Below are positions 1 to 64,000 of a stretch of 64,000 nt of DNA, in pieces (the first letter of the stretch is position 1; every line of letters begins with the position of its first letter). The notes under the pieces were generated by a model that saw nothing but the letters and a program-made list of their open reading frames with translations, did no database searches and had not been told where the DNA came from. The stretch is from Torpedo marmorata. Its lineage: Eukaryota. A program made the position numbers and the translations under genes. The stretch is from positions 44,826,001-44,890,000 of the forward strand of contig OZ360236.1 of NCBI GenBank assembly GCA_977017645.1, written 5' to 3'.

Positions 1-1697
1 TTTACCATTATTTATGAAAATTAAAAAAGATTTAGAAAGTTGGAAGGATTTACCTATAACTTTAATAGGAAGGGTAAACTGTATTAAAATGAATGTCTTT
101 CCAAGACTTCAATATCTTTTTCAATCAATTCCTTACGAAATCTCTTCGAAATTCTTTAAGGAATTAAATTTAATTATTAGGAAGTTTTTGTGGAAAGGAA
201 AGTTGGCTAGAGTTGGTATGGAGAAGTTAACTTGGAATTATGAAATGGGTGGTTTACAACTTCCTAATTTTCAAAATTATTATAAAGCAGCTCAATTAAA
301 ATTTGTTAATGAAATGTTTGATTTAGGTAAGTCTTCTGCTTGGATTAGAATAGAACTAAATAATATAGGAGAAGATTTGAAAGCAGAAGTTATTTATAAA
401 TGGAATTCTAAATTATTATTAACAAGAGGGAAGAATTCTCCTATTTTTAAACATTTGTTAGAAATATGGAATAGAGTGGATTGGGAGATAGGAGGGAAAG
501 GGTCGATTTCTCGAAAAATGCCTTTATATCAAAATAAACTTATTCCTTTTACTGTTGATAATCAATTATTTAAAATTTAGTTCCAAAAGGGAATTAAGAA
601 AATAAATGATTGTTATTACTATTCAAAGAATGAAAGATAAGTTTAATGTATTGAATAATACACTTTTTGATTATTATCAAATTAGAGCATTTTTAGTTGG
701 GAAGTTAGGTTATAGTTTGATTCTACCAGGACAGATTGAACTGGAATTATTAGTTACTAATGGAGGTGTAAATAAATTTATTTCTCAAATGTATAGATTG
801 TTACAGAGAAAAATGCCTAAATCAGGAATTCCAAATCAAGATTAAAATGGGAATTAAATTTGAATGTAACAATAGATGAGGAACATTGGAAATAATTATG
901 TAAACTAAGTATGACCAAGATTATTAACTTTAGATATAGATTCGTCCAATATAATTTCTTTCATCAATTATATTTAACGCCTAAAAATTTAAAGAAATTT
1001 AATTCGACATTATCAGGTTTATGTTTTAGATGTAATAGAGAGGAAGGTTCTTTTGTACATTCTACATGGTTTTGTCCAAAGATATATGATTTTTGGTTGA
1101 AAGTTAAAAACATCTTAGATAAAGTATTGAATATTACACTTCCAAAGGACCCTATGATATTTTTGTTTGGAGATATTAAAAGAATTAGTATTAAAATGAA
1201 ATTAAATATGTATCAAATAGAATTTTTTCGAATTGCTTTAGCTGTTTCTAAGAAATGCATTGCTATTACTTGGAAATCTGATGTAGATTTAGGGTTAGAA
1301 AGATGGCATGCAGAACTTCGTTCATGTATACCACTTGAAAAAATTACTTATAATTTACGTAATAAATATCATTTCTTTTTGAAAGTATGGAGCCCATATA
1401 TAAAAACTGTTGTTTTAAGGATTTGAACATCTCTGGATATCAGATCTGACTGGCGAACCTATCTTCCACAATAAAATCAGTTTATAGTTGTTCTTTTTTA
1501 GATTGACATTCTCCTTACTCTATCTTTTTCTTTCTTTCTTTCTTTTTTATTTTATTAGATTAGTAGGTGCGGAAGGGTTAGGGAGGGGAGGGAGAGAGGG
1601 GGGGGTGAAAATGTATCACATGTATTTTGATAATTTTATATTTTACTTTATGTATTTTGTGATTTAAAAATTTTAAATAAAATATTTTTTTAAAAAA
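1..1697 (+). mobile_element. L1-clade LINE, family A, 3' portion (ORF2 C-terminus, 3'UTR, short A tail); continues left of the window
   Basis: ORFs 14-580, 606-845 and 911-1426 give the L1 ORF2 C-terminal half (GRVNCIKMNVFPR, GGLQLPNF, zinc-knuckle region CFRC..H..W.C). A G-rich 3'UTR tract and AATAAA-ATATTTTTTT-AAAAAA follow. Closely similar to the copies at 14.7k, 21.6k and 47.1k. Confidence 0.93.
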
Positions 1698-2966
1698 GAG
1701 AAATGCATAGCTACTTACTGTTGCATCCCCGTTCTTGGTCTTGATATGTACAGGCACTATTGAAAGTTTGCAGTTATCCACACTGGCCCCAGTAAGACCA
1801 CTTGTCAGAACTAAGACTGTAACACTGTTTTCTGATGTTTCCTTTGTTTCTGTTTGCTCCTTTTCCAATTCCTTGTTTCTTTGATGGCTATGCAGTATGC
1901 TAGGATGCTTCAAATTGCATATGTTACAGTTAAGTCGCTTCTCGCAGTTTTTACTGATGTGCCCTTTACACAGACAGCTAAAACATACTCCATTTTCCTT
2001 TAAGAAAGCGATCTTCTCATTATGTTCCTTCTTTTCCAACCGTAAACACATTTCCAAAGCATGTCCACCTTTAAAGAACAAACAACTCTTCTCATTAGGA
2101 AAACTTTCCTTTTCCTTAGTTACTTTAACTTTTTCTTTATTTATAACTGACACAGTAGTAGCAAAGGTACTCCCTTTTAATTTTGGACTAGGCTGTGAGT
2201 TAGACCTCCTGACATCTTTGTTCCTCATTGAAGTGTCTCTGGTATTTCCATATATTGGATCTGTTTTAGTATACATCTGCCGTTCAAGGAAATCTACCAA
2301 ATCCCTTAAGGTAGCTCTTTGATCATATTTTTTCTGGAAATCACAAGCCAAATTTTTCCATCTATCCCACATCCGGTAGGGTAATTTATCTAAGATTATT
2401 CGCATATTACCAGGCACATCAAGCTCACGAATATTATCGATATCTTCCATGGCATAACAACATCCTCTTAAAAAGAGAGTGTATACTTGTAGAGCTTTTA
2501 CATCATTCAGCTTTATTGATGACCATTTAAAATCTTTATCCATATAAGCTAAAGCAATTTGATGCTTGTAGCCAAAATGCTGTTCTGGTAAAGACTTAGC
2601 TCTGTCTAATCCTCTATCCGAGGACATATGTTTACAACTCTTTACAAGTTCCCTTGGCTGTCCTTCTGTGAACATTTCCAAATAATAAAGACATTCTTCA
2701 GGGTCTTGGCATTTATTTTCAATATTGCGTCTAAAAGATCTCATGAACGCTTGGTACTGAAGTGTGTCACAATCAAAAGCTTGTATCTCTTTCTTGGGAA
2801 AAGAAGAGAGAGACTGTAGCTGGATCAATGATGCAGCGATTTCATTTTGTCTTACCATGGATGATAGTACGTTGCTCTGTTCACCGCCTCTTGTAACAAG
2901 TAATATATCTTGAAACCTCACTGGTGTTGGTTCTCCCATATTTCTAATGCTTGACTCGAATGCCAA
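1698..2966 (-). pseudogene. BEL/Pao Gag C-terminal half and truncated aspartic protease
   Basis: The 462-aa ORF is BEL-like up to YAFL; its last ~40 aa are read-through into the antisense L1 3'UTR. Confidence 0.8.
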
Positions 2967-4130
2967 GGAAGTTTCAGTGTTTGACCAAACCCAAGCCGCA
3001 GCTTTATCTGCCAGATGTTACCACTGGTACATGTTTATTGATAACACGATGCTCTGAGAGAATTTGTCCTGTTTTTTGCATGTCTTGTACCCGTGGTACT
3101 AAAATATCTACCTTTTTGGCTGGTTTCCTTTCCTGTGGCTCTTTTTTAAAATATGACTTCTTGTCATCATATACTTTAGATAATTTATTCCGAACACCAG
3201 ATACCATTGAGCCTTCTAGTACCTCTATTCTGGCCATGGTAATAGCAATGTTTGCTTCCAGCTCTTGCTGCTCCTTTCTCTGCCTTAGCTGCTCCTTACT
3301 CTGCCTTAGCTGCTCTTCCAAAACATTATTATCCTTAAGTGAATTTTGTCGTGCAAGAAGAGCGGCCAATTCAGCTTTAATCATTGTACGTGACGATGCA
3401 GAGCTTGAACTATGAGAAACTCTGGTGCTTAAACCAGAAGAACTTTGTTTGCTTCTCCTGCTTTCAACATTTGACACACTGTCACTTGATTGTATTTTGT
3501 CCTGCAGGTCAGATGTTGTCTTCTTACTTACCTCTTTCTCCAATTTGAATTGTACATCCTTTGCACCTTCATCCTCTTAATTTTCTTAATCTTTTTCATT
3601 TTCTTCATCACCATTTGGTGACACATCTTCAACCATTTCCACGTTGCTGTCTTCATGTTCAGTCGTTGTCTTCTGCACTGGTTTTGCAATGTCTTCATTC
3701 CCATCAACCGAATTTGTGGCTTCTTCCACCGCCAGCTTCAGTCTTGCAATGAGAACACTTTTATTTCCACTTGTATCTAGTTTCCTTCACCTCAATTCTT
3801 CTTTGAGATCCGCAACCTTCATGTCTTAAATACGTTGCTCCTCAACAGCAACGTCAGCAGCTGCTGCAGCCATTTTACTCGTCTTGTACCACCGTCCATC
3901 GAGCATGCACAACACAAGCCAAATCAACAGTCCCCAATGGACTAGTGGCAGCAAAATCCAAACTGTGTTCAAACTTGCCAAAGATACACAGAAGGATTCC
4001 ACAGATTTATGCCTACCACTTCAGATGGCTGTAATGTGCTGCTATTAACAAACGAGTTTCCACCACAACATCCATCAATAATATCACTGATTTTCAAGAA
4101 ATGGCTCCACTAATGTGTTTATAAGACACT
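1698..4130 (-). mobile_element. BEL/Pao LTR retrotransposon remnant (gag and start of protease), interrupted by the L1
   Basis: ORFs 3004-3543 and 1578-2966 contain FDCDTLQYQAFMRSF, three BEL-type Cys/His knuckles (CLFFKGGHALEMC, CFSCLCKGHISKNC, CNICNLKHPSILH) and the protease start IVPVHIK..SYAFL. The 5' boundary and LTR are uncertain. Confidence 0.85.
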
Positions 4131-4811
4131 TTACTATAAGATTAGAAGCTCTGAATCCCTCTCTGGCTGTTACTCATGGCAGATGGATATGGATTTCGAA
4201 CTGACCCTAACTCAAGCATTTCCAAGATGGCCGCCATTTTAATTTAAATATCAATCCAAAGCACAGAGAGATTATTTTCTATCTTCTATCCTTCAATTTT
4301 CTGTTCCAATCAATAAAAAAAATTTGGTGACTAAATTGTAGCGACTTCGATCCAATTAATAGTCGCTTGGAGGCGAGGTGAGACATTTGTTCGTGACGGG
4401 TTTCAATTAATTTATCTCCAAGTCCAATAGGTTGTAGCCACATGCACCTAAATATACAGATAATGTTTTCTCTTTGTTCAATCACCGTATTCAGAGCATA
4501 TGATGTCAAAACAAAGATCAAACTGATTTAATATGACAAATCCTGCATCTGATGACAGCATATGAAGATTTGGAAAATAAATGACAAAAGAATCAAGCTA
4601 CTATATTTAGCAAATAAATTTTTGAATATGTGATGAAGCCCCAAGTTCTTATCCCTACAGCATGACAGGTATGTAATTTGTTGGGAAGTGCTGGCAAATC
4701 CACTCAGAATTACCAGCACTTGCCTTGTGATTTGCCACCAGGATCAATAGTTTTTATAGGCTTTGCTGCTGGTTTGGCTGAGGGATTGTTTATCTGGTTG
4801 TCAGTTATTTT

Positions 4812-5160
4812 CCTTTCTAAAATATTTTTATTGAGTTTAACATATATCATACATACATTATTTGTAATAAACAGATAACAAATCTATTCATATACATGTA
4901 AAATAACATATTAGAACTACATAGAACTATATAAACCAAAGTTAAATTCTGTTTGATTTAAAATAAACAGTAACAGACATAGTTAAACCCATTTCCTAAT
5001 TACTCAAAAAAAGGATAAAAAGAAAGTAAAAAAGAAAAAAAAAAGTCAACAAAAAAACAAAAAACTAACCTAAATCAATGTTATTTTCAATTACTTCATT
5101 GAGAGTACTTATTCTACGTCCATCCACCATTCACTCTGGAAAGAAATAGAATCATTAACC
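4812..5160 (-). mobile_element. Short L1-type 3'UTR fragment
   Basis: The reverse complement ends AATAAAAATATTTTAGAAAGGAAA, like the family C tail, after an AT-rich UTR. Confidence 0.5.
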
Positions 5161-5304
5161 ACTATTTGTCTGGCTTGATGTGGTGGGGGTGGGAGCTTGT
5201 AAAAGGGTATAGGATGATGAAGTGTGTCTAGGTAACTGGACATAATGGAATTTTCAACTTCCACAGCTCATTAAAAAGCTGGTACAGAATTGAAGGCTGC
5301 TGTC

Positions 5305-6000
5305 AATTTCAAGTTTACTGTCACATGTATAATGCTCTGATAGAGGTTGTGTTGAGAGTAGACCAGAGGACATCTCATATATAGTACAACAAAGAAGACA
5401 AAGTACAGAAGTATAGAGTTACACAGAGAGATCAATTGGTATAGAGCAAAGACAACAACATTTTATTATTCTGGGGTTTATTCAGGAGTCTGATAATGGT
5501 TGGAAAGAAACTATCCTCGAATCTGATGGTGCATGATCTCATACTTGTGAAACGTCTTCCTGACAGGAAGTGGACGAATAGAATGTGGCCGGGATGGGAT
5601 GGGTCTCTTAATATATTGACCACTTTTCCAAGGCAGTGGGAGTTATAGATGGAGTTAGTTCAGGAGAGGAGGGTATGTATGATGGGCTGAGCCACATTCA
5701 GAACCCTCTTTAGTTTCTTGAGTCCACAGACTCAAAGCAGTCGCTGAGAATGTCATCGGTTTCCTGAAACTAGCGATGAACAACTTTTACCACCAGGTCC
5801 TCACCTCAGCTTCTACTTGTAGGAAGGTCAGAGTAGCATTGACTTGTGGTCTGATTTGTGGAAGTGCAGTAGGCATCTTTGATAGATGTGTAGCAGTGGT
5901 CAATTGTACCAAGTAAGATGTAGAAACTATAGATTTGATCCCACCAATGGTCTTGAATTTTGGGTGTATGGGCAAATAGAATGACCTTGATATCTAAGGA
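5305..6000 (-). mobile_element. Degenerate Rex1/Babar LINE fragments
   Basis: ORF 5432-5623 (ILRDPSHPGH..SGRRF..DSFFPTIIRLLN) is the Rex1 RT C-terminus. ORF 5806-6033 (TIDHCYTSIKDAY) is the endonuclease C-terminal motif. Confidence 0.75.
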
Positions 6001-6972
6001 ATAAATTCTGGGCAGTTCTTGTGGGGATGCCAAGGGTGAAATAACTTACATTGCATTGGAGGCTATTTGGGCCAACTCCTGTAAGTGGTGTAAAACGTGT
6101 CCCCTGTTTTCCTCAACTATCCTTGGATGTTCTTCCTTTTCAAGTGCATATCCAAAAAGAACCATTGAACATGGTTTCAATAGCCTATCAGTATCTCATT
6201 GAATTTATAACTCACAATTTATTTTGAGAATTCAGCAGAAGAATCGAGGAAATAAAGTAGAAAATTAAATCACAGAGGAGTAAGAGCCAAGAACTACAAT
6301 TAGAAGTTAATTATTATTGATTCGTTTTAATATTTTGCATTATAATCATATTCAACACCACTCCCTAAATGTAGTTGTATGGAGCTCAAAGCACATTGGT
6401 AAATTCCGAATGTAAATCAGCATAATCCAACTGGAATGGTGGATCTAGGCAATTAACTTCAAATGTGAAAGCAAAGGTTGACCTAGCTGATCATGAGATA
6501 TTTCAACAGTAGGCAAATGATTTCTTTTTAAAAAAAAAATTATTTAAAAATTTTAATCACACATTTTAATCATACATGTTTACAAAATTCAAAATTATCA
6601 AAATACATGTGATATATTTTCACCCTCCCCTCCCTCCTTTCCCCCTCCCTAACCCACCCACCCCTACTACTCTAATAAAATAGAGAGAAAAGAAAAAAAA
6701 AAGAATAAAATGTGGAGAATGTCAATCTAAAAGAAAAAACAACTACATTAATTTTATTGTGGAACACAGGTTCGCCAGTCAGACATGGTATCAAGAGATC
6801 TTCAAATCTTTAAACCCACAGTTTTTGTATATGGGCTCCATACCTTCAAAAAGAAATGACGTAGGTTGGAGACGTAGGAATACACCTCTCCCTACAGAAC
6901 TAATTAAAAACTGTAAAAGAAAAACTTTATTTGGTTATTAAAAAGTTAAGATCATTTATTAATGATTGAAGA

Positions 6973-8451
6973 ATGACTACAAGAAAAGGGAAGGAGCAAA
7001 AGTCAAAGAAAATAGTTCTTAAAGAAAGTTTAATCCAAAAAGAAGATCGGCCTACCTTAGCGATGGAGCCTCGGGATCAAATTCCTCTCCCTCTCAGGAG
7101 GATGCAGACAAGGACGGTCAAGGTAATCACAGCATCAGCACCGTCCTCCCGGGGAGCTGGGGAAGATGGAGCTGGAGCTGGAAGGAAGACTGGAGAACTA
7201 CAAAAGGAGAATGAACAACTGCGAATGCGCGAAATGGCGCGCATGCACGAAAAGCAACAGGAGCTGTCAACGTTAAAGAAGAATCTATCATTCTATCCAA
7301 TATAATGTTGGAGAAGAACTGTCATCATCAAGGGATTCAGAAGATAAAGGGAGAAAGAAGAAAACATATGAAAAAATGGAGAGAGAACTAGAAGAGATGG
7401 AGGGAGAGGAAAGAGAAATAAGTGGAGGAGAGGAAACTCAGTTATTTCAAGGTAAACAAGAAATATCAGCTACTCTTATTCAAGCTATAAATAACTTAAC
7501 AGAACAAGTGTCTACAATGAATCAATGTATGGAATATGGATTCATAGCTATAGATAGTAATTTTACTAAGTTTAAGGAAGAAATGAAAGACATTAAACAT
7601 AATATGAAAAAATGTGCAACTGCTGTGGATAAAGTAACACTGAAAGTCCAGAAAGTTGAAAATGAGGTTAAAGAATGTCGTGAAGAAATGGTGGACTGTA
7701 AAGATATAGTGGACAAAATGGAAAATTCATTTACAGGCTGGGAACAACAAAGAAATGAACTTTTACAAAAAATAGATACATTGGAGAATTATAGTCGGAG
7801 AAATAATGTTAAAATTGTGGGATTGCCCGAAGATTATGAAGGGATAAATTCAACTGAATTCTTTCAAAATTGGATTCCAAAAGCTTTGGGTAGTGAAAAG
7901 TTTGCAAATGGACTTGAATTAGATAGAGCTCATAGAGATAACAGAAGGAAACCATATCCTGGACAAATATCACGCTCAGTGTTAATTAGGTGTCTTCGTT
8001 ACCAGGATAAAGAGAAGATATTGAGATTAGCTGTTCAAAATGCTAGAAAGAAACAAGGTCTATTGATGATCAATAAAAACAGGGTATTTTTTATGCCGAT
8101 TTAAGCGCAGCAATAATTAAAAAACAAAAAGAATTTAACCCAGCCAAAGCAATTTTTTGGAACAAAAGATATAAATTTTCATTTAGATATCCTGCGATAT
8201 TGAAGGTACAGTCTGGAGAGACTCAGTCATCTTTTTTTACTGACCATCAAGAAGCTTTGAAGTATGCTAATTCACTCCTAAATTTAAAGAAAGATCAAGA
8301 TCTGATTGGGCAATCTCAAGCTATTATGGAACCGACTCAGGACTTATTACGATTAACAGAGAAACTTCAAGTAACTTCAGGACAAGAAGATGTGGCCGAA
8401 ATAGATGATGATCAAGTTAACAGAGATCTTGAAAATGCTGGACTGGGATGA
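6973..8451 (+). pseudogene. L1 ORF1p (coiled coil, RRM/CTD, Transposase_22-like), frameshifted
   Basis: ORFs 6973-7305, 7376-8104 and 8200-8451, with motifs LENYSRRNNVKIVGLPE, LELDRAHR and RSVLIRCLRYQDKEKIL. Confidence 0.88.
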
Positions 8452-8755
8452 AGAAACGATAACAAATGTTATGTAAAATCTGTTTGGTGGGGGTGGACTT
8501 TTTGTCTTCTCCGTACCTAACCACACATCACCTTAGTGGTGAGGGCCACTTCCTGAACAGTAGAGGGCGGTAGTACCGGTATAAATATACCAGTATTGTT
8601 TTTTTTATTATTAATTTTTTTAAAAAAATATAGTGGGTTTTTTTACTTTTTTATTTCTTCCTTTTCTTTCTTTTCTAAGGAGATGTCAAATATATTACAA
8701 ATGTGGAAGGGGGAACTGGTCGGACAGATAGAGAGAGACTTATTAAATATTAGAA

Positions 8756-9117
8756 ATGGTGGATAGTAAATCAATAAATGTAGTAAGTATTAATATAAAT
8801 GGGCTAAATAATCCAATTAAAAGGAAGAAAACTTTAGCATATATTAAAAAATTAAAAGTTGATATAGATTTTTTACAAGAGACACATTTGACAGAAATAG
8901 AACATCAGAAGTTGAAAAGAAAATGGGTTGGTCAAGTGGTAGCGTCTTCATTTAATTCTAAAGCAAAAGGAGTTGCTATATTAATTAATAAAAAGTTACC
9001 TTTTAAAATACAATCTGTGGTTATAGATGTTGCAGGAAGATTTGTCTTAATAAATTGTCAAATATATTCAGAAATGTAGACACTTATGAATATATATGTG
9101 CCAGATATGGAAGGTGG
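8756..9117 (+). pseudogene. L1 ORF2 APE endonuclease N-terminal fragment
   Basis: Motifs SININGLNNPIKRKK, FLQETHL, SKAKGVAILI and AGRFVLI. Confidence 0.9.
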
Positions 9118-9859
9118 GGCAAATGATTTCTTGAAACATCCTCTATGGGTAAAATAAACCTTCAAACTGTGTATGTATGACGGATATCAATTAACATGAG
9201 ACAATGCTGTGTAAGTTGGCTCATGCGGTTCAATGATAATAACAGAGTGATCTGTCTTATTGTGAGTTTAGAAAATTCAGGGCTCGATATTAAACAAATG
9301 ATGCGTAAACACATCAAGCAGCAAATCTGAATCCCCCCATTTGTACACATCTGTCTGCTGGATGATTTATTCATGATGGAAGTGACAAACTATTCCATAA
9401 AGCCATGACATATACTTTCATTTTCTTTAACTTAAGTCTGCAACATTAGTGATGAATGAGCATACACTGGATGAAAGCTGACATTCAGAGTGGTGTATGC
9501 AGTGCATTGAGTTGTGCAATTCATTGTGGCTGTCTACCTTGGGTTGCCCATGCAGCTGATTTACCAGCAGTTAACCAGCAAGAGATTCAGGTGGAAAATA
9601 ATAAAGAGGTATCTGCATCCAGGTGAAGAGCACATGGCTTCAGCCTCCTTCTCTGCCTTATTTCCAACAAAGGTTATTACAATTACAATGAAGTAACATT
9701 GACCTGAACTGGCACTTCCTGAACATTGTTATGGAATGTGTAGGTGAACAGACATGTTTTGTTTCAATCGTTAAACCTCTACAGTTAGGAAAAAAAAGCT
9801 ACAGAACAATAAGAATTGGACTAGTGCCATAATTTGAGGGATCAAAATGAGTAATTATT

Positions 9860-10620
9860 TTTTGGAATGTTTTGGATGATGATTAGACCTAAATGTTAAG
9901 GCAAATGTATTCCTCACTATTCTGGGCTCTGCACAAGTCTGGTTGTACCAAAGATATTGGTGGATTTGTGTTACACGGTATGTGTACTGAGCCAGTGACA
10001 AAGTATTTTAAGCCCGAACCAAATCTCACTGCAGAACATTTCAAATTTCACTCTCAGAATTGAGAGGAAGGGGAAGGTCATGCTGATGAAGTCATTGCAT
10101 TGAATCATCTGGCATGAAACATTTGATGCCCTCCGAGATTAGTTTGTCGGTAGTTTTTGAGGAAAGATGATCAAAAATGGCTGTTGTCAAAAGCAGATTT
10201 ACTCTTTTAATTTAGGCTGCGTTATAGCACTGGATTTGGAACTTTTCTGTAAGGATATAAAGATGCAAATGGAAGTGCTGATCAAAGAGTTTACGCTGCA
10301 ACTGGAAGCAATAGGAGTGCCAAAATGTGAAGTGGACCTTCTCCATTTCATCAACAAACACAGGAACCGCAGAAGCATGATCTGCAATGATTGCCACATG
10401 AGACAACAGGCTCTGTTATGGTGGATACTACCAACAAAGATCCTGTAGATTTTGTCAGGAAAAGTGGAAAATGAAGTTACTTGCAGGGAGAATGCACTGT
10501 TCATGCACAGTATATGATTGACACACAAGAGGATGCTGAACCAGAGGAAGAGCAATTTGCATTATGAACTATCTACACAAGAAAGTGAAGATAGAACTTA
10601 CCTCCAGATCAATTTGGCAG
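9860..10620 (+). mobile_element. Highly degenerate Gypsy (Mag-like) gag remnant
   Basis: Manual translation across stops gives KANVFLTILG, KYFKPEPNLTAEHFKFHSQN*EEGE and ALRD*FVG, resembling the HF.PKP..IAERF.F..R.Q.EGE / LRDR.VCG gag motifs. Confidence 0.55.
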
Positions 10621-10699
10621 AAACATCATTCAGCATGCAGCTGGAGACCAGGACATCTGCATATCTTGTGACGGATCACATCAACAAGAAGCTTCTGAT

Positions 10700-11860
10700 G
10701 GGGAGACATAAGAAATTGGAGATGGTGGAATCTGGAGTAAAAAACGACCTGCTGTAGGTAGTCAGTGTTCCATCTGTTACAAAATCAAACCAGCAACGAC
10801 AGAAGACGCAATGCAAAAGGGGTAAAATTGAAATTTATATTTATTAAAGACAATTAAACATGTAATTTCACAACAATTAACCCCACTATAAACGTCTATA
10901 AACACTATTCTTATCTAAAAGGTGTGTGTGTGTAAAGCCCAACCCTCATGTAAAAATGGAAATATTTTCCCCAAAAACCCCAGGTCAGTCATAAAAACAA
11001 GTCAGTCAAAAAAATAATAATACAGTCCACAAAATTTCACTCTCTATGTTCAGGGTCCAAATTCAGCTCTGTGTGATGGCAAGAAGGACTTCTTAATGAA
11101 CGTTGGAGAGAGACAATGACTGTTTATGCTTATGAATACTTGGCTTGCTTTTCTTCTCTGATGACTTTCCCTTCTTGTGTTTTCACAAGGATTGCGAATT
11201 CAGATCCGTTTTGGATTAAGGCGTATACTTGGATTTCACAGCCGGTTCCTCACAAAAGCTGTTCTCACAACTCAAGATTCTGCCGAATCATCAGGCCTTG
11301 TTTTTCTCCCTGCCGTTTTCCCTGGGATGCACAAGCCTGGACTTTTCTGATTCAAGAGACTCTGTGCTATTCTCCCAACTTCTTCTCTGGGATGCACAAG
11401 CCTGGATCCTACTGAGTTCTCCCGCCTTTGCAACTCCAAAACTGCCACTGATTTAGTTTTCCACTTCAGGCCTCACAGTAGAGAGAGAGTTTCTCTCCAG
11501 CCTTCTACTTCCAAAGTTTCACACCAAGATATTTCCACAGTTTGTCTCCCCCTGATGTCTCTCTCTGGTAAATACAAAAAGTCCTGGGCAAGTTAACTCT
11601 TTCAATACCAGGTCCCAGTGTGTACTCCAAAAAAACTTCATCCTTCCTGCTTACCGTCCGCAGTCCAAGTTGTCAGTCATGGTCCATAACACATCTGTTG
11701 GGGTGGGGGGGTGGGGGTGGGGGTTGGTGGCAGGGGGGGAGGAAAGAAAAGAATAACATTCAGTCTAGACCTCTAGATGAATGCTTTTGATCTGAAACAT
11801 CAATGTTCTCTCCACTGATGCTGCTCAATCCACTGAGTTGGTCCAGCAGATTGTTTAAGC
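10700..11860. repeat. Degenerate Penelope-type terminal repeats in inverted arrangement, split by a solo LTR
   Basis: GATGGTGGAATCTGGAG..CTGCTG..CATCTG (10717-10774, resuming at 11692) and a reverse-orientation copy GATGAA..GAAACATC..GATGCTGCTC..CTGAGTT..CCAGCA (11777-11855). Both match the repeats at 52.4-53.5k. Confidence 0.55.
10775..11691 (-). mobile_element. Solo LTR (917 bp) of the Gmr1-type Gypsy family
   Basis: TGTTA...TAACA termini, 4-bp TSD CATC (10771-10774 and 11692-11695), and homology to the LTRs at 29009 and 33911. Confidence 0.93.
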
Positions 11861-12074
11861 TTCTAAAATAGCCTTGCAGCCATTCCACATTCAGTACTTA
11901 TGATATCCAGGAGACTGAATTCTTGTTGTGGGAGAGATTCAAGTTCAGAGAGCCAATGGGGTGGTAATTAGATACTATCCCTGGTTTTGTAAAGGAGGAG
12001 AGGGGGGGGGCGACATCCCATTATTATTGAGGTGAAACTGGCTCAAATTGAACTGGGTACATTTCTTTATCTTG

Positions 12075-12272
12075 GTTGCACCTCACTATTACAGCGCCAG
12101 TGACACGAGTTTGAATCCAGCACTGTCTGTTCTCCTCGTGTCTGTGTGGATTTCCTCCGGTGCTCTAGGTTTGTAGTTTAATTAGTCACATGGGTGTATT
12201 TGGGTGGCACAGACTTCTGGGCTGGTAGGGCCTGTAATCATGCTGTATCTCTAAATTAAATTAAATTAAATT
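12075..12272 (+). mobile_element. V-SINE (HE1-like), degenerate
   Basis: B-box-like GAGTTTGAATCC, V-domain-like GTTCTCCTCGTGTCTGTGTGGATTTCCTCCGGTGCTC, CR1-type tail GGGCCTGT..TGCTGTATCTC and (TAAAT)n. Confidence 0.75.
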
Positions 12273-12779
12273 CAAATTATAAAAAATCTTACAAAGCAAA
12301 GGAAGTGTTCCACAACACACATTTCAGGCTAGATATGCTTCAACATTAAGGAAATCTAAAGAAAGAGAAAGGATTTCAAAGCAAAGATTGACATGGAAGC
12401 AGAACTCTCCCATTTTTTTTCAGCCTTCACTCGCACCCAATGCCTTGAATAAAGTGGTTGAGAAAGACTTGGATTGTCTGTTGACACGTCATGGTGTCAC
12501 TCATAGAGAGTAGCTGCTGGCTGGCTTCTATTGTAGCCATACCATATCAAAACAAGACAGTGAGCCTTTGTAGACTCCTGCACAAAACCCAAAACACATC
12601 CATTAACCAATACCAATCATTTTCTATCTCAGCAGGGGGAAGGTTCTTTGGTAAATGGGAGTTAACCTTGGCATACTAACAGCTGGATTGGACTCAGAGT
12701 TGAATGTTTACCTCACTATTAAATACCCACAAAGGGCTTGGAATATATAATCTCTTCTATTAAAAAAAAAATTGTAAGG

Positions 12780-12865
12780 TGATTTATATAAATGTTTTCA
12801 CTGTGCTACTGCCACAAAACAACAAATTTTGTGTTCATGACGATAAATTCTTATTCTGATTTTGA
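12780..12865 (+). repeat. Rex1-type 3' tail fragment
   Basis: ..CATGACGATAAATTCTTATTCTGATT resembles the Rex1 tail at 39.7k. Confidence 0.45.
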
Positions 12866-12904
12866 TATATTGTTGAGATGAGGAGAAGATGAGGTGACTA
12901 CTTC

Positions 12905-13055
12905 ACTGAGCATCTCTGCTTTATCCTTGGGTTTCCAGTCATTTTAATCTCCCTCTTTATTCCCACACAGACATGTCTGTCCTTGACATCATCCATTGTC
13001 AGGGTGAAGCTAAACGTAAACTTGAGGAACAACATATCATATTTTGCCTTTAGTA
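12905..13055 (+). mobile_element. Penelope-like element GIY-YIG C-terminal fragment
   Basis: Translates HFNLPLYSHTDMSVLDIIHCQGEAKRKLEEQHIIFCL, typical of the C-terminus of vertebrate Penelope ORFs. Confidence 0.7.
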
Positions 13056-13089
13056 CTAACAGGGTTTTGTTAGTTCGTAACACAGTGCT

Positions 13090-13182
13090 TCAGCAAGGCA
13101 GCTCACCTTCACGTTCTCAAGGCAATTAGGGATGCAACAATAAATGTCAAACCCTCCAGTGATATCCTGAAGAATAAAAAAA
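13090..13182 (+). repeat. CR1-group LINE/SINE 3' tail fragment
   Basis: AAGGCAGCTCACC..TTCTCAAGGCAATTAGGGATG..CAATAAATG..GAATAAAAAAA. Confidence 0.55.
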
Positions 13183-13856
13183 TACAATCAGTAAACAGAG
13201 ACTTGGAACTGCTAATAGCAGTGATTAAATTCTTCCTTAAGCCTGAAATTCAGCAAAACATAGAATAACCTCATAGAACTTCATACACAAAGTCAGCAAA
13301 AAAAAGTGTCAAGAAACCTTTCGCATAAAAGGGCTGTGAATATCTAACTGTCACACCTGGAATAAAGAAATGGGTAGAGTGCTATTGTTTTCCCTGTCAT
13401 CACTATAAAAGAGACAATAAACAAGCAGATATAGTGCAGAAACAAGGAACTGTGAAAAACTTAAAGAAATTAATATTAGTGGAATCAATTTACTGGAGAA
13501 CAGAATGCGATTAGAAGCTTATGATTCTCAAAATAATACAGTGTCTACATTGATGGTGAGTGCATTGGTAATGATTTTAAATTTCCCAAGATCTGGAACA
13601 ATAAATTGGAAATTAGCATCTTAACATTGATATTGGTAAAGGAGGGAATTGGGGTATAAGAAATCATAAATTGCTCATCCTTACATTTATTTTGGGGAAA
13701 AATGTTCCATCTTACACATAGGATGCAATAAGGAACATACAATCCCAATAATTGCAGAGAAAACGTGGATTGTTTTGCAGAGAATATCATGGGCCGAGAG
13801 TCAGGCAGCTCAGAATGCACCACCAGCCTCACCACTCCACCCCACTACCATTCTAG

Positions 13857-14405
13857 TCAAGTCAAGTTTATTGTCATCTGATTGTACAAGTACAACCCGA
13901 CGAAACAGCGTTCTCCGGTCCTCGGTGCAAAACATGCAGACACAACCAGACATAACACACATACAGAAAAACAATATATATGCAGGGCAAGTATTTCATC
14001 TATACAAATAAATAAATAAACATTGTTTTGTACATATGAGAGATTCGGAAGGTTAGTGTGAGCAGTTCCTTTGGTCGTTCAGCATTCTCACTGCCCGTGG
14101 GAAGAAGCTGTTCCTCAGCCTGGTGGTACTGGCTTTGATACTCCTGTATCTCTGCTCCTACGGGAGCAGCTGAAAGATGCTATGAGTAGGGTGGAAGGGT
14201 TCCTCAATGATTTTGCGTGCCCTCTTCAGACAACGATCCCAAGTAGATCACGTCGATAGGGCGGAGGGAGACTCCAGTAATCCTCTCTGCCACTCTTATA
14301 GTCCTGTAGATTGACCTCCGATCCATTTCTTTGCAGCAACCATACCACACTGCGATGCAGCCGGCCAGGATGCTCTTAATAGAGCTCCAATAGTAGGTTG
14401 ACATA
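13857..14405 (-). mobile_element. Rex1/Babar LINE 3' part
   Basis: ORF 14204-14404 (SILAGCIAVWYG..AERITG); tail TGACAATAAA(CTTGA)n. Confidence 0.85.
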
Positions 14406-14660
14406 TAGTGCCCTCCAAAATGTTTGGGACAAATACACTTTTTTTTTCTCCTTTATTTGCCCCTGTGCTCCACAGTTTTAAATTTGTAATCAAACTATTC
14501 ATATGTAATTAAAGTGCACATTCCAGATTTTATTCAAGGTTATATGTATTCATTTGCCACATTTGCCATGGTTTGCATCTTGCAGTGTAGCTTCTATATT
14601 TCTGTTTATGAAGTCTTCTGCGGACAGTAGTCATTGACAAATCCACACCTGCCTCCGGAA
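14406..14660 (-). mobile_element. Tc1-like DNA transposon, right arm with TIR (internally deleted)
   Basis: TA followed by (C/T)AGTGCCCTCCAAAATGTTTGGGACAAA terminus. The reverse complement of 14570-14657 translates EAGVDLSMTTVRRRLHKQKYRSYTARCKP (second HTH). Confidence 0.8.
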
Positions 14661-17410
14661 TTTTTTTTATTTTTTATTTTTAAAAAAAATATTTTATTTA
14701 AAATTTTAAATCACAAAATACATAAAATAAAATATGAAATTATCAAAATATTTGTGATACATTTTCACCCCCCTCCCACCCTCCCCACCCCAACCCTCCC
14801 AACCCCACTAATCTAATAAAAAATAAAAAATAAAATAAAAATAGAGAAAGAAAAAAAAAAGAAAGAAAAAGATAGAGTAAGGAGAATGCCAATCTAAAAA
14901 ACATACATCTATAAACTAATTCTATTGTGGAGGTCAGGTATGCCAGTAGATCCGATACCCAGAGATCTTCAAATCCTTAAACCAACAACTTTCATATATG
15001 AGCTCCAAATTTTTAAGAAAAAATTATATTTATTACGTAAATTATAGGTAATTTTTTCAAGTGGTATACACGAACGAAGTTCTGCATGCCATCTTTCTAA
15101 TCCTAAATCTAAATCAGATTTCCAAGTAATAGCAATACATTTCTTGGAAACAGCTAAAGCAATTCGCAAAAATTCTATTTGATACATGTTTAATTTCATC
15201 TTAATACTAAATTTTCTAATATCTCTGAACAAAAATATCATAGGATTCATTGGAAATGTAATCTTAAATACTTTATCTAAAAATTTTTTAACTTTCAACC
15301 AAAAATCATAAACTTTTGGACAAAACCATGTAGAACGTACAAAAGAACCTTCTTCTTTATTACATCTAAAACATAAACCTGATAATGTCGGATTAAATTT
15401 CTTTAGTTTTTTAGGTGTTAAATATAATTGATGAAGAAAGTTATATTGTACTAATCTATATCTAACATTAATAATCTTCGTCATACTTAATTTACATAAT
15501 TCTTTCCAGTGATTCTCATCTATTGTTACATTCAAATCCAATTCCCATTTTGATCTTGATTTATGAATTCCTACTTTAGAAGTTTTCCTCTGAAACAATT
15601 TATACATTTGAGAAATAAATTTATTTACATCTCCTTTAGTAACTAATAATTCTAATTCATTCTGTCTTGGTAAAATCAAACTATAACCTAATTTATCAAT
15701 CAGAAATGCTCTAATTTGATAATAAGCAAAGAGTGTATTATCCAGTATATTAAATTTATCCTTCATTCTTTGAAAAGTAATGAATTTCCCAGCTTCAAAA
15801 CAGTCATTAATTTTCTTAATTCCTTTTTGAAACCAAATTTTAAATAATTGATTATTAATAGTAAATGGAATAAGTCCATTTTGATATAAAGGCATCCTTG
15901 GAGAAATTATTCCTCTTCCTCCTATTTCCTTATCCGTCTTATTCCATATTTCTAACAAATGTTTAAAGATAGGAGAATGTTTCCTTCTTGTTGATATTAA
16001 TTTAGAATCCCATTTATAAATAACTTCTTCTTTGGAATCTTCTTCTATATTATTTAATTCTATTTTAATCCAAGCAGAAGATTTAGTTGGATCAAAAAGT
16101 TCATTAACAAATTTTAATTGAGCTGCTTTATAATAATTTTGGAAATTAGGAAGTTGTAAACCACCCATTTCAAAATTCCAAGTTAATTTTTCTATACCTA
16201 CTCTTGCTAACTTTCCTTTCTAATTTTCTAATAATTGAATTTAAGTCTCTAAAAAATTTTTGAGGAACTTCATAAGGAATTGATTGGAAAAGATATTGAA
16301 TTCTTGGAAAAATATTCATTTTAATACAATATACCCTTCCCATTAAAGTTATAGGTAAATCTTTCCAATTTTATAAACCCTTTTTTATTTTCATAAATAA
16401 TGGTAAATAATTTAATTTATATAAATTATCCAATTTTGTATCAATCTTTATTCCCAAATATTTAATTCCTTCTTTTGCCCATTTAAATTGTGTAATTTCT
16501 TTACACTTACTATAATCCCTTTGTGATAATGCCATAATTTCACTTTTATCAGAGTTAATTTTATATCCCGATATTTCCCCATATTCTTTCAATAACGCAG
16601 ACAGTTGTACTAAAGATGTAGTAGATTTTGTCATATATATCAATACATCATCTGCAAATAAACTAATTTTATGTTCTTCCGTTCCACTTTTAATACCAAC
16701 TATTTTAGGATCTTTTCTAACTAATTCTGCCAAAGGTTCTATCGCCAAAATAAATAACGCTGTTGACAAAGGACATCCTTATCTAGTAGATCTAGTCAGG
16801 GGAAATCTTGAAGAAATTTGTCCATTTGTAATTACTTTAGCGGATGGTTCTTTATATATAGTTTTAATCCAATTAATAAATATGGTTCCAAAACCAAATT
16901 TCTCCAATACCTTAAATAAAAAATTCCATTCTAATCTATCAAAAGCCTTTTCAGCATCTAACGTTAAAACTAATGGTAAATCTCCCTTCTTTTTATGTAG
17001 ATTAATTAAACTAATTAATCTAGCTATATTGTCTTTTGAATATATATTTTTAATAAAACCAGCTTGATCTACATGAATTAAATCTGGTAAATAATTAGCC
17101 ATTCTATTTGCTAGAATTTTTGCCATTATCTTATAATCTACATTTAACAATGAAATAGGTCTATATGATTCAGTTTTCAATACATCTCTATCTTTTTTTG
17201 GTATGACTGTAATTATTGCATTTAAGAAAGTATCTGGTAATGAGTGGGTTTCCGTAATTTGATTCAATACATCCATATATGGAGGTATTAATAAATCTTT
17301 AAACTCTCTGTAAAATTCTGATGGAAATCCGTCTTCACCTGGAGATTTACCACTCTTTAAAGAAGTAAGAACTTCATTAACTTCCCTCATTGAGAAAGGT
17401 AAATCTAAAA
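14661..17410 (-). mobile_element. L1 family A, 5'-truncated (RT to tail), inserted in the Tc1 transposase
   Basis: ORFs 16779-17453, 16371-16769 and 14969-16168, with motifs GKSPGEDG, YRPISLLNVDYKI, LDAEKAFDRLEW and SLFADDVL. Confidence 0.93.
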
Positions 17411-17667
17411 TATTTCTGATCTGTCGGATAGGCGTTTGGGGATTTTTCTTCATTATGATGAGAATTTATCTGTCATCAGCAGTGGACGTCTTCCTTGGCC
17501 TACCAGTCCTTTTGTAATTACTGAGCTCACCAGTACGCTCTTTCTTCTTAATGATATTCCAAACAGTTGATTTTGGTAATCCTAAGGTTTGGATGATGTC
17601 TCTTACTGTTTTATTCTTGCTTCTCAATCTCATAATGGCTTCTTTGACTTTCATTGACACAACTCTG
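17411..17667 (-). mobile_element. Tc1 transposase N-terminal (paired-like HTH) segment
   Basis: MKVKEAIMRLR..TVRDIIQTLGLPKSTVWNIIKK..TGRPRKTSTADDR..KKNPQTP. Confidence 0.88.
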
Positions 17668-17915
17668 GACCTCCTGCACCTCATATTGCTGGTGTCGCAC
17701 AGCTGTCTGTGGATCTTCTCTGCGTACCCCTCTTTGCCTTCCGGATTGCATGGGAGAGTTCAGCCCTGGATGATCTTAGTTCCATCCTACACCCTGTCCT
17801 AAAGACAGCATCACAAGCTCTGTGAAGGGCCTGGACCTCAGTATCCAACCATGTTTTCTGGTTAGATCTGGTTGTGAAGCATTTGATCTCGGTGACATCC
17901 TCAATGCACTTGCTG
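17668..17915 (-). mobile_element. Rex1/Babar EN-RT linker fragment (probable continuation of 13857-14405)
   Basis: The reverse complement translates RSSRAELSHAIRKAKR..YAEKIHRQL. Confidence 0.6.
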
Positions 17916-18057
17916 ATTCAGCAGGCATTTACACTCATCCTTCACTAATCCCATATTATTTTCTCCACATTCCCATCTCTCAATTTCTCTCAGATTCTAT
18001 GACACACATACTTCAGTGGGCCAATTATTCTCCACATCTTAGAGATGTTGCAGGAAA

Positions 18058-18709
18058 CACAAGAAATAGGAGCAGGAGTAAGCCATCCAGCCCATCAAGC
18101 CTGCTCTGCCATTCAATATGATCATGGCTGATCTGATGATAGGCTCATCTCCACCTAACTGCCTTTTCCCCATCTCTTAATTCCCTTACTATTTATAAAT
18201 CTATCCAACCTTGTCTTAAATATTTTTACTGAGGTCGCCTCCATGGCTTCAATGGGCAGCGAATTCCACAGGTTCACCACCCTCTGGGAAAAGTAGTTCC
18301 TCCTCATCTCTGTCCTAAATTTACAACCCTGAATCTTGAGGCTATGTCCCCTAGTTCTGGTCTCCCCTACCAGTGGAAACAATTTACCTACCTCAATTTT
18401 ATCTATGCCTTTCATAATTTTATATGTTTCTATAAGATCCCTACTCGTTCTTCTAAATTCCAGTGAGTACAGTCCCAGACGACTCAATCTCTTCTCATAG
18501 GCCAACCTCTTCATCCCTGGAATCAACCTGATGAATCTCCTCTGCATGGCCTCCAAAGCCAGTACATCCTTCCTCAGGTAAGGAGACAAGAACTGCACAC
18601 AGTACTCCAGATGCGGTCTCACCAGTACTTTGTACAGTTCTAGCATAACCTCTCTGCTCCTAAATTCAACCCCTCCAGCAATGAAGGCCAACATTCCATT
18701 TGCCTTCTT
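18058..18709 (-). mobile_element. CR1 LINE 3' part (split by L1 family B)
   Basis: ORF 18155-18694 with LYKVLVRPHLEYCVQF, RTRGHSLK and FSQRVVNLWNSLP; CR1 3'UTR hairpin region. Confidence 0.92.
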
Positions 18710-19029
18710 TTTTTTGGAATATTTTATTTAAGAAAATTTTTCATCTATACATGTAGTTTATTAAAGTACATAATAGAATATTAAATTATTGATTTATTTA
18801 TACATGATGGTATATAAAAAGAAAAAAAGAAAATCCCCACCCCCCCACCCCCCTCCCCCCTCCCCCAAACTAAAACCCTAGAAAGGAAAAAAAAAGAGAA
18901 AGAAGAGAAATAAAGAAAAGAAAATTATAAAGAAAGATAAAGTAACCTGGCTGCTAAGAAGTCGCTACCCACCACACGGTTCTAATTAATTACGATTTTT
19001 AAAAATAAATTCTCTCAGGGAGGTTGACG

Positions 19030-22000
19030 AGGTACTCGAGGTGGGGATATATCTATAAATTTATTCCCACAGTTTGTAAGTATGGGCGCCAAATTTTCAA
19101 AAATACAACATATTTATTTCTTAAATTATAAGTAATCTTCTCAAGTGGAATACAACTACACATTTCTGCATTCCACCGCTCCATATCCAAGTGGGAGTCT
19201 GATTTCCAAGTTACTGCTATACATTTTTTTTGCTACTGCAGGTGCAAATTTTACAAATTCTTTTTGATAGATATTTAATTTCAATTTTGGTCCTATCCCC
19301 TTAATATTACCTAATAAAAACAACATTGGATCTTGTGGAAATTTAATTCCTATAATCTGCTCTAAAAGAATTCTTGTCTGTCCAAAAAGATCTTACTTTA
19401 GGGCAGGACCAAGTAGAATGCATAAAAGTACCTATTTCTTGATTACATATAAAACATTGATCTGATAAATCTGATTTCAACCGTTTCAATTTCTGTGGTG
19501 TAATATGTAATTGGTGTAAAAAGTTATATTGAACCAATTTATACCTAACATTTATTGTATTTGTCATACTATCTCGACATAACTCCAACTAATTTTGTTT
19601 GTCAATATTAATATTCAGATCCATCTCCCATCTTTTTCTAGACCTATGAATCCCTTGTTTAGAAGTTCCCTTTTGTAGTAAAGTATACATGACTGAAGTA
19701 AATTTCTTTATATGTCTATTCCGAATCAAAATTTCAATATCACTAGATTTCGGTAATAACATTGTTGGTCCCAATTTATCTCTTAAATATGCTCTTAACT
19801 GAAAATAACAAAAAAGTGTATTATTTTGTATCCCATATTTATTTCTAAATTTTTCAAATGACATTACTGTATCCCTTCATAACAATCTTCTATGTATCTA
19901 ATTCATTTACGAGAGCATATGTTTAAAAGTTGATTATCCATTGTAAAAGGAATAAGTCGATTTTAGATCAAAGGCATTTTTGATAACAGAGGTCCCCTCG
20001 TTTCGTCATCAATGTTTATCTTATTCCAAATATTAATCAAATGTTTCAACAAAGGGGTTTCTTTCTCACCTGTTATTAGTTTAGGTTCCCATTTATATAT
20101 AAAATCTTCTGGTATTTTCTCTCCTATCTTATCTAATTCTATTTTGATCCACGCCAACTTCTTTCCTTCTTCAAAGAAAGATGCAATGAATCTCGTTTGA
20201 GCTGCTTTATAATAATTCTTAAAATTTGGAAGCTGTAAGCCTCCCAACTCAAATTTCCATGTTAATTTGTCTAAAGAAACCCTCGACATCTTACCCTTCC
20301 AAATAAACTTTCTTATATATTTATTTAATTCTTGAAAAAACTTTTGTGGTAACAATATCGGTAATGTTTGAAACAAATATTTACTCGAGGAAATATATTC
20401 ATTTTAACACAATTAACTCTACCCAATAATGTTATTGGTAACGTCATCCATTTATTAAGATCTTCTCTAATTTTCTTCAGTAATGGTAAATAGTTCAGTC
20501 TATATAAATTGTTTAAATTATTATCTACTCGTATACCTAAATATTTTATACCATTCATCGGCCACTTAAATTGGGTTTCTCTTTGACACTGAGTATAATC
20601 CCCTGTAGTGAGGGGAATAATTTCACTCTTATCCCAATTTATTTTGTAACCCGATACTTTCCCATATGCTTCCAGTCTTAAATATAATTACATAGTGAAC
20701 TTATTGGTTCTGTCAAATAGATCAAAACATCATCAGCAAATAAATTAATTTTATATTCCTCCCGATTAACTTTAAATCCTTTAATATCAGGATCAGACCA
20801 GACCAATTCTGCAAGTGGTTCTATTGCTAAAATAAATAAAGCGGGTGATAGTGGGCATCCTTGTCTACTTGATCTTGTTAACTGAAATGGTGCAGAAACC
20901 TGTCCATGTGTTACAACTTTAGCCTTGGGCTCATTATACAGAGCTTTCATCCAATTTACAAATGTTTGTCTCAACCTGTATTTTTCCAACACCTTAAGTA
21001 AAAAGTCCCATTCCAATCTATCAAATTCCTTTTCCGCATCCAAAGCCACTGCTACACTTAAATCTCGCCTTTTCTGTGCCAAATGTATTATACTGAGTAA
21101 TCTAGTTACATTATCTGCAGATTGTCTCTTTTTTACAAACCCTCTTTGATCCATATTTATCAATTTTGGTAAATATTCCATCAATCTATTTGATAAAACT
21201 TTTGCCATTATCTTATTATCTGAATATAATAATGAATTAGGCCTATACGATGATGTTTTTAAAGGGTCTCTGTCCTTTTTTGGTATTACTGTTAATATTG
21301 CTGTAGAAAAGGATTCCAGGAGAGTGTGCGTCTCCGCCGCTTGTTGCACTACCTCCATAAATGGAGGAATCAACAGATCTTTAAATTCTTTATAAAATTC
21401 AAGCGGTAAACCATCGTCTCCTTGAGATTTATTACTTTGTAATGAGCTCAACTCACACCTCTTTTGATGTAAAAGGGGCATCCAACCCCATTTGTTCTTC
21501 CAGACTTAACCTTGGCAACCTTATTTGTGATAAAAAGTTTTCTATCTTATTATCATCTCTTTGCGACTCGGATTGATATAACGGAATAAAATTGCTTAAA
21601 AGCTTCTTTAATTTCTTTTTTTATTTTTTTATTTTATTTAAACTTTTAAATCACAAAATACATAGAATAAAATATAAAATTGTCAAAATACATGTGATAT
21701 ATTTTCACCCCCCAACCTCCCTCCCCTCCCTAACCCCCCCATCCCCACTAATCTAATAGTAAAGTAACAGTAAAACTAAAAATAGAAAAAAAAGAAAGAA
21801 AGGAAAAGATAGAGTAAGGGGAATATCATCTATAAACTAATTCTATTACGGAGGTCAAGTTTGCCAGTAGATCCGATATCTAGAATCCTTAAACCCACAG
21901 CTCTCATATATGGGCTCCAAATTTTCAAAAAGAAATGATATTTATTACGTAGATTATAAGTAATTTTTTCCAGTGGTATACACGAACGGAGTTCTGCATG

Positions 22001-24108
22001 CCATCTTTCTAATCCTAAATCTAAATCAGATTTCCAGGTAATAGCAATGCATTTTTTTTGAAACTGCTAAAGCAATTCGTAAAAATTCTACTTGAAACAT
22101 ATTTAATTTCTTTTTAATACTAAATTTTCTAATATCTCCAAATAAGAATAACATAGGATCCATTGGAAATGTAATATTAAATACTTTATCTAAATTTTTT
22201 TTAACTTTCAACCAAAAATGGGATTCTAAATTAATATCAGTAAAAAAGAAAAATTCACCGATTATTAAATATTTGTTAGAAATATGGGGTAAGTTGGATA
22301 AAGAGATAGGTGGAAGAGGATTAATTTCTTCAAATATGCCTTTATATCAAAATGGACTTATTCCATTTACTATTATTAATCAATTATTTAAAATTTGGTT
22401 TCAAAAAGGTATTAAGAAGATTAATGATTGTTTTGAAGCTGGAAGATTTATCACGTTTCAAAGAATGAAAGGTAAATTTAATATATTAGATAATACATTT
22501 TTAGCTTATTATCAAGTTAAAACTTTCTTAATCGAGAAATTGGGTCATGCTTTGATTTTACCAAGACAAAATGAATTAGAATTATTAGTTACTAATGGAG
22601 AAGTTAATAAATTTATTTCTCAAATGTATAAATTGTTTCAGAGGAAAATGCCTAAAGTAGGAATTCATAAATCAAGATTAAAGTGGGAATTAGATTTGAA
22701 TATACGAATAGATGAGAATCACTGGAAAGAATTATGTAAATTAAGTATGACGAAGATTATTAATGTTAGATATAGATTAGTACAATATAATTTTTTTCAT
22801 CAATTATATTTAACACCTAAAAAATTAAAGAAATTTAATCCGACATTATCAGGATTATGTTTTAGATGTAATAATGAGGAAGGTTCTTTTGTACATGCTT
22901 CTTTAATTTCTTGAGGTTTATGTAATCGCATTTACATCTGTTTTTATTGCATTAATTATTCTTGAAGTTTGCTCTGCTTTCAACTGCCAAGCAAGAACTT
23001 TATGGGCTCTCTCACCTAACTCATAGTATCTCTGTTTAGTTCGCATTCTTGCTTTTTCTGTTCTATATGTGTGTAATTGTATTATATTGAAGTTCTTACT
23101 AATAAGTCACCTACGTTTCTCCTCAGAGATCCGTCTTTGTGAATCCTTCTCTAAATATGTTATCTCTTTCTCCAGTTGTTCTAGCTCCTTCATATATTCC
23201 TTCTTAATTTTCAACGTATAACATAATTTGTCCTCTTAGGTTAGCTTTCATCGCATCCCATAGAATAAATTTATTATTAACCGAGTTAGAGTTTTTCTCA
23301 AAAAATAATTGAATTTGCCTTCTAATGAAGTCACAAAAGTCTGGTATTTTTAACAACGTTGAATTAAATCTCCATCTGTAGACTGATTCTTCTTTATCCA
23401 ACATTATGATTGTCATTAACAAAGGTGAATGATCTGATAATATTCTAGCTTTATAATCCACCTGTTTAATTCTACCTTGAAGATGTGCTGATATTAAAAA
23501 TAAATATATCCTCGAATAGGAGTCATGCCTATTTGAATAAAATGAATAATCTCTTTCCCTTGGGTAGATTCTTCTCCATGCATTCAATTCAAATATTTCA
23601 TTAACATCAAAGTTGCTTTCGCTGCTTTTGTCCTTGTTATAACTCTAGTTGATCTATCTAAAACTGGATCTAAACAAAAATTAAAGTCACCACCTATTAG
23701 TATATTATTATGTGCTTCTGCCAAATTAAGAAAGGTTTCTTGTATAAATTTTTCATCATCCACATTCGGTGCTTATATATTCATAAAAGTCCATAATTCA
23801 GAAAGAAATTGACAGTGTATTACCACGTATCTCTCTGTAGGGTCAGTTATTATATTCTGTATCTTGACCAGAAGAATTTTCTTTATCAAGATTGCCACCC
23901 CTCTTGCTTTTGAATTAAATGATGATGCTGTAACATACCCTACCCAATCCCTCTTTAATTTGTGGTGCTTTGTCTCAATTAAATGGGTCTCTAGCAAAAA
24001 AGCTATGTCTACTTTCATTTTCTTAATATATGTCAATATTCTTTTTCTCTTCACCGGTCCATTTAGCCCTTTAACATTGAAACTTAAGCAATTCAATATA
24101 TTACTCAT
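19030..24108 (-). pseudogene. L1 family B ORF2 (APE endonuclease and RT), multiply frameshifted and interrupted at 21618-22896
   Basis: Motifs [42 protein letters not shown] and LFADDVL. Confidence 0.9.
21618..22896. mobile_element. L1 family A insertion with twin-priming inversion (- 21618-22219; + 22216-22896)
   Basis: Perfect 16-bp TSD GCTTCTTTAATTTCTT (21602-21617 and 22897-22912); AAAT microhomology at the junction. Confidence 0.92.
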
Positions 24109-24340
24109 TAATAAATTTGATTCATGTCTATGAGTCACCTATCTCCTCGCACCTCCCTGAGAATCATATACTTATAATCTACCGTGTCACAGTGCGTCCT
24201 CCTCGACAGTCCAGGTAAAAAGAAAATAAAAGAGTTGTATAAAAACAACAAAAAAAACCCTATTAATGTTGCTTAAATAATACGCAACACTACCCCCCTC
24301 CATTTTACGGGTTGTGGCTTCTGCCTCAAATACACACATT

Positions 24341-24815
24341 CAAGATTCAAGATTCAATTTATTGTCATAGTAATAAAATAGTGTCATATTCCATGAAATT
24401 TCTTTTTGTCTGCTGCAAGGCAGACAGATTCGCCACCGGCAGAAATTGCCTAAGAGCCTCTAACATTCCTTACAGTCAGAGAAAGAGAAGCAAAAGAGAG
24501 TCTCCCCAGAGTCACCGAGTGTCCGTAGATTCGCCTCCAGCAATTCCACAGCCACACAGAGTCCAGTCCAAACCATTGGCAACCCGAGCTCTAGATCTGA
24601 ACCTCTGACACGGTCAGGAACCCTTCGGCGCCCTTGGCACCCCCTCGCATCCCGGTTCCGATACCTGGTACTCCTCCAGCCAGTTCGAGCCAGCCTCCAG
24701 CAGTCCGCAGCACGGCGTGAGTCCCCCGACAGCAGTCTCCAGCAGCTCAGAGCCTCCGCGGGTTTCTCACCTCGAGTCGCCAGCAGCCCGCCGCATGCAC
24801 TGGTCCTTCAGCCTC
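24341..24815 (-). mobile_element. 5'-truncated non-coding retroposon with Rex1-like tail, inserted in the L1-B inter-ORF region
   Basis: The reverse complement is homologous to about 57680-58364 and ends TGACAATAAATTGAATCTTGAATCTTG. Confidence 0.78.
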
Positions 24816-24879
24816 AGAGACTACATGATTCCGTAGTAGTCAATCCATATCCCCTCCAACCCCCCGGATGTTCACCAGA

Positions 24880-26073
24880 TATAGATCCATCTTTGACATC
24901 ATTGTTGATCAAAAACTTTTACAATTCCGCCTGTTGGTTGTCCGCCTGCTGGTTATCTGTTAACGTGTTTACGTATTCCTCTGCATGTGCATAATTTGAG
25001 AAAAAATTATTTTCCCCTGGTCGTAAGAAAATCTTCAAAGTGGCAAGATGTCGTAAAACAAATCTATAACCTTTTTTTCCACAGGGCTTGCTTCACATTG
25101 TTAAATTCTTTTCTTCTTTTCAACAACTCAAAACTTATATCAGGATAAAAGAAAATCTTGTTTCCATGAAACTCCAGTGGGCCTTTTCTCACTTTAGCTC
25201 CTTGCGCTGCTGCTACTAATATTTTCTCTCTATCTTGATAACAAAGACATTTTATTAATATTGATCTTGGTTTTTGATCTGGTGGTGGCCGTAGTCTCAA
25301 AGCTCTATGTACCCTTTCAATTTCAATAGGTTTATCCTCATTTTCTATTTCCAGAACTTCCAGGATCCAAATTTGAAAAAAATTATCGGATCTTCGCCTT
25401 CTTCACCTTCTTTAAGGCCAACAATTTTAATATTATTTTGTCTACTGAAGTTTTCTAATAAATTTATTTTTTCCCAGAGTTGTTTTCTTTAATTAACCCA
25501 TGCGTCTGTAGTATTTTCCATTCTATCTTGCACTTCTTCCATTCTCATCTCCAGATTTTTAACTTTATCATCAACTTTGCCCAATTTATTTTGCACTTTC
25601 ATTACCACATCAAAGTATTTCTTCATTTCTACTCTTATCTTTCTTAATTCTTTCATTAATTGTACAAGTGTATATTCTTCTTCGCCTTTCAGCTTAAGTT
25701 TTCTACTTTTATCTTTGGAAACTTCAGTAGGATTTATTTCTTCCTCTGCTGCTTCTTCCTCCTCTTCTTTGTCGCTGGACTGGAATTCAATGTCTTCGCC
25801 GACATTTTGTATTTCTTGTGATCTGCGCATGCGCGACTTCTCGCGCATGTGCAGTTCCACTTCTTCCTCTTCGAGATCTTCTGCCTGCAGAAGCAACTGT
25901 GATGGCGCTATAGAGCATCTAACAGGCCCTATAGGGGCCTGCTTCGGCCGGGGAGGAGCTCTCACCTCAACTCCCGGATCCATCAAGACGGTGGGCCTTC
26001 TTTCTTGTTCCTGTCATTGTTCTCATTGTGTTCCCGACGGGCCAGCGAACTTTCTTTGTTTTTTAGGTGACAT
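24880..26073 (-). pseudogene. L1 family B ORF1p, frameshifted
   Basis: ATG at 26073 (MSPKKQR), acidic stretch, coiled coil, RPPPDQKPRSILIKCLCYQDREKIL and FFYPDIS. Confidence 0.85.
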
Positions 26074-26217
26074 TATAAAATTGTTCTGAAATAGTTTTTG
26101 AGCTTTTTTTTTTGTATTTGGTTAACAGTATTTTGCTTATTTGGCACTTATTAAACTAATTCCCGGGAGAGTCAGATTTCTACTTCCTGACTCTACTACA
26201 TCACGTGACGTCCCCCC

Positions 26218-26815
26218 TCCATATGCCTTCTTGATAGCCTGCTACACCTGCAAACCAACCTTTTGCGATTCATGCACAAGCACTCCCAAGTCCTTCTGCA
26301 TGTCAGCGTTCTGCAATCGCTTGCTATTTAAATAATATACTGATCTTCCATTCTTCCTTCCAAAGTGGATAACCTTACATTTGCCAACATTGTACTCCAT
26401 CTGCCAGACCCTTGCCCACTCACTTAACCTATCTATATCTCTCTGCAGACTCTCCATATCCTCTGCACAATTTGCTTTTCCACTCAATTTAGTGTCATCA
26501 GCAAACTTAGATACACTACACTCTGCCCCTCTTCCAGATCGTTTATGTATATATAACAGTTGCGGGCCCAGCACTGACCCCTGCAGTACCCCGCTCACCT
26601 ATGATTGCCATCCAGAAAACCCCCCTGCACACCAACTCTCTGCTTTCTATTCGTTAACCAATCCTCTATCCATGCTAATACATCACCCCCAATTCCATGT
26701 TTCCTTATCTTCTGTATAAGTCTTTTATGCGGCACCTTTTCGAACAGCTTCTAAAAAATCCAGGTAAACAATGCCTATCTGCTCCCATCTATCCACTGCG
26801 CTTGTTATATCCTCA
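26218..26815 (-). mobile_element. CR1 LINE RT part (continuation of 18058-18709), 5'-truncated
   Basis: SGVLQGSVLGP, SKFADDTKL and CKVIHFG; joins the 18.1-18.7k segment once L1-B is removed. Confidence 0.9.
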
Positions 26816-27819
26816 AACAGATACATCTGAGAAAATGTAAGTGATCACACAGAAGCAAAATCTTCACACAGACAGCAGCAGAGGCCGGGGCTGAATGCAG
26901 ATGGCTGGAGCTGAGAGACAGCAGGCTGCCCATCATCCCACCTTCAGGTTTGACACATCTAAGAAACTTGAATACTCAATATGGTACCAGTAGATATGTA
27001 TTTTGCAGATTTTCAACAAAAGTGTTTTATGCTACATAAAAAATTAGGTCAGAGGGTGGAAGTAACACGAAGAAATAATCAGATAATTAATGATGGCTGG
27101 CTGCTACTTTTGTTTTCTAGAGAGCTAGGTCTTGGGTTCTTAGGTAATAAAATCCATATTTAATAATTATTCGCTTTGTTAATAAAATATAAAAATAGGG
27201 AATTTCATATGGATGTTTAATGGAGCAGGGAAGGGTCATTATAGAGTTATGCCAGTCACTCCTTTGGTTCAAGGCCTTCTACTGGGATTGCTTTTGTGCG
27301 AGACAGATTTTTAATTGCAAATATTCATTTGTCCACAAAAAATCAAGCACATGATGATAATGTGGTGAATTTGGGACTGTAGATTTATGGAGTGAGGGTT
27401 CGTGTTTGATGACACTATCAGGATGTGAAGTGTGGGAGATTGATTGGAAACCAGAGACAAGGTGACACCCAAAAACTTAGAACGTTGGGAGAGGAAGTGT
27501 AATCAAAACTAAGTTGGTCAGTGGAAGTGGAAATGAGATTGGGCCAATGCAGTTCATGGGGAGAGAGCATCAAGAAAAGAGATAAATTGCATAAAGATGC
27601 AGGGACTTTCCCAAATTAGGGTCCCAGTTCTGCACTTCAGAGGCAACAACTCCATGAACAAATGGTTGTTCTGGGATTAATAAACAGCATGCTTTTTGGA
27701 ATGATGTGACCAATGTGAGCGAACTTACTGATCAACAATTGGAAAAGCTGATGGATGGCAAATGCACAACCGACACTGGAATTGCATCAGATAACAATGT
27801 TAATTCACAATGATAGCAG

Positions 27820-29008
27820 CAATCTAATGCTCCTATTTACTTTTCATTTCTTCCATCTACTCAGCTCTTTATTTTACAACTAAAGTGCTCTATATCACTC
27901 GCCTTTCTTTCTTCTATATATACTTTTATTGAAATGGCTACAAGAAGCAAATTTGGGAAGAAAGAAGAGGTGTTAATGAATCTGACCATGGAGTCTATCA
28001 CTGAGATACTCAATCAGCACAGATAGATGATAACTGATGATCTTAAAGAAGCCTTGGGTCAGATTAACAATAAACTCGACCAAGTACAAAAAATAACTAA
28101 AGAACACGGTTTGACAACGGTTGAGGAGGAACTGAGCAACTTAATTCAATGGGTTGATAAAGTGGAAAATACATGCTCCAGATTAAGTGACAGTAATTTG
28201 AAACTAACGAAGAAAGTAGATGATCTGAAAGGAAGGAGTAGATGACAGAACTTACGAATCCTGGGCTTGCCTGAATCCACAGAAAGTGGGCAACCTACTA
28301 AATTCTTTTCGGAGTTGCTTTACGAGGTCTTTGGTAAGGAGTTTCTTTCATCTCCCCCAGTGATTGAGAGAGCACATCACTCTTTATTACCTAAGCCTGC
28401 TCCTGGGCAGATACCTCTTTTGGTTATTCTTCAGCTACATCTTTATCAAGTAAAGGAGTCTTTGATTCGTGAAGCCCGACGAAGAGGGACACTTGAATAT
28501 CGTAGTCAACGTATAAGAATTGTAGAAGATTACTGTCCTGAAATCATGAAGCAGCACCGCGAATATTAAGAAGTAATGTTGGAGCTATATAAACATGGTT
28601 TAAAGCCTTCCCTATTATATCCTGCACGGCTTCTTATTACACTTTATAATGGAGAGAGGAAGCTGCTGCGTTCTGCTGATGAGGCTCGGAGCTTCCTAGA
28701 AGAATTTACTACTACATCGTGCCCTGTGGGAATTTCGTCTTGAAGATTGAAGATGATTGACTATTATTAACTTTAAGGTTTTCCTACATTTATTACATAA
28801 CATTTGATGGTCGCGTATTGGTTGGTTCTTTTTGTTTGGGCAATTTTTCTCTTTTATTTGTTTTTTCTTCTGGGATAATAAACTTACTAGGGTTGTATTT
28901 ATGCAAGTATTTTTACTCTTTTTATCTTTCTCCTTTTAATTAGTCATTGAATATATATTCACTTCTTTTTCAGAAATATTGGTTTAATATTTCTTTGATA
29001 TTTTCTTT
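27820..29008 (+). mobile_element. L1 (third family) 5' part: ORF1 remnant 27934-28743 and inter-ORF spacer
   Basis: KVDDLKGRSR*QNLRILGLPE, IERAHHSL and IRIVEDY. The left boundary is approximate. Confidence 0.82.
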
Positions 29009-29856
29009 TGTTACAAACTCAAACCAGCAACGACAGAAGACAGAATGCAAAAGGGGTAATATTGAAATTTATATTTATTAAAGACAATTAAACATAATTT
29101 CTTACCAATTAACCCCACTATAAACGTCTATAAACACTATTCTTATCTAAAGAGTGTGTGTGTGTGTGTGTGTAAAGCCCAGACCATTACAGTCTGTGCC
29201 CAACCCTCATGTAAAAATGGAAAACCTTCCCAAAAACCCACAGATCAGTCATAAAAATAAGTCAGTCGAAAAATACAGTCCACAAAAATCACTCTCCATG
29301 TTCAGGGTCCAAATTCAGCTCTGTGTGCTGGCACAAAGGACTTCTTAATGAACGTTGGAGAGAGAGACAATAACTGTTTAAGCTTACGAATGCTTGGCCT
29401 GCTTTACTTCTCTGATGACTTTCCCTTTGGTAGGTACATGAGGAGATTCCAAATAAGTTTTGGATTGAGGCGTATACTTGGATCTCACAGCCGGTCTCGC
29501 AGATCTCATGCCTGTTCTTCACAAAAGTTGTTTTAACTCAGGATTTTTCTGATACAGGAGGCCATGTGCTATTCTCCCAGCCTTTTCCCCTGGGATGCAC
29601 AAGCCTGGATTTGGCTGTTGTTCCAGCCTCTTGCAACTCCAGACTGAATGCTTTTTGCAGAGTTTTGTACCTGCTTTTGCAAAAGTGCAACAAAGTATCT
29701 TTCCACAGCCTGTCTTGTCTCGGTGTCTCTCTCTCTGAGTACAGCCAGTCTTGGGCAAGTTAACTATTTCAGTACCAGGTCCCATGTGTACTCCAAAAGA
29801 CTTCATCCTTCCTGCTGACCGTCCGCAGTCCAAATGGTCAGTCATGATCCATGACA
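29009..29856 (-). repeat. 3' LTR
   Basis: TGTTA...TGACA termini, adjacent to the PPT; direct repeat of 33911-34760. Confidence 0.93.
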
Positions 29857-29866
29857 CCTCCCACCC
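29857..29866 (-). promoter_or_regulatory. Polypurine tract GGGTGGGAGG
   Basis: Purine-rich run immediately before the 3' LTR on the minus strand. Confidence 0.85.
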
Positions 29867-30029
29867 ACAAAGAAAATTTTGGTCTGCAAAAACAAAATTT
29901 TGGAAATTAATTGAGGTGTCACAATATAAACAAAACCCAAAATGTTCATCCACAAACACAAAAATATGAACTATTTTCATTGATAAAGTTTAGCATCTAG
30001 AAAGACAATCAAAATTACATTATCTTTCC

Positions 30030-32450
30030 CTTTTATATGTGTTATTTTTAAATCATATTCTTGCAAAATTAGACTCCAATTCAACAACCGTCGATTCTTA
30101 TTTTTCATTTTACAAAGAAAAACCAATGGATTATGGTCAGTATACACTATGAGTGGTTTTTGAGCTGTACAGATATATCATCAAAGTGTTGTAGAGCCAA
30201 CACAAGAGCTAACAACTCTTTTTCTATGGTTGAATAATTCCTTTGATGATCATTCAACTTCTTCGTTCTTCCTCTGTAACAGCACCGCACCATAGCTTCA
30301 TCATTGGCATCCACGGCTAAAGAAAACGGCTGTTCTAAATTAGGTGACTTAAGCACAGGTTGGTGGCATAAAATGGCTTTCAATTTGACAAATGCTTCCT
30401 AACAACCTGTCGACCATACACATTTTTCTCCCTTTCTAAGCAAATTTGTGAGATTTGCAAGATCTGCAAAGTTATTACATAACTTGCGGTAGTAGCCAAT
30501 CATTCCCAGGAACCTCCTCAGAGCTTTCTTACCAGTTGGAACAGGGAACTCGGAAATAGTCACAACCTTAGCCTCTACTGGCGCCAACTGCCCCTGTCCT
30601 ACTACATAACCCAGATAAATAACAGTCCCATAACCCTCTCTGAAACTAGTTTTATCTGTCTCCTCCTTACCCCTGTCAATAACCAGCACCTCTGGTAAAT
30701 GTTCAGTCTCTTTGTGCGGCACCTGTTCAAAATATGGCTTAATCATATTCACATGACAGACCTGTGTGTCTCGTCTGCGTTTAGGTGTTTCTATGACATA
30801 GGTGACATCATTAATTTTTGACTTAACTCTATAGGGTCCTGACAATCTAGCCCTAAGAGGATTTGAATGTGTGGGAAACAGAACTAATACGTTCTCACCA
30901 GGTTTAAAAGTTCTCATCTTGGCCTTTCGATCATACCAAACCTTCATTCTCTGTTGAGTGGCCTTTAAAGTCTCCTTTGCCATCTCACAAGCTTTATGCA
31001 ACCGCTCCTTAAATTTAGAAACATAATCTAACAGCTTTAAATGCACATCACTATTAATCCACTGTTCTTTTAATAACCTTAAAGGACCTCTCACCTCATG
31101 TCCGAAAACTAACTCGAATGGACTAAAACCAAGTGATTCTTGGACAGACTCCCTCGCTGCAAATAACAACAAATGAACCCCCTCATCCCAATCCTTTTCC
31201 TTCTCACAACAATAGGTTTTAATCATGTTTTTCAAAGTCGAATGGAACCTCTCCAAGGCCCCTTGACTTTCTGTATTGTACGCAGAGGATACAATCTGTT
31301 TAACTCCCAGTCTAGCAACCACTTGTTGGAATACGCCTGACATGAAATTACTGCCCTGATCTGATTGAATTTCCCTTGGCAAATCTACAAAGGTGAAAAC
31401 CTTTATCATAGCCTTTACAATTGCCTTTGTTTTAATGTTTCTCAGAGGAATGGCCTCTGGAAATCTGGTGGCTGCAAGCATAATTGTTAACAAATACTCA
31501 TTCCCCGCTTTGGTTTTGGGCAATGGGCCAACGCAGTCCACAATCACTCTCGAGAATGGCTCACTGCAAGAAGGGATAGGTTGCAAGGGTGCCACCGGGG
31601 GACCCTGATTAGGTATACCCACCACCTGACAAGTGTGACAGGCCCGGCAAAAGCTTACAACCTCCCTTCTCAAACTAGGCCAATAAAATTGTTTCATTAT
31701 CTTCCGTATAGTTTTCTTCACCCCAAGGTGACCACCTAAGTGTGTGCTATGAGCCAAAGTTATTATTTTGTCCCTATATACTTTAGGGATCACAACCTGC
31801 TGCACTATGCCCATTCTTCATTGGCAAGAACATCACATGGTCTCCACTTTCTCATCAACGTCGCATCTTTTTCATAATAATCTACTGGCACCTTCTTAAT
31901 CTCCTCTTCAGAGAGAACCTTATCCCTCACCTCAGCAAGATCAGGATCCTCCTTTTGCTTTGCTATTAGCTCTTGTTGGGATAGTGACAAATCAGTGCCT
32001 TTAGGTGCCTTATCAGTGTATGGGTCTAACACAGGAGTTTGCTCAACATTTTCCAGGTGTTTTTGATTATCCCCGACTTTTTCTTTCACCAATTTATTTT
32101 CCACTGCCTTCTCTACAGTAACATTTTTCTTAGACATGGCCCTGGTTATGGCACATGCCGGATAAATATCAGAGTCCTTCTCTGACTTATCAATGACTGG
32201 CTTAGTGGTCACTCACACTGCTGGGACTACTTTACCTTCAGCCAAGCCATTGCCAAGCAACAGTGAGACTGGACTCAACATCACCCCCAATTCCTTTAAT
32301 TAAATTAATTTCACCGGTGTTAGTTGCTTCACAATATTCCAAGACACTATCTAACACAAGTGACTGAGCAGCTCCAGTATCTCGCAAGATTTTCATTGGA
32401 ACTTGCTTTGATCCTGCCTTAACTGAAACAAAACCATCTGTCACAAAAGG
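30030..32450 (-). pseudogene. pol remnant: protease, integrase (HHCC and rve), RT C-terminal tip, RNase H
   Basis: ILRDTGA; AH..GGHLG..C..C; VIVDCVGPLP; IQSDQGSNF; GALERFH; YLGYVV; FLGMIGYYR; LAVDA; YSTIEKELLALV. Confidence 0.9.
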
Positions 32451-33779
32451 TTTAAATACATCCCTAACTTTGTCAGTAAATTTGTCTCCTTCCTGGGTGT
32501 TATGCCTCTTCTCACTCTGAATACAAGCATTAGGTGTTGCATCCTTTTCTCTCTTCTTTTTCAACACTGGACATCTTGCAAGCTTATGACCAGCCTTCCT
32601 ACAGTAGTGGCAAATGGGACCCGAAGGGTTTTCCCTTTTCCATTTTCCTTCATCCCTTTCCTTAACACCACTTCCAAATTTACTTTCCACTTGCTTGGGA
32701 TTATCCACAGTGACCTTTTAGAAAATTCTGCCTGACGTCCACTTAGGCTTCTGGGTTAAAGCATATTCATCTTCTAACTTTGCTGTATTTTGCCAATTTT
32801 TCACCTTTTCATCTAAGTATGCCTTAATATCCTCAGGAACACACCTTTTTATCTCCTCAATTAGTATCAATTCTCTCAATTGATTGTAATCATTGTTTAC
32901 CGCCTTAGATGTGCACCACCTGTCAAAACACACAACCTTTTCATAGGCAAACTCTGTGTAAGATTGGGTTGCTGATCTTTTTAAATTTCTAAACTTCTAT
33001 CTATAAGCCTCTGGAACTAACTCATAAGCCTGGAGTATAACCTTTTTCACCATTTTATAATCAGCAGCTTGCTCCGTGGTAAGAGTAGAATAAGCTTGCT
33101 GAGTTTTTCCTTTTATTACACTTTGTAACATAAGATACCATTGGTCTTGTGGCCATTTTAGTTTCACAGCCATCTTCTCAATATGCTGGAAGTACTTATC
33201 TATTTCTGCCTCCTCAAATGGAGGAACCAACCTAACTTCTCTACTGGCCAAAAACCTCTCAACAGGATGACAAATTTGATCTTCGTGCTCTTCTTGTCTC
33301 CTCTCATTTTCCAACTTAATCTTTTCCAGCTCATATTGCCTTATTTTCTCCTCTTTCTCTAAATCTAATCTCTTTTGTTCCAATTCCGCATCTAATCTCT
33401 TTTGTTCCCTGGCTACCTCCAAATCTAATCTCTTTTGATCCAATTCCCTGTCTAATTTCTTTTGTTCCCTGGCTACCACAAGTCTAATATCTTTTGATCC
33501 AATTCCCTGACTAATTTCTTTTGTTTCAATTCCAATTTCTTTAGTTCCAACTGTATGTTTTCAGAAGGCTTACCCTTGGGAAAATGCTCTAACACGCTCT
33601 CCTTAAACTTTTTCCCTTTTATATAGTATTTGGCAATTTTTATCCCAATCCCCAACTTTTTCATTGATGGTTTTACAGAAGCAATGCCCAACTCTGTTGC
33701 TATAGCCACTAACTGTTCCTTTTTTTTCCTTTTTTAAAGTATCAGGTTCAGGTGATTCCAAAAAAAATTCTACATCCAT
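32450..33779 (-). pseudogene. gag remnant (coiled-coil repeats, SCAN-related capsid C-terminal region, CCHC knuckle)
   Basis: VRLVPPFEE, YELVPEAYR, QLRELILIEE and CHYCRKAGHKLARC; several frameshifts. Confidence 0.85.
33361..33540. repeat. 60-bp tandem repeat (about 3 copies) inside gag
   Basis: Lines 33361, 33421 and 33481 align; the unit encodes EVAREQK(K/R)LD(R/A)EL(D/E)QKRLDL. Confidence 0.85.
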
Positions 33780-33888
33780 TGTTGCTGTTTTTTTGTTACA
33801 CACACACTAGCTTTTAATTAGCTTTACAAAAGGAGTGTCTTAAACCAGACTGGGATTCCTTCAATTACTAAGATGGATCTTGATTCAT

Positions 33889-33907
33889 ATCCTAGGATGA
33901 GCCCCCA
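33889..33907 (-). promoter_or_regulatory. Primer-binding site, tRNA-Pro type
   Basis: TGGGGGCTCATCCTAGGAT lies 3 nt after the 5' LTR; the canonical PBS-Pro is TGGGGGCTCGTCCGGGAT. Confidence 0.85.
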
Positions 33908-33910
33908 ATT

Positions 33911-34760
33911 TGTTACAAACTCAAACCAGCAACGACAGAAGACACAACGCAAAAGGGGTAATATTGAAATTTATATTTATTAAAGACAATTAAACATATA
34001 ATTTCTTAACAATTAACTCCACTATAAACACTATTCTTATCTAAAGAGTGTGTGTGCATGTGTGTGTAAAGCCCAGACCTTTACAGTCTGTGACCAACCC
34101 TCATGTAAACATGGAAAACCTTCCCCAAAACCCCCAGGTCAGTCATAAAAATAAGTTAATCCCAAAAATACAGTCCACAAAAATCACACTCCATGTTCAG
34201 GGTCCAAATTCAGCTCTGTGTACTGGCACGAAGGACTTCTTAATGAACGTTGGAGAGAGAGAGAGACAATGACTGTTTAAGCATACGAATGCTTGGCCTG
34301 CTTTTCTTCTCTGATGACTTTCCCTTTTAGTAGGTACACGAGGATTGAGACTCCAAATCAGTTTTGACTGAGGCGTATACTTGGATCTCACAGCTGGTCT
34401 CGCTGATCTCACGCCTGTTCTCCACGAAACTTGATTTAAATCAGGATTTTGCTGATGCAGGAGACCATGTGCTATTCTCCCAGCCTTTTCCCCTGGGATG
34501 CACAAGCCTGGATTTGGCTGTTGTTCCAGCCACATGCAACTCCAGACTGAATGCTTTTTGCAGAGTTTTGCACCTGCTTTTGCTAAAATGCAACAAAGTA
34601 TCTTTCCACAGCCTGTCTTGTCTCGGTGTCTCTCTCTCTGAGTCCAGCCAGTCCTGGGCAAGTTAACTCTTTCAGTACCAGGTCCCAGTGTATACTCCAA
34701 AAGTCTTCATCCTTCCTGCTGACCATCCGCAGTCCAAATGGTCAGTCATGGTCCATAACA
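33911..34760 (-). repeat. 5' LTR
   Basis: TGTTA...TAACA termini, adjacent to the PBS. Confidence 0.93.
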
Positions 34761-34842
34761 TTATTAATATTATGTATTCCATAAATGTTTTGTATATGCA
34801 TGCTTATATTTGAAATTAATAAAAATATTTAAAAAGAAAAGA
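34761..34842 (+). mobile_element. L1 3' terminal fragment
   Basis: Ends AATAAAAATATTTAAAAAGAAAAGA, the same style as the family C tail at 46.2k. Confidence 0.6.
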
Positions 34843-35039
34843 ACAATGAGATAACAAACTGAATTTCCACAATGCCATATCCAGCCAGGAACCATAATAA
34901 TGCATTACTCATTGAATTCTGAAAAAAAAAACATATCTATATTTCTTGGTCAGATCAATTTTTTAAAAAGTAAAAACTGTAGTTATTGTTGTACAGTGGT
35001 TTGCTGAATCACAATTAACATGCAGATGTAATATGTAAT

Positions 35040-35300
35040 TTGGAAGGTGAACATAATGCTGGCCTTGATTATACTGGAGGCTAACAGATCAGTCGAAGGA
35101 AATCTTTTAGCACATGCACAGATCTATGTTAAAACCACATCTGGAGTACTGTGTGGATGTATATTTAATGAAAAGATTGGTGCCATTGAAGTAATGAAAT
35201 GTAGTTTCACTAATTTGTTTCCTGGGCTCAAATTGTTCTCGGAGGAGAAATTAGCAAATTTCTTTACTCACTGGAGTTTGGAATAGAAAGAAGTAATCGC
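35040..35300 (+). mobile_element. Old CR1 3' fragment
   Basis: AAACCACATCTGGAGTACTGTGTG encodes the PHLEYCV motif; heavily decayed. Confidence 0.6.
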
Positions 35301-35322
35301 ATGAGAGGTTGGTAGGGTAGGG

Positions 35323-35556
35323 CAGCCATTCTCAACGGGGGCTACAGCAAATTTAAGTAAAAGCCTTGTTTTCTTTTCATCTCACGTAACATAAATATTT
35401 CTATGTTTTTTATGCAGTCAGTACAAGAGAAGTGCAGAAGAAACCAAAACTTGACTGCTTCAAAGGGAAGGGGGCCTATAAACTTGGAGCATAGTTCTCA
35501 GAGTCCTGGGAGGGGTGGGGGGTGGGGGTGGGGGAGGCATAACCAAAAAATGGCTG
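35323..35556. mobile_element. Possible hAT-type MITE
   Basis: CAGCCATTCTCAAC ... AATGGCTG inverted ends; no clean TSD. Confidence 0.35.
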
Positions 35557-35638
35557 AGGTCGATGTCGGGAGTTAGGTTGTTTTTGTTGGAGAGTCAAGA
35601 ATGGGGCACTTAATTTCAATTCAGAGGATGAGCTATAT

Positions 35639-38600
35639 ATAGACAATAGACAATAGGAGCTGGAGTAGGCCCTTTGGCCCGTCGAGCCAGCACCGCCATT
35701 TTACAGATCATGGCTGATCACTACTATCAGTACCCATTTCCAGCCTTATCCCCATAACCCTTAACTCCCCTGCCCACTAGAGTCTTATCTAACTCTCTTT
35801 TGAACATAATCAGCGAATCTGCCTCTACCACCCTCTGTGGCAAAGCATTCCACAGATTCACACTTCTCTGGGTAAAAAAAAATTTCATCATCTCCGTCCT
35901 AAAGGGCCTTCCCTGTATTCTTAAACTATGCCCTCTAGTCCTCGTCTCTCCCATCATTGGGAACAAGTAATCCGATTTCACCCTGTCTATCCCCTTGATA
36001 ATCTTGTATACCTCAATCATGTCCCCCCACATCCTTCTAAACTCCATTGGATATAAGTCCAGTTTTTCTAACCTTTCAGCATATGCCAATCCTGCCATCC
36101 CGGGAACTAACCTTTTAAATCTGCGCTGCACACCCTCTATAGCTAGTATGTCCTTCCTCAAATTTGGGGACCAGAACTGGACGCAATACTCCAGGTGAGG
36201 TCTCACCAGGGCCCTGTACAACTGCAGAAGGGTGTCTCTGCTCCTATACTCCAATCCCCTCTTTATGAAAGACAACATGCCATTTGCCTTCTTCACAGCT
36301 TTCTGAACCTACATGTTAGCCTTCATTGACTGGTGTATAAGTACACCCAGATCCATTTGCACTTCCCCACTCCCTAGCTTGTCTCCATTTAAATAATACT
36401 CAGCTTTCCTATTACTGCCCCCAAAATGGATAACCTCACATTTGCTCACATTGAACTTCATCTTCCATTCCTCAGCCCAATCCCCCAACCTGTCCAAGTC
36501 CCTCTGCATTTTCCTGACATCCTCCTCACACTTTACACCACCACCCAGTTTAGTGTCGTCTGCAGATTTGCTCATGTTATTAATAATCCCTTCATCCAAA
36601 TCATTTACATAAATGACAAACAACTGAGGACCCAACACCGATCCCTGCGGCACTCCACTTGTCACATCCTGCCATCCTGAAAATGACCCGCTTATCCCAA
36701 ACCTTTGTTTCCTATTTCTTAACCAATTTCCTATCCATGTCAGCACCTTACTTCCAATACCATGCTCCATGATCTTGCCCAGTAGTCTCCCGTGCGGGAC
36801 CTTATCAAAGGCCTTCTGGAAGTCCAAATACACCACATCCACTGGCTCTCCCAAGACCAACCTCTTCGAAAAATTCCAGAAGGTTAGTCAAGCATGATAT
36901 ACCCTTAAGGAATCCATGGTGACTAGCCCTTATACTATTATTTCTGCCTAAGTGTTCTGCTATTACTCCTTTTATGATAGATTCCAATATCTTCCCCACC
37001 ACTGACGTCAGGCTAACCGGTCTATAATTTTCCGTTTTCTCCCTCCCTCCCTTCTTAAAAAGCGGCACCACATCAGCCACTCTCCAATCCACAGGGACCT
37101 CCCCTGAATCTATGGAACTTTGGAAAATGTTGACCAGTGCCTCCACAATTTCCAGAGCAACCTCTTTAAGCACCCTGGGATGCAGCCCATCAGGCCCTGG
37201 GGATTTATCAGCCCTCAGTCCCAACACTTTACTCACAACCTCCTGCTTCTGGATCCGGATATCCATCAGATTCCCTATTTCCCCAGGAAAGTTCCCCAAG
37301 TCTCTTGATACTGCATGACCACTACCCTCTAACTGACCATAACCTATATCCTCCTTGGTGAAGACAGATGCAAAGTATCTGTTAAATTCCTCAGCCATTT
37401 CCTTGTTTCCAGTAATAATTCCACCCTTTTCCATTCTTAATGGCCCAATTTTAGTCCGAACCAATTTCTCCCTCTTCACATATTTAAAAAAGCTTTTGCT
37501 ATCTTCTATTATATTATTTGCTAATTTCCTCTCGTACTTCATTTTCCCCTCTCGTATGACTTTCTTAGTTACCCTCTGATGATTTTTGAAAGTTTCCCAA
37601 TCCTCTAACTTCCCACTCTGCTTCGCTATCTTATACTTACTCCCTTTGGACTTGATATTGCACTTGATTTCATTAGTTAGCCACGGCTGCCATTTGCATC
37701 TCCTAGAGCCTTTCCTCCACTTTGGAATGAATTTGTCCTGAATCCTGTGAAAAATGCCCATAAATACCTGCCATTTTTCCCCAGTTGTCCTCCCAGCTAG
37801 TGTATCTTTCCATTTTATTTTGGCTAGCTCCTCCCTCATAGCTGCATAATCCCCTTTATTTAACTGCAGTACAGATGCTTCCGACTTCCTTTCTTTTTCC
37901 CTTTCCATTTGCAGATCAAAAGTAACCATACTATGGTCACTATTCCCTAATGGCACCCCTACTTCTAGGTCACTTATTAACTCTGCATTGCTGCACAGCA
38001 CCAAGTCCAGAATCGACCCCCCTGGTAGGTTCCTCCACTAGCTGCTCCAAGAACGTATCTCGTAGACATTCTATAAACTCACGCTCTTGCTTTCCTGCCC
38101 CTGTCTGATTTTCCCAGTCCACTTTCATGTTGAAGTCCCCCATAACTACCGTATTGCTACCACTTTGACATGCCACTCTTAATTCCTGATTTATACTACT
38201 TCCTATATCTGAGCTACTTTTCAGAGACCTGTAAATGACCCCCATTATGGTCTTCATCCCTTTGCAATTTCTTAATTCTATCCAAACAGACTCTACCCCA
38301 CCTGTTTCAATGTCTTTCCTTTCAAACGCCTGAATTTCATTTCGTACCAACAGAGCTACCCCTCCTCCTCTTCCTAACTTCTGTCCTTTCTATAGGACGT
38401 GTACCCTGTAACATTTATTTCCCAATCCTGTCTCTCCTGCAGCCATGTCTCCGTTACTCCGATAATGTCATAACCTGCTATTGCCATTTGCACCTCAAGC
38501 TCATCCATTTTATTCCTTACACTCCGTGCATTCATATACAATACCTTGATACCATACCTCCCTTCTCTCTCCACCTTTGTTCCTGACACACTTGCCCCTC

Positions 38601-38968
38601 CTCTCCTATCCCTTTTTGTTCCCTTTTTCCTTATGGTTTCACCGTCTATCGGAACCACCCCTATATTCACTCTCCTATCTGTTTCCCTATCAGTCCGGTT
38701 CCCTTCCCCCTGCCAAATTAGTTTAAATCAAACCCAACAGCATTATTAAACCTAACTGCCAGTATATTGGCCCCCTTTGTATTCAGATGTAAACCACCCC
38801 TCCTGTAGAGGTCTTGTCTCCCCCAGAAGAGATCCCAATGGTCTATGAACCTGAATCCCTGCACTCTGCACCATTCCTTCAGCCACACATTTAACCTCCT
38901 GATTTTATTATTTTTGCCCCCACCCACGCACAGCACAGGTAGCAGCCCCAAGATTATGATCCTGGACT
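35639..38968 (-). mobile_element. CR1 LINE, 5'-truncated within ORF1; ORF2 complete in span but frameshifted
   Basis: GGLHLN (ORF1 esterase end); YMNARSVRNK, VTETW, MGDFN, NSDH, KSPGPDG, YRPVSLTS, LDFQKAFDKVPH, GVPQGSVLGP, ADDTKL; ATAGACA repeat tail on +. Confidence 0.93.
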
Positions 38969-39709
38969 AAAATGATAAAAAAAAATTATTCACTCAGAAG
39001 ACTGTAAATCTTAGGAACTCTTTATTCACTGGGGCTTGGTATAGTAAATTATTATTTGCATTTTAAGATAGAATTAAATATATCTTTTGGCATGAAGGGA
39101 ATAATGGAATTATGAGAATGGGCAGGAACAAGGGCAGCAACAGTCATGCTCTGAATGAATGACAAAGTTGGTTTGAGGAGCTGTGTGTCCCACTCCTGCT
39201 TCTTTGGTCTTTGTGTTCTTATTATTTGTCCAACCTCATCTGATGGCAAAACTGAGTAAAATACAATATCAGCATACAATCACCAGCATGACTGTTGTGG
39301 AATTCTTAAGCTAAATGTTCAGAAACTTCTGGTTGAAGCAGACAGATGATAGTTCTCTTAATCTTTGAACACAAAGACATGGCGTGAGTGATGCACATCT
39401 TGGCTGCATTGAGCAACAAGCTTTGACAGATGTGTATCCAGGAATGACATTTACAGAGAGTCTTTAATATTTCAGATAATCTCCTGATTCCACTTGAACA
39501 AAGAACAAATCAGAGCAGATTGAAGGTAGATTTTACACATTGTTCAACTTTCACAAGGAGTTCTGGAGAAGTTGGACTTAAATATAAGGCTAACCTTTAA
39601 TCAAGGAGTTTATACTTCACATTGTTCCAGCTTGTTCTGAATTCTGGTTGATTCGTAGGATTGAACAATTCCCATTTACTTTATCAGTGGTAAAACCATT
39701 TTTGCGAGT

Positions 39710-41133
39710 TTCAGAATTTCAGAATTCAGAATTTCAGAATTTATTGTCATGAACAAGTCATGAAATTCAGTGTTTTGCGGCAGCATCATAGTACAATTAA
39801 CATTCATATTAACCACCTAACGACATTACTATACAAAATTATAAACAATAGTGCACAAAAAGTAAGGTAGTGTCTGTGGTTCATTGATTATTCAGGAATC
39901 TGATGGCAGCGGGGAAGAAGCTGTCCTTGTGCCGTTGAGTGCTCGTCTTTAGGCTCCTGTACCTTTTCCCCGATGGAAGCAGAGTGAAGAGGGCATGGCC
40001 TGGGTGGTGGGGGTCCTTGAGGATAGATGATGCTTTTTTAAGACACCGCCTCATGTAGATGTCCTCGATGGAGTGAAGTTTGGTGCCTGTGATGTCACAG
40101 GCCGAGTTAACAACCTTCTGGAGTTTACTCTTGTCCTGGGAGTTGGCGCCACCATACCAGGCAGTGATGCAACCAGCCAGAATGCTCTCCACGGTACACC
40201 TGTAGAAGTTTACAAGAGTCTTTGGTGACATACCGAATCTCCGCAAACACCTCACAAAGTATAGCCACTGACGAGCCTTCTTTGTGATTGCATCCACGTG
40301 GATGCTCCAGGACAGATCCTCGGAGATGTTGACACCCAGGAATTTGAAGTTCTTGACCCTCTCCACTACTGAGCCCTCGATGAGGACTGGGTCGTGTTCC
40401 CCTGACTTCCTCCGGAAGTCCACAATCATCTCCTTGGTTTTGCTGACGTTGAGCTCAAGGTTGTTGTCATTACACCATTCAACGAGCTGATCTATCTCCC
40501 TCCTGTACGCTTCCTCATTGCCATTTGTGATTCTGCCGACAACTGTGGTGTCATCGGCAAACTTGTATATGGCATTGGAATTGTGCCTGGCCACACAGTC
40601 ATGAGTGTATAATGAGTAGAGCAGTGGACTAAGCAAGCATCCTTGGGGTGCGCCTGTGTTGATAATCAGTGAGGAGGAGACGTTGTTTCCAATTCTTACT
40701 GACTGTGGTCTTCCAATGAGAAAGTCAAGGATCCATTTGCAGAGGGGGGTACAGAGGCCTAGAGTTTGTAGTTTCTTGACCAGCACTGAGGGAATAATGG
40801 TATTGAAGGCCGAGTTGTAGTCGATGAAGAGCAACCGTATGTATGAATTGCTGTTTTCGAGGTGATCCAGAGCTGAGTGGAGAGCCAGCGATATTGCATC
40901 TGCTGTGGAGCGATTGTGGCGATAGGCGAATTGCAGTGGGTCCAGATCTTTGCTTAGATATGTGTTAATTCTGGCCATAACCTGCCTCTCAAAGCATTTC
41001 ATCACAGTAGAAGTTAGTGCTACTGGGCAGTAGTCGTTGAGGCAGCTCACACTGCTCTACTTGGGTACCGGGATGATTGATGCCCTTTTGAAGCAGGTGG
41101 GAACCTCTGACTGCCGCAATGAGAGGTTGAAAA
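39710..41133 (-). mobile_element. Rex1/Babar LINE, 5'-truncated
   Basis: Open RT ORF and tail TGACAATAAA(TTCTGAA)n. Confidence 0.93.
39881..41050 (-). CDS. Rex1/Babar reverse transcriptase (uninterrupted 389-aa segment of a truncated ORF)
   Basis: [44 protein letters not shown] and [12 protein letters not shown]. Confidence 0.85.
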
Positions 41134-41543
41134 TGAGAGGTTACATGGTAAAATGGAAACAATGCTCAAGACATCTAAAATTAGAATTAAAATTACACTG
41201 AACTAGACAGTACGACCAACACTGTAGAATAAGAATGGAACCTAATGTTCAGCAGGGTGTAATTGGATAATCATTTTGCATTTGTTTTTAGAATTACCGG
41301 TATATGGAATCTTAATGCCTAAATAAATGATAATGTCTTTCTCAACTTTTGTTTATTACAATTCTGCTAATCACCATCAGTGTCAAGGAGATGATAGTTT
41401 GAGTAGATAAATTAAAAAAAAGATGTTACTTAAAATTATTTTTGCTGCTTCAATGAAAAGTAACCATATAAACCATATAACAATTACAGCACGGAAACAG
41501 GCCATTAGGCCCTTCCAGTCCGCACTGAACCAAACATTCCTAT

Positions 41544-44420
41544 CTAGTCCCACCTACCTGCACCCTGCCCATAACCCTCCACTTCCTTCTCATCCATATA
41601 CTTGTCCAACTTTTTCTTAAATAATAAAATTGACTCTGCCGCCACTACTTCTCCCGGAAGCTCATTCCACACCGCTACCACTCTCTGAGTAAAGAAGTTC
41701 CCCCTCATGTTACCTCTAAACCTCTGCCCCTTAACTCTTAGCTCATGTCCTCTTGTTTCAATCTCTCCTATTCCTAATGGAAATAGTCTATCCACATCCA
41801 CTCTGTCTATCCCTTTCATAATTTTAAATACCTCTATCAAATCCCCTCTCAACCTTCTACGCTCCAAAGAATAAAGACCTAATATGCTCAATCTCTCCTT
41901 GTACTCTAGATTCTTAAACCCAGGTAACATTCTGGTAAACCTTCTCTGCACTCTCTCCACCTTGTTGATATCCTTCCTATAATTTGGCGACCAGAACTGC
42001 ACACAGAACTCTAAATTAGGCCGCACTAAAGCCTTATATAATCTCAACATCACTTCCCAACTCCTATATTCTATGCAATGATTGATAAAGGCCAGCATAC
42101 TAAAAGCCTTCTTCACCACCCTATTCACATGAGTTTCCACCTTCAGGGAACGATGCACCGTTATTCCTAAATCTTTCTGCTCTTCTGTATTCATCAATGC
42201 TCTCCCATTTACTACATATGTCCTGTTCTGATTCTTTTTACCAAAATGAAGCACCTCACACTTATCAGCATTAAACTCCATCTGCCATTTTTCAGCCCAC
42301 TTTTCTAAGCAGCCCAAATCCCTCTGCAATCCTTGAAAACCTTCTTCATTATCCACTATTCCACCTATCTTAGTATCATCTGCATATTTACTAATCCAGT
42401 TTACCACCCCATCATCTAGATCATTGATATATATAACGAACAACAATGGGCCCAATACAGATCCCTGAGGCACACCGCTGGTCACGGGCCTCCAACCTGA
42501 CAGACGATTATCCACTACCACTCTCTGGCCTCTCCCTTCCAGCCAATGTTCAATCCATTTGACTATCTCAGAATTTATACCTAAAGACTGCACCTTCCTA
42601 ACTAACCTTCCATGCGGAACCTTATCGAAGGCCTTACTGAAGTCCATATAGACAACATCCACCGCGCTATCCTCATCCACATTCCTAGTCACCTCTTCAA
42701 AAAATTCAATCAGATTGGTCAAACAGGACCTTCCGCTCACAAATCCGTGTTGAGAGTTTCTGATCAGACCCTGTCTATCCAGATATTTATAAGTACTATC
42801 TCTGAGAACTTTCTCCATTAATTTACCTACCACAGACGTCAAACTTACAGGCCGATAATTGCCAGGCTTCCTCCTTGAACCCTTTTTAAATAACGGAACC
42901 ACATGCGCAATACGCCAATCCTCCGGCACTATCCCCATCTCTAATGACATTTGGAAAATCACCGTCAGAGCCTCTGCTATTTCTTCGCTTACTTCTCTCA
43001 AGGTCCTGGGGAAGATCCCGTCGGGTCCCGGAGACTTATCCACCTTTATATGCCTCAAAAGCCCTAACACTACATGTTTCGTAATCCCTATATTCTCCAT
43101 ATTTACCCAATTTGCTTTTTTTATCTGGCATATCTCAATATCCTTCTCCTTGGTGAATACCGAAGAAAATAAACTGTTCAATATCTCCCCCATTTCTCTA
43201 GGCTCCACACACAGTTTTCCGCTCTGATTCTCTAAGGGACCAATTTTGTCCCTCGCTTTCCTTTTACCATTAACGTATTTGTAAAAACCTTTTGGATAAA
43301 TTTTCACCCTGCTTGCTATAGTCTCTTCATACCTTCTTTTAGCTTTCCTAATTCCTCTCTTAAGATTCTTTTTACATTCAATGTATTTTTCAAACATCTC
43401 CTTTCCATGCTTCTTATACTTAATGTACGCCTCCCTTTTTTTTCGAACCAAGTTTCCAATATTCCTCGAAAACCACGGCTCTCTCAAACCTTTTGCCCCT
43501 CCTTTTAACCTAACAGGAACATAAAGCCTTTGCACTCTCAAAATCTGATCTTTAAAAGACTTCCATCTCTCTACTACATCCTGCCCATAAAACAAATGGT
43601 CCCAATGCACACCCTGTAAGTCCCTTCGCATCTCCTCAAATCTAGCTTTTCCCCAATCAAAAACCTCAACCCTTGGCCCTGACTTATCTCTTTCCATAAT
43701 GACATTGAAGCTGATGGCATTATGATCACTGGACCCGAAGTGCTCGCCAACACAAACCTCCGTCACTTGACCTATCTCATTTGCCAACAGTAGATCTAAC
43801 ACTGCTCCTTCTCTGGTCGGTACCTCTACATATTGTTGTAAAAAACTATCCTGCACACATTTCACAAACTCCAACCCATCCAGCCCTTTCACAGAATGTG
43901 TTTCCCAATCTATATGTGGAAAATTAAAATCTCCCACAATCACAACCCTGTGCTTATCACAAATATCCACTATCTCCCTACAGATTTTCTCCTCTAGGTC
44001 TCGGTCCCCTCCGGGTGGTCTATAATACACCCCTACAAGTGTAACTTCTCCTTTCCCACTTCTCAGTTCTACCCAAATAGCCTCCGTGGACGAGCCCTCT
44101 AATCTATCCTGCCTAAGCACCGCTGTAATTCTCCCTGACAAGCAATGCAACACCACCTCCTCTTGCTCCTCCGACTCTATCACACCTAAAGCAACGAAAC
44201 CCAGGGATATTCAGCTGCCAATCACATCCCTCCTGCAACCATGTCTCACTGATGGCTACCACCTCATACTTCCAAGTATCAATCCACACCTTCAGCTCAT
44301 CCACCTTTTTTACAATACTCCTGGCATTAAAATATATGAATTTCAGAGATTTCCCACTTCTTAATCTCTGTTTGCCCTTATCTTTAGTAACCTTCTCTAT
44401 CACCTGACCATCCATATTCA
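41544..44420 (-). CDS. CR1 ORF2 (APE endonuclease and RT) with a single frameshift near 44130
   Basis: Frame 44113-44493 (YFNARSI..ISETW..RGGGVALLV) continues in frame 41544-44183 (VGDFN, SSDH, YRPVSLTS, MDFSKAFD, PQGSVLGP, YADD). Confidence 0.85.
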
Positions 44421-44498
44421 AACACTGACTACAAACTTTCTCTGTTCTAACCTTCTCCTTACTGCTCGGTACTATTTTGCTCCCTCCCCCCAACCTTT

Positions 44499-45446
44499 CT
44501 AGTTTAAAGGCTCCTGAGTAGCCCTAGCAAATACCCCTGCCATGATTCTGGTCCCCGTGGGATTCAAGTGTAACCCGTCCTTACTGTACAGGTCACATCT
44601 CCCCCAAAAAAGGTCCCAGTGATCCAGAAACTTGAAACCCTGCCCCTTACTCCATCCCTTCAGCCACGTGTTAATCCTCCACCTCATTCTATTTCTACTC
44701 TCATTGTCACGTGGCACAGGGGGTAATCCGGAGATTACCCCCTTTGCGGTCCTTCTTTTTAACTCCCTACCTAACTGCCTGTACTCCCTTTTTAGGACCT
44801 CTTCTCTATTCCTCCCTATGTCATTGGTACCTACATGTACCACGACCTCTGGCTCCTGTCCCTCCCCCTTTAGGATATCCGGGACACGAGCAGCAACATC
44901 CCGGACCCTGGCACCAGGGAGGCAAACCACCATCCGGTTCTCCTTGTTGCGTCCACAGAATCCCCTATCTGTCCTCTTGACTATGGAGTCCCCTACAACT
45001 ATTGCCCTCCTCTTCCTTTCCCTACCCTTCTGAGCCACAGGGGCTGACCCCGTGCCAGAGGCACAGCCACTGCTGCTCCCCCCAACTATGCTGTCCTCCT
45101 CAACAGTACCCAAAGAGGCGTACTTATTGCTGAGGGTTACAGTCATAGGGCTCCTCTCTGGCACCTTACGTTTTACTGCCCCTCTTCTAACTGTTACCCA
45201 CCTTTCCTCCTCCCGTGGCCCTGGCGTGACCACCTGGCTGTAACTCCTGTCTATGACCTCCTCTGTTTCCCTAACCAGCCTGAGGTCATCGAGCTGCAGC
45301 TCCAGTTCCCTAACACGGTCCCTAAGAATCTGCAGCTCTACACACCTCGTGCAGATATGGACATCAGGGAGTCTGGAAGACTCCAGGACCTCCCACATCT
45401 GGCACTCCCAACAACACACAGCCCTAACACTCATCCTGGACCCCAA
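44499..45446 (-). CDS. CR1 ORF1p: zinc finger/leucine zipper and SGNH esterase
   Basis: CWEC..CTRC, heptad LRDRVRELELQL, and SGNH blocks VGDS, PGA, GTND and DGLH. Confidence 0.9.
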   Translation of the reverse strand: MGSRMSVRAVCCWECQMWEVLESSRLPDVHICTRCVELQILRDRVRELELQLDDLRLVRETEEVIDRSYSQVVTPGPREEERWVTVRRGAVKRKVPERSPMTVTLSNKYASLGTVEEDSIVGGSSSGCASGTGSAPVAQKGRERKRRAIVVGDSIVKRTDRGFCGRNKENRMVVCLPGARVRDVAARVPDILKGEGQEPEVVVHVGTNDIGRNREEVLKREYRQLGRELKRRTAKGVISGLPPVPRDNESRNRMRWRINTWLKGWSKGQGFKFLDHWDLFWGRCDLYSKDGLHLNPTGTRIMAGVFARATQEPLN

Positions 45447-46089
45447 TGAAATCGTAATATGAGAGAATTTAAGACTCTTACCTTAGTGTTCAGTGACGCG
45501 TCCTCAGCCTGTGCTCGTCGAAGCCTGTCGAGTCAAAGCCGGTAGACTTCCACTCCTTCGCTGTCTCACTCACTCGCCTGGGCCGCTCACTTGCTGCCGC
45601 TCCCAAACCTGACCTTTCGTCTACCACTACCACTGTCTAATCCTAACCAGTTTCCTTTATTACTCCCACCTGCACTTCCTATTCAATTACTGTCTCTGCA
45701 CTGAACAGCAATCCCCACTTAAATCGTTAACCCTTAATTAACTACTAAAATGACCACTCTACTCACTCACACGTCGGTACAGCTGATTCCCGCCTCTTGG
45801 CTCCTTGCCAACTGGACCTCGACTGTGGTAAGGCTTCCTTACTCTTTTTAAATCTCCCTCCCTGCCTACGTCACCACACGCCTGCGCACTAGCCCCCTCC
45901 CCACTCTTAAGATTAATTTAACTTCCCTACTTTAGATTTACACCAAAATAAACATACATTTCAGATATTATTTCAAAGATGAGAATATTATATATGTACA
46001 GTAAAATAAATGAATTGATTTACACAGCTACCTGTATGAAGATGTTCCTGCTCTCATAGAAATATACGGACGAGCAAAAAAAATGTTTT

Positions 46090-46220
46090 AGTATTCCTTG
46101 GAGCGACAGAGGATGAGGGGCAACCTGATAGAAATGTACAAGATGATGAAAGGTGTTCATTGTGTGGATAGCTGGAGGCTTTTTCCCAGGGCTGAAAGGA
46201 CAAATGTGAGGGGGCATAGT
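46090..46220 (+). mobile_element. Old CR1 fragment
   Basis: LERQRMRGNLIEMYKMMKG..RGHS. Confidence 0.75.
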
Positions 46221-49200
46221 TTTCTTTCTTTTTCAATATTTTTATTGAAATTGAAATTACACATCAAAAAGAAATACAGAGTATATAAGAGTACATGTTA
46301 AAATTCAAAAAATAGAAAAGTATAGAATACACTACAATCAGATCATACTATTTTATCCACGGTACCTCACATTCTTAATCAAACAAATTATATTAGAGTA
46401 ATATTTTATTATAAAAATAATATCTAATCCCACTACCAAAACCGAAGCTGTTTGGCAAAGAAAGAAAAAAAAAATTCCTTGTCGCAGTAATAAATTACCT
46501 TATTATCCAACACCTCTGCATTAATACCAAATCAAAGATTTTGAAAGTAATTCAAAAAGGGACCCCGCAGTGTTTGAAAATTTAAATTCAAATCAGATAT
46601 TGAGCATCGAATCTTCTCTAAATTTAAACATGACATAACATCACGCAACCATTGAGCGTGAGTAGGCGGAGCAGCGTCCTTCCATCTAAGCAACACTGCC
46701 CGCCTAGCCATAAGAGAAATAAAAGCTAATACATGCATATCAGATACCATTAAAGTTAGGCCTCTCTCTCCAACAATACCAAACAAGGCAGTTAAAGGAT
46801 TAGGCATAAAATTTACTTTAAAAAGTACAGAAAAAGTTTGAAATACTTCCTTTCAGTATTTCCCAAGACTCGGACATGTCCAAAACATATGAATTAGTGA
46901 AGCATCTCCATTGTTGCATCTATCACAGTGAGGAGATACATCCGCATAAAAGCAAGATAGTTTGACTTTGGACATGTGGGCCCTATAGACTACTTTAACT
47001 TGTAGGAGGCAGTGGCGAGCACATAAAGATGAGGTATTAACCAATTTAAAAATTACATTCCAAGTTTCTTCAGAGATTTAAAACTGTAGGTCCTGTTCCC
47101 AGGCTTTTTAATTAAATTACATCTATGAAATTCTTTTTTTAAAATATTTTATTTAAAATTTTAAATCACAGAATACATAAAATAAAATATGAAATTATCA
47201 AAATATTTGTGATACATTTTCACCCCCCCTCCCACCCACCCCTCCCTAACCCTCCCAACCCCTCTAATCTAATAAAAATAAAAAAATATATAAAATAAAA
47301 AGAAAAAAAGAAAAAAAAAGAAAAAGATAGAGTAAGGAGAATGCCAATCTAAAAACATACATCTATAAACTAATTCTATTATGGAGGTCAGGAATGCCAG
47401 TAGATCCAATGTCCAGAGATCTTCAAATCCTTAAACCAACAACTTTCATATATGGACTCCAAATTTTTAAAAAGAAATGATATTTATTACGTAAATTATA
47501 GGTATTTTTTTCAAGTGGTATACACGAACGAAGTTCTGCATGCCATATTTCTAACTCTAAATCTAGATCAGATTTCCAAGTAATAGCAATACATTTCTTT
47601 GAAACAGCTAAAGCAATTCGCATAAATTCTATTTGATACATATTTAATTTCACCTTAATACTAAATTTTCTAATATCTCCAAACAAAAATATCATAGGAT
47701 CCATTGGAAATGTAATCTTAAATACTTTATCTAAAAAAATTTTAACTTTCAACCAGAAATCATAAACTTTTGGACAAAACCATGTAGAATGTACAAAAGA
47801 ACCTTCCTCTTTATTACATCTAAAACATAAACCTGATAATGTCGGATTAAATTTCTTTAATTTTTTTAGGTGTTATATATAATTGATGAAAAAAATTGTA
47901 TTGTACTAAACTATATCTAACATTAATAATCTTCGTCATACTTTATTTACATAATTCTTTCCAATGATTTTCATCTATTCTTACATTCAAATCTAATTCC
48001 CATTTTAATCTTGATTTATGAATTCCTACTTTAGAAATTTTCCTCTGGAACAATTTATACATTTGAGAAATAAATTTATTTACATCTCCTTTAGTAACTA
48101 ATAATTCTAATTCATTCTGTCTTGGTAAGATCAAACTATAACCTAATTTTTCAATCAAAAATGCTCTAATTTGATAATAAGCAAAAAGTGTATTATCCAA
48201 TATATTGAATTTATCTTTCATTCTTTGAAAAGTAATAAATTTCCCAGCTTCAAAACAATCATTTATTTTCTTAATTCCTTTTTGAAACCAAATTTTAAAT
48301 AATTGATTATTAATAGTAAATGGAATAAGTTCATTTTGATATAAAGGCATCCTTGGAGAAATCATTCCTTTTCCTCCTATTTCCTTATCCGTCTTATTCC
48401 ATATTTCTAACAAATGTTTCAGGATAGGAGAATTTTTCCTTCTTGTTGATATTAATTTAGAATCCCATTTATAAATAACTTCTTCTTTGGAATCTTCTCC
48501 TATATTATTTAATTCTATTTTAATCCAAGCAGAAGATTTAGTTGGAACAAAAAGTTCATTAACAAATTTTAATTGAGCTGCTTTATAATAATTTTGGAAA
48601 TTAGGAAGTTGTAAACCACCCACTTCAAAATTACAAGTTAATTTTTCTATACCTACTCTTGCTAACTTTCCTTTCCATAAAAATTTTCTAACAATTTAAT
48701 TTACGTCTTAAAACATTTTTTGAGGAATTTCATAAGGAATTCATCTATGAAATTCTTATCAAAGCTCTTAGGAAATGTATGTAATTGAGATCGCAAAAAA
48801 TCTCTAATCTGTAAATAATGAAAAAAAAAGAGCATTTAGTAAATTATACTTAACTGATAGTTGTTCAAAAGAAGCGAGACTTCCTTCAATAAATAGATCT
48901 TTAAAACATTTAATGCTTAATCTATACCATTCTTTAAAAGCTACATCAATCATGGAATGTTTAAATAAATAGTTAGAAAAAATAGGACTAGAAATAGAAA
49001 ATCTCAGTAAACAAAAATGTTTTCTAAGCTGTATCCAGATCCTCAAAGTATGTTTAACTACTGGATTATCAGTTAATTTATTTAAAGGTATGGGAAGTGA
49101 GGATCCGAGAAGATAAATAATAGAACATTTTGTAACAGAATTAGATTCCAAAGAGATCCATATTGGACAGTCTTCACGGTTGATATAATATGACCAAAAC

Positions 49201-52200
49201 GTAAGATTTAGAATGTTGACTGCCCAATAATTGAACCTAAAGTTTGTTAGGGCTAAACCTCCATTCTTTTAAAGTTTTTGAAGGTGAACTTTATTTAGGC
49301 GAAAGTGTTTGTTCTTCCATATATAAGAAGATAAGATTGAGTCAAGGGAATCAAAAAAAGACAGGAATAAAAACAGGCAAAGACTGAAAATGGTATATAA
49401 ATTTAGGTAAAATATTCATTTTAATAGAGTTGATTTGACCAACCAACGATAAAGAAAGGGGCGACCAGTTTGAAAACGCCCCGCTCACGTATTTTATTAA
49501 AGTGAGAAAGTTTTCTTTAAATAAATGTTTATAATTCTTAGTAATTGTTACACTCAAATAGGTAAATTGATTTCTTACAATTTTAAAAAGAAGGTTAGTA
49601 TTTATTGGTGCCAAATTGTTCAAAGGAAAGAGTTCACTTTAATGTAAATTCAACTTATAACCTGAAAATTGACTAAAATGAGAAAGTAAAGAAAGCATAG
49701 AAGGCAATGAGGTCTCCAGATTTGAATTAAAAAGCAATAAATCATCAGCATAAAACAAAACTTTGTGGGCAGTGCCCTTCCTTAAAATGCCAATAATATC
49801 CTTAGATTCTCAGAAAGCGATAGCTAAGGGTTCTAGAACCAGGTCAAAAAGCAATGGACTTAAAGGACATCCTTGTCTGGTTCCATGCTGGAGTTTAAAT
49901 GGTTTAGAATTCTGAAAATTAGTAAGAACGCAAGCAGAGGGTAATAGATATAGTAATTTAATCCATTGAATAAAGACAGCCCCAAAATTAAAATTTTCTA
50001 AAGTCTTAAATAAATAATTCCATTCTACCCAGTAAAAAGCCTTCTCCGCATACAGAGATAACACACATTCCAAGATCTCCTAAGAAGGAGAGTATATAAT
50101 ATTTAATAAATAGCGTATATTGAAATGGGAATACCTATTTTAATAAATATAGTCTGATCATCAGAAATAATAAGTGGCAAAATATTTTCAAGTCGACAAG
50201 CCAAAACTTTGGATAAAATTTTAGTATCAAGGTTGAGTAAAGAAATTGGCCTGTATGAAGAGCAGTCGACTGTATTTTAATTCTTTTTAAGAATAAGCAA
50301 GATGGAAGCTTCATAAAAAGACTGTGGCAGTTTGCCCAACTTAAAAGAATCAGAAAAAAACAAAGCATTGGTAAAGTGTAAGTAATGAGGAAAAAGTCTT
50401 ATAAACTTCTCCAGAAAATCCATCAGGACCTGGTGACTTTCCAGAGTGTAATGAATGTACAGCCTCGACAATTTCCTCGTACTAAATAGGTTAATCCAAC
50501 TGCTTTTGATTAGCAGCAGAAAGTACAGGAATATTTAATTGATCTAAAAAAATATTCATTACAATTTATCCTTATGAGATTCTGAACTATAAAGTTCAGA
50601 ATAAAATTCCTTTATTTCTAAATGATCAGTTGTCATATCACTATTAGCTTTGCGAATTTCTTTAATTTGGCATTTGGCTACTAAAGCTTTTAATTGATTA
50701 GCCAATAGTTTACCTGTTTTATCTCCATGAATATAAAATTGACTTTTACCTTTTAAAAGTTGGCTTTCAATTGGATACGTTAGAAGAGATCATATTTAGT
50801 TTATATAAATATGTCTGGAGCCAGAGCATACTTTTGATCTAATTGTTTCAGTTGGTTAGCTAAATCGGTTTTCTCTTTATTAGCCTTTTTCTTAATACTT
50901 GCAGTATAAGAAATAATTTGCCCCCTAATAAAAGCCTTAAAAGTGTCCCAGACAATAAGATTGGAAGTCTCTTCCGCAGTATTTTTTCAAAAAAGAAAGT
51001 AATTTGTTCCTCCAAGAACTTAAAAAAAATCTTTATCAGAAAGTAAGGTTGAATTAAAATGGCAATATCTGTTTATTTGGGGAAGACCAGGGAAGTTTAA
51101 AGATAAGAACACAGGAGCATGGTCGGAAATGACTATATTTTTATGTTCACAAGGTCAAATTAGTGGGATCATTTTTTGAATGTCAATAAAAAAAATAGTT
51201 GATCTGCGAATATGTGTGATGGATGTGAGAAAAAAACGAATACTCCCTGTCTTCTGGATGAAAAAACCGCCAGACATCAATAATACCACATTTTAGTAAA
51301 AAAAGATTGAATAAATAAAGCCGATTTATTAAAAGTGGCTGGTTTAGAAGACAAGTGGTCCAAAATCAGATCTAACCAGCAATTAAAGTCTCCTCCCATC
51401 ACTAGTGAGTAAAGGCTTAGATCAGGCAAGGATGAAAAAAACCATTCAAAGAATCCAGAGTCATCCACATTCGGAGCATAAACAATAGCAAACAATATCA
51501 ATTTATTATATAATTTCCCTGTCACGATAACAAAACGACCGTTTGTATCTGACACAACGTTATGTTGAACAAAAGAAATTGTATGATCTATAAAAATCGA
51601 TACCCCTCTGGATTTACCCTGAAACGAAGAGTGAAAATGCAACCCGTTCCATTGTCCAAAAAGACGTGTGTTGTCACTACTGCGTACATGCGTCTCTTGC
51701 AAAAATATAATTAGGACCATGAATTTTTTAACATAAGCACAAATCTTATTTTGTTTTACAGGGTGATTTAACCCTTTAACGTTAAAACGAAGTAAATTAA
51801 TAATTTAATCCATTTTAACTATTTTTTAAAAAGTAAGAGACTAGCAAATAAGGAGCTTATACCAATTATAATGAACAGACATTGAAAACAAGGTAACCGA
51901 AAACAGATGTGGCTTTGCAAAGCCAAAACAGCTTCCAAAGAAATGTTAACCCCCCTCCACCCTCCTCCCAAAGCCAGAAAGCCGACCAATAGACAGATGG
52001 CACGCTACTAATTAAATTGCCCATCCCCAAAATCTTCTGCTGACAAAACTCCAATATTATAATGAAACCTTAAATGTGTTCCAGACGAGACAAAACACAG
52101 CTACTGCAGCTGATGCCAAGGACAAAAACAGAGATAATCATTATGTTTTCACAATATTAATAAAGCTCATTAATCATTATTAACAAGGGAAAAACCTTAA

Positions 52201-52352
52201 AGTAAAGAATACACAGATATTAAAATATTAATTTAAATAGTTAAATCAGAATCAAAAAGCTTAAAATTTTATAAGCTAAATGACTAAAAAAGAATAAAAT
52301 GTCAAAAAAAACTCTAATCAAAATGTATAACCACTCAAGGCATTAACTCGTT
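46221..52352 (-). mobile_element. L1 family C (older): inter-ORF spacer, decayed ORF2 and 3'UTR; interrupted by an L1-A
   Basis: [24 protein letters not shown] and CDRC..H..WTCP; tail AATAAAAATATTGAAAAAGAAAGAAA. Confidence 0.88.
47136..48741 (-). mobile_element. L1 family A, 5'-truncated, nested in L1-C
   Basis: Perfect 16-bp TSD CATCTATGAAATTCTT (47120-47135 and 48742-48757); nearly identical to the 14.7-16.3k copy. Confidence 0.94.
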
Positions 52353-52354
52353 AA

Positions 52355-52700
52355 ATACAACACACAAATGCTGGAGAAACGCAGCAGGTCAAACAGTGTC
52401 TTTTATGTAGCAAAGGTAGAAATACATAACCGACGTTTCGGGCTTGAGCCCTTCATCAAAGTATGAGAAAATGCTGGCAGACGTCCGAACAAAAGAGTGA
52501 GGGGGGGGAAGGGGGGGTGGCAAAGGCAAAAATGATAGGTGGAGAAAGGAGGGAGGGGACAGCAGCAAAGAGGGGGAGGAGGGATGGCTGGATGGGTGGA
52601 AAAAAACTGGAAGGACAGGTAAGGGGGGAGGGGAAGGAAAAGGCAAGCAGGTTTAGTGGAAAGCAGAAAAGTCAATGTTAATGCCATCTGGCTGGAGATT
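52355..52700 (-). mobile_element. Penelope-like element 3' end (ORF tip, pyrimidine-rich UTR, terminal repeat)
   Basis: The reverse complement gives LQPDGINIDFSAFH*, then a C/T-rich UTR, the hammerhead motif and ..CTGCTGCGTTTCTCCAGCATTTGTGTG. Confidence 0.8.
52425..52466 (-). ncRNA. Minimal type I hammerhead ribozyme motif
   Basis: UUGAUGA-A-GGGC(UCAA)GCCC-GAAA-CG-UC, with perfect stem II, palindromic ACGU stem III, and CAUA/UAUG potential stem I. Confidence 0.65.
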
Positions 52701-52744
52701 CACGTATTAAAAGCTCCTTAGTTTGAAATTCATGAAAACACAAC

Positions 52745-52797
52745 ATTGTGGGCTGATGGGCCTGTACTGTGCTGAAGATTTCTATGTTCTATGTTCT
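52745..52797 (+). repeat. CR1/SINE 3' tail
   Basis: GGGCTGATGGGCCTGTACTGTGCTG..(TTCTATG)n. Confidence 0.65.
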
Positions 52798-52984
52798 CAC
52801 TGATATATCTGTAAATCAGATACAGAAACCACTGTGATATTTTTTGACAAAGAAGAAGGGATAAATATTGGCCTGGATGTTGCTGGTAAATAATGGCTCT
52901 TATGAATGAAACTGACAACATTTCTTAGTTAAATGCTAATGTTTGGCCATTTGTGCATGTGTTATCAAACACAGAAGTTCTGAT

Positions 52985-53507
52985 CAAATGAAGAGGAACT
53001 GGAGGTTAAGTATCATTTATGGAGAGAAATGGACAGTCAGTGTTTCGGGTCAGCACCCTTTTTCAAGACTCTGGTGGACAGGGTAGAGCGTAGGACTGAG
53101 AGGAAAAAAAACATTGGGAGAAGCAATTTATAGTGTGTACATATGGAAGATCCTGGATGGGGTATAACTGTAAGGCCTGGAAGTGGAGCTGGAATCCATG
53201 TGAAACAAGATAGCAGTGAAGACAAGTTGAGTGGTGGTGAGAATATATCAAAGAACTGGAGAGGAGCTGAATGTGCAATGGGGGGAGCAGTGGGAGAGAA
53301 CACAAAACTCCTATCAGAGGGAGAAGGAAAGCTTCTTCATACCTTGATGAGAATTTGCAGTGGACGGGAGTAAATGGAAGAAAAAGAACTGCAGATGCTG
53401 GAATCATGAGCAAACAATGAGAAACTGGAGCAACTCAGCAGATCAGGCAGCATCCATGGAGATAGAAGGTCAGTCAGTGTTTTGGGTCAGGACCTTTTTT
53501 TGAGACA
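52985..53507 (-). repeat. Two direct Penelope-type terminal repeats about 435 bp apart, with degenerate hammerhead motifs
   Basis: CAGTCAGTGTTTCGGGTCAGCACCCTTTTTCAAGAC (53034-53069) and CAGTCAGTGTTTTGGGTCAGGACCTTTTTTTGAGAC (53471-53506). Confidence 0.6.
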
Positions 53508-54754
53508 GGAGTTCCGATTTTATTTGTCAACATTTAATGGAGGATCCTTGACTCTTTCAATCATTGCCCTCCCCAGAACTCAATCTTCATGAGAATCTGT
53601 TCTCATATCCAATGGCACATAAGACCCCATTATTTCCAATGGAAGCTAATGATGATATAGTTGAGGGGGGTGGGGAGGTAGTGACAGATAAGGAGAAAGT
53701 AATTTTCCTTAACAAAAAAGTATCTATGTTTTGTTTTTATGCTTTTGTGTTCTTAGCTTTAAGAAATATAATAATTTTTACCTTTTAAAAAATATGTTTA
53801 TTTCATCATTTTTAAATGATTCTGAATGTAATAGATAACCTCAAAGCTTTAAATAAAACAATAGCTTTTGCAGGCAGCAAAGCTGGGTGTTGCCAACTGT
53901 AAAATCTATCAGAGTAAAGTTGAAGGTGGGCCTGATCCCGTGGTGCCTCTCTCGGCCCATTGCCACCTGGCTCATACAGCAGGAATCTAGAATGTGTTGG
54001 GGTCATAAAATATTCAGACACTGTCAGTGATTGCAAGCAAGTTCTGCTGGCAGGCTCACATAAGCATTGTCTGACCTGTGAAGTAATTTACATGACCTGT
54101 TGATCATCTTCCCTGCCCAAAATCACCTCCCTTGGTCTTCAGTTACAGAAGGCCAACGACACTGGCCTGAGGCATCCTAGTCTCACGCAGCAGAGCCTAA
54201 GTGCCAGCACTACCTATGGTGACACATTAAGTTGACATGCTACTGAAACACCACTGAAAGCTTTGGCAGCTGGCAAAGCCCCAGTCTAACGTTGCTGGCT
54301 GCAAACTGTGAGAGATTTTTAAATGGTTATTAAATGTTCCTTTCCGTCAGAGAATTTTAATAAGTATTAAAATTAAGTTAATGATTATGTGTTTAATTAA
54401 AAATATATTTCTAAAAAAAAACACCAAAAATTGCACATTTGTTCAAAAACATTAAACTGAACCAACTCAAATTTAAAGTAACATAACTAACTTGAGGGAA
54501 AGAATTAAATGTGTGTTCCCTCAGCATTGTGCTAGCCTGCTGTCAGTCTCAGGTTATAACAGTCGAGGGTCGTATAACCAATGTGGGTTCTCCAAAAAGA
54601 TACTTCTGAAGAACTGATAAGAGGAAGGGGACTCGAGCACACAACAGGAAATCAGAAGGACATCTGATAAAGGTGATAAGAAAGATCTAGCGATTTAGAA
54701 TGAAGCCCCATCAAGTAAAATTAGGCCTCATAAAATTGATGGGAAAGCACTGGC

Positions 54755-54808
54755 TACAAAGGGATATAAAAATACAAAGGGATATAAAAATACAAAGGGA
54801 TATAAAAA
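54755..54808. repeat. Perfect 18-bp tandem repeat x3 (TACAAAGGGATATAAAAA)
   Basis: Read directly from the sequence. Confidence 0.95.
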
Positions 54809-55779
54809 TGTTCAGGACTCTCGCTTGTTGGGGCTTTGCCATTGGACAGGGTCACGGCCAATGCCAGGAACAAAGGAATCAGAGAAGAAAGAGACTGAAG
54901 AAGTTTGACAGCTTAGAGTTTGCTTGACATTGATAAATATATGTAGTACTCTGGATGTGATTGATGACTGGGAAGTTAATAAATAATCTTGTGTTGAATA
55001 GTGATGTGCAGACTTTCCTTCTGTGTTCAAGTTACAGCTGAATCTGAAGTAAATGTAGGTCAGCGATATTTCATACACTACACTAACCTTCCCCATTGGC
55101 TTGCTAATTTGCACAAGATATGAGTGTCAATTCTACAGTGGAAAAGTGATGTGGTATTGATGGATTTAGCACCTGGTGCTGTACAGTAAGTTTGGGATTT
55201 CCATGTTTATACACATGAATGGGAGTCCCATAAATGCTGTAATTTAAATGGCTAAATGTCAGAAATTCAAGCGAGATCTAATTGATAATGCTTTTCAATT
55301 GTCTATGACTGGGGAAATGTGAAGCCACTGAAAATTTCCATCTGGTTAATATCATTGAATGATTCAACTTATTTAGAAATGTGTGTTTTGCCAGGACAGT
55401 GGGTATACAATGGAAGGAGCAAATATGAAATTTCAGAGTTTAGTAAGGAGTATTGCTAAAAAAAAAAAGATCGCTTGAAAGTTAAAGTAATGGGAGATTA
55501 CTTCTGATTTCTTTGCAATCACAGCTCGGATTCCCAAGACCATCCTTTCTGTCTGATAATTTGGTTAAGTGTATATCACAGCTGAAGAAGAATTTGGAGT
55601 TGGAGCAAAACCTATAATATTGGTAGGGTAAAGAATGGGGTGGCATTGAGGGAGCTTGAGAACCATGGAATCTAAAGAAGGTGCAGAACTTATCCCTCTC
55701 CAGAATGTTGCTTGGGCCACAGCTCAGAGAGGGGGTTCTTTTGTGCACGACAAAATTGGCACCAATAATGGGAAAAGAG

Positions 55780-56000
55780 GAGAATTGTCCAGAGGTGTCC
55801 CCTATCAGATATGGAAAATTCTGAGAGGACATGATGGGGTAGATGCTGAGATGCTGAGAGACTACTTCTCCAGGCTAGGCATAATGCCAGTATTAGGGTA
55901 CAATTATTTGAGAAAAGGAAAAAAAAACTTTATACCAAAAATTATTAATGTTTGGAATTCTCTCCCTCAGATAGTTGATTTAATTGAATATATTTAGTAA
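55780..56000 (+). mobile_element. Old CR1 3' fragment
   Basis: KILRGHDGVD..INVWNSLPQ. Confidence 0.55.
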
Positions 56001-56259
56001 TATGCCGGGAAATTCATCTCTGGTTAGTGCTGATAAAGCTGTTTCAAGTTCTTGTAACTCTTCAATACAGCCAAATTTCGGAAATCGCACCAAGCAACCT
56101 GTAATTATTATATAATACATTTATACTACCAATGAGGATAAGTTTCAATGGAATGGTCTTTGAAGTAATCAAAGGATACGGACACTGACAGATACAAAAC
56201 TTGATCAGTATTATCTTATTGAAGGGTGGTGCGGACTCAAAGGTGGAGATTACACTAAA

Positions 56260-56477
56260 CATCCGAGACTCTCATTTGTACAAAACAATATTTATTTATT
56301 TATTTTTATAGATACAATACTTGTCCTGCATATGTATTATTTGTCTGTTTGTGTGCTATGTCTGGTTGTGTGTCTGCGTGTTTTGCACCAAGGACCAGAG
56401 AATGCTGTTTCGTCAGGTTGTACTTGTACAATCAGGTGACAATAAACTTGATTTGACTTGACTTAATTTGACTTGAT
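56260..56477 (+). mobile_element. Rex1/Babar 3'UTR and tail (same family as 13857)
   Basis: TGTACTTGTACAATCAGGTGACAATAAA(CTTGA)n matches the reverse complement of 13857-13990. Confidence 0.8.
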
Positions 56478-56499
56478 TCACCCATAAGACTACGATGCT

Positions 56500-57150
56500 G
56501 ACCTCACATCAAGGACAGATGACTGTAGCCAAAAACTCTGGAGGACAGACAGCAAACCTGAAGCTATTGTTATCAGATTTTCTAAAGCATCCTATTTGGT
56601 CTTATAATCAATCTCAGCAAGCCAAGCCTTTTGTTCCAAAATGCCCTCAGACCAATCTCCTTTTCTGAGCTATCATAGGTCAAGACAAACAATTGGGCAA
56701 TTGGATATCTTTTGTCGTTATATCTGTACCATCCAAGAGATGGTTTTCTTGGACAATCCATCCAACTAACACTGAATCTGTCCTAACATCAAAATGATAT
56801 AATAGTCCTAAAATCTCTCCTCTGTAGTTCTATGCGAATGACACATTTAATGGCTCCGAGATTTGAAAATTTACCAAACATATCATCAGAATCCAAGAGT
56901 CCTGCCTCCAGAAGCAGAAGGTGGAAAGGTCATCTGTATAACAATTCAAAGTTGAACACTTTGTGCTGATGGATTCACACCAATACAAAGGAACTCATAC
57001 AAATGACTCAGGATAAGACCCACAGGCAGTTTCTGACAAAGTCAGCATGTAACATGCTTAAGTTGAGCACCAGAATTGGCTCCAGGCAGCACATGAAAAA
57101 GTGTTTCCGCATGCATCACAGCTGCGTATAGACTTCCCTGCCCACACCTC
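56500..57150 (+). mobile_element. Very old non-LTR RT remnant
   Basis: GATTTTCTAAAGCA resembles DFSKA, with a downstream PQG-like segment; barely readable. Confidence 0.3.
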
Positions 57151-57295
57151 TTGACTGTGTGTCATATGTGTACCTTCAGGTAGCATTTTGACAACATCAT
57201 CATGAGCAGTAACAATAATGACAAATTGCTAGAGCAATTTTAGATTTGTTTAAAGCAAGTCCATACTTAGGAAATATTGTGCACTAATTAGGGAA

Positions 57296-58364
57296 CAGAA
57301 TATGGCGGTGCTGCTGGAACTGCTGTAATGGCAGTGCTGCCGCTGGTGCGGACCCGTGGAGAACAGGGAGCGGAGACAGAGCGCTCCCGTGGGGTCCAAC
57401 TGCCCGGTCCAACTGCCGTCAGCTCTGTACAGGCTTTAAACGGCCCCGGAGTCTGCACCTAAGATGGTGGCGTCTATGATCAGCACCAGGCACGAGGGGC
57501 TACAGATTCCAGGGAAGCAGAGGACTGGCAAAGGGCACCAGAAAATGGGGAAACCACCCCTGTTTGAGAAGGAGAAGCAGAGGAGACAACCCACGGGATG
57601 GTGGCCATGGCGGCAGATCAGTGAGGGGTTCTGCAGCTGATGAACATACAGGCAGCAGGCTGTTGGCGACTTGAGGCGAGGAACTCGTGCAGGCTGAGGG
57701 CTGCTAGCGACTGCAGTCAAGGGATTCACACCAGGTGGCGGACTGCTGGAGACTAGCTCGAGACTGGCTGAAGGGGTACCAGGTGTGGTGGAACACGGTA
57801 CTGCGGGCATGTACGAGCATGTCCTCACTGGCTCACTGGGCTGCGCAGGCTGGCCCGCCTTCTGTACCTGTAGCCCCTCCCCATAAGATCCCCTTATAAA
57901 GGCTGAGAGCCCTTGTCTTCTCCCTCATACCTGCCTTGGACGTGAGCCAGCAGCATGTAGAGGCATGCCTGGGTTTTCTGATTAATAAAGCCTTTGATTA
58001 CTTGCTTCGTGTCTGCGAGTGGTCATTGATCGCGCTACACCAGGTATTGGAACCGGGATGCGAGAGGGTGCCGAGGGCGCTGAAGGTTTCCTGATTGTGT
58101 TGGAGGTTTGGATCTGGACCTCGGACTGCTGAAGGTTTGCACTGGACTCTGTGTGGCTGCGGGGGCTGCAGCAGCATGGGGGCGAATCCAGAGACACTTG
58201 GTGACTCTGAGGGGACTCCCTTTTGCTTCTCTTTCTCTGACTGTAAGCGGCGCTTCAGGCAGTTTCTGCCAATGGCGAATCTGTCTGCCTTACGGCAGAT
58301 TAAGGCAGATTCCGTGTAGTATTGCAGTGTTTTTATTACATGACATTAAAGGAATCTTGAATCT
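57296..58364 (+). mobile_element. Non-coding GC-rich retroposon (~0.8 kb without its nested LTR) with Rex1-like tail
   Basis: Starts AATATGGCGG and ends ATGACATTAAAGGAATCTTGAATC; a second copy lies at 24341-24815 and a tail-only copy at 59421-59467. Confidence 0.75.
57784..58039 (+). mobile_element. Solo LTR (256 bp) of a different LTR family
   Basis: TGTGGTG...CGCTACA termini, 5-bp TSD CCAGG, TATAAA at ~57895 and AATAAA at ~57984. The empty site (single CCAGG) is visible in the 24.6k copy of the host element. Confidence 0.92.
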
Positions 58365-58701
58365 AATGGGCAAAACATTAAATGTTTGAAGGCATGCAGT
58401 GACTATTCAATGAATGATGCCAAGAACAGGGAAAATTGTAAAGTGGAGGCACTTGAAACACCACTATTTCCACTCAAGTGGGGTTGGAATAAAAGTACTG
58501 GAGTTTTACTGTACGTCAATTCCATCTACTCTATCCAGGCGCCTCATAAATTTACATTTGAGTTGACCATGAGCTGTCTCTCCTCAGTTTGAATATAAAC
58601 CCCCAGCCCAAACAATCATTCCTTGTTGCCGTAAATAAATGTTCAGTTGCTTTTAGTAAGATGAGGACCAAAGCTGCATTCAATACTTTAAGTGTCTAAA
58701 C

Positions 58702-59008
58702 CAGTGGTTTTCAAACTGCCCCCCTAAACTCACATTCCACCTTAAGCAATCCCTATGCCATAAGTGTCCTGTGATTAGTAAGGGAATGCTTAAGGTGGTA
58801 TATGAGTGGGAAGAGAAGGTTGAGAACCACTGCTCTAGATCCAATTGTTACTGAAAAATTTTGCTTGAGAAAAATTGTCATTGGCCCATTTCCTTTGGAG
58901 TTATGAAACCGTGCACATAACGAGTCAATTAGGTACGATTAAAACAGTGGTTTTCAAACTTTTTCTTTCCACTCACATACCACCTTAAGCAATCCCTTCC
59001 TAATCACA
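58702..59008. mobile_element. hAT/Charlie-type palindromic MITE (58702-58832) plus an extra inverted arm (58945-59008)
   Basis: TIRs CAGTGGTTTTCAAAC and GGTTGAGAACCACTG; internal arms CCACCTTAAGCA and TGCTTAAGGTGG; flanks GTCTAAAC and CTCTAGAT resemble the NTCTAGAN target. Confidence 0.78.
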
Positions 59009-59489
59009 TTGATCTTTACTGGTATGTTTTCCTCCAATCCTACAATTCATGTTCAGGACATAGTAACAAGAGAAGGCAGTCCATCCATTCATGGCAGCAC
59101 AATCAGCAAACTAGATCATAACCAAATGATATTTCAGGTCATTCACCCACCTTTTCCATAGTCCTTTTGCCACCATTACTTTACCAAAATCTATCAATCG
59201 CACTTTGAAAATTCCAGCTGACAAAATATTGACAGTCTTTTGGTGACTGAATTTTACTAATCCTCAACCCACTTTTCTGAACAAAGAGCTTTTAGCCCCC
59301 TCTCTTTAATTTCTGTGTTCCCTCAGCCAATGTTTCTCATTCCCTACCATAATCCAGCTGCATTTACCTTCAGGCTTGTTCCTGTGCTATATTTCTGGAT
59401 CTCCTCTCCACCTCTTGCCCTGTAATATTGCACTGTCTTTATTACATGACAATAAATGGAATCTTGAGAATACAGCTTCTCATTTAAAT

Positions 59490-60170
59490 TCCTTGTTCTG
59501 ATCACAAACAAACTTATTGTGGATTTTAGGAAGGGGAGGCCAAGGAACCACTCACCTGTCCTGGGACGGAGGTGGAGAGGATTAGTACCTTCACGTTCCT
59601 GGAAATCCACATATCAGAAGACCTAATCTACAGCCAGCAGATCAAGGCAAGTATAAAGGAGGTACACAAACGCCTCTACTTTCTGAGGAGATTTGGTATG
59701 TCGTTGAATACTCTATCAGACCTCTAGAGGTTCATTGTGGAAAGTATACTGACTGGATGCATTGCAGCCTGGTTTGATAATTTGAGTGCCCAGGAATGCA
59801 GAAGACTGCAGAAGGTGGCAAAAAGCCAAGTCTATCATAGCCTCTGACTTCCCACCCACTGAAGACACTCAAGAAGGCAACCAACATCATAAAGGATTCC
59901 CCTCACTCTGGTCACAATCTCTTCTCACTGATACCTTCGGGAATAAGACAGAGAAGACTGAAGTCCAGCATTTCCTAAGTTCAAGAACAGTTTTTATCCA
60001 ATGGTTATCATGCTCTTGATCTTCTCTTGACCACCCTGATCAAAAACTACTCTGGCACCACAAAAAGACTGTCTACACGATTGAAACATCACTTTCGTAT
60101 CTTGCACTACTGATACTGTGATCATTTATTATCTATTTATCTTTTATATTCATTATCCCTTCCATAAAAT
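59490..60170 (+). mobile_element. Degenerate Rex1/Babar 3' fragment
   Basis: IVDFRK, RLYFLRR and ESILTGCIAAWF are readable across frameshifts. Confidence 0.75.
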
Positions 60171-60204
60171 AACAACATGTGCTATTAGAGTTTTTTTTTA
60201 TTTT

Positions 60205-63200
60205 CAGAGATCTGGGTCTCAATACCCCACTGTGTAATTGATTTCTAGTTTTCCTCACCTCCAGAGCCCAATCCGTGCAGATTGGAAAAAAACATCTCCA
60301 TCACCACTGGAGCACCACAGGGCTGTGTATTTATCCACCTGGTCTACTCGCTTTACACCTAATGCCGTGTGGCTCGGTATGACAACAACACCATTTACAA
60401 ATTTGCTGATGATACCACAGCAGAGGGCTGTATTAAAAGGGGCAACAAATCAGCATACAGGAGAGAGATTGAAACTTGGCTGAATGGTGTACTAACAAGA
60501 ACCTCTCACTCAATGTCACCAAAAGAAGGAGCCTATTGTAGACTTTAGGAAGGGAAAACTAGTGGTGTGCAATCTGGTGATCACTGGGGATCAGACGTGG
60601 AGAGGGTGAGCAAATTTAAATTCCAGGAGTCGCTATCTTGGAGGACATTTCATGGACCCAACATACTGATGTCATCATGAAGAAAGCATGTCAGTGCCCC
60701 TACTTCCTTCGGAGTATGTGGAGGTTCGGTATGACATCGGAAACTTTGGCAAACTTCTACAGATGTGTAGTGTAAGGTGTGCTGACTGGCTGCATCATGG
60801 CCTGGTATGGGGGCACCAATACCTCAGAGCGGAAAGCCCTCAAAAGGTAGTGGACACAGCCCAGTACATCACAGGCACAACTCTAGCCACCATCTGGACA
60901 ATCTTTGTGGAACACTGCTGTCGTAGAGCAGCAGCAGTCATCAAGGATCCACACCACCCAGGACATGCTGTGTTTTCACTACTGCCTTCAAGAAAGTGGT
61001 ATAGGTGTCACAAGACCTGTACCACCAGATTCAGGAACAGTTGCTACCCCTCCCAAACCTTTTCACCTACCAACATTTTTCCTTTTATGTTTAACTCCAA
61101 ATCTATATCCTACCATTTCCTCCCCTATCCATCTGATCCTGGGATTTATGTCCATCCCTTCCAATTTCTTCCCCTCAAATCTTCATCTCAATATAAACAC
61201 ATCACTCTCATCCAGACCACGTTGCCTGATAATTGTTACCTTCAAACAAATCATCAGACTCCTAAACAACCGACTCAATCAGAGACTCATTTAAGGATTG
61301 TTATTTTGCACATTATTTTTTTTTTTTGGAATATTTTATTTAAAATTTTAATAATACAGTTTTACCCCATCCCTTCTCCCCCTCCCCCAACCCCCCCCCT
61401 TCAAAATATGTATTTATATCACAAATATCTATACATTAAAAAAAATATAGAAAAAAAAAGAAGAAATAAATTTTTGGATTGCACAGAGGAGCACTGCTCG
61501 TGACATATCTCAAAATATCATATAAATACATTTAGAGGATGATCTCGCAATTCTGGAGGCGTATAAAACACCTTTACAGATTTAATCTCATTATTTGGGT
61601 GTACGGGCACCATATTTGCAAAAAAGTGGAATATTTATTCCTCAAGTTATATGTAATTTTTTCTAAAGGAATACAACTTTGAATTTCAGTATGCTACCTT
61701 TGCATATCCAAGGACATATCGGATTTCCAAATCACAGCAATACATTTCCTCGCTACTGCTAAAGCTGGTTTAACAAATACCAGTTGATAATTTGATAGTT
61801 TCAATTTAAGTCTTGCACCCTCAATATTCCCTTAAAGAGCTAAATCGGGGGTTTGTGGAAATACAATTCTTGTAACTTGTTCTGAAAAATTTCGTATATC
61901 TAGACAAAAGGTTTTTAGCTTGGGGCAAGACCAAGTTGAATGTATAAAAGAACCTGCATCTTCACTACATCTAAAACATTGATCAGATAGTTCTGGTTTT
62001 ATTTTATGTAACTTCTGTGGTGTCAGATATAACTGATGCAAAAAATTATATTGAACTAATCTATATTTTACATTTATAGTATTAGTCATAGAGTCTTACA
62101 TAAATGTTCCCATATTTGTTGATTGATTGTAATATTTAAATCTATTTCCCATCTCTGTCTAGATCTATTTAACCCTTGTTTAGGAGCTCCAGCTTGTAGT
62201 AATTCATAAATCTTAGAAGTAAATTTTTTAACAATTCCTCTCCTAATCAAGAGTTCTACTTCATTACATCTAGGTGAAGATATAGTTGGTCTCAATTTAT
62301 CTCTCAAATATGCTTTTAATTGAAAATAACAAAAATAAAGTATTTTGTGGTATGGCATATTTGTTCCTCAACCGTACAAATGACATTAATTGACCTCTTT
62401 CATAACAATCTTCAAGATTTACAATCCCATTACGGTACCAAATATTCAAAAATTGATTATCTCTTGAAAAAGCTATAATGGATTTTGATTTAATGGCACT
62501 TTGGGCGATATGGATCCCTTTATTCCAATTTCATCTTTTATTTTATTCCAAATATTAAGTAAATGTTTCAATAATGGTATATCTTTACCAGCAGTTATCA
62601 GTTTTGGTTCCCATTTATATATAAAATTTTCTGCTATCTTTTCTCCTATGTTGTTCAGTTCTATATTTACACACGTTACTTTTTTTTCTTTGAAAAAAGA
62701 TGCAAGAAATCTCATTTGAGCAGCTCGATAATAATTTTTAAAATTAGGAAGTTGTGAACCTCCTAATTCATATTTCCATGTTAATCTTTTCATAGAGACT
62801 CTTGACATTTTATCTTTCCATAGAAATGTTTTTACATGTTTATTTAATTCTTGAAAGAATTTCTGAGGAATTAAAATGGGTAATGTTTGGAAGAGATATT
62901 GTATTCTTGGAAATATATTCTTCTTTATACAATTAACTTGTCTGACTAAATTTATAGGTAAATTAATCCATTTTAAAAAATCTTCATCAATTTTTTAAAG
63001 TAATAATAAGTATTTCAATTTATATAAATTTTTCAAATTATTATCTGTACATATACCGAAGTATTTAATACCCTCTTTTGGCCATTTAAACTGAGTACCT
63101 GTCTGACAATGTGTATAATCACCTTCCGTCAATGACATTATTTCACTTTTATCCCAATTTATTTTATAGTCCAAAACCTTTCCATATTCCTCCAGTTGAA

Positions 63201-63580
63201 TACATAGTCTTCGTAAAGATATTTCAGGATCAGTCAGATATATTAAAATATCATCTGCAAATAAACTGATTTTATGTTCTTCTTGACCTATCCTAAAACC
63301 CTTAATTTGTAATTTGTGACTCCTAAACATCGACTCAATCAGAGACTCATTTAAGGATTCTTATTTTGCACATTATTTATTACTGAATATTTATTGTTAT
63401 TTGTATTTGAACAATTTGTTTACTTTTCTTTCATTGTTTACATTTCTCTCTTTTGTATACGTACCTTTTTCTTGAGTACAGTTTACACGATCGATAAGTA
63501 GAAATTCTGCCTAGCTGCAGGAAAAGAATCCCAGGGTTGTATGTGACGTCATGTATGTACTCTGACAATAAATTTAAACT
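60205..63580 (+). mobile_element. Rex1/Babar 3' part (RT end 60205-61270; 3'UTR resumes at 63318 after a nested L1)
   Basis: [28 protein letters not shown] and TRFRNSCYPS; tail TGACAATAAA at ~63565. Confidence 0.82.
61319..63317 (-). mobile_element. L1 (family B-related), 5'-truncated, with a very long TSD
   Basis: SLFADDIL, GGSQLPNF and CFRC..HSTWSCP; tail AATAAAATATTCC-A(n); 61-62 bp duplication at 61257-61318 and 63318-63378. Confidence 0.9.
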
Positions 63581-63594
63581 TGATCTTCAATTTG

Positions 63595-63690
63595 AACTTG
63601 AGTACCTGTTTGGCTGCAGCAAGTAACAATTTTGGTGCATATGTACATTGCACTTATGTATATGACAATAAACTCATGATTATGATTATC
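63595..63690 (+). repeat. Additional Rex1-type tail
   Basis: ..TATGACAATAAACTC(ATGATT)n. Confidence 0.55.
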
Positions 63691-63927
63691 CTCTCATTGC
63701 CTTTGAACTACTCCATCTCTTTTCCCTCTCACCCACCACTCTTTCTATCATTTCTTCACCTTCACCATGCTACGTGCCTCCCTTCATTTCTACTTATTAT
63801 TTTATTTACTCTTCTCTTCTCTGGCCCCCCTTTTCACATTTCCACTCTTCACCGCATTCGCTATGAACTTCTTTGGTGGAAATTTTTCGAGACACCATGT
63901 AGCTGTGAAAGGTACTAAATAAATAGA

Positions 63928-64000
63928 ATAAAAACAGAAAATGCTGGAAACAATCAACAGTTCAGGCAACATCTGTGGGAAAGAGAAAAGGAGTTAATGT
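63928..64000 (-). repeat. Penelope-type terminal repeat fragment
   Basis: AAAATGCTGGAAAC..CAGGCAACATCTGTGG is similar to 52365-52400 and 53390-53460. Confidence 0.6.

Follow-up and report, generated by a model that had tools for sequence, protein, structure and literature searches.

An NRF1-type 12-mer in the ORF1 codons of Torpedo marmorata L1 elements, a candidate core of an internal promoter module

Paired NRF1-type sites in two L1 copies

Two L1 copies in a 64,000-nucleotide stretch of the Torpedo marmorata genome (contig OZ360236.1, positions 44,826,001 to 44,890,000; hereafter the window) carry, within ORF1, two 12-mers that resemble the binding site of NRF1. What keeps such a sequence in the coding region of a retrotransposon, where it could serve as regulatory DNA, as structured RNA or as protein code, or be a by-product of template switching? 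A sequence-only reading had proposed an internal promoter module or, alternatively, a conserved RNA hairpin. Both strings are present where it had placed them, in L1-A on the forward strand and in L1-B on the reverse strand, and in both copies the 12-mers are inverted relative to each other and separated by a 6-nt spacer. The first site lies 247 nt (L1-A) and 220 nt (L1-B) into ORF1, counted from the ATGs at positions 6973 and 26073. The CpG-dense patch described for ORF1 was recovered as a CpG peak around the motif. The word YGCGCAYGCGCR, with up to two mismatches, gave 12 strand-hits in the window, as opposed to 1.33 expected, and none of 100 shuffles reached 12.

All features of L1-A lie on the forward strand. 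Its 5'UTR (6856–6972), delimited by blastn of the lineage consensus to the window and by family 5' ends, lacks about 13 nt at the 5' end. The previously noted length of 113 nt therefore describes this copy and not the family, in which the 5'UTR measures approximately 130–133 nt; the 144 nt given for L1-B were confirmed. The unclipped A-family 5' end starts with a GC-box-like word. Translations place the N-terminal extension of ORF1, which carries the module, at 6973–7275; the frame of this copy is broken near 7270, and letters are missing near 7275. The extension contains an upstream inverted repeat, H0, with a GGAG loop (7127–7182), which covaries across the A lineages. Its 3' arm is formed by a YY1-like word, AANATGGCG (7163–7171), and downstream of it are the word ACTACA (7197–7202), which is the THAP11-type half of the M4 motif and occurs in two reading frames across the A lineages, and the two NRF1-type sites. 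Site 1 (7220–7231) is kept in all A lineages, whereas site 2 (7238–7249) is eroded or absent in many of them. The deviations of this copy at 7170 in the YY1-like word, 7224 in site 1 and 7247 in site 2 are private, and contigs of four public runs carry the consensus letter at 7224 and 7247. The depth of these contigs collapses across the palindrome (window 7238–7279), and short-read assemblies may therefore under-represent it.

The 144-nt 5'UTR of L1-B (26074–26217, reverse strand) begins with a word that we take to be E-box/CRE-like. A YY1-like core at 25901–25908 is read on the forward strand, reversed relative to L1-B, and its letters GATGGCG are exact in five of the six B clusters. On the reverse strand, site 1 (25842–25853) carries a G-to-A variant fixed in the subfamily, site 2 (25824–25835) is perfect, and a short inverted repeat follows downstream (25789–25806); the analogous hairpin of A differs in sequence.

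Both copies have the architecture of L1 elements, with an ORF1 composed of a coiled coil, an RRM and a CTD, followed by an endonuclease ORF2, read by eye as an endonuclease-like translation downstream of ORF1 in each window copy; relatives of the protein are named LINE-1 ORF1. Pfam assigned the motif-bearing ORF1s to no L1 family, and Transposase_22 gave no match to them. The N-termini of A and B, which the sequence-only reading could not otherwise align by eye, are distantly homologous. The motif nevertheless remains their best DNA match, as it does within nt 130–480 in all six lineage pairs tested.

Conservation of a single 12-mer at the DNA level

The exact paired core with the 6-nt gap gave 4,507/4,528 strand hits in the 6.2-Gb genome and none for the reversed control. 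With approximately 4,500 exact copies, the pairs in the window are typical of the genome. An ORF1 match was found at 34 of the first 35 paired-core places fetched. To avoid circularity, elements were also sampled independently of the motif. Two 5'-end patterns, the words of which mark at least ~19,000 elements in the genome, provided 100 places (98 after duplicate removal), all within the initial 84 Mb of a single contig. Given that number of elements, thousands of latent NRF1-type sites are expected across the genome. Further samples comprised 44 B-type copies identified by protein search and 17 loci found by their Pfam ORF1 family; the latter belong to a clade with short ORF1 N-termini, and none of the 17 has an NRF1-type site near ORF1. 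Once 13 duplicates had been dropped, along with 16 loci whose 5' end could not be recognised, the 169 elements that had a 5' end formed 62 clusters, which were divided into lineages A, B, C and D and other families (E). The four lineages have mutual identities of 48–65% in the RRM and CTD; their tree is unrooted and omits 21 of the 169 elements for want of RRM sequence. Four of the 54 A–D clusters (14, 16, 23 and 54), each of them a lone copy in which a deletion or tandem repeat affects the region, were excluded.

The pair with its 6-nt spacing, put forward as the conserved unit, did not withstand this sampling. It is present in 26 of the 50 clusters, and the other 24 have a single site. Likewise, the 98 copies sampled by 5' end include 28 with the pair, 57 with one site and 13 with none (eight from E-type families with an E-box-type 5' end, four with a deletion or tandem repeat at this place, and one decayed). 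These counts identify the conserved unit as one 12-mer at +346 to +389; the 6-nt spacing is ruled out as such a unit by slippage, one-unit loss and the single-site lineages. One amplified subfamily (43 of 62 matches) has its second arm broken, and its relatives lack site 2 entirely. Lineages in which one site is weakened keep the other intact.

The core GCGCNTGCGC is kept in all 24 multi-copy lineages, in 43 of the 50 clusters and in 71 of the 98 copies sampled by 5' end. In the 24 multi-copy lineages it is located 346–389 nt from the element 5' end, and none lies outside nt 280–480. No other 8-mer within the first 1.4 kb, including any word of the RRM, is shared as widely as GCGCATGC, which occurs in 44 of the 50 clusters. 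The ten core letters carry 1.7–2 bits of information, the Y and R ends approximately 1.1 and 1.4 bits, and positions outside the 12-mer at most 1.05 bits, in an alignment that is anchored on the motif and thus partly circular. Centre variants of the 12-mer, which change M to V or T, coincide with the free central N of the NRF1 consensus GCGCNTGCGC, for which binding data on variants are given in PMC10810270. Among the single changes listed there, the G-to-A variant found in site 1 of L1-B is the mildest, with a Kd of 0.66 compared with 0.31 μM.

The 12-mer shares its reading frame with the first ATG of ORF1 in 24/24 multi-copy lineages and always encodes the peptide RMR; NRF1 words were looked for in the other reading frames and none was found. 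The region is therefore coding, and its use dual. RMR is encoded within nt 130–560 in 70 of the 98 copies sampled by 5' end. Among the 170 arginine codons of RMR, 161 are CGC, 7 CGT, 2 CGA and none AGA or AGG, whereas CGC accounts for 32 of 534 arginine codons in the remaining N-terminus and 11 of 570 in the RRM/CTD. The codon preceding RMR encodes T, P, L, S, M, V, Q or A, yet its third letter is G in 76/76 sites. When the codons of 19 lineages were recoded synonymously, 2,000 times per lineage, a perfect 12-mer arose in no more than 0.15% of the trials for any lineage. Conservation of the motif at the DNA level, including synonymous sites, and its match to the NRF1 consensus were thus borne out by the lineage and codon tests; family consensuses devoid of the motif, or conservation confined to amino acids, were not what we found. 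The constraint on the 12-mer acts on DNA letters and not on protein. A constraint on the RMR peptide of ORF1p, to which the constant reading frame and the RMR or HMR in ORF1s of four ray genera might point, is scarcely credible given the absence of AGA and AGG from the arginine codons and the fixation of M to V or T and R to H in lineages, and codon use has already largely refuted it.

Template switching makes the arms of a palindrome alike and flips its spacer (PMC8604942 and PMC8794818). The spacer is inverted in 12 of 63 pair copies chosen independently of the motif, all of them stop-free in frame, which shows that template switching is active at this palindrome. Micro-inversions of the 6-nt spacer were observed at L075, L079, L080, L083–L085, L120, L123, L127, L152, L201 and L217; one 18-nt unit was lost in L090, L117 and L178, and slippage by 6 nt occurred in L198, L199 and L215. 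Sorted by arm state to look for a link with arm repair, loop inversions are few: 0/43 with broken and 1/19 with intact arms (scored by eye), and 0/6 compared with 1/6. It could be argued from the frequent inversions, one-unit deletions and slippage that template switching alone keeps a functionless palindrome perfect. We consider this neutral explanation very unlikely, because the 12-mer persists in single-site lineages, which have no second arm to serve as a template, and because the CpG-rich word resists decay in master lineages while it decays in copies and the flanks diverge.

RNA folding, neighbouring words and the proposed module

The paired 12-mers do not behave as a selected RNA hairpin, the second proposal of the sequence-only reading. 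Half of the lineages are partnerless, and mismatches are uncompensated in 5 of the 16 multi-copy pair lineages. Changes on both sides of the 12-mer stem are restricted to the degenerate outer pair, largely between B and A, and to two loop-inverted copies. Folding of the wider region is strong in A, B and C (z approximately -2.5 to -8) and weak in D (z of -0.7, 0.0 and +1.8), and the sense and antisense strands fold about equally well, with no clear asymmetry. In the A lineages, 93% of the 503 cells of the H0 stem are paired; five pairs have changed on both sides, and G-U toggles are numerous. The covariation score of H0 is 0.305, compared with 0.224 after shuffling (0/500), and corresponds to approximately five to six events counted by eye in a region where template switching is active. 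The loop letters GGA are invariant, and the 3' arm is formed by the YY1-like word, which is fixed even where pairing permits change. At the tip of the stem is a GGAG tetraloop (window 7146–7155, alignment A1 columns 44–49) that hardly varies and is also known from the HIV-1 SL3 packaging signal, perhaps by coincidence. An RBFOX-type reading (UGCAUG) was rejected since the letter that precedes GCATG is C. Further downstream, a stem shows covariation at two of its inner pairs, and short stems of other sequences stand at a similar place in B and C.

The folding of the wide region and the covariation of H0 make an RNA role possible, in addition to or instead of a role of the DNA. In its full form, this explanation holds that the region is a chain of hairpins in which the 12-mer is an RNA–protein or RNA–RNA contact for ORF1p loading, translation control or the completion of reverse transcription. 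The covarying upstream stem of A, with its invariant GGA loop and many G-U toggles, and the stems further downstream in A, B and C are consistent with it. We nonetheless judge it unlikely: the 12-mer is partnerless in 57 of the 85 site-bearing copies, the broken-second-arm subfamily was amplified, folding is weak in D and similar on the two strands, and template switching can yield such covariation without selection (PMC8604942 and PMC8794818).

Words that resemble factor-binding sites stand around the 12-mer in varying frames or orientations. In 35 of the 44 A, C and D clusters, AANATGGCG is exact and positioned 30–78 nt upstream of the NRF1-type site. Its N position encodes D, H, N or Y, and its glycine codon is GGC in 41 of 44 cases, compared with 98 of 392 in the background. 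The YY1 label follows the degenerate YY1 consensus. The word is in sense orientation in A, C and D and antisense in B, where it is approximately 55 nt from the NRF1-type site; in one C lineage the YY1 core is gone and the hairpin is retained. ETS-like words are found in sense orientation in some C and D lineages and antisense in A2. ACTACA, a THAP11 site according to PMC5006282, is directly upstream of the site in 30/30 A clusters (19 in frame 0, 9 in frame 2 and 2 in both) and absent at the corresponding place in B, C and D. Being short, the ACTACA and ETS words are individually weak evidence. YY1-like words were also seen in other frames of ORF1 in families without the NRF1 site (L193 at +396, L145 at +229 and L197 at +214), and in the D-type 5' region of L133 the ORF1 N-terminus has expanded to a ~60-nt tandem array upstream of the expected NRF1 site.

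CpG density reaches 4–6 per 50 nt at +250–400, compared with approximately 1 or less downstream. Among the copies, 14% of the CpGs in this island have decayed, in comparison with 17.5% outside it (p 0.005; of 98 paired comparisons, 58 are lower and 33 higher). The slower decay of the island was not seen in B, and it is not specific to the motif, the CpGs of which have decayed by 13% compared with 14% in the rest of the island and show no difference from those elsewhere in the N-terminus (p 0.56).

From the letters of the DNA and their pattern of conservation, we slightly favour the explanation that the 12-mer is a likely NRF1 site forming the core of a downstream internal promoter or enhancer module in ray L1 ORF1. 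Factors at the 5' terminus would set the start site, and NRF1, together with YY1, THAP11 or ETS factors, would bind new unmethylated copies approximately 350–390 nt downstream of the 5' end. From its place at +320–410, the module would raise the output of full-length sense RNA by the short 5'UTR, in the manner of the +390–526 region of human L1 (PMC7778262) and of NRF1 at mouse IAP (PMC12420836), and methylation would switch it off. Because it is positioned within the transcript, the module would be copied into every full-length daughter. One site would suffice, with the second as a lineage-variable extra copy, and the hairpin and frequent loop inversions would result from two palindromes standing 18 nt apart. 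The host has the putative partner: five DNA-binding exons of NRF1 are present on one contig, and the exon with the base-reading residues can be aligned to structures of human NRF1, in which the NVR stretch is identical (by inferred residue numbering). The element shares with L1 internal promoters a transcribed, CpG-rich 5' part, although one located in ORF1 instead of the 5'UTR. Other L1 families in the genome, including ones with a short 5'UTR, do without the site, which counts against the promoter-module explanation, as do the distance of the site from the presumed start and the mouse result that loss of NRF1 did not reduce L1 ORF1p.

The same module might instead act mainly as an antisense or alternative-start promoter in ORF1 that tunes or limits retrotransposition. 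The palindromic NRF1 sites, the antisense YY1-like core of B and the antisense ETS-like words of A2 would allow this, the mouse L1 ORF1 antisense promoter is a precedent (PMC3985663), and the human +390–526 region also starts alternative transcripts (PMC7778262). Orientations are mixed, with the YY1-like words of A, C and D in sense, and selection across many lineages would more simply favour a feature that raises the copying of the element; we therefore regard an antisense role as rather unlikely. A broader version of the sense-promoter explanation is tentative and, on balance, doubtful: the ray L1 clade may have moved a part of its promoter into the protein, so that the N-terminal extension of 80–90 residues would largely carry a dual-coded module of housekeeping type (YY1, THAP11/ETS, NRF1) at a fixed 5' distance, overlaid by RNA hairpins. 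The second, inverted site would then serve as a template from which decayed CpGs of the first could be restored by template switching.

Relation to other elements and known systems

The closest named ORF1 relatives come from rays. Mobula, Hemitrygon, Hypanus and Narcine have ORF1s with RMR or HMR at the same place, a comparison made at the protein level only; the peptide is missing from two further ORF1 types of Narcine. In NCBI gene models of Hemitrygon akajei and Hypanus sabinus, a TRIM RING/B-box is fused in frame to nearly the whole L1 ORF1, and the models P0004, P0152 and P0153 form one cluster at 90% identity across the two stingray genera. The fusion is possibly a domesticated gene and, as such, a candidate anti-L1 factor, or possibly an annotation artefact.

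NRF1-type words also occur in other retroelements of T. marmorata. A spaced-pair pattern gave 37,810 matches, which are mostly of an LTR type among the first 50 places, and this abundant element has two NRF1-type cores per LTR in the two elements examined. In L051 (710–1313 and 5928–6530) and L052, perfect cores are 24 nt apart and upstream of TATA-like words. The element has a period of approximately 5.2–5.5 kb and is tentatively BEL/Pao-like, from a by-eye similarity to window 1578–3400 and a weak DUF1759 match; Pfam gave no class for its long ORF. The 5' region of a CR1-type LINE has an NRF1-type word with 1,370 matches. Copies of this LINE, which has an esterase ORF1 (window 45877–45888, reverse strand, and L233–L244), combine GC-box, NRF1-type and CRE-like words, and some copies repeat the 5' region in tandem as 279-bp monomers, as is the case in mouse L1 promoters. 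A second L1 clade (L096–L112) has the zebrafish-like start ACTTCCGGT and an ORF1 with a short N-terminus, and it lacks the NRF1 site; its copies L096, L104, L105 and L110 are located inside a shared larger repeat.

Several components of the proposed module are already known separately: short 5'UTRs in fish and frogs, internal L1 promoters, a promoter that overlaps ORF1, and NRF1 on retrotransposons. The sequences add an NRF1 consensus fixed clade-wide in L1 ORF1 codons. Our search found no published NRF1 sites in L1 ORF1 codons and no published ray L1 promoters, of which Repbase, subscription papers, figures and supplements could hold some.

The 5'UTRs had been called tiny by contrast with mammalian L1s, and their lengths make them similar to those of other non-mammalian L1s. 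Lengths of 0.14–0.16 kb are normal in frog and fish L1s (PMC5381506), and short-UTR families without the site exist in the ray genome, which weakens the contrast. The frog 5' end GGGGGCGTGGCC resembles that of A. In lizards, the 5' end of clade 1 bears an ETS-like word and ATGGCG, and that of clade 2 contains TGCGCATGC, which we, and not PMC5381506, read as a probable NRF1-type word. Unlike those of the ray elements, the frog and lizard words are at the extreme 5' end and not in ORF1; that paper covers no shark or ray, and the word "shark" has no occurrences in it. In housekeeping "cardinal" promoters, a similar set of GC-box, ETS, NRF1, CRE/E-box, YY1 and GFY-type words is found, and NRF1 sites tend to co-occur with their own copies (PMC3820735). 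NRF1 sites there are typically within -150/+50 of the start, whereas the ray module is in coding sequence at +320–410, with the NRF1-type site 346–389 nt downstream if the 5' end is the start.

The human L1 5'UTR promoter has an internal enhancer at +390 to +526 (Alexandrova 2012, as reviewed in PMC7778262). As in the ray, this is a CpG-rich cluster of factor sites several hundred nucleotides past +1, within the transcript and with a YY1 word nearby. The human cluster is untranslated, unlike that in the ray ORF1 codons, and NRF1 has no occurrences in PMC7778262. The mouse L1 ORF1 antisense promoter resembles the ray module in that promoter-type sequence overlaps ORF1, and it was tested by synonymous recoding; it differs in being antisense and limiting transposition, and the passages of PMC3985663 considered mention no NRF1 site or CpG patch.

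In mouse germ cells, NRF1 binds unmethylated L1 and IAP promoters, and it is required for IAP, whereas its loss left L1 ORF1p not lowered (PMC12420836). The ray elements share with these the same factor, as a candidate, and the germline logic of unmethylated retrotransposon promoters; unlike in the ray, it is LTRs and the monomers of 5'UTRs that contain the mouse sites. According to a speculation by Boissinot and Sookdeo, non-mammalian L1s depend on a conserved host factor. The present analysis names NRF1 as a candidate for this factor in L1s with 5'UTRs of 130–160 nt, with its site in coding sequence. If this is true, the methylation-sensitive NRF1 route of mouse germ cells would extend to cartilaginous fish.
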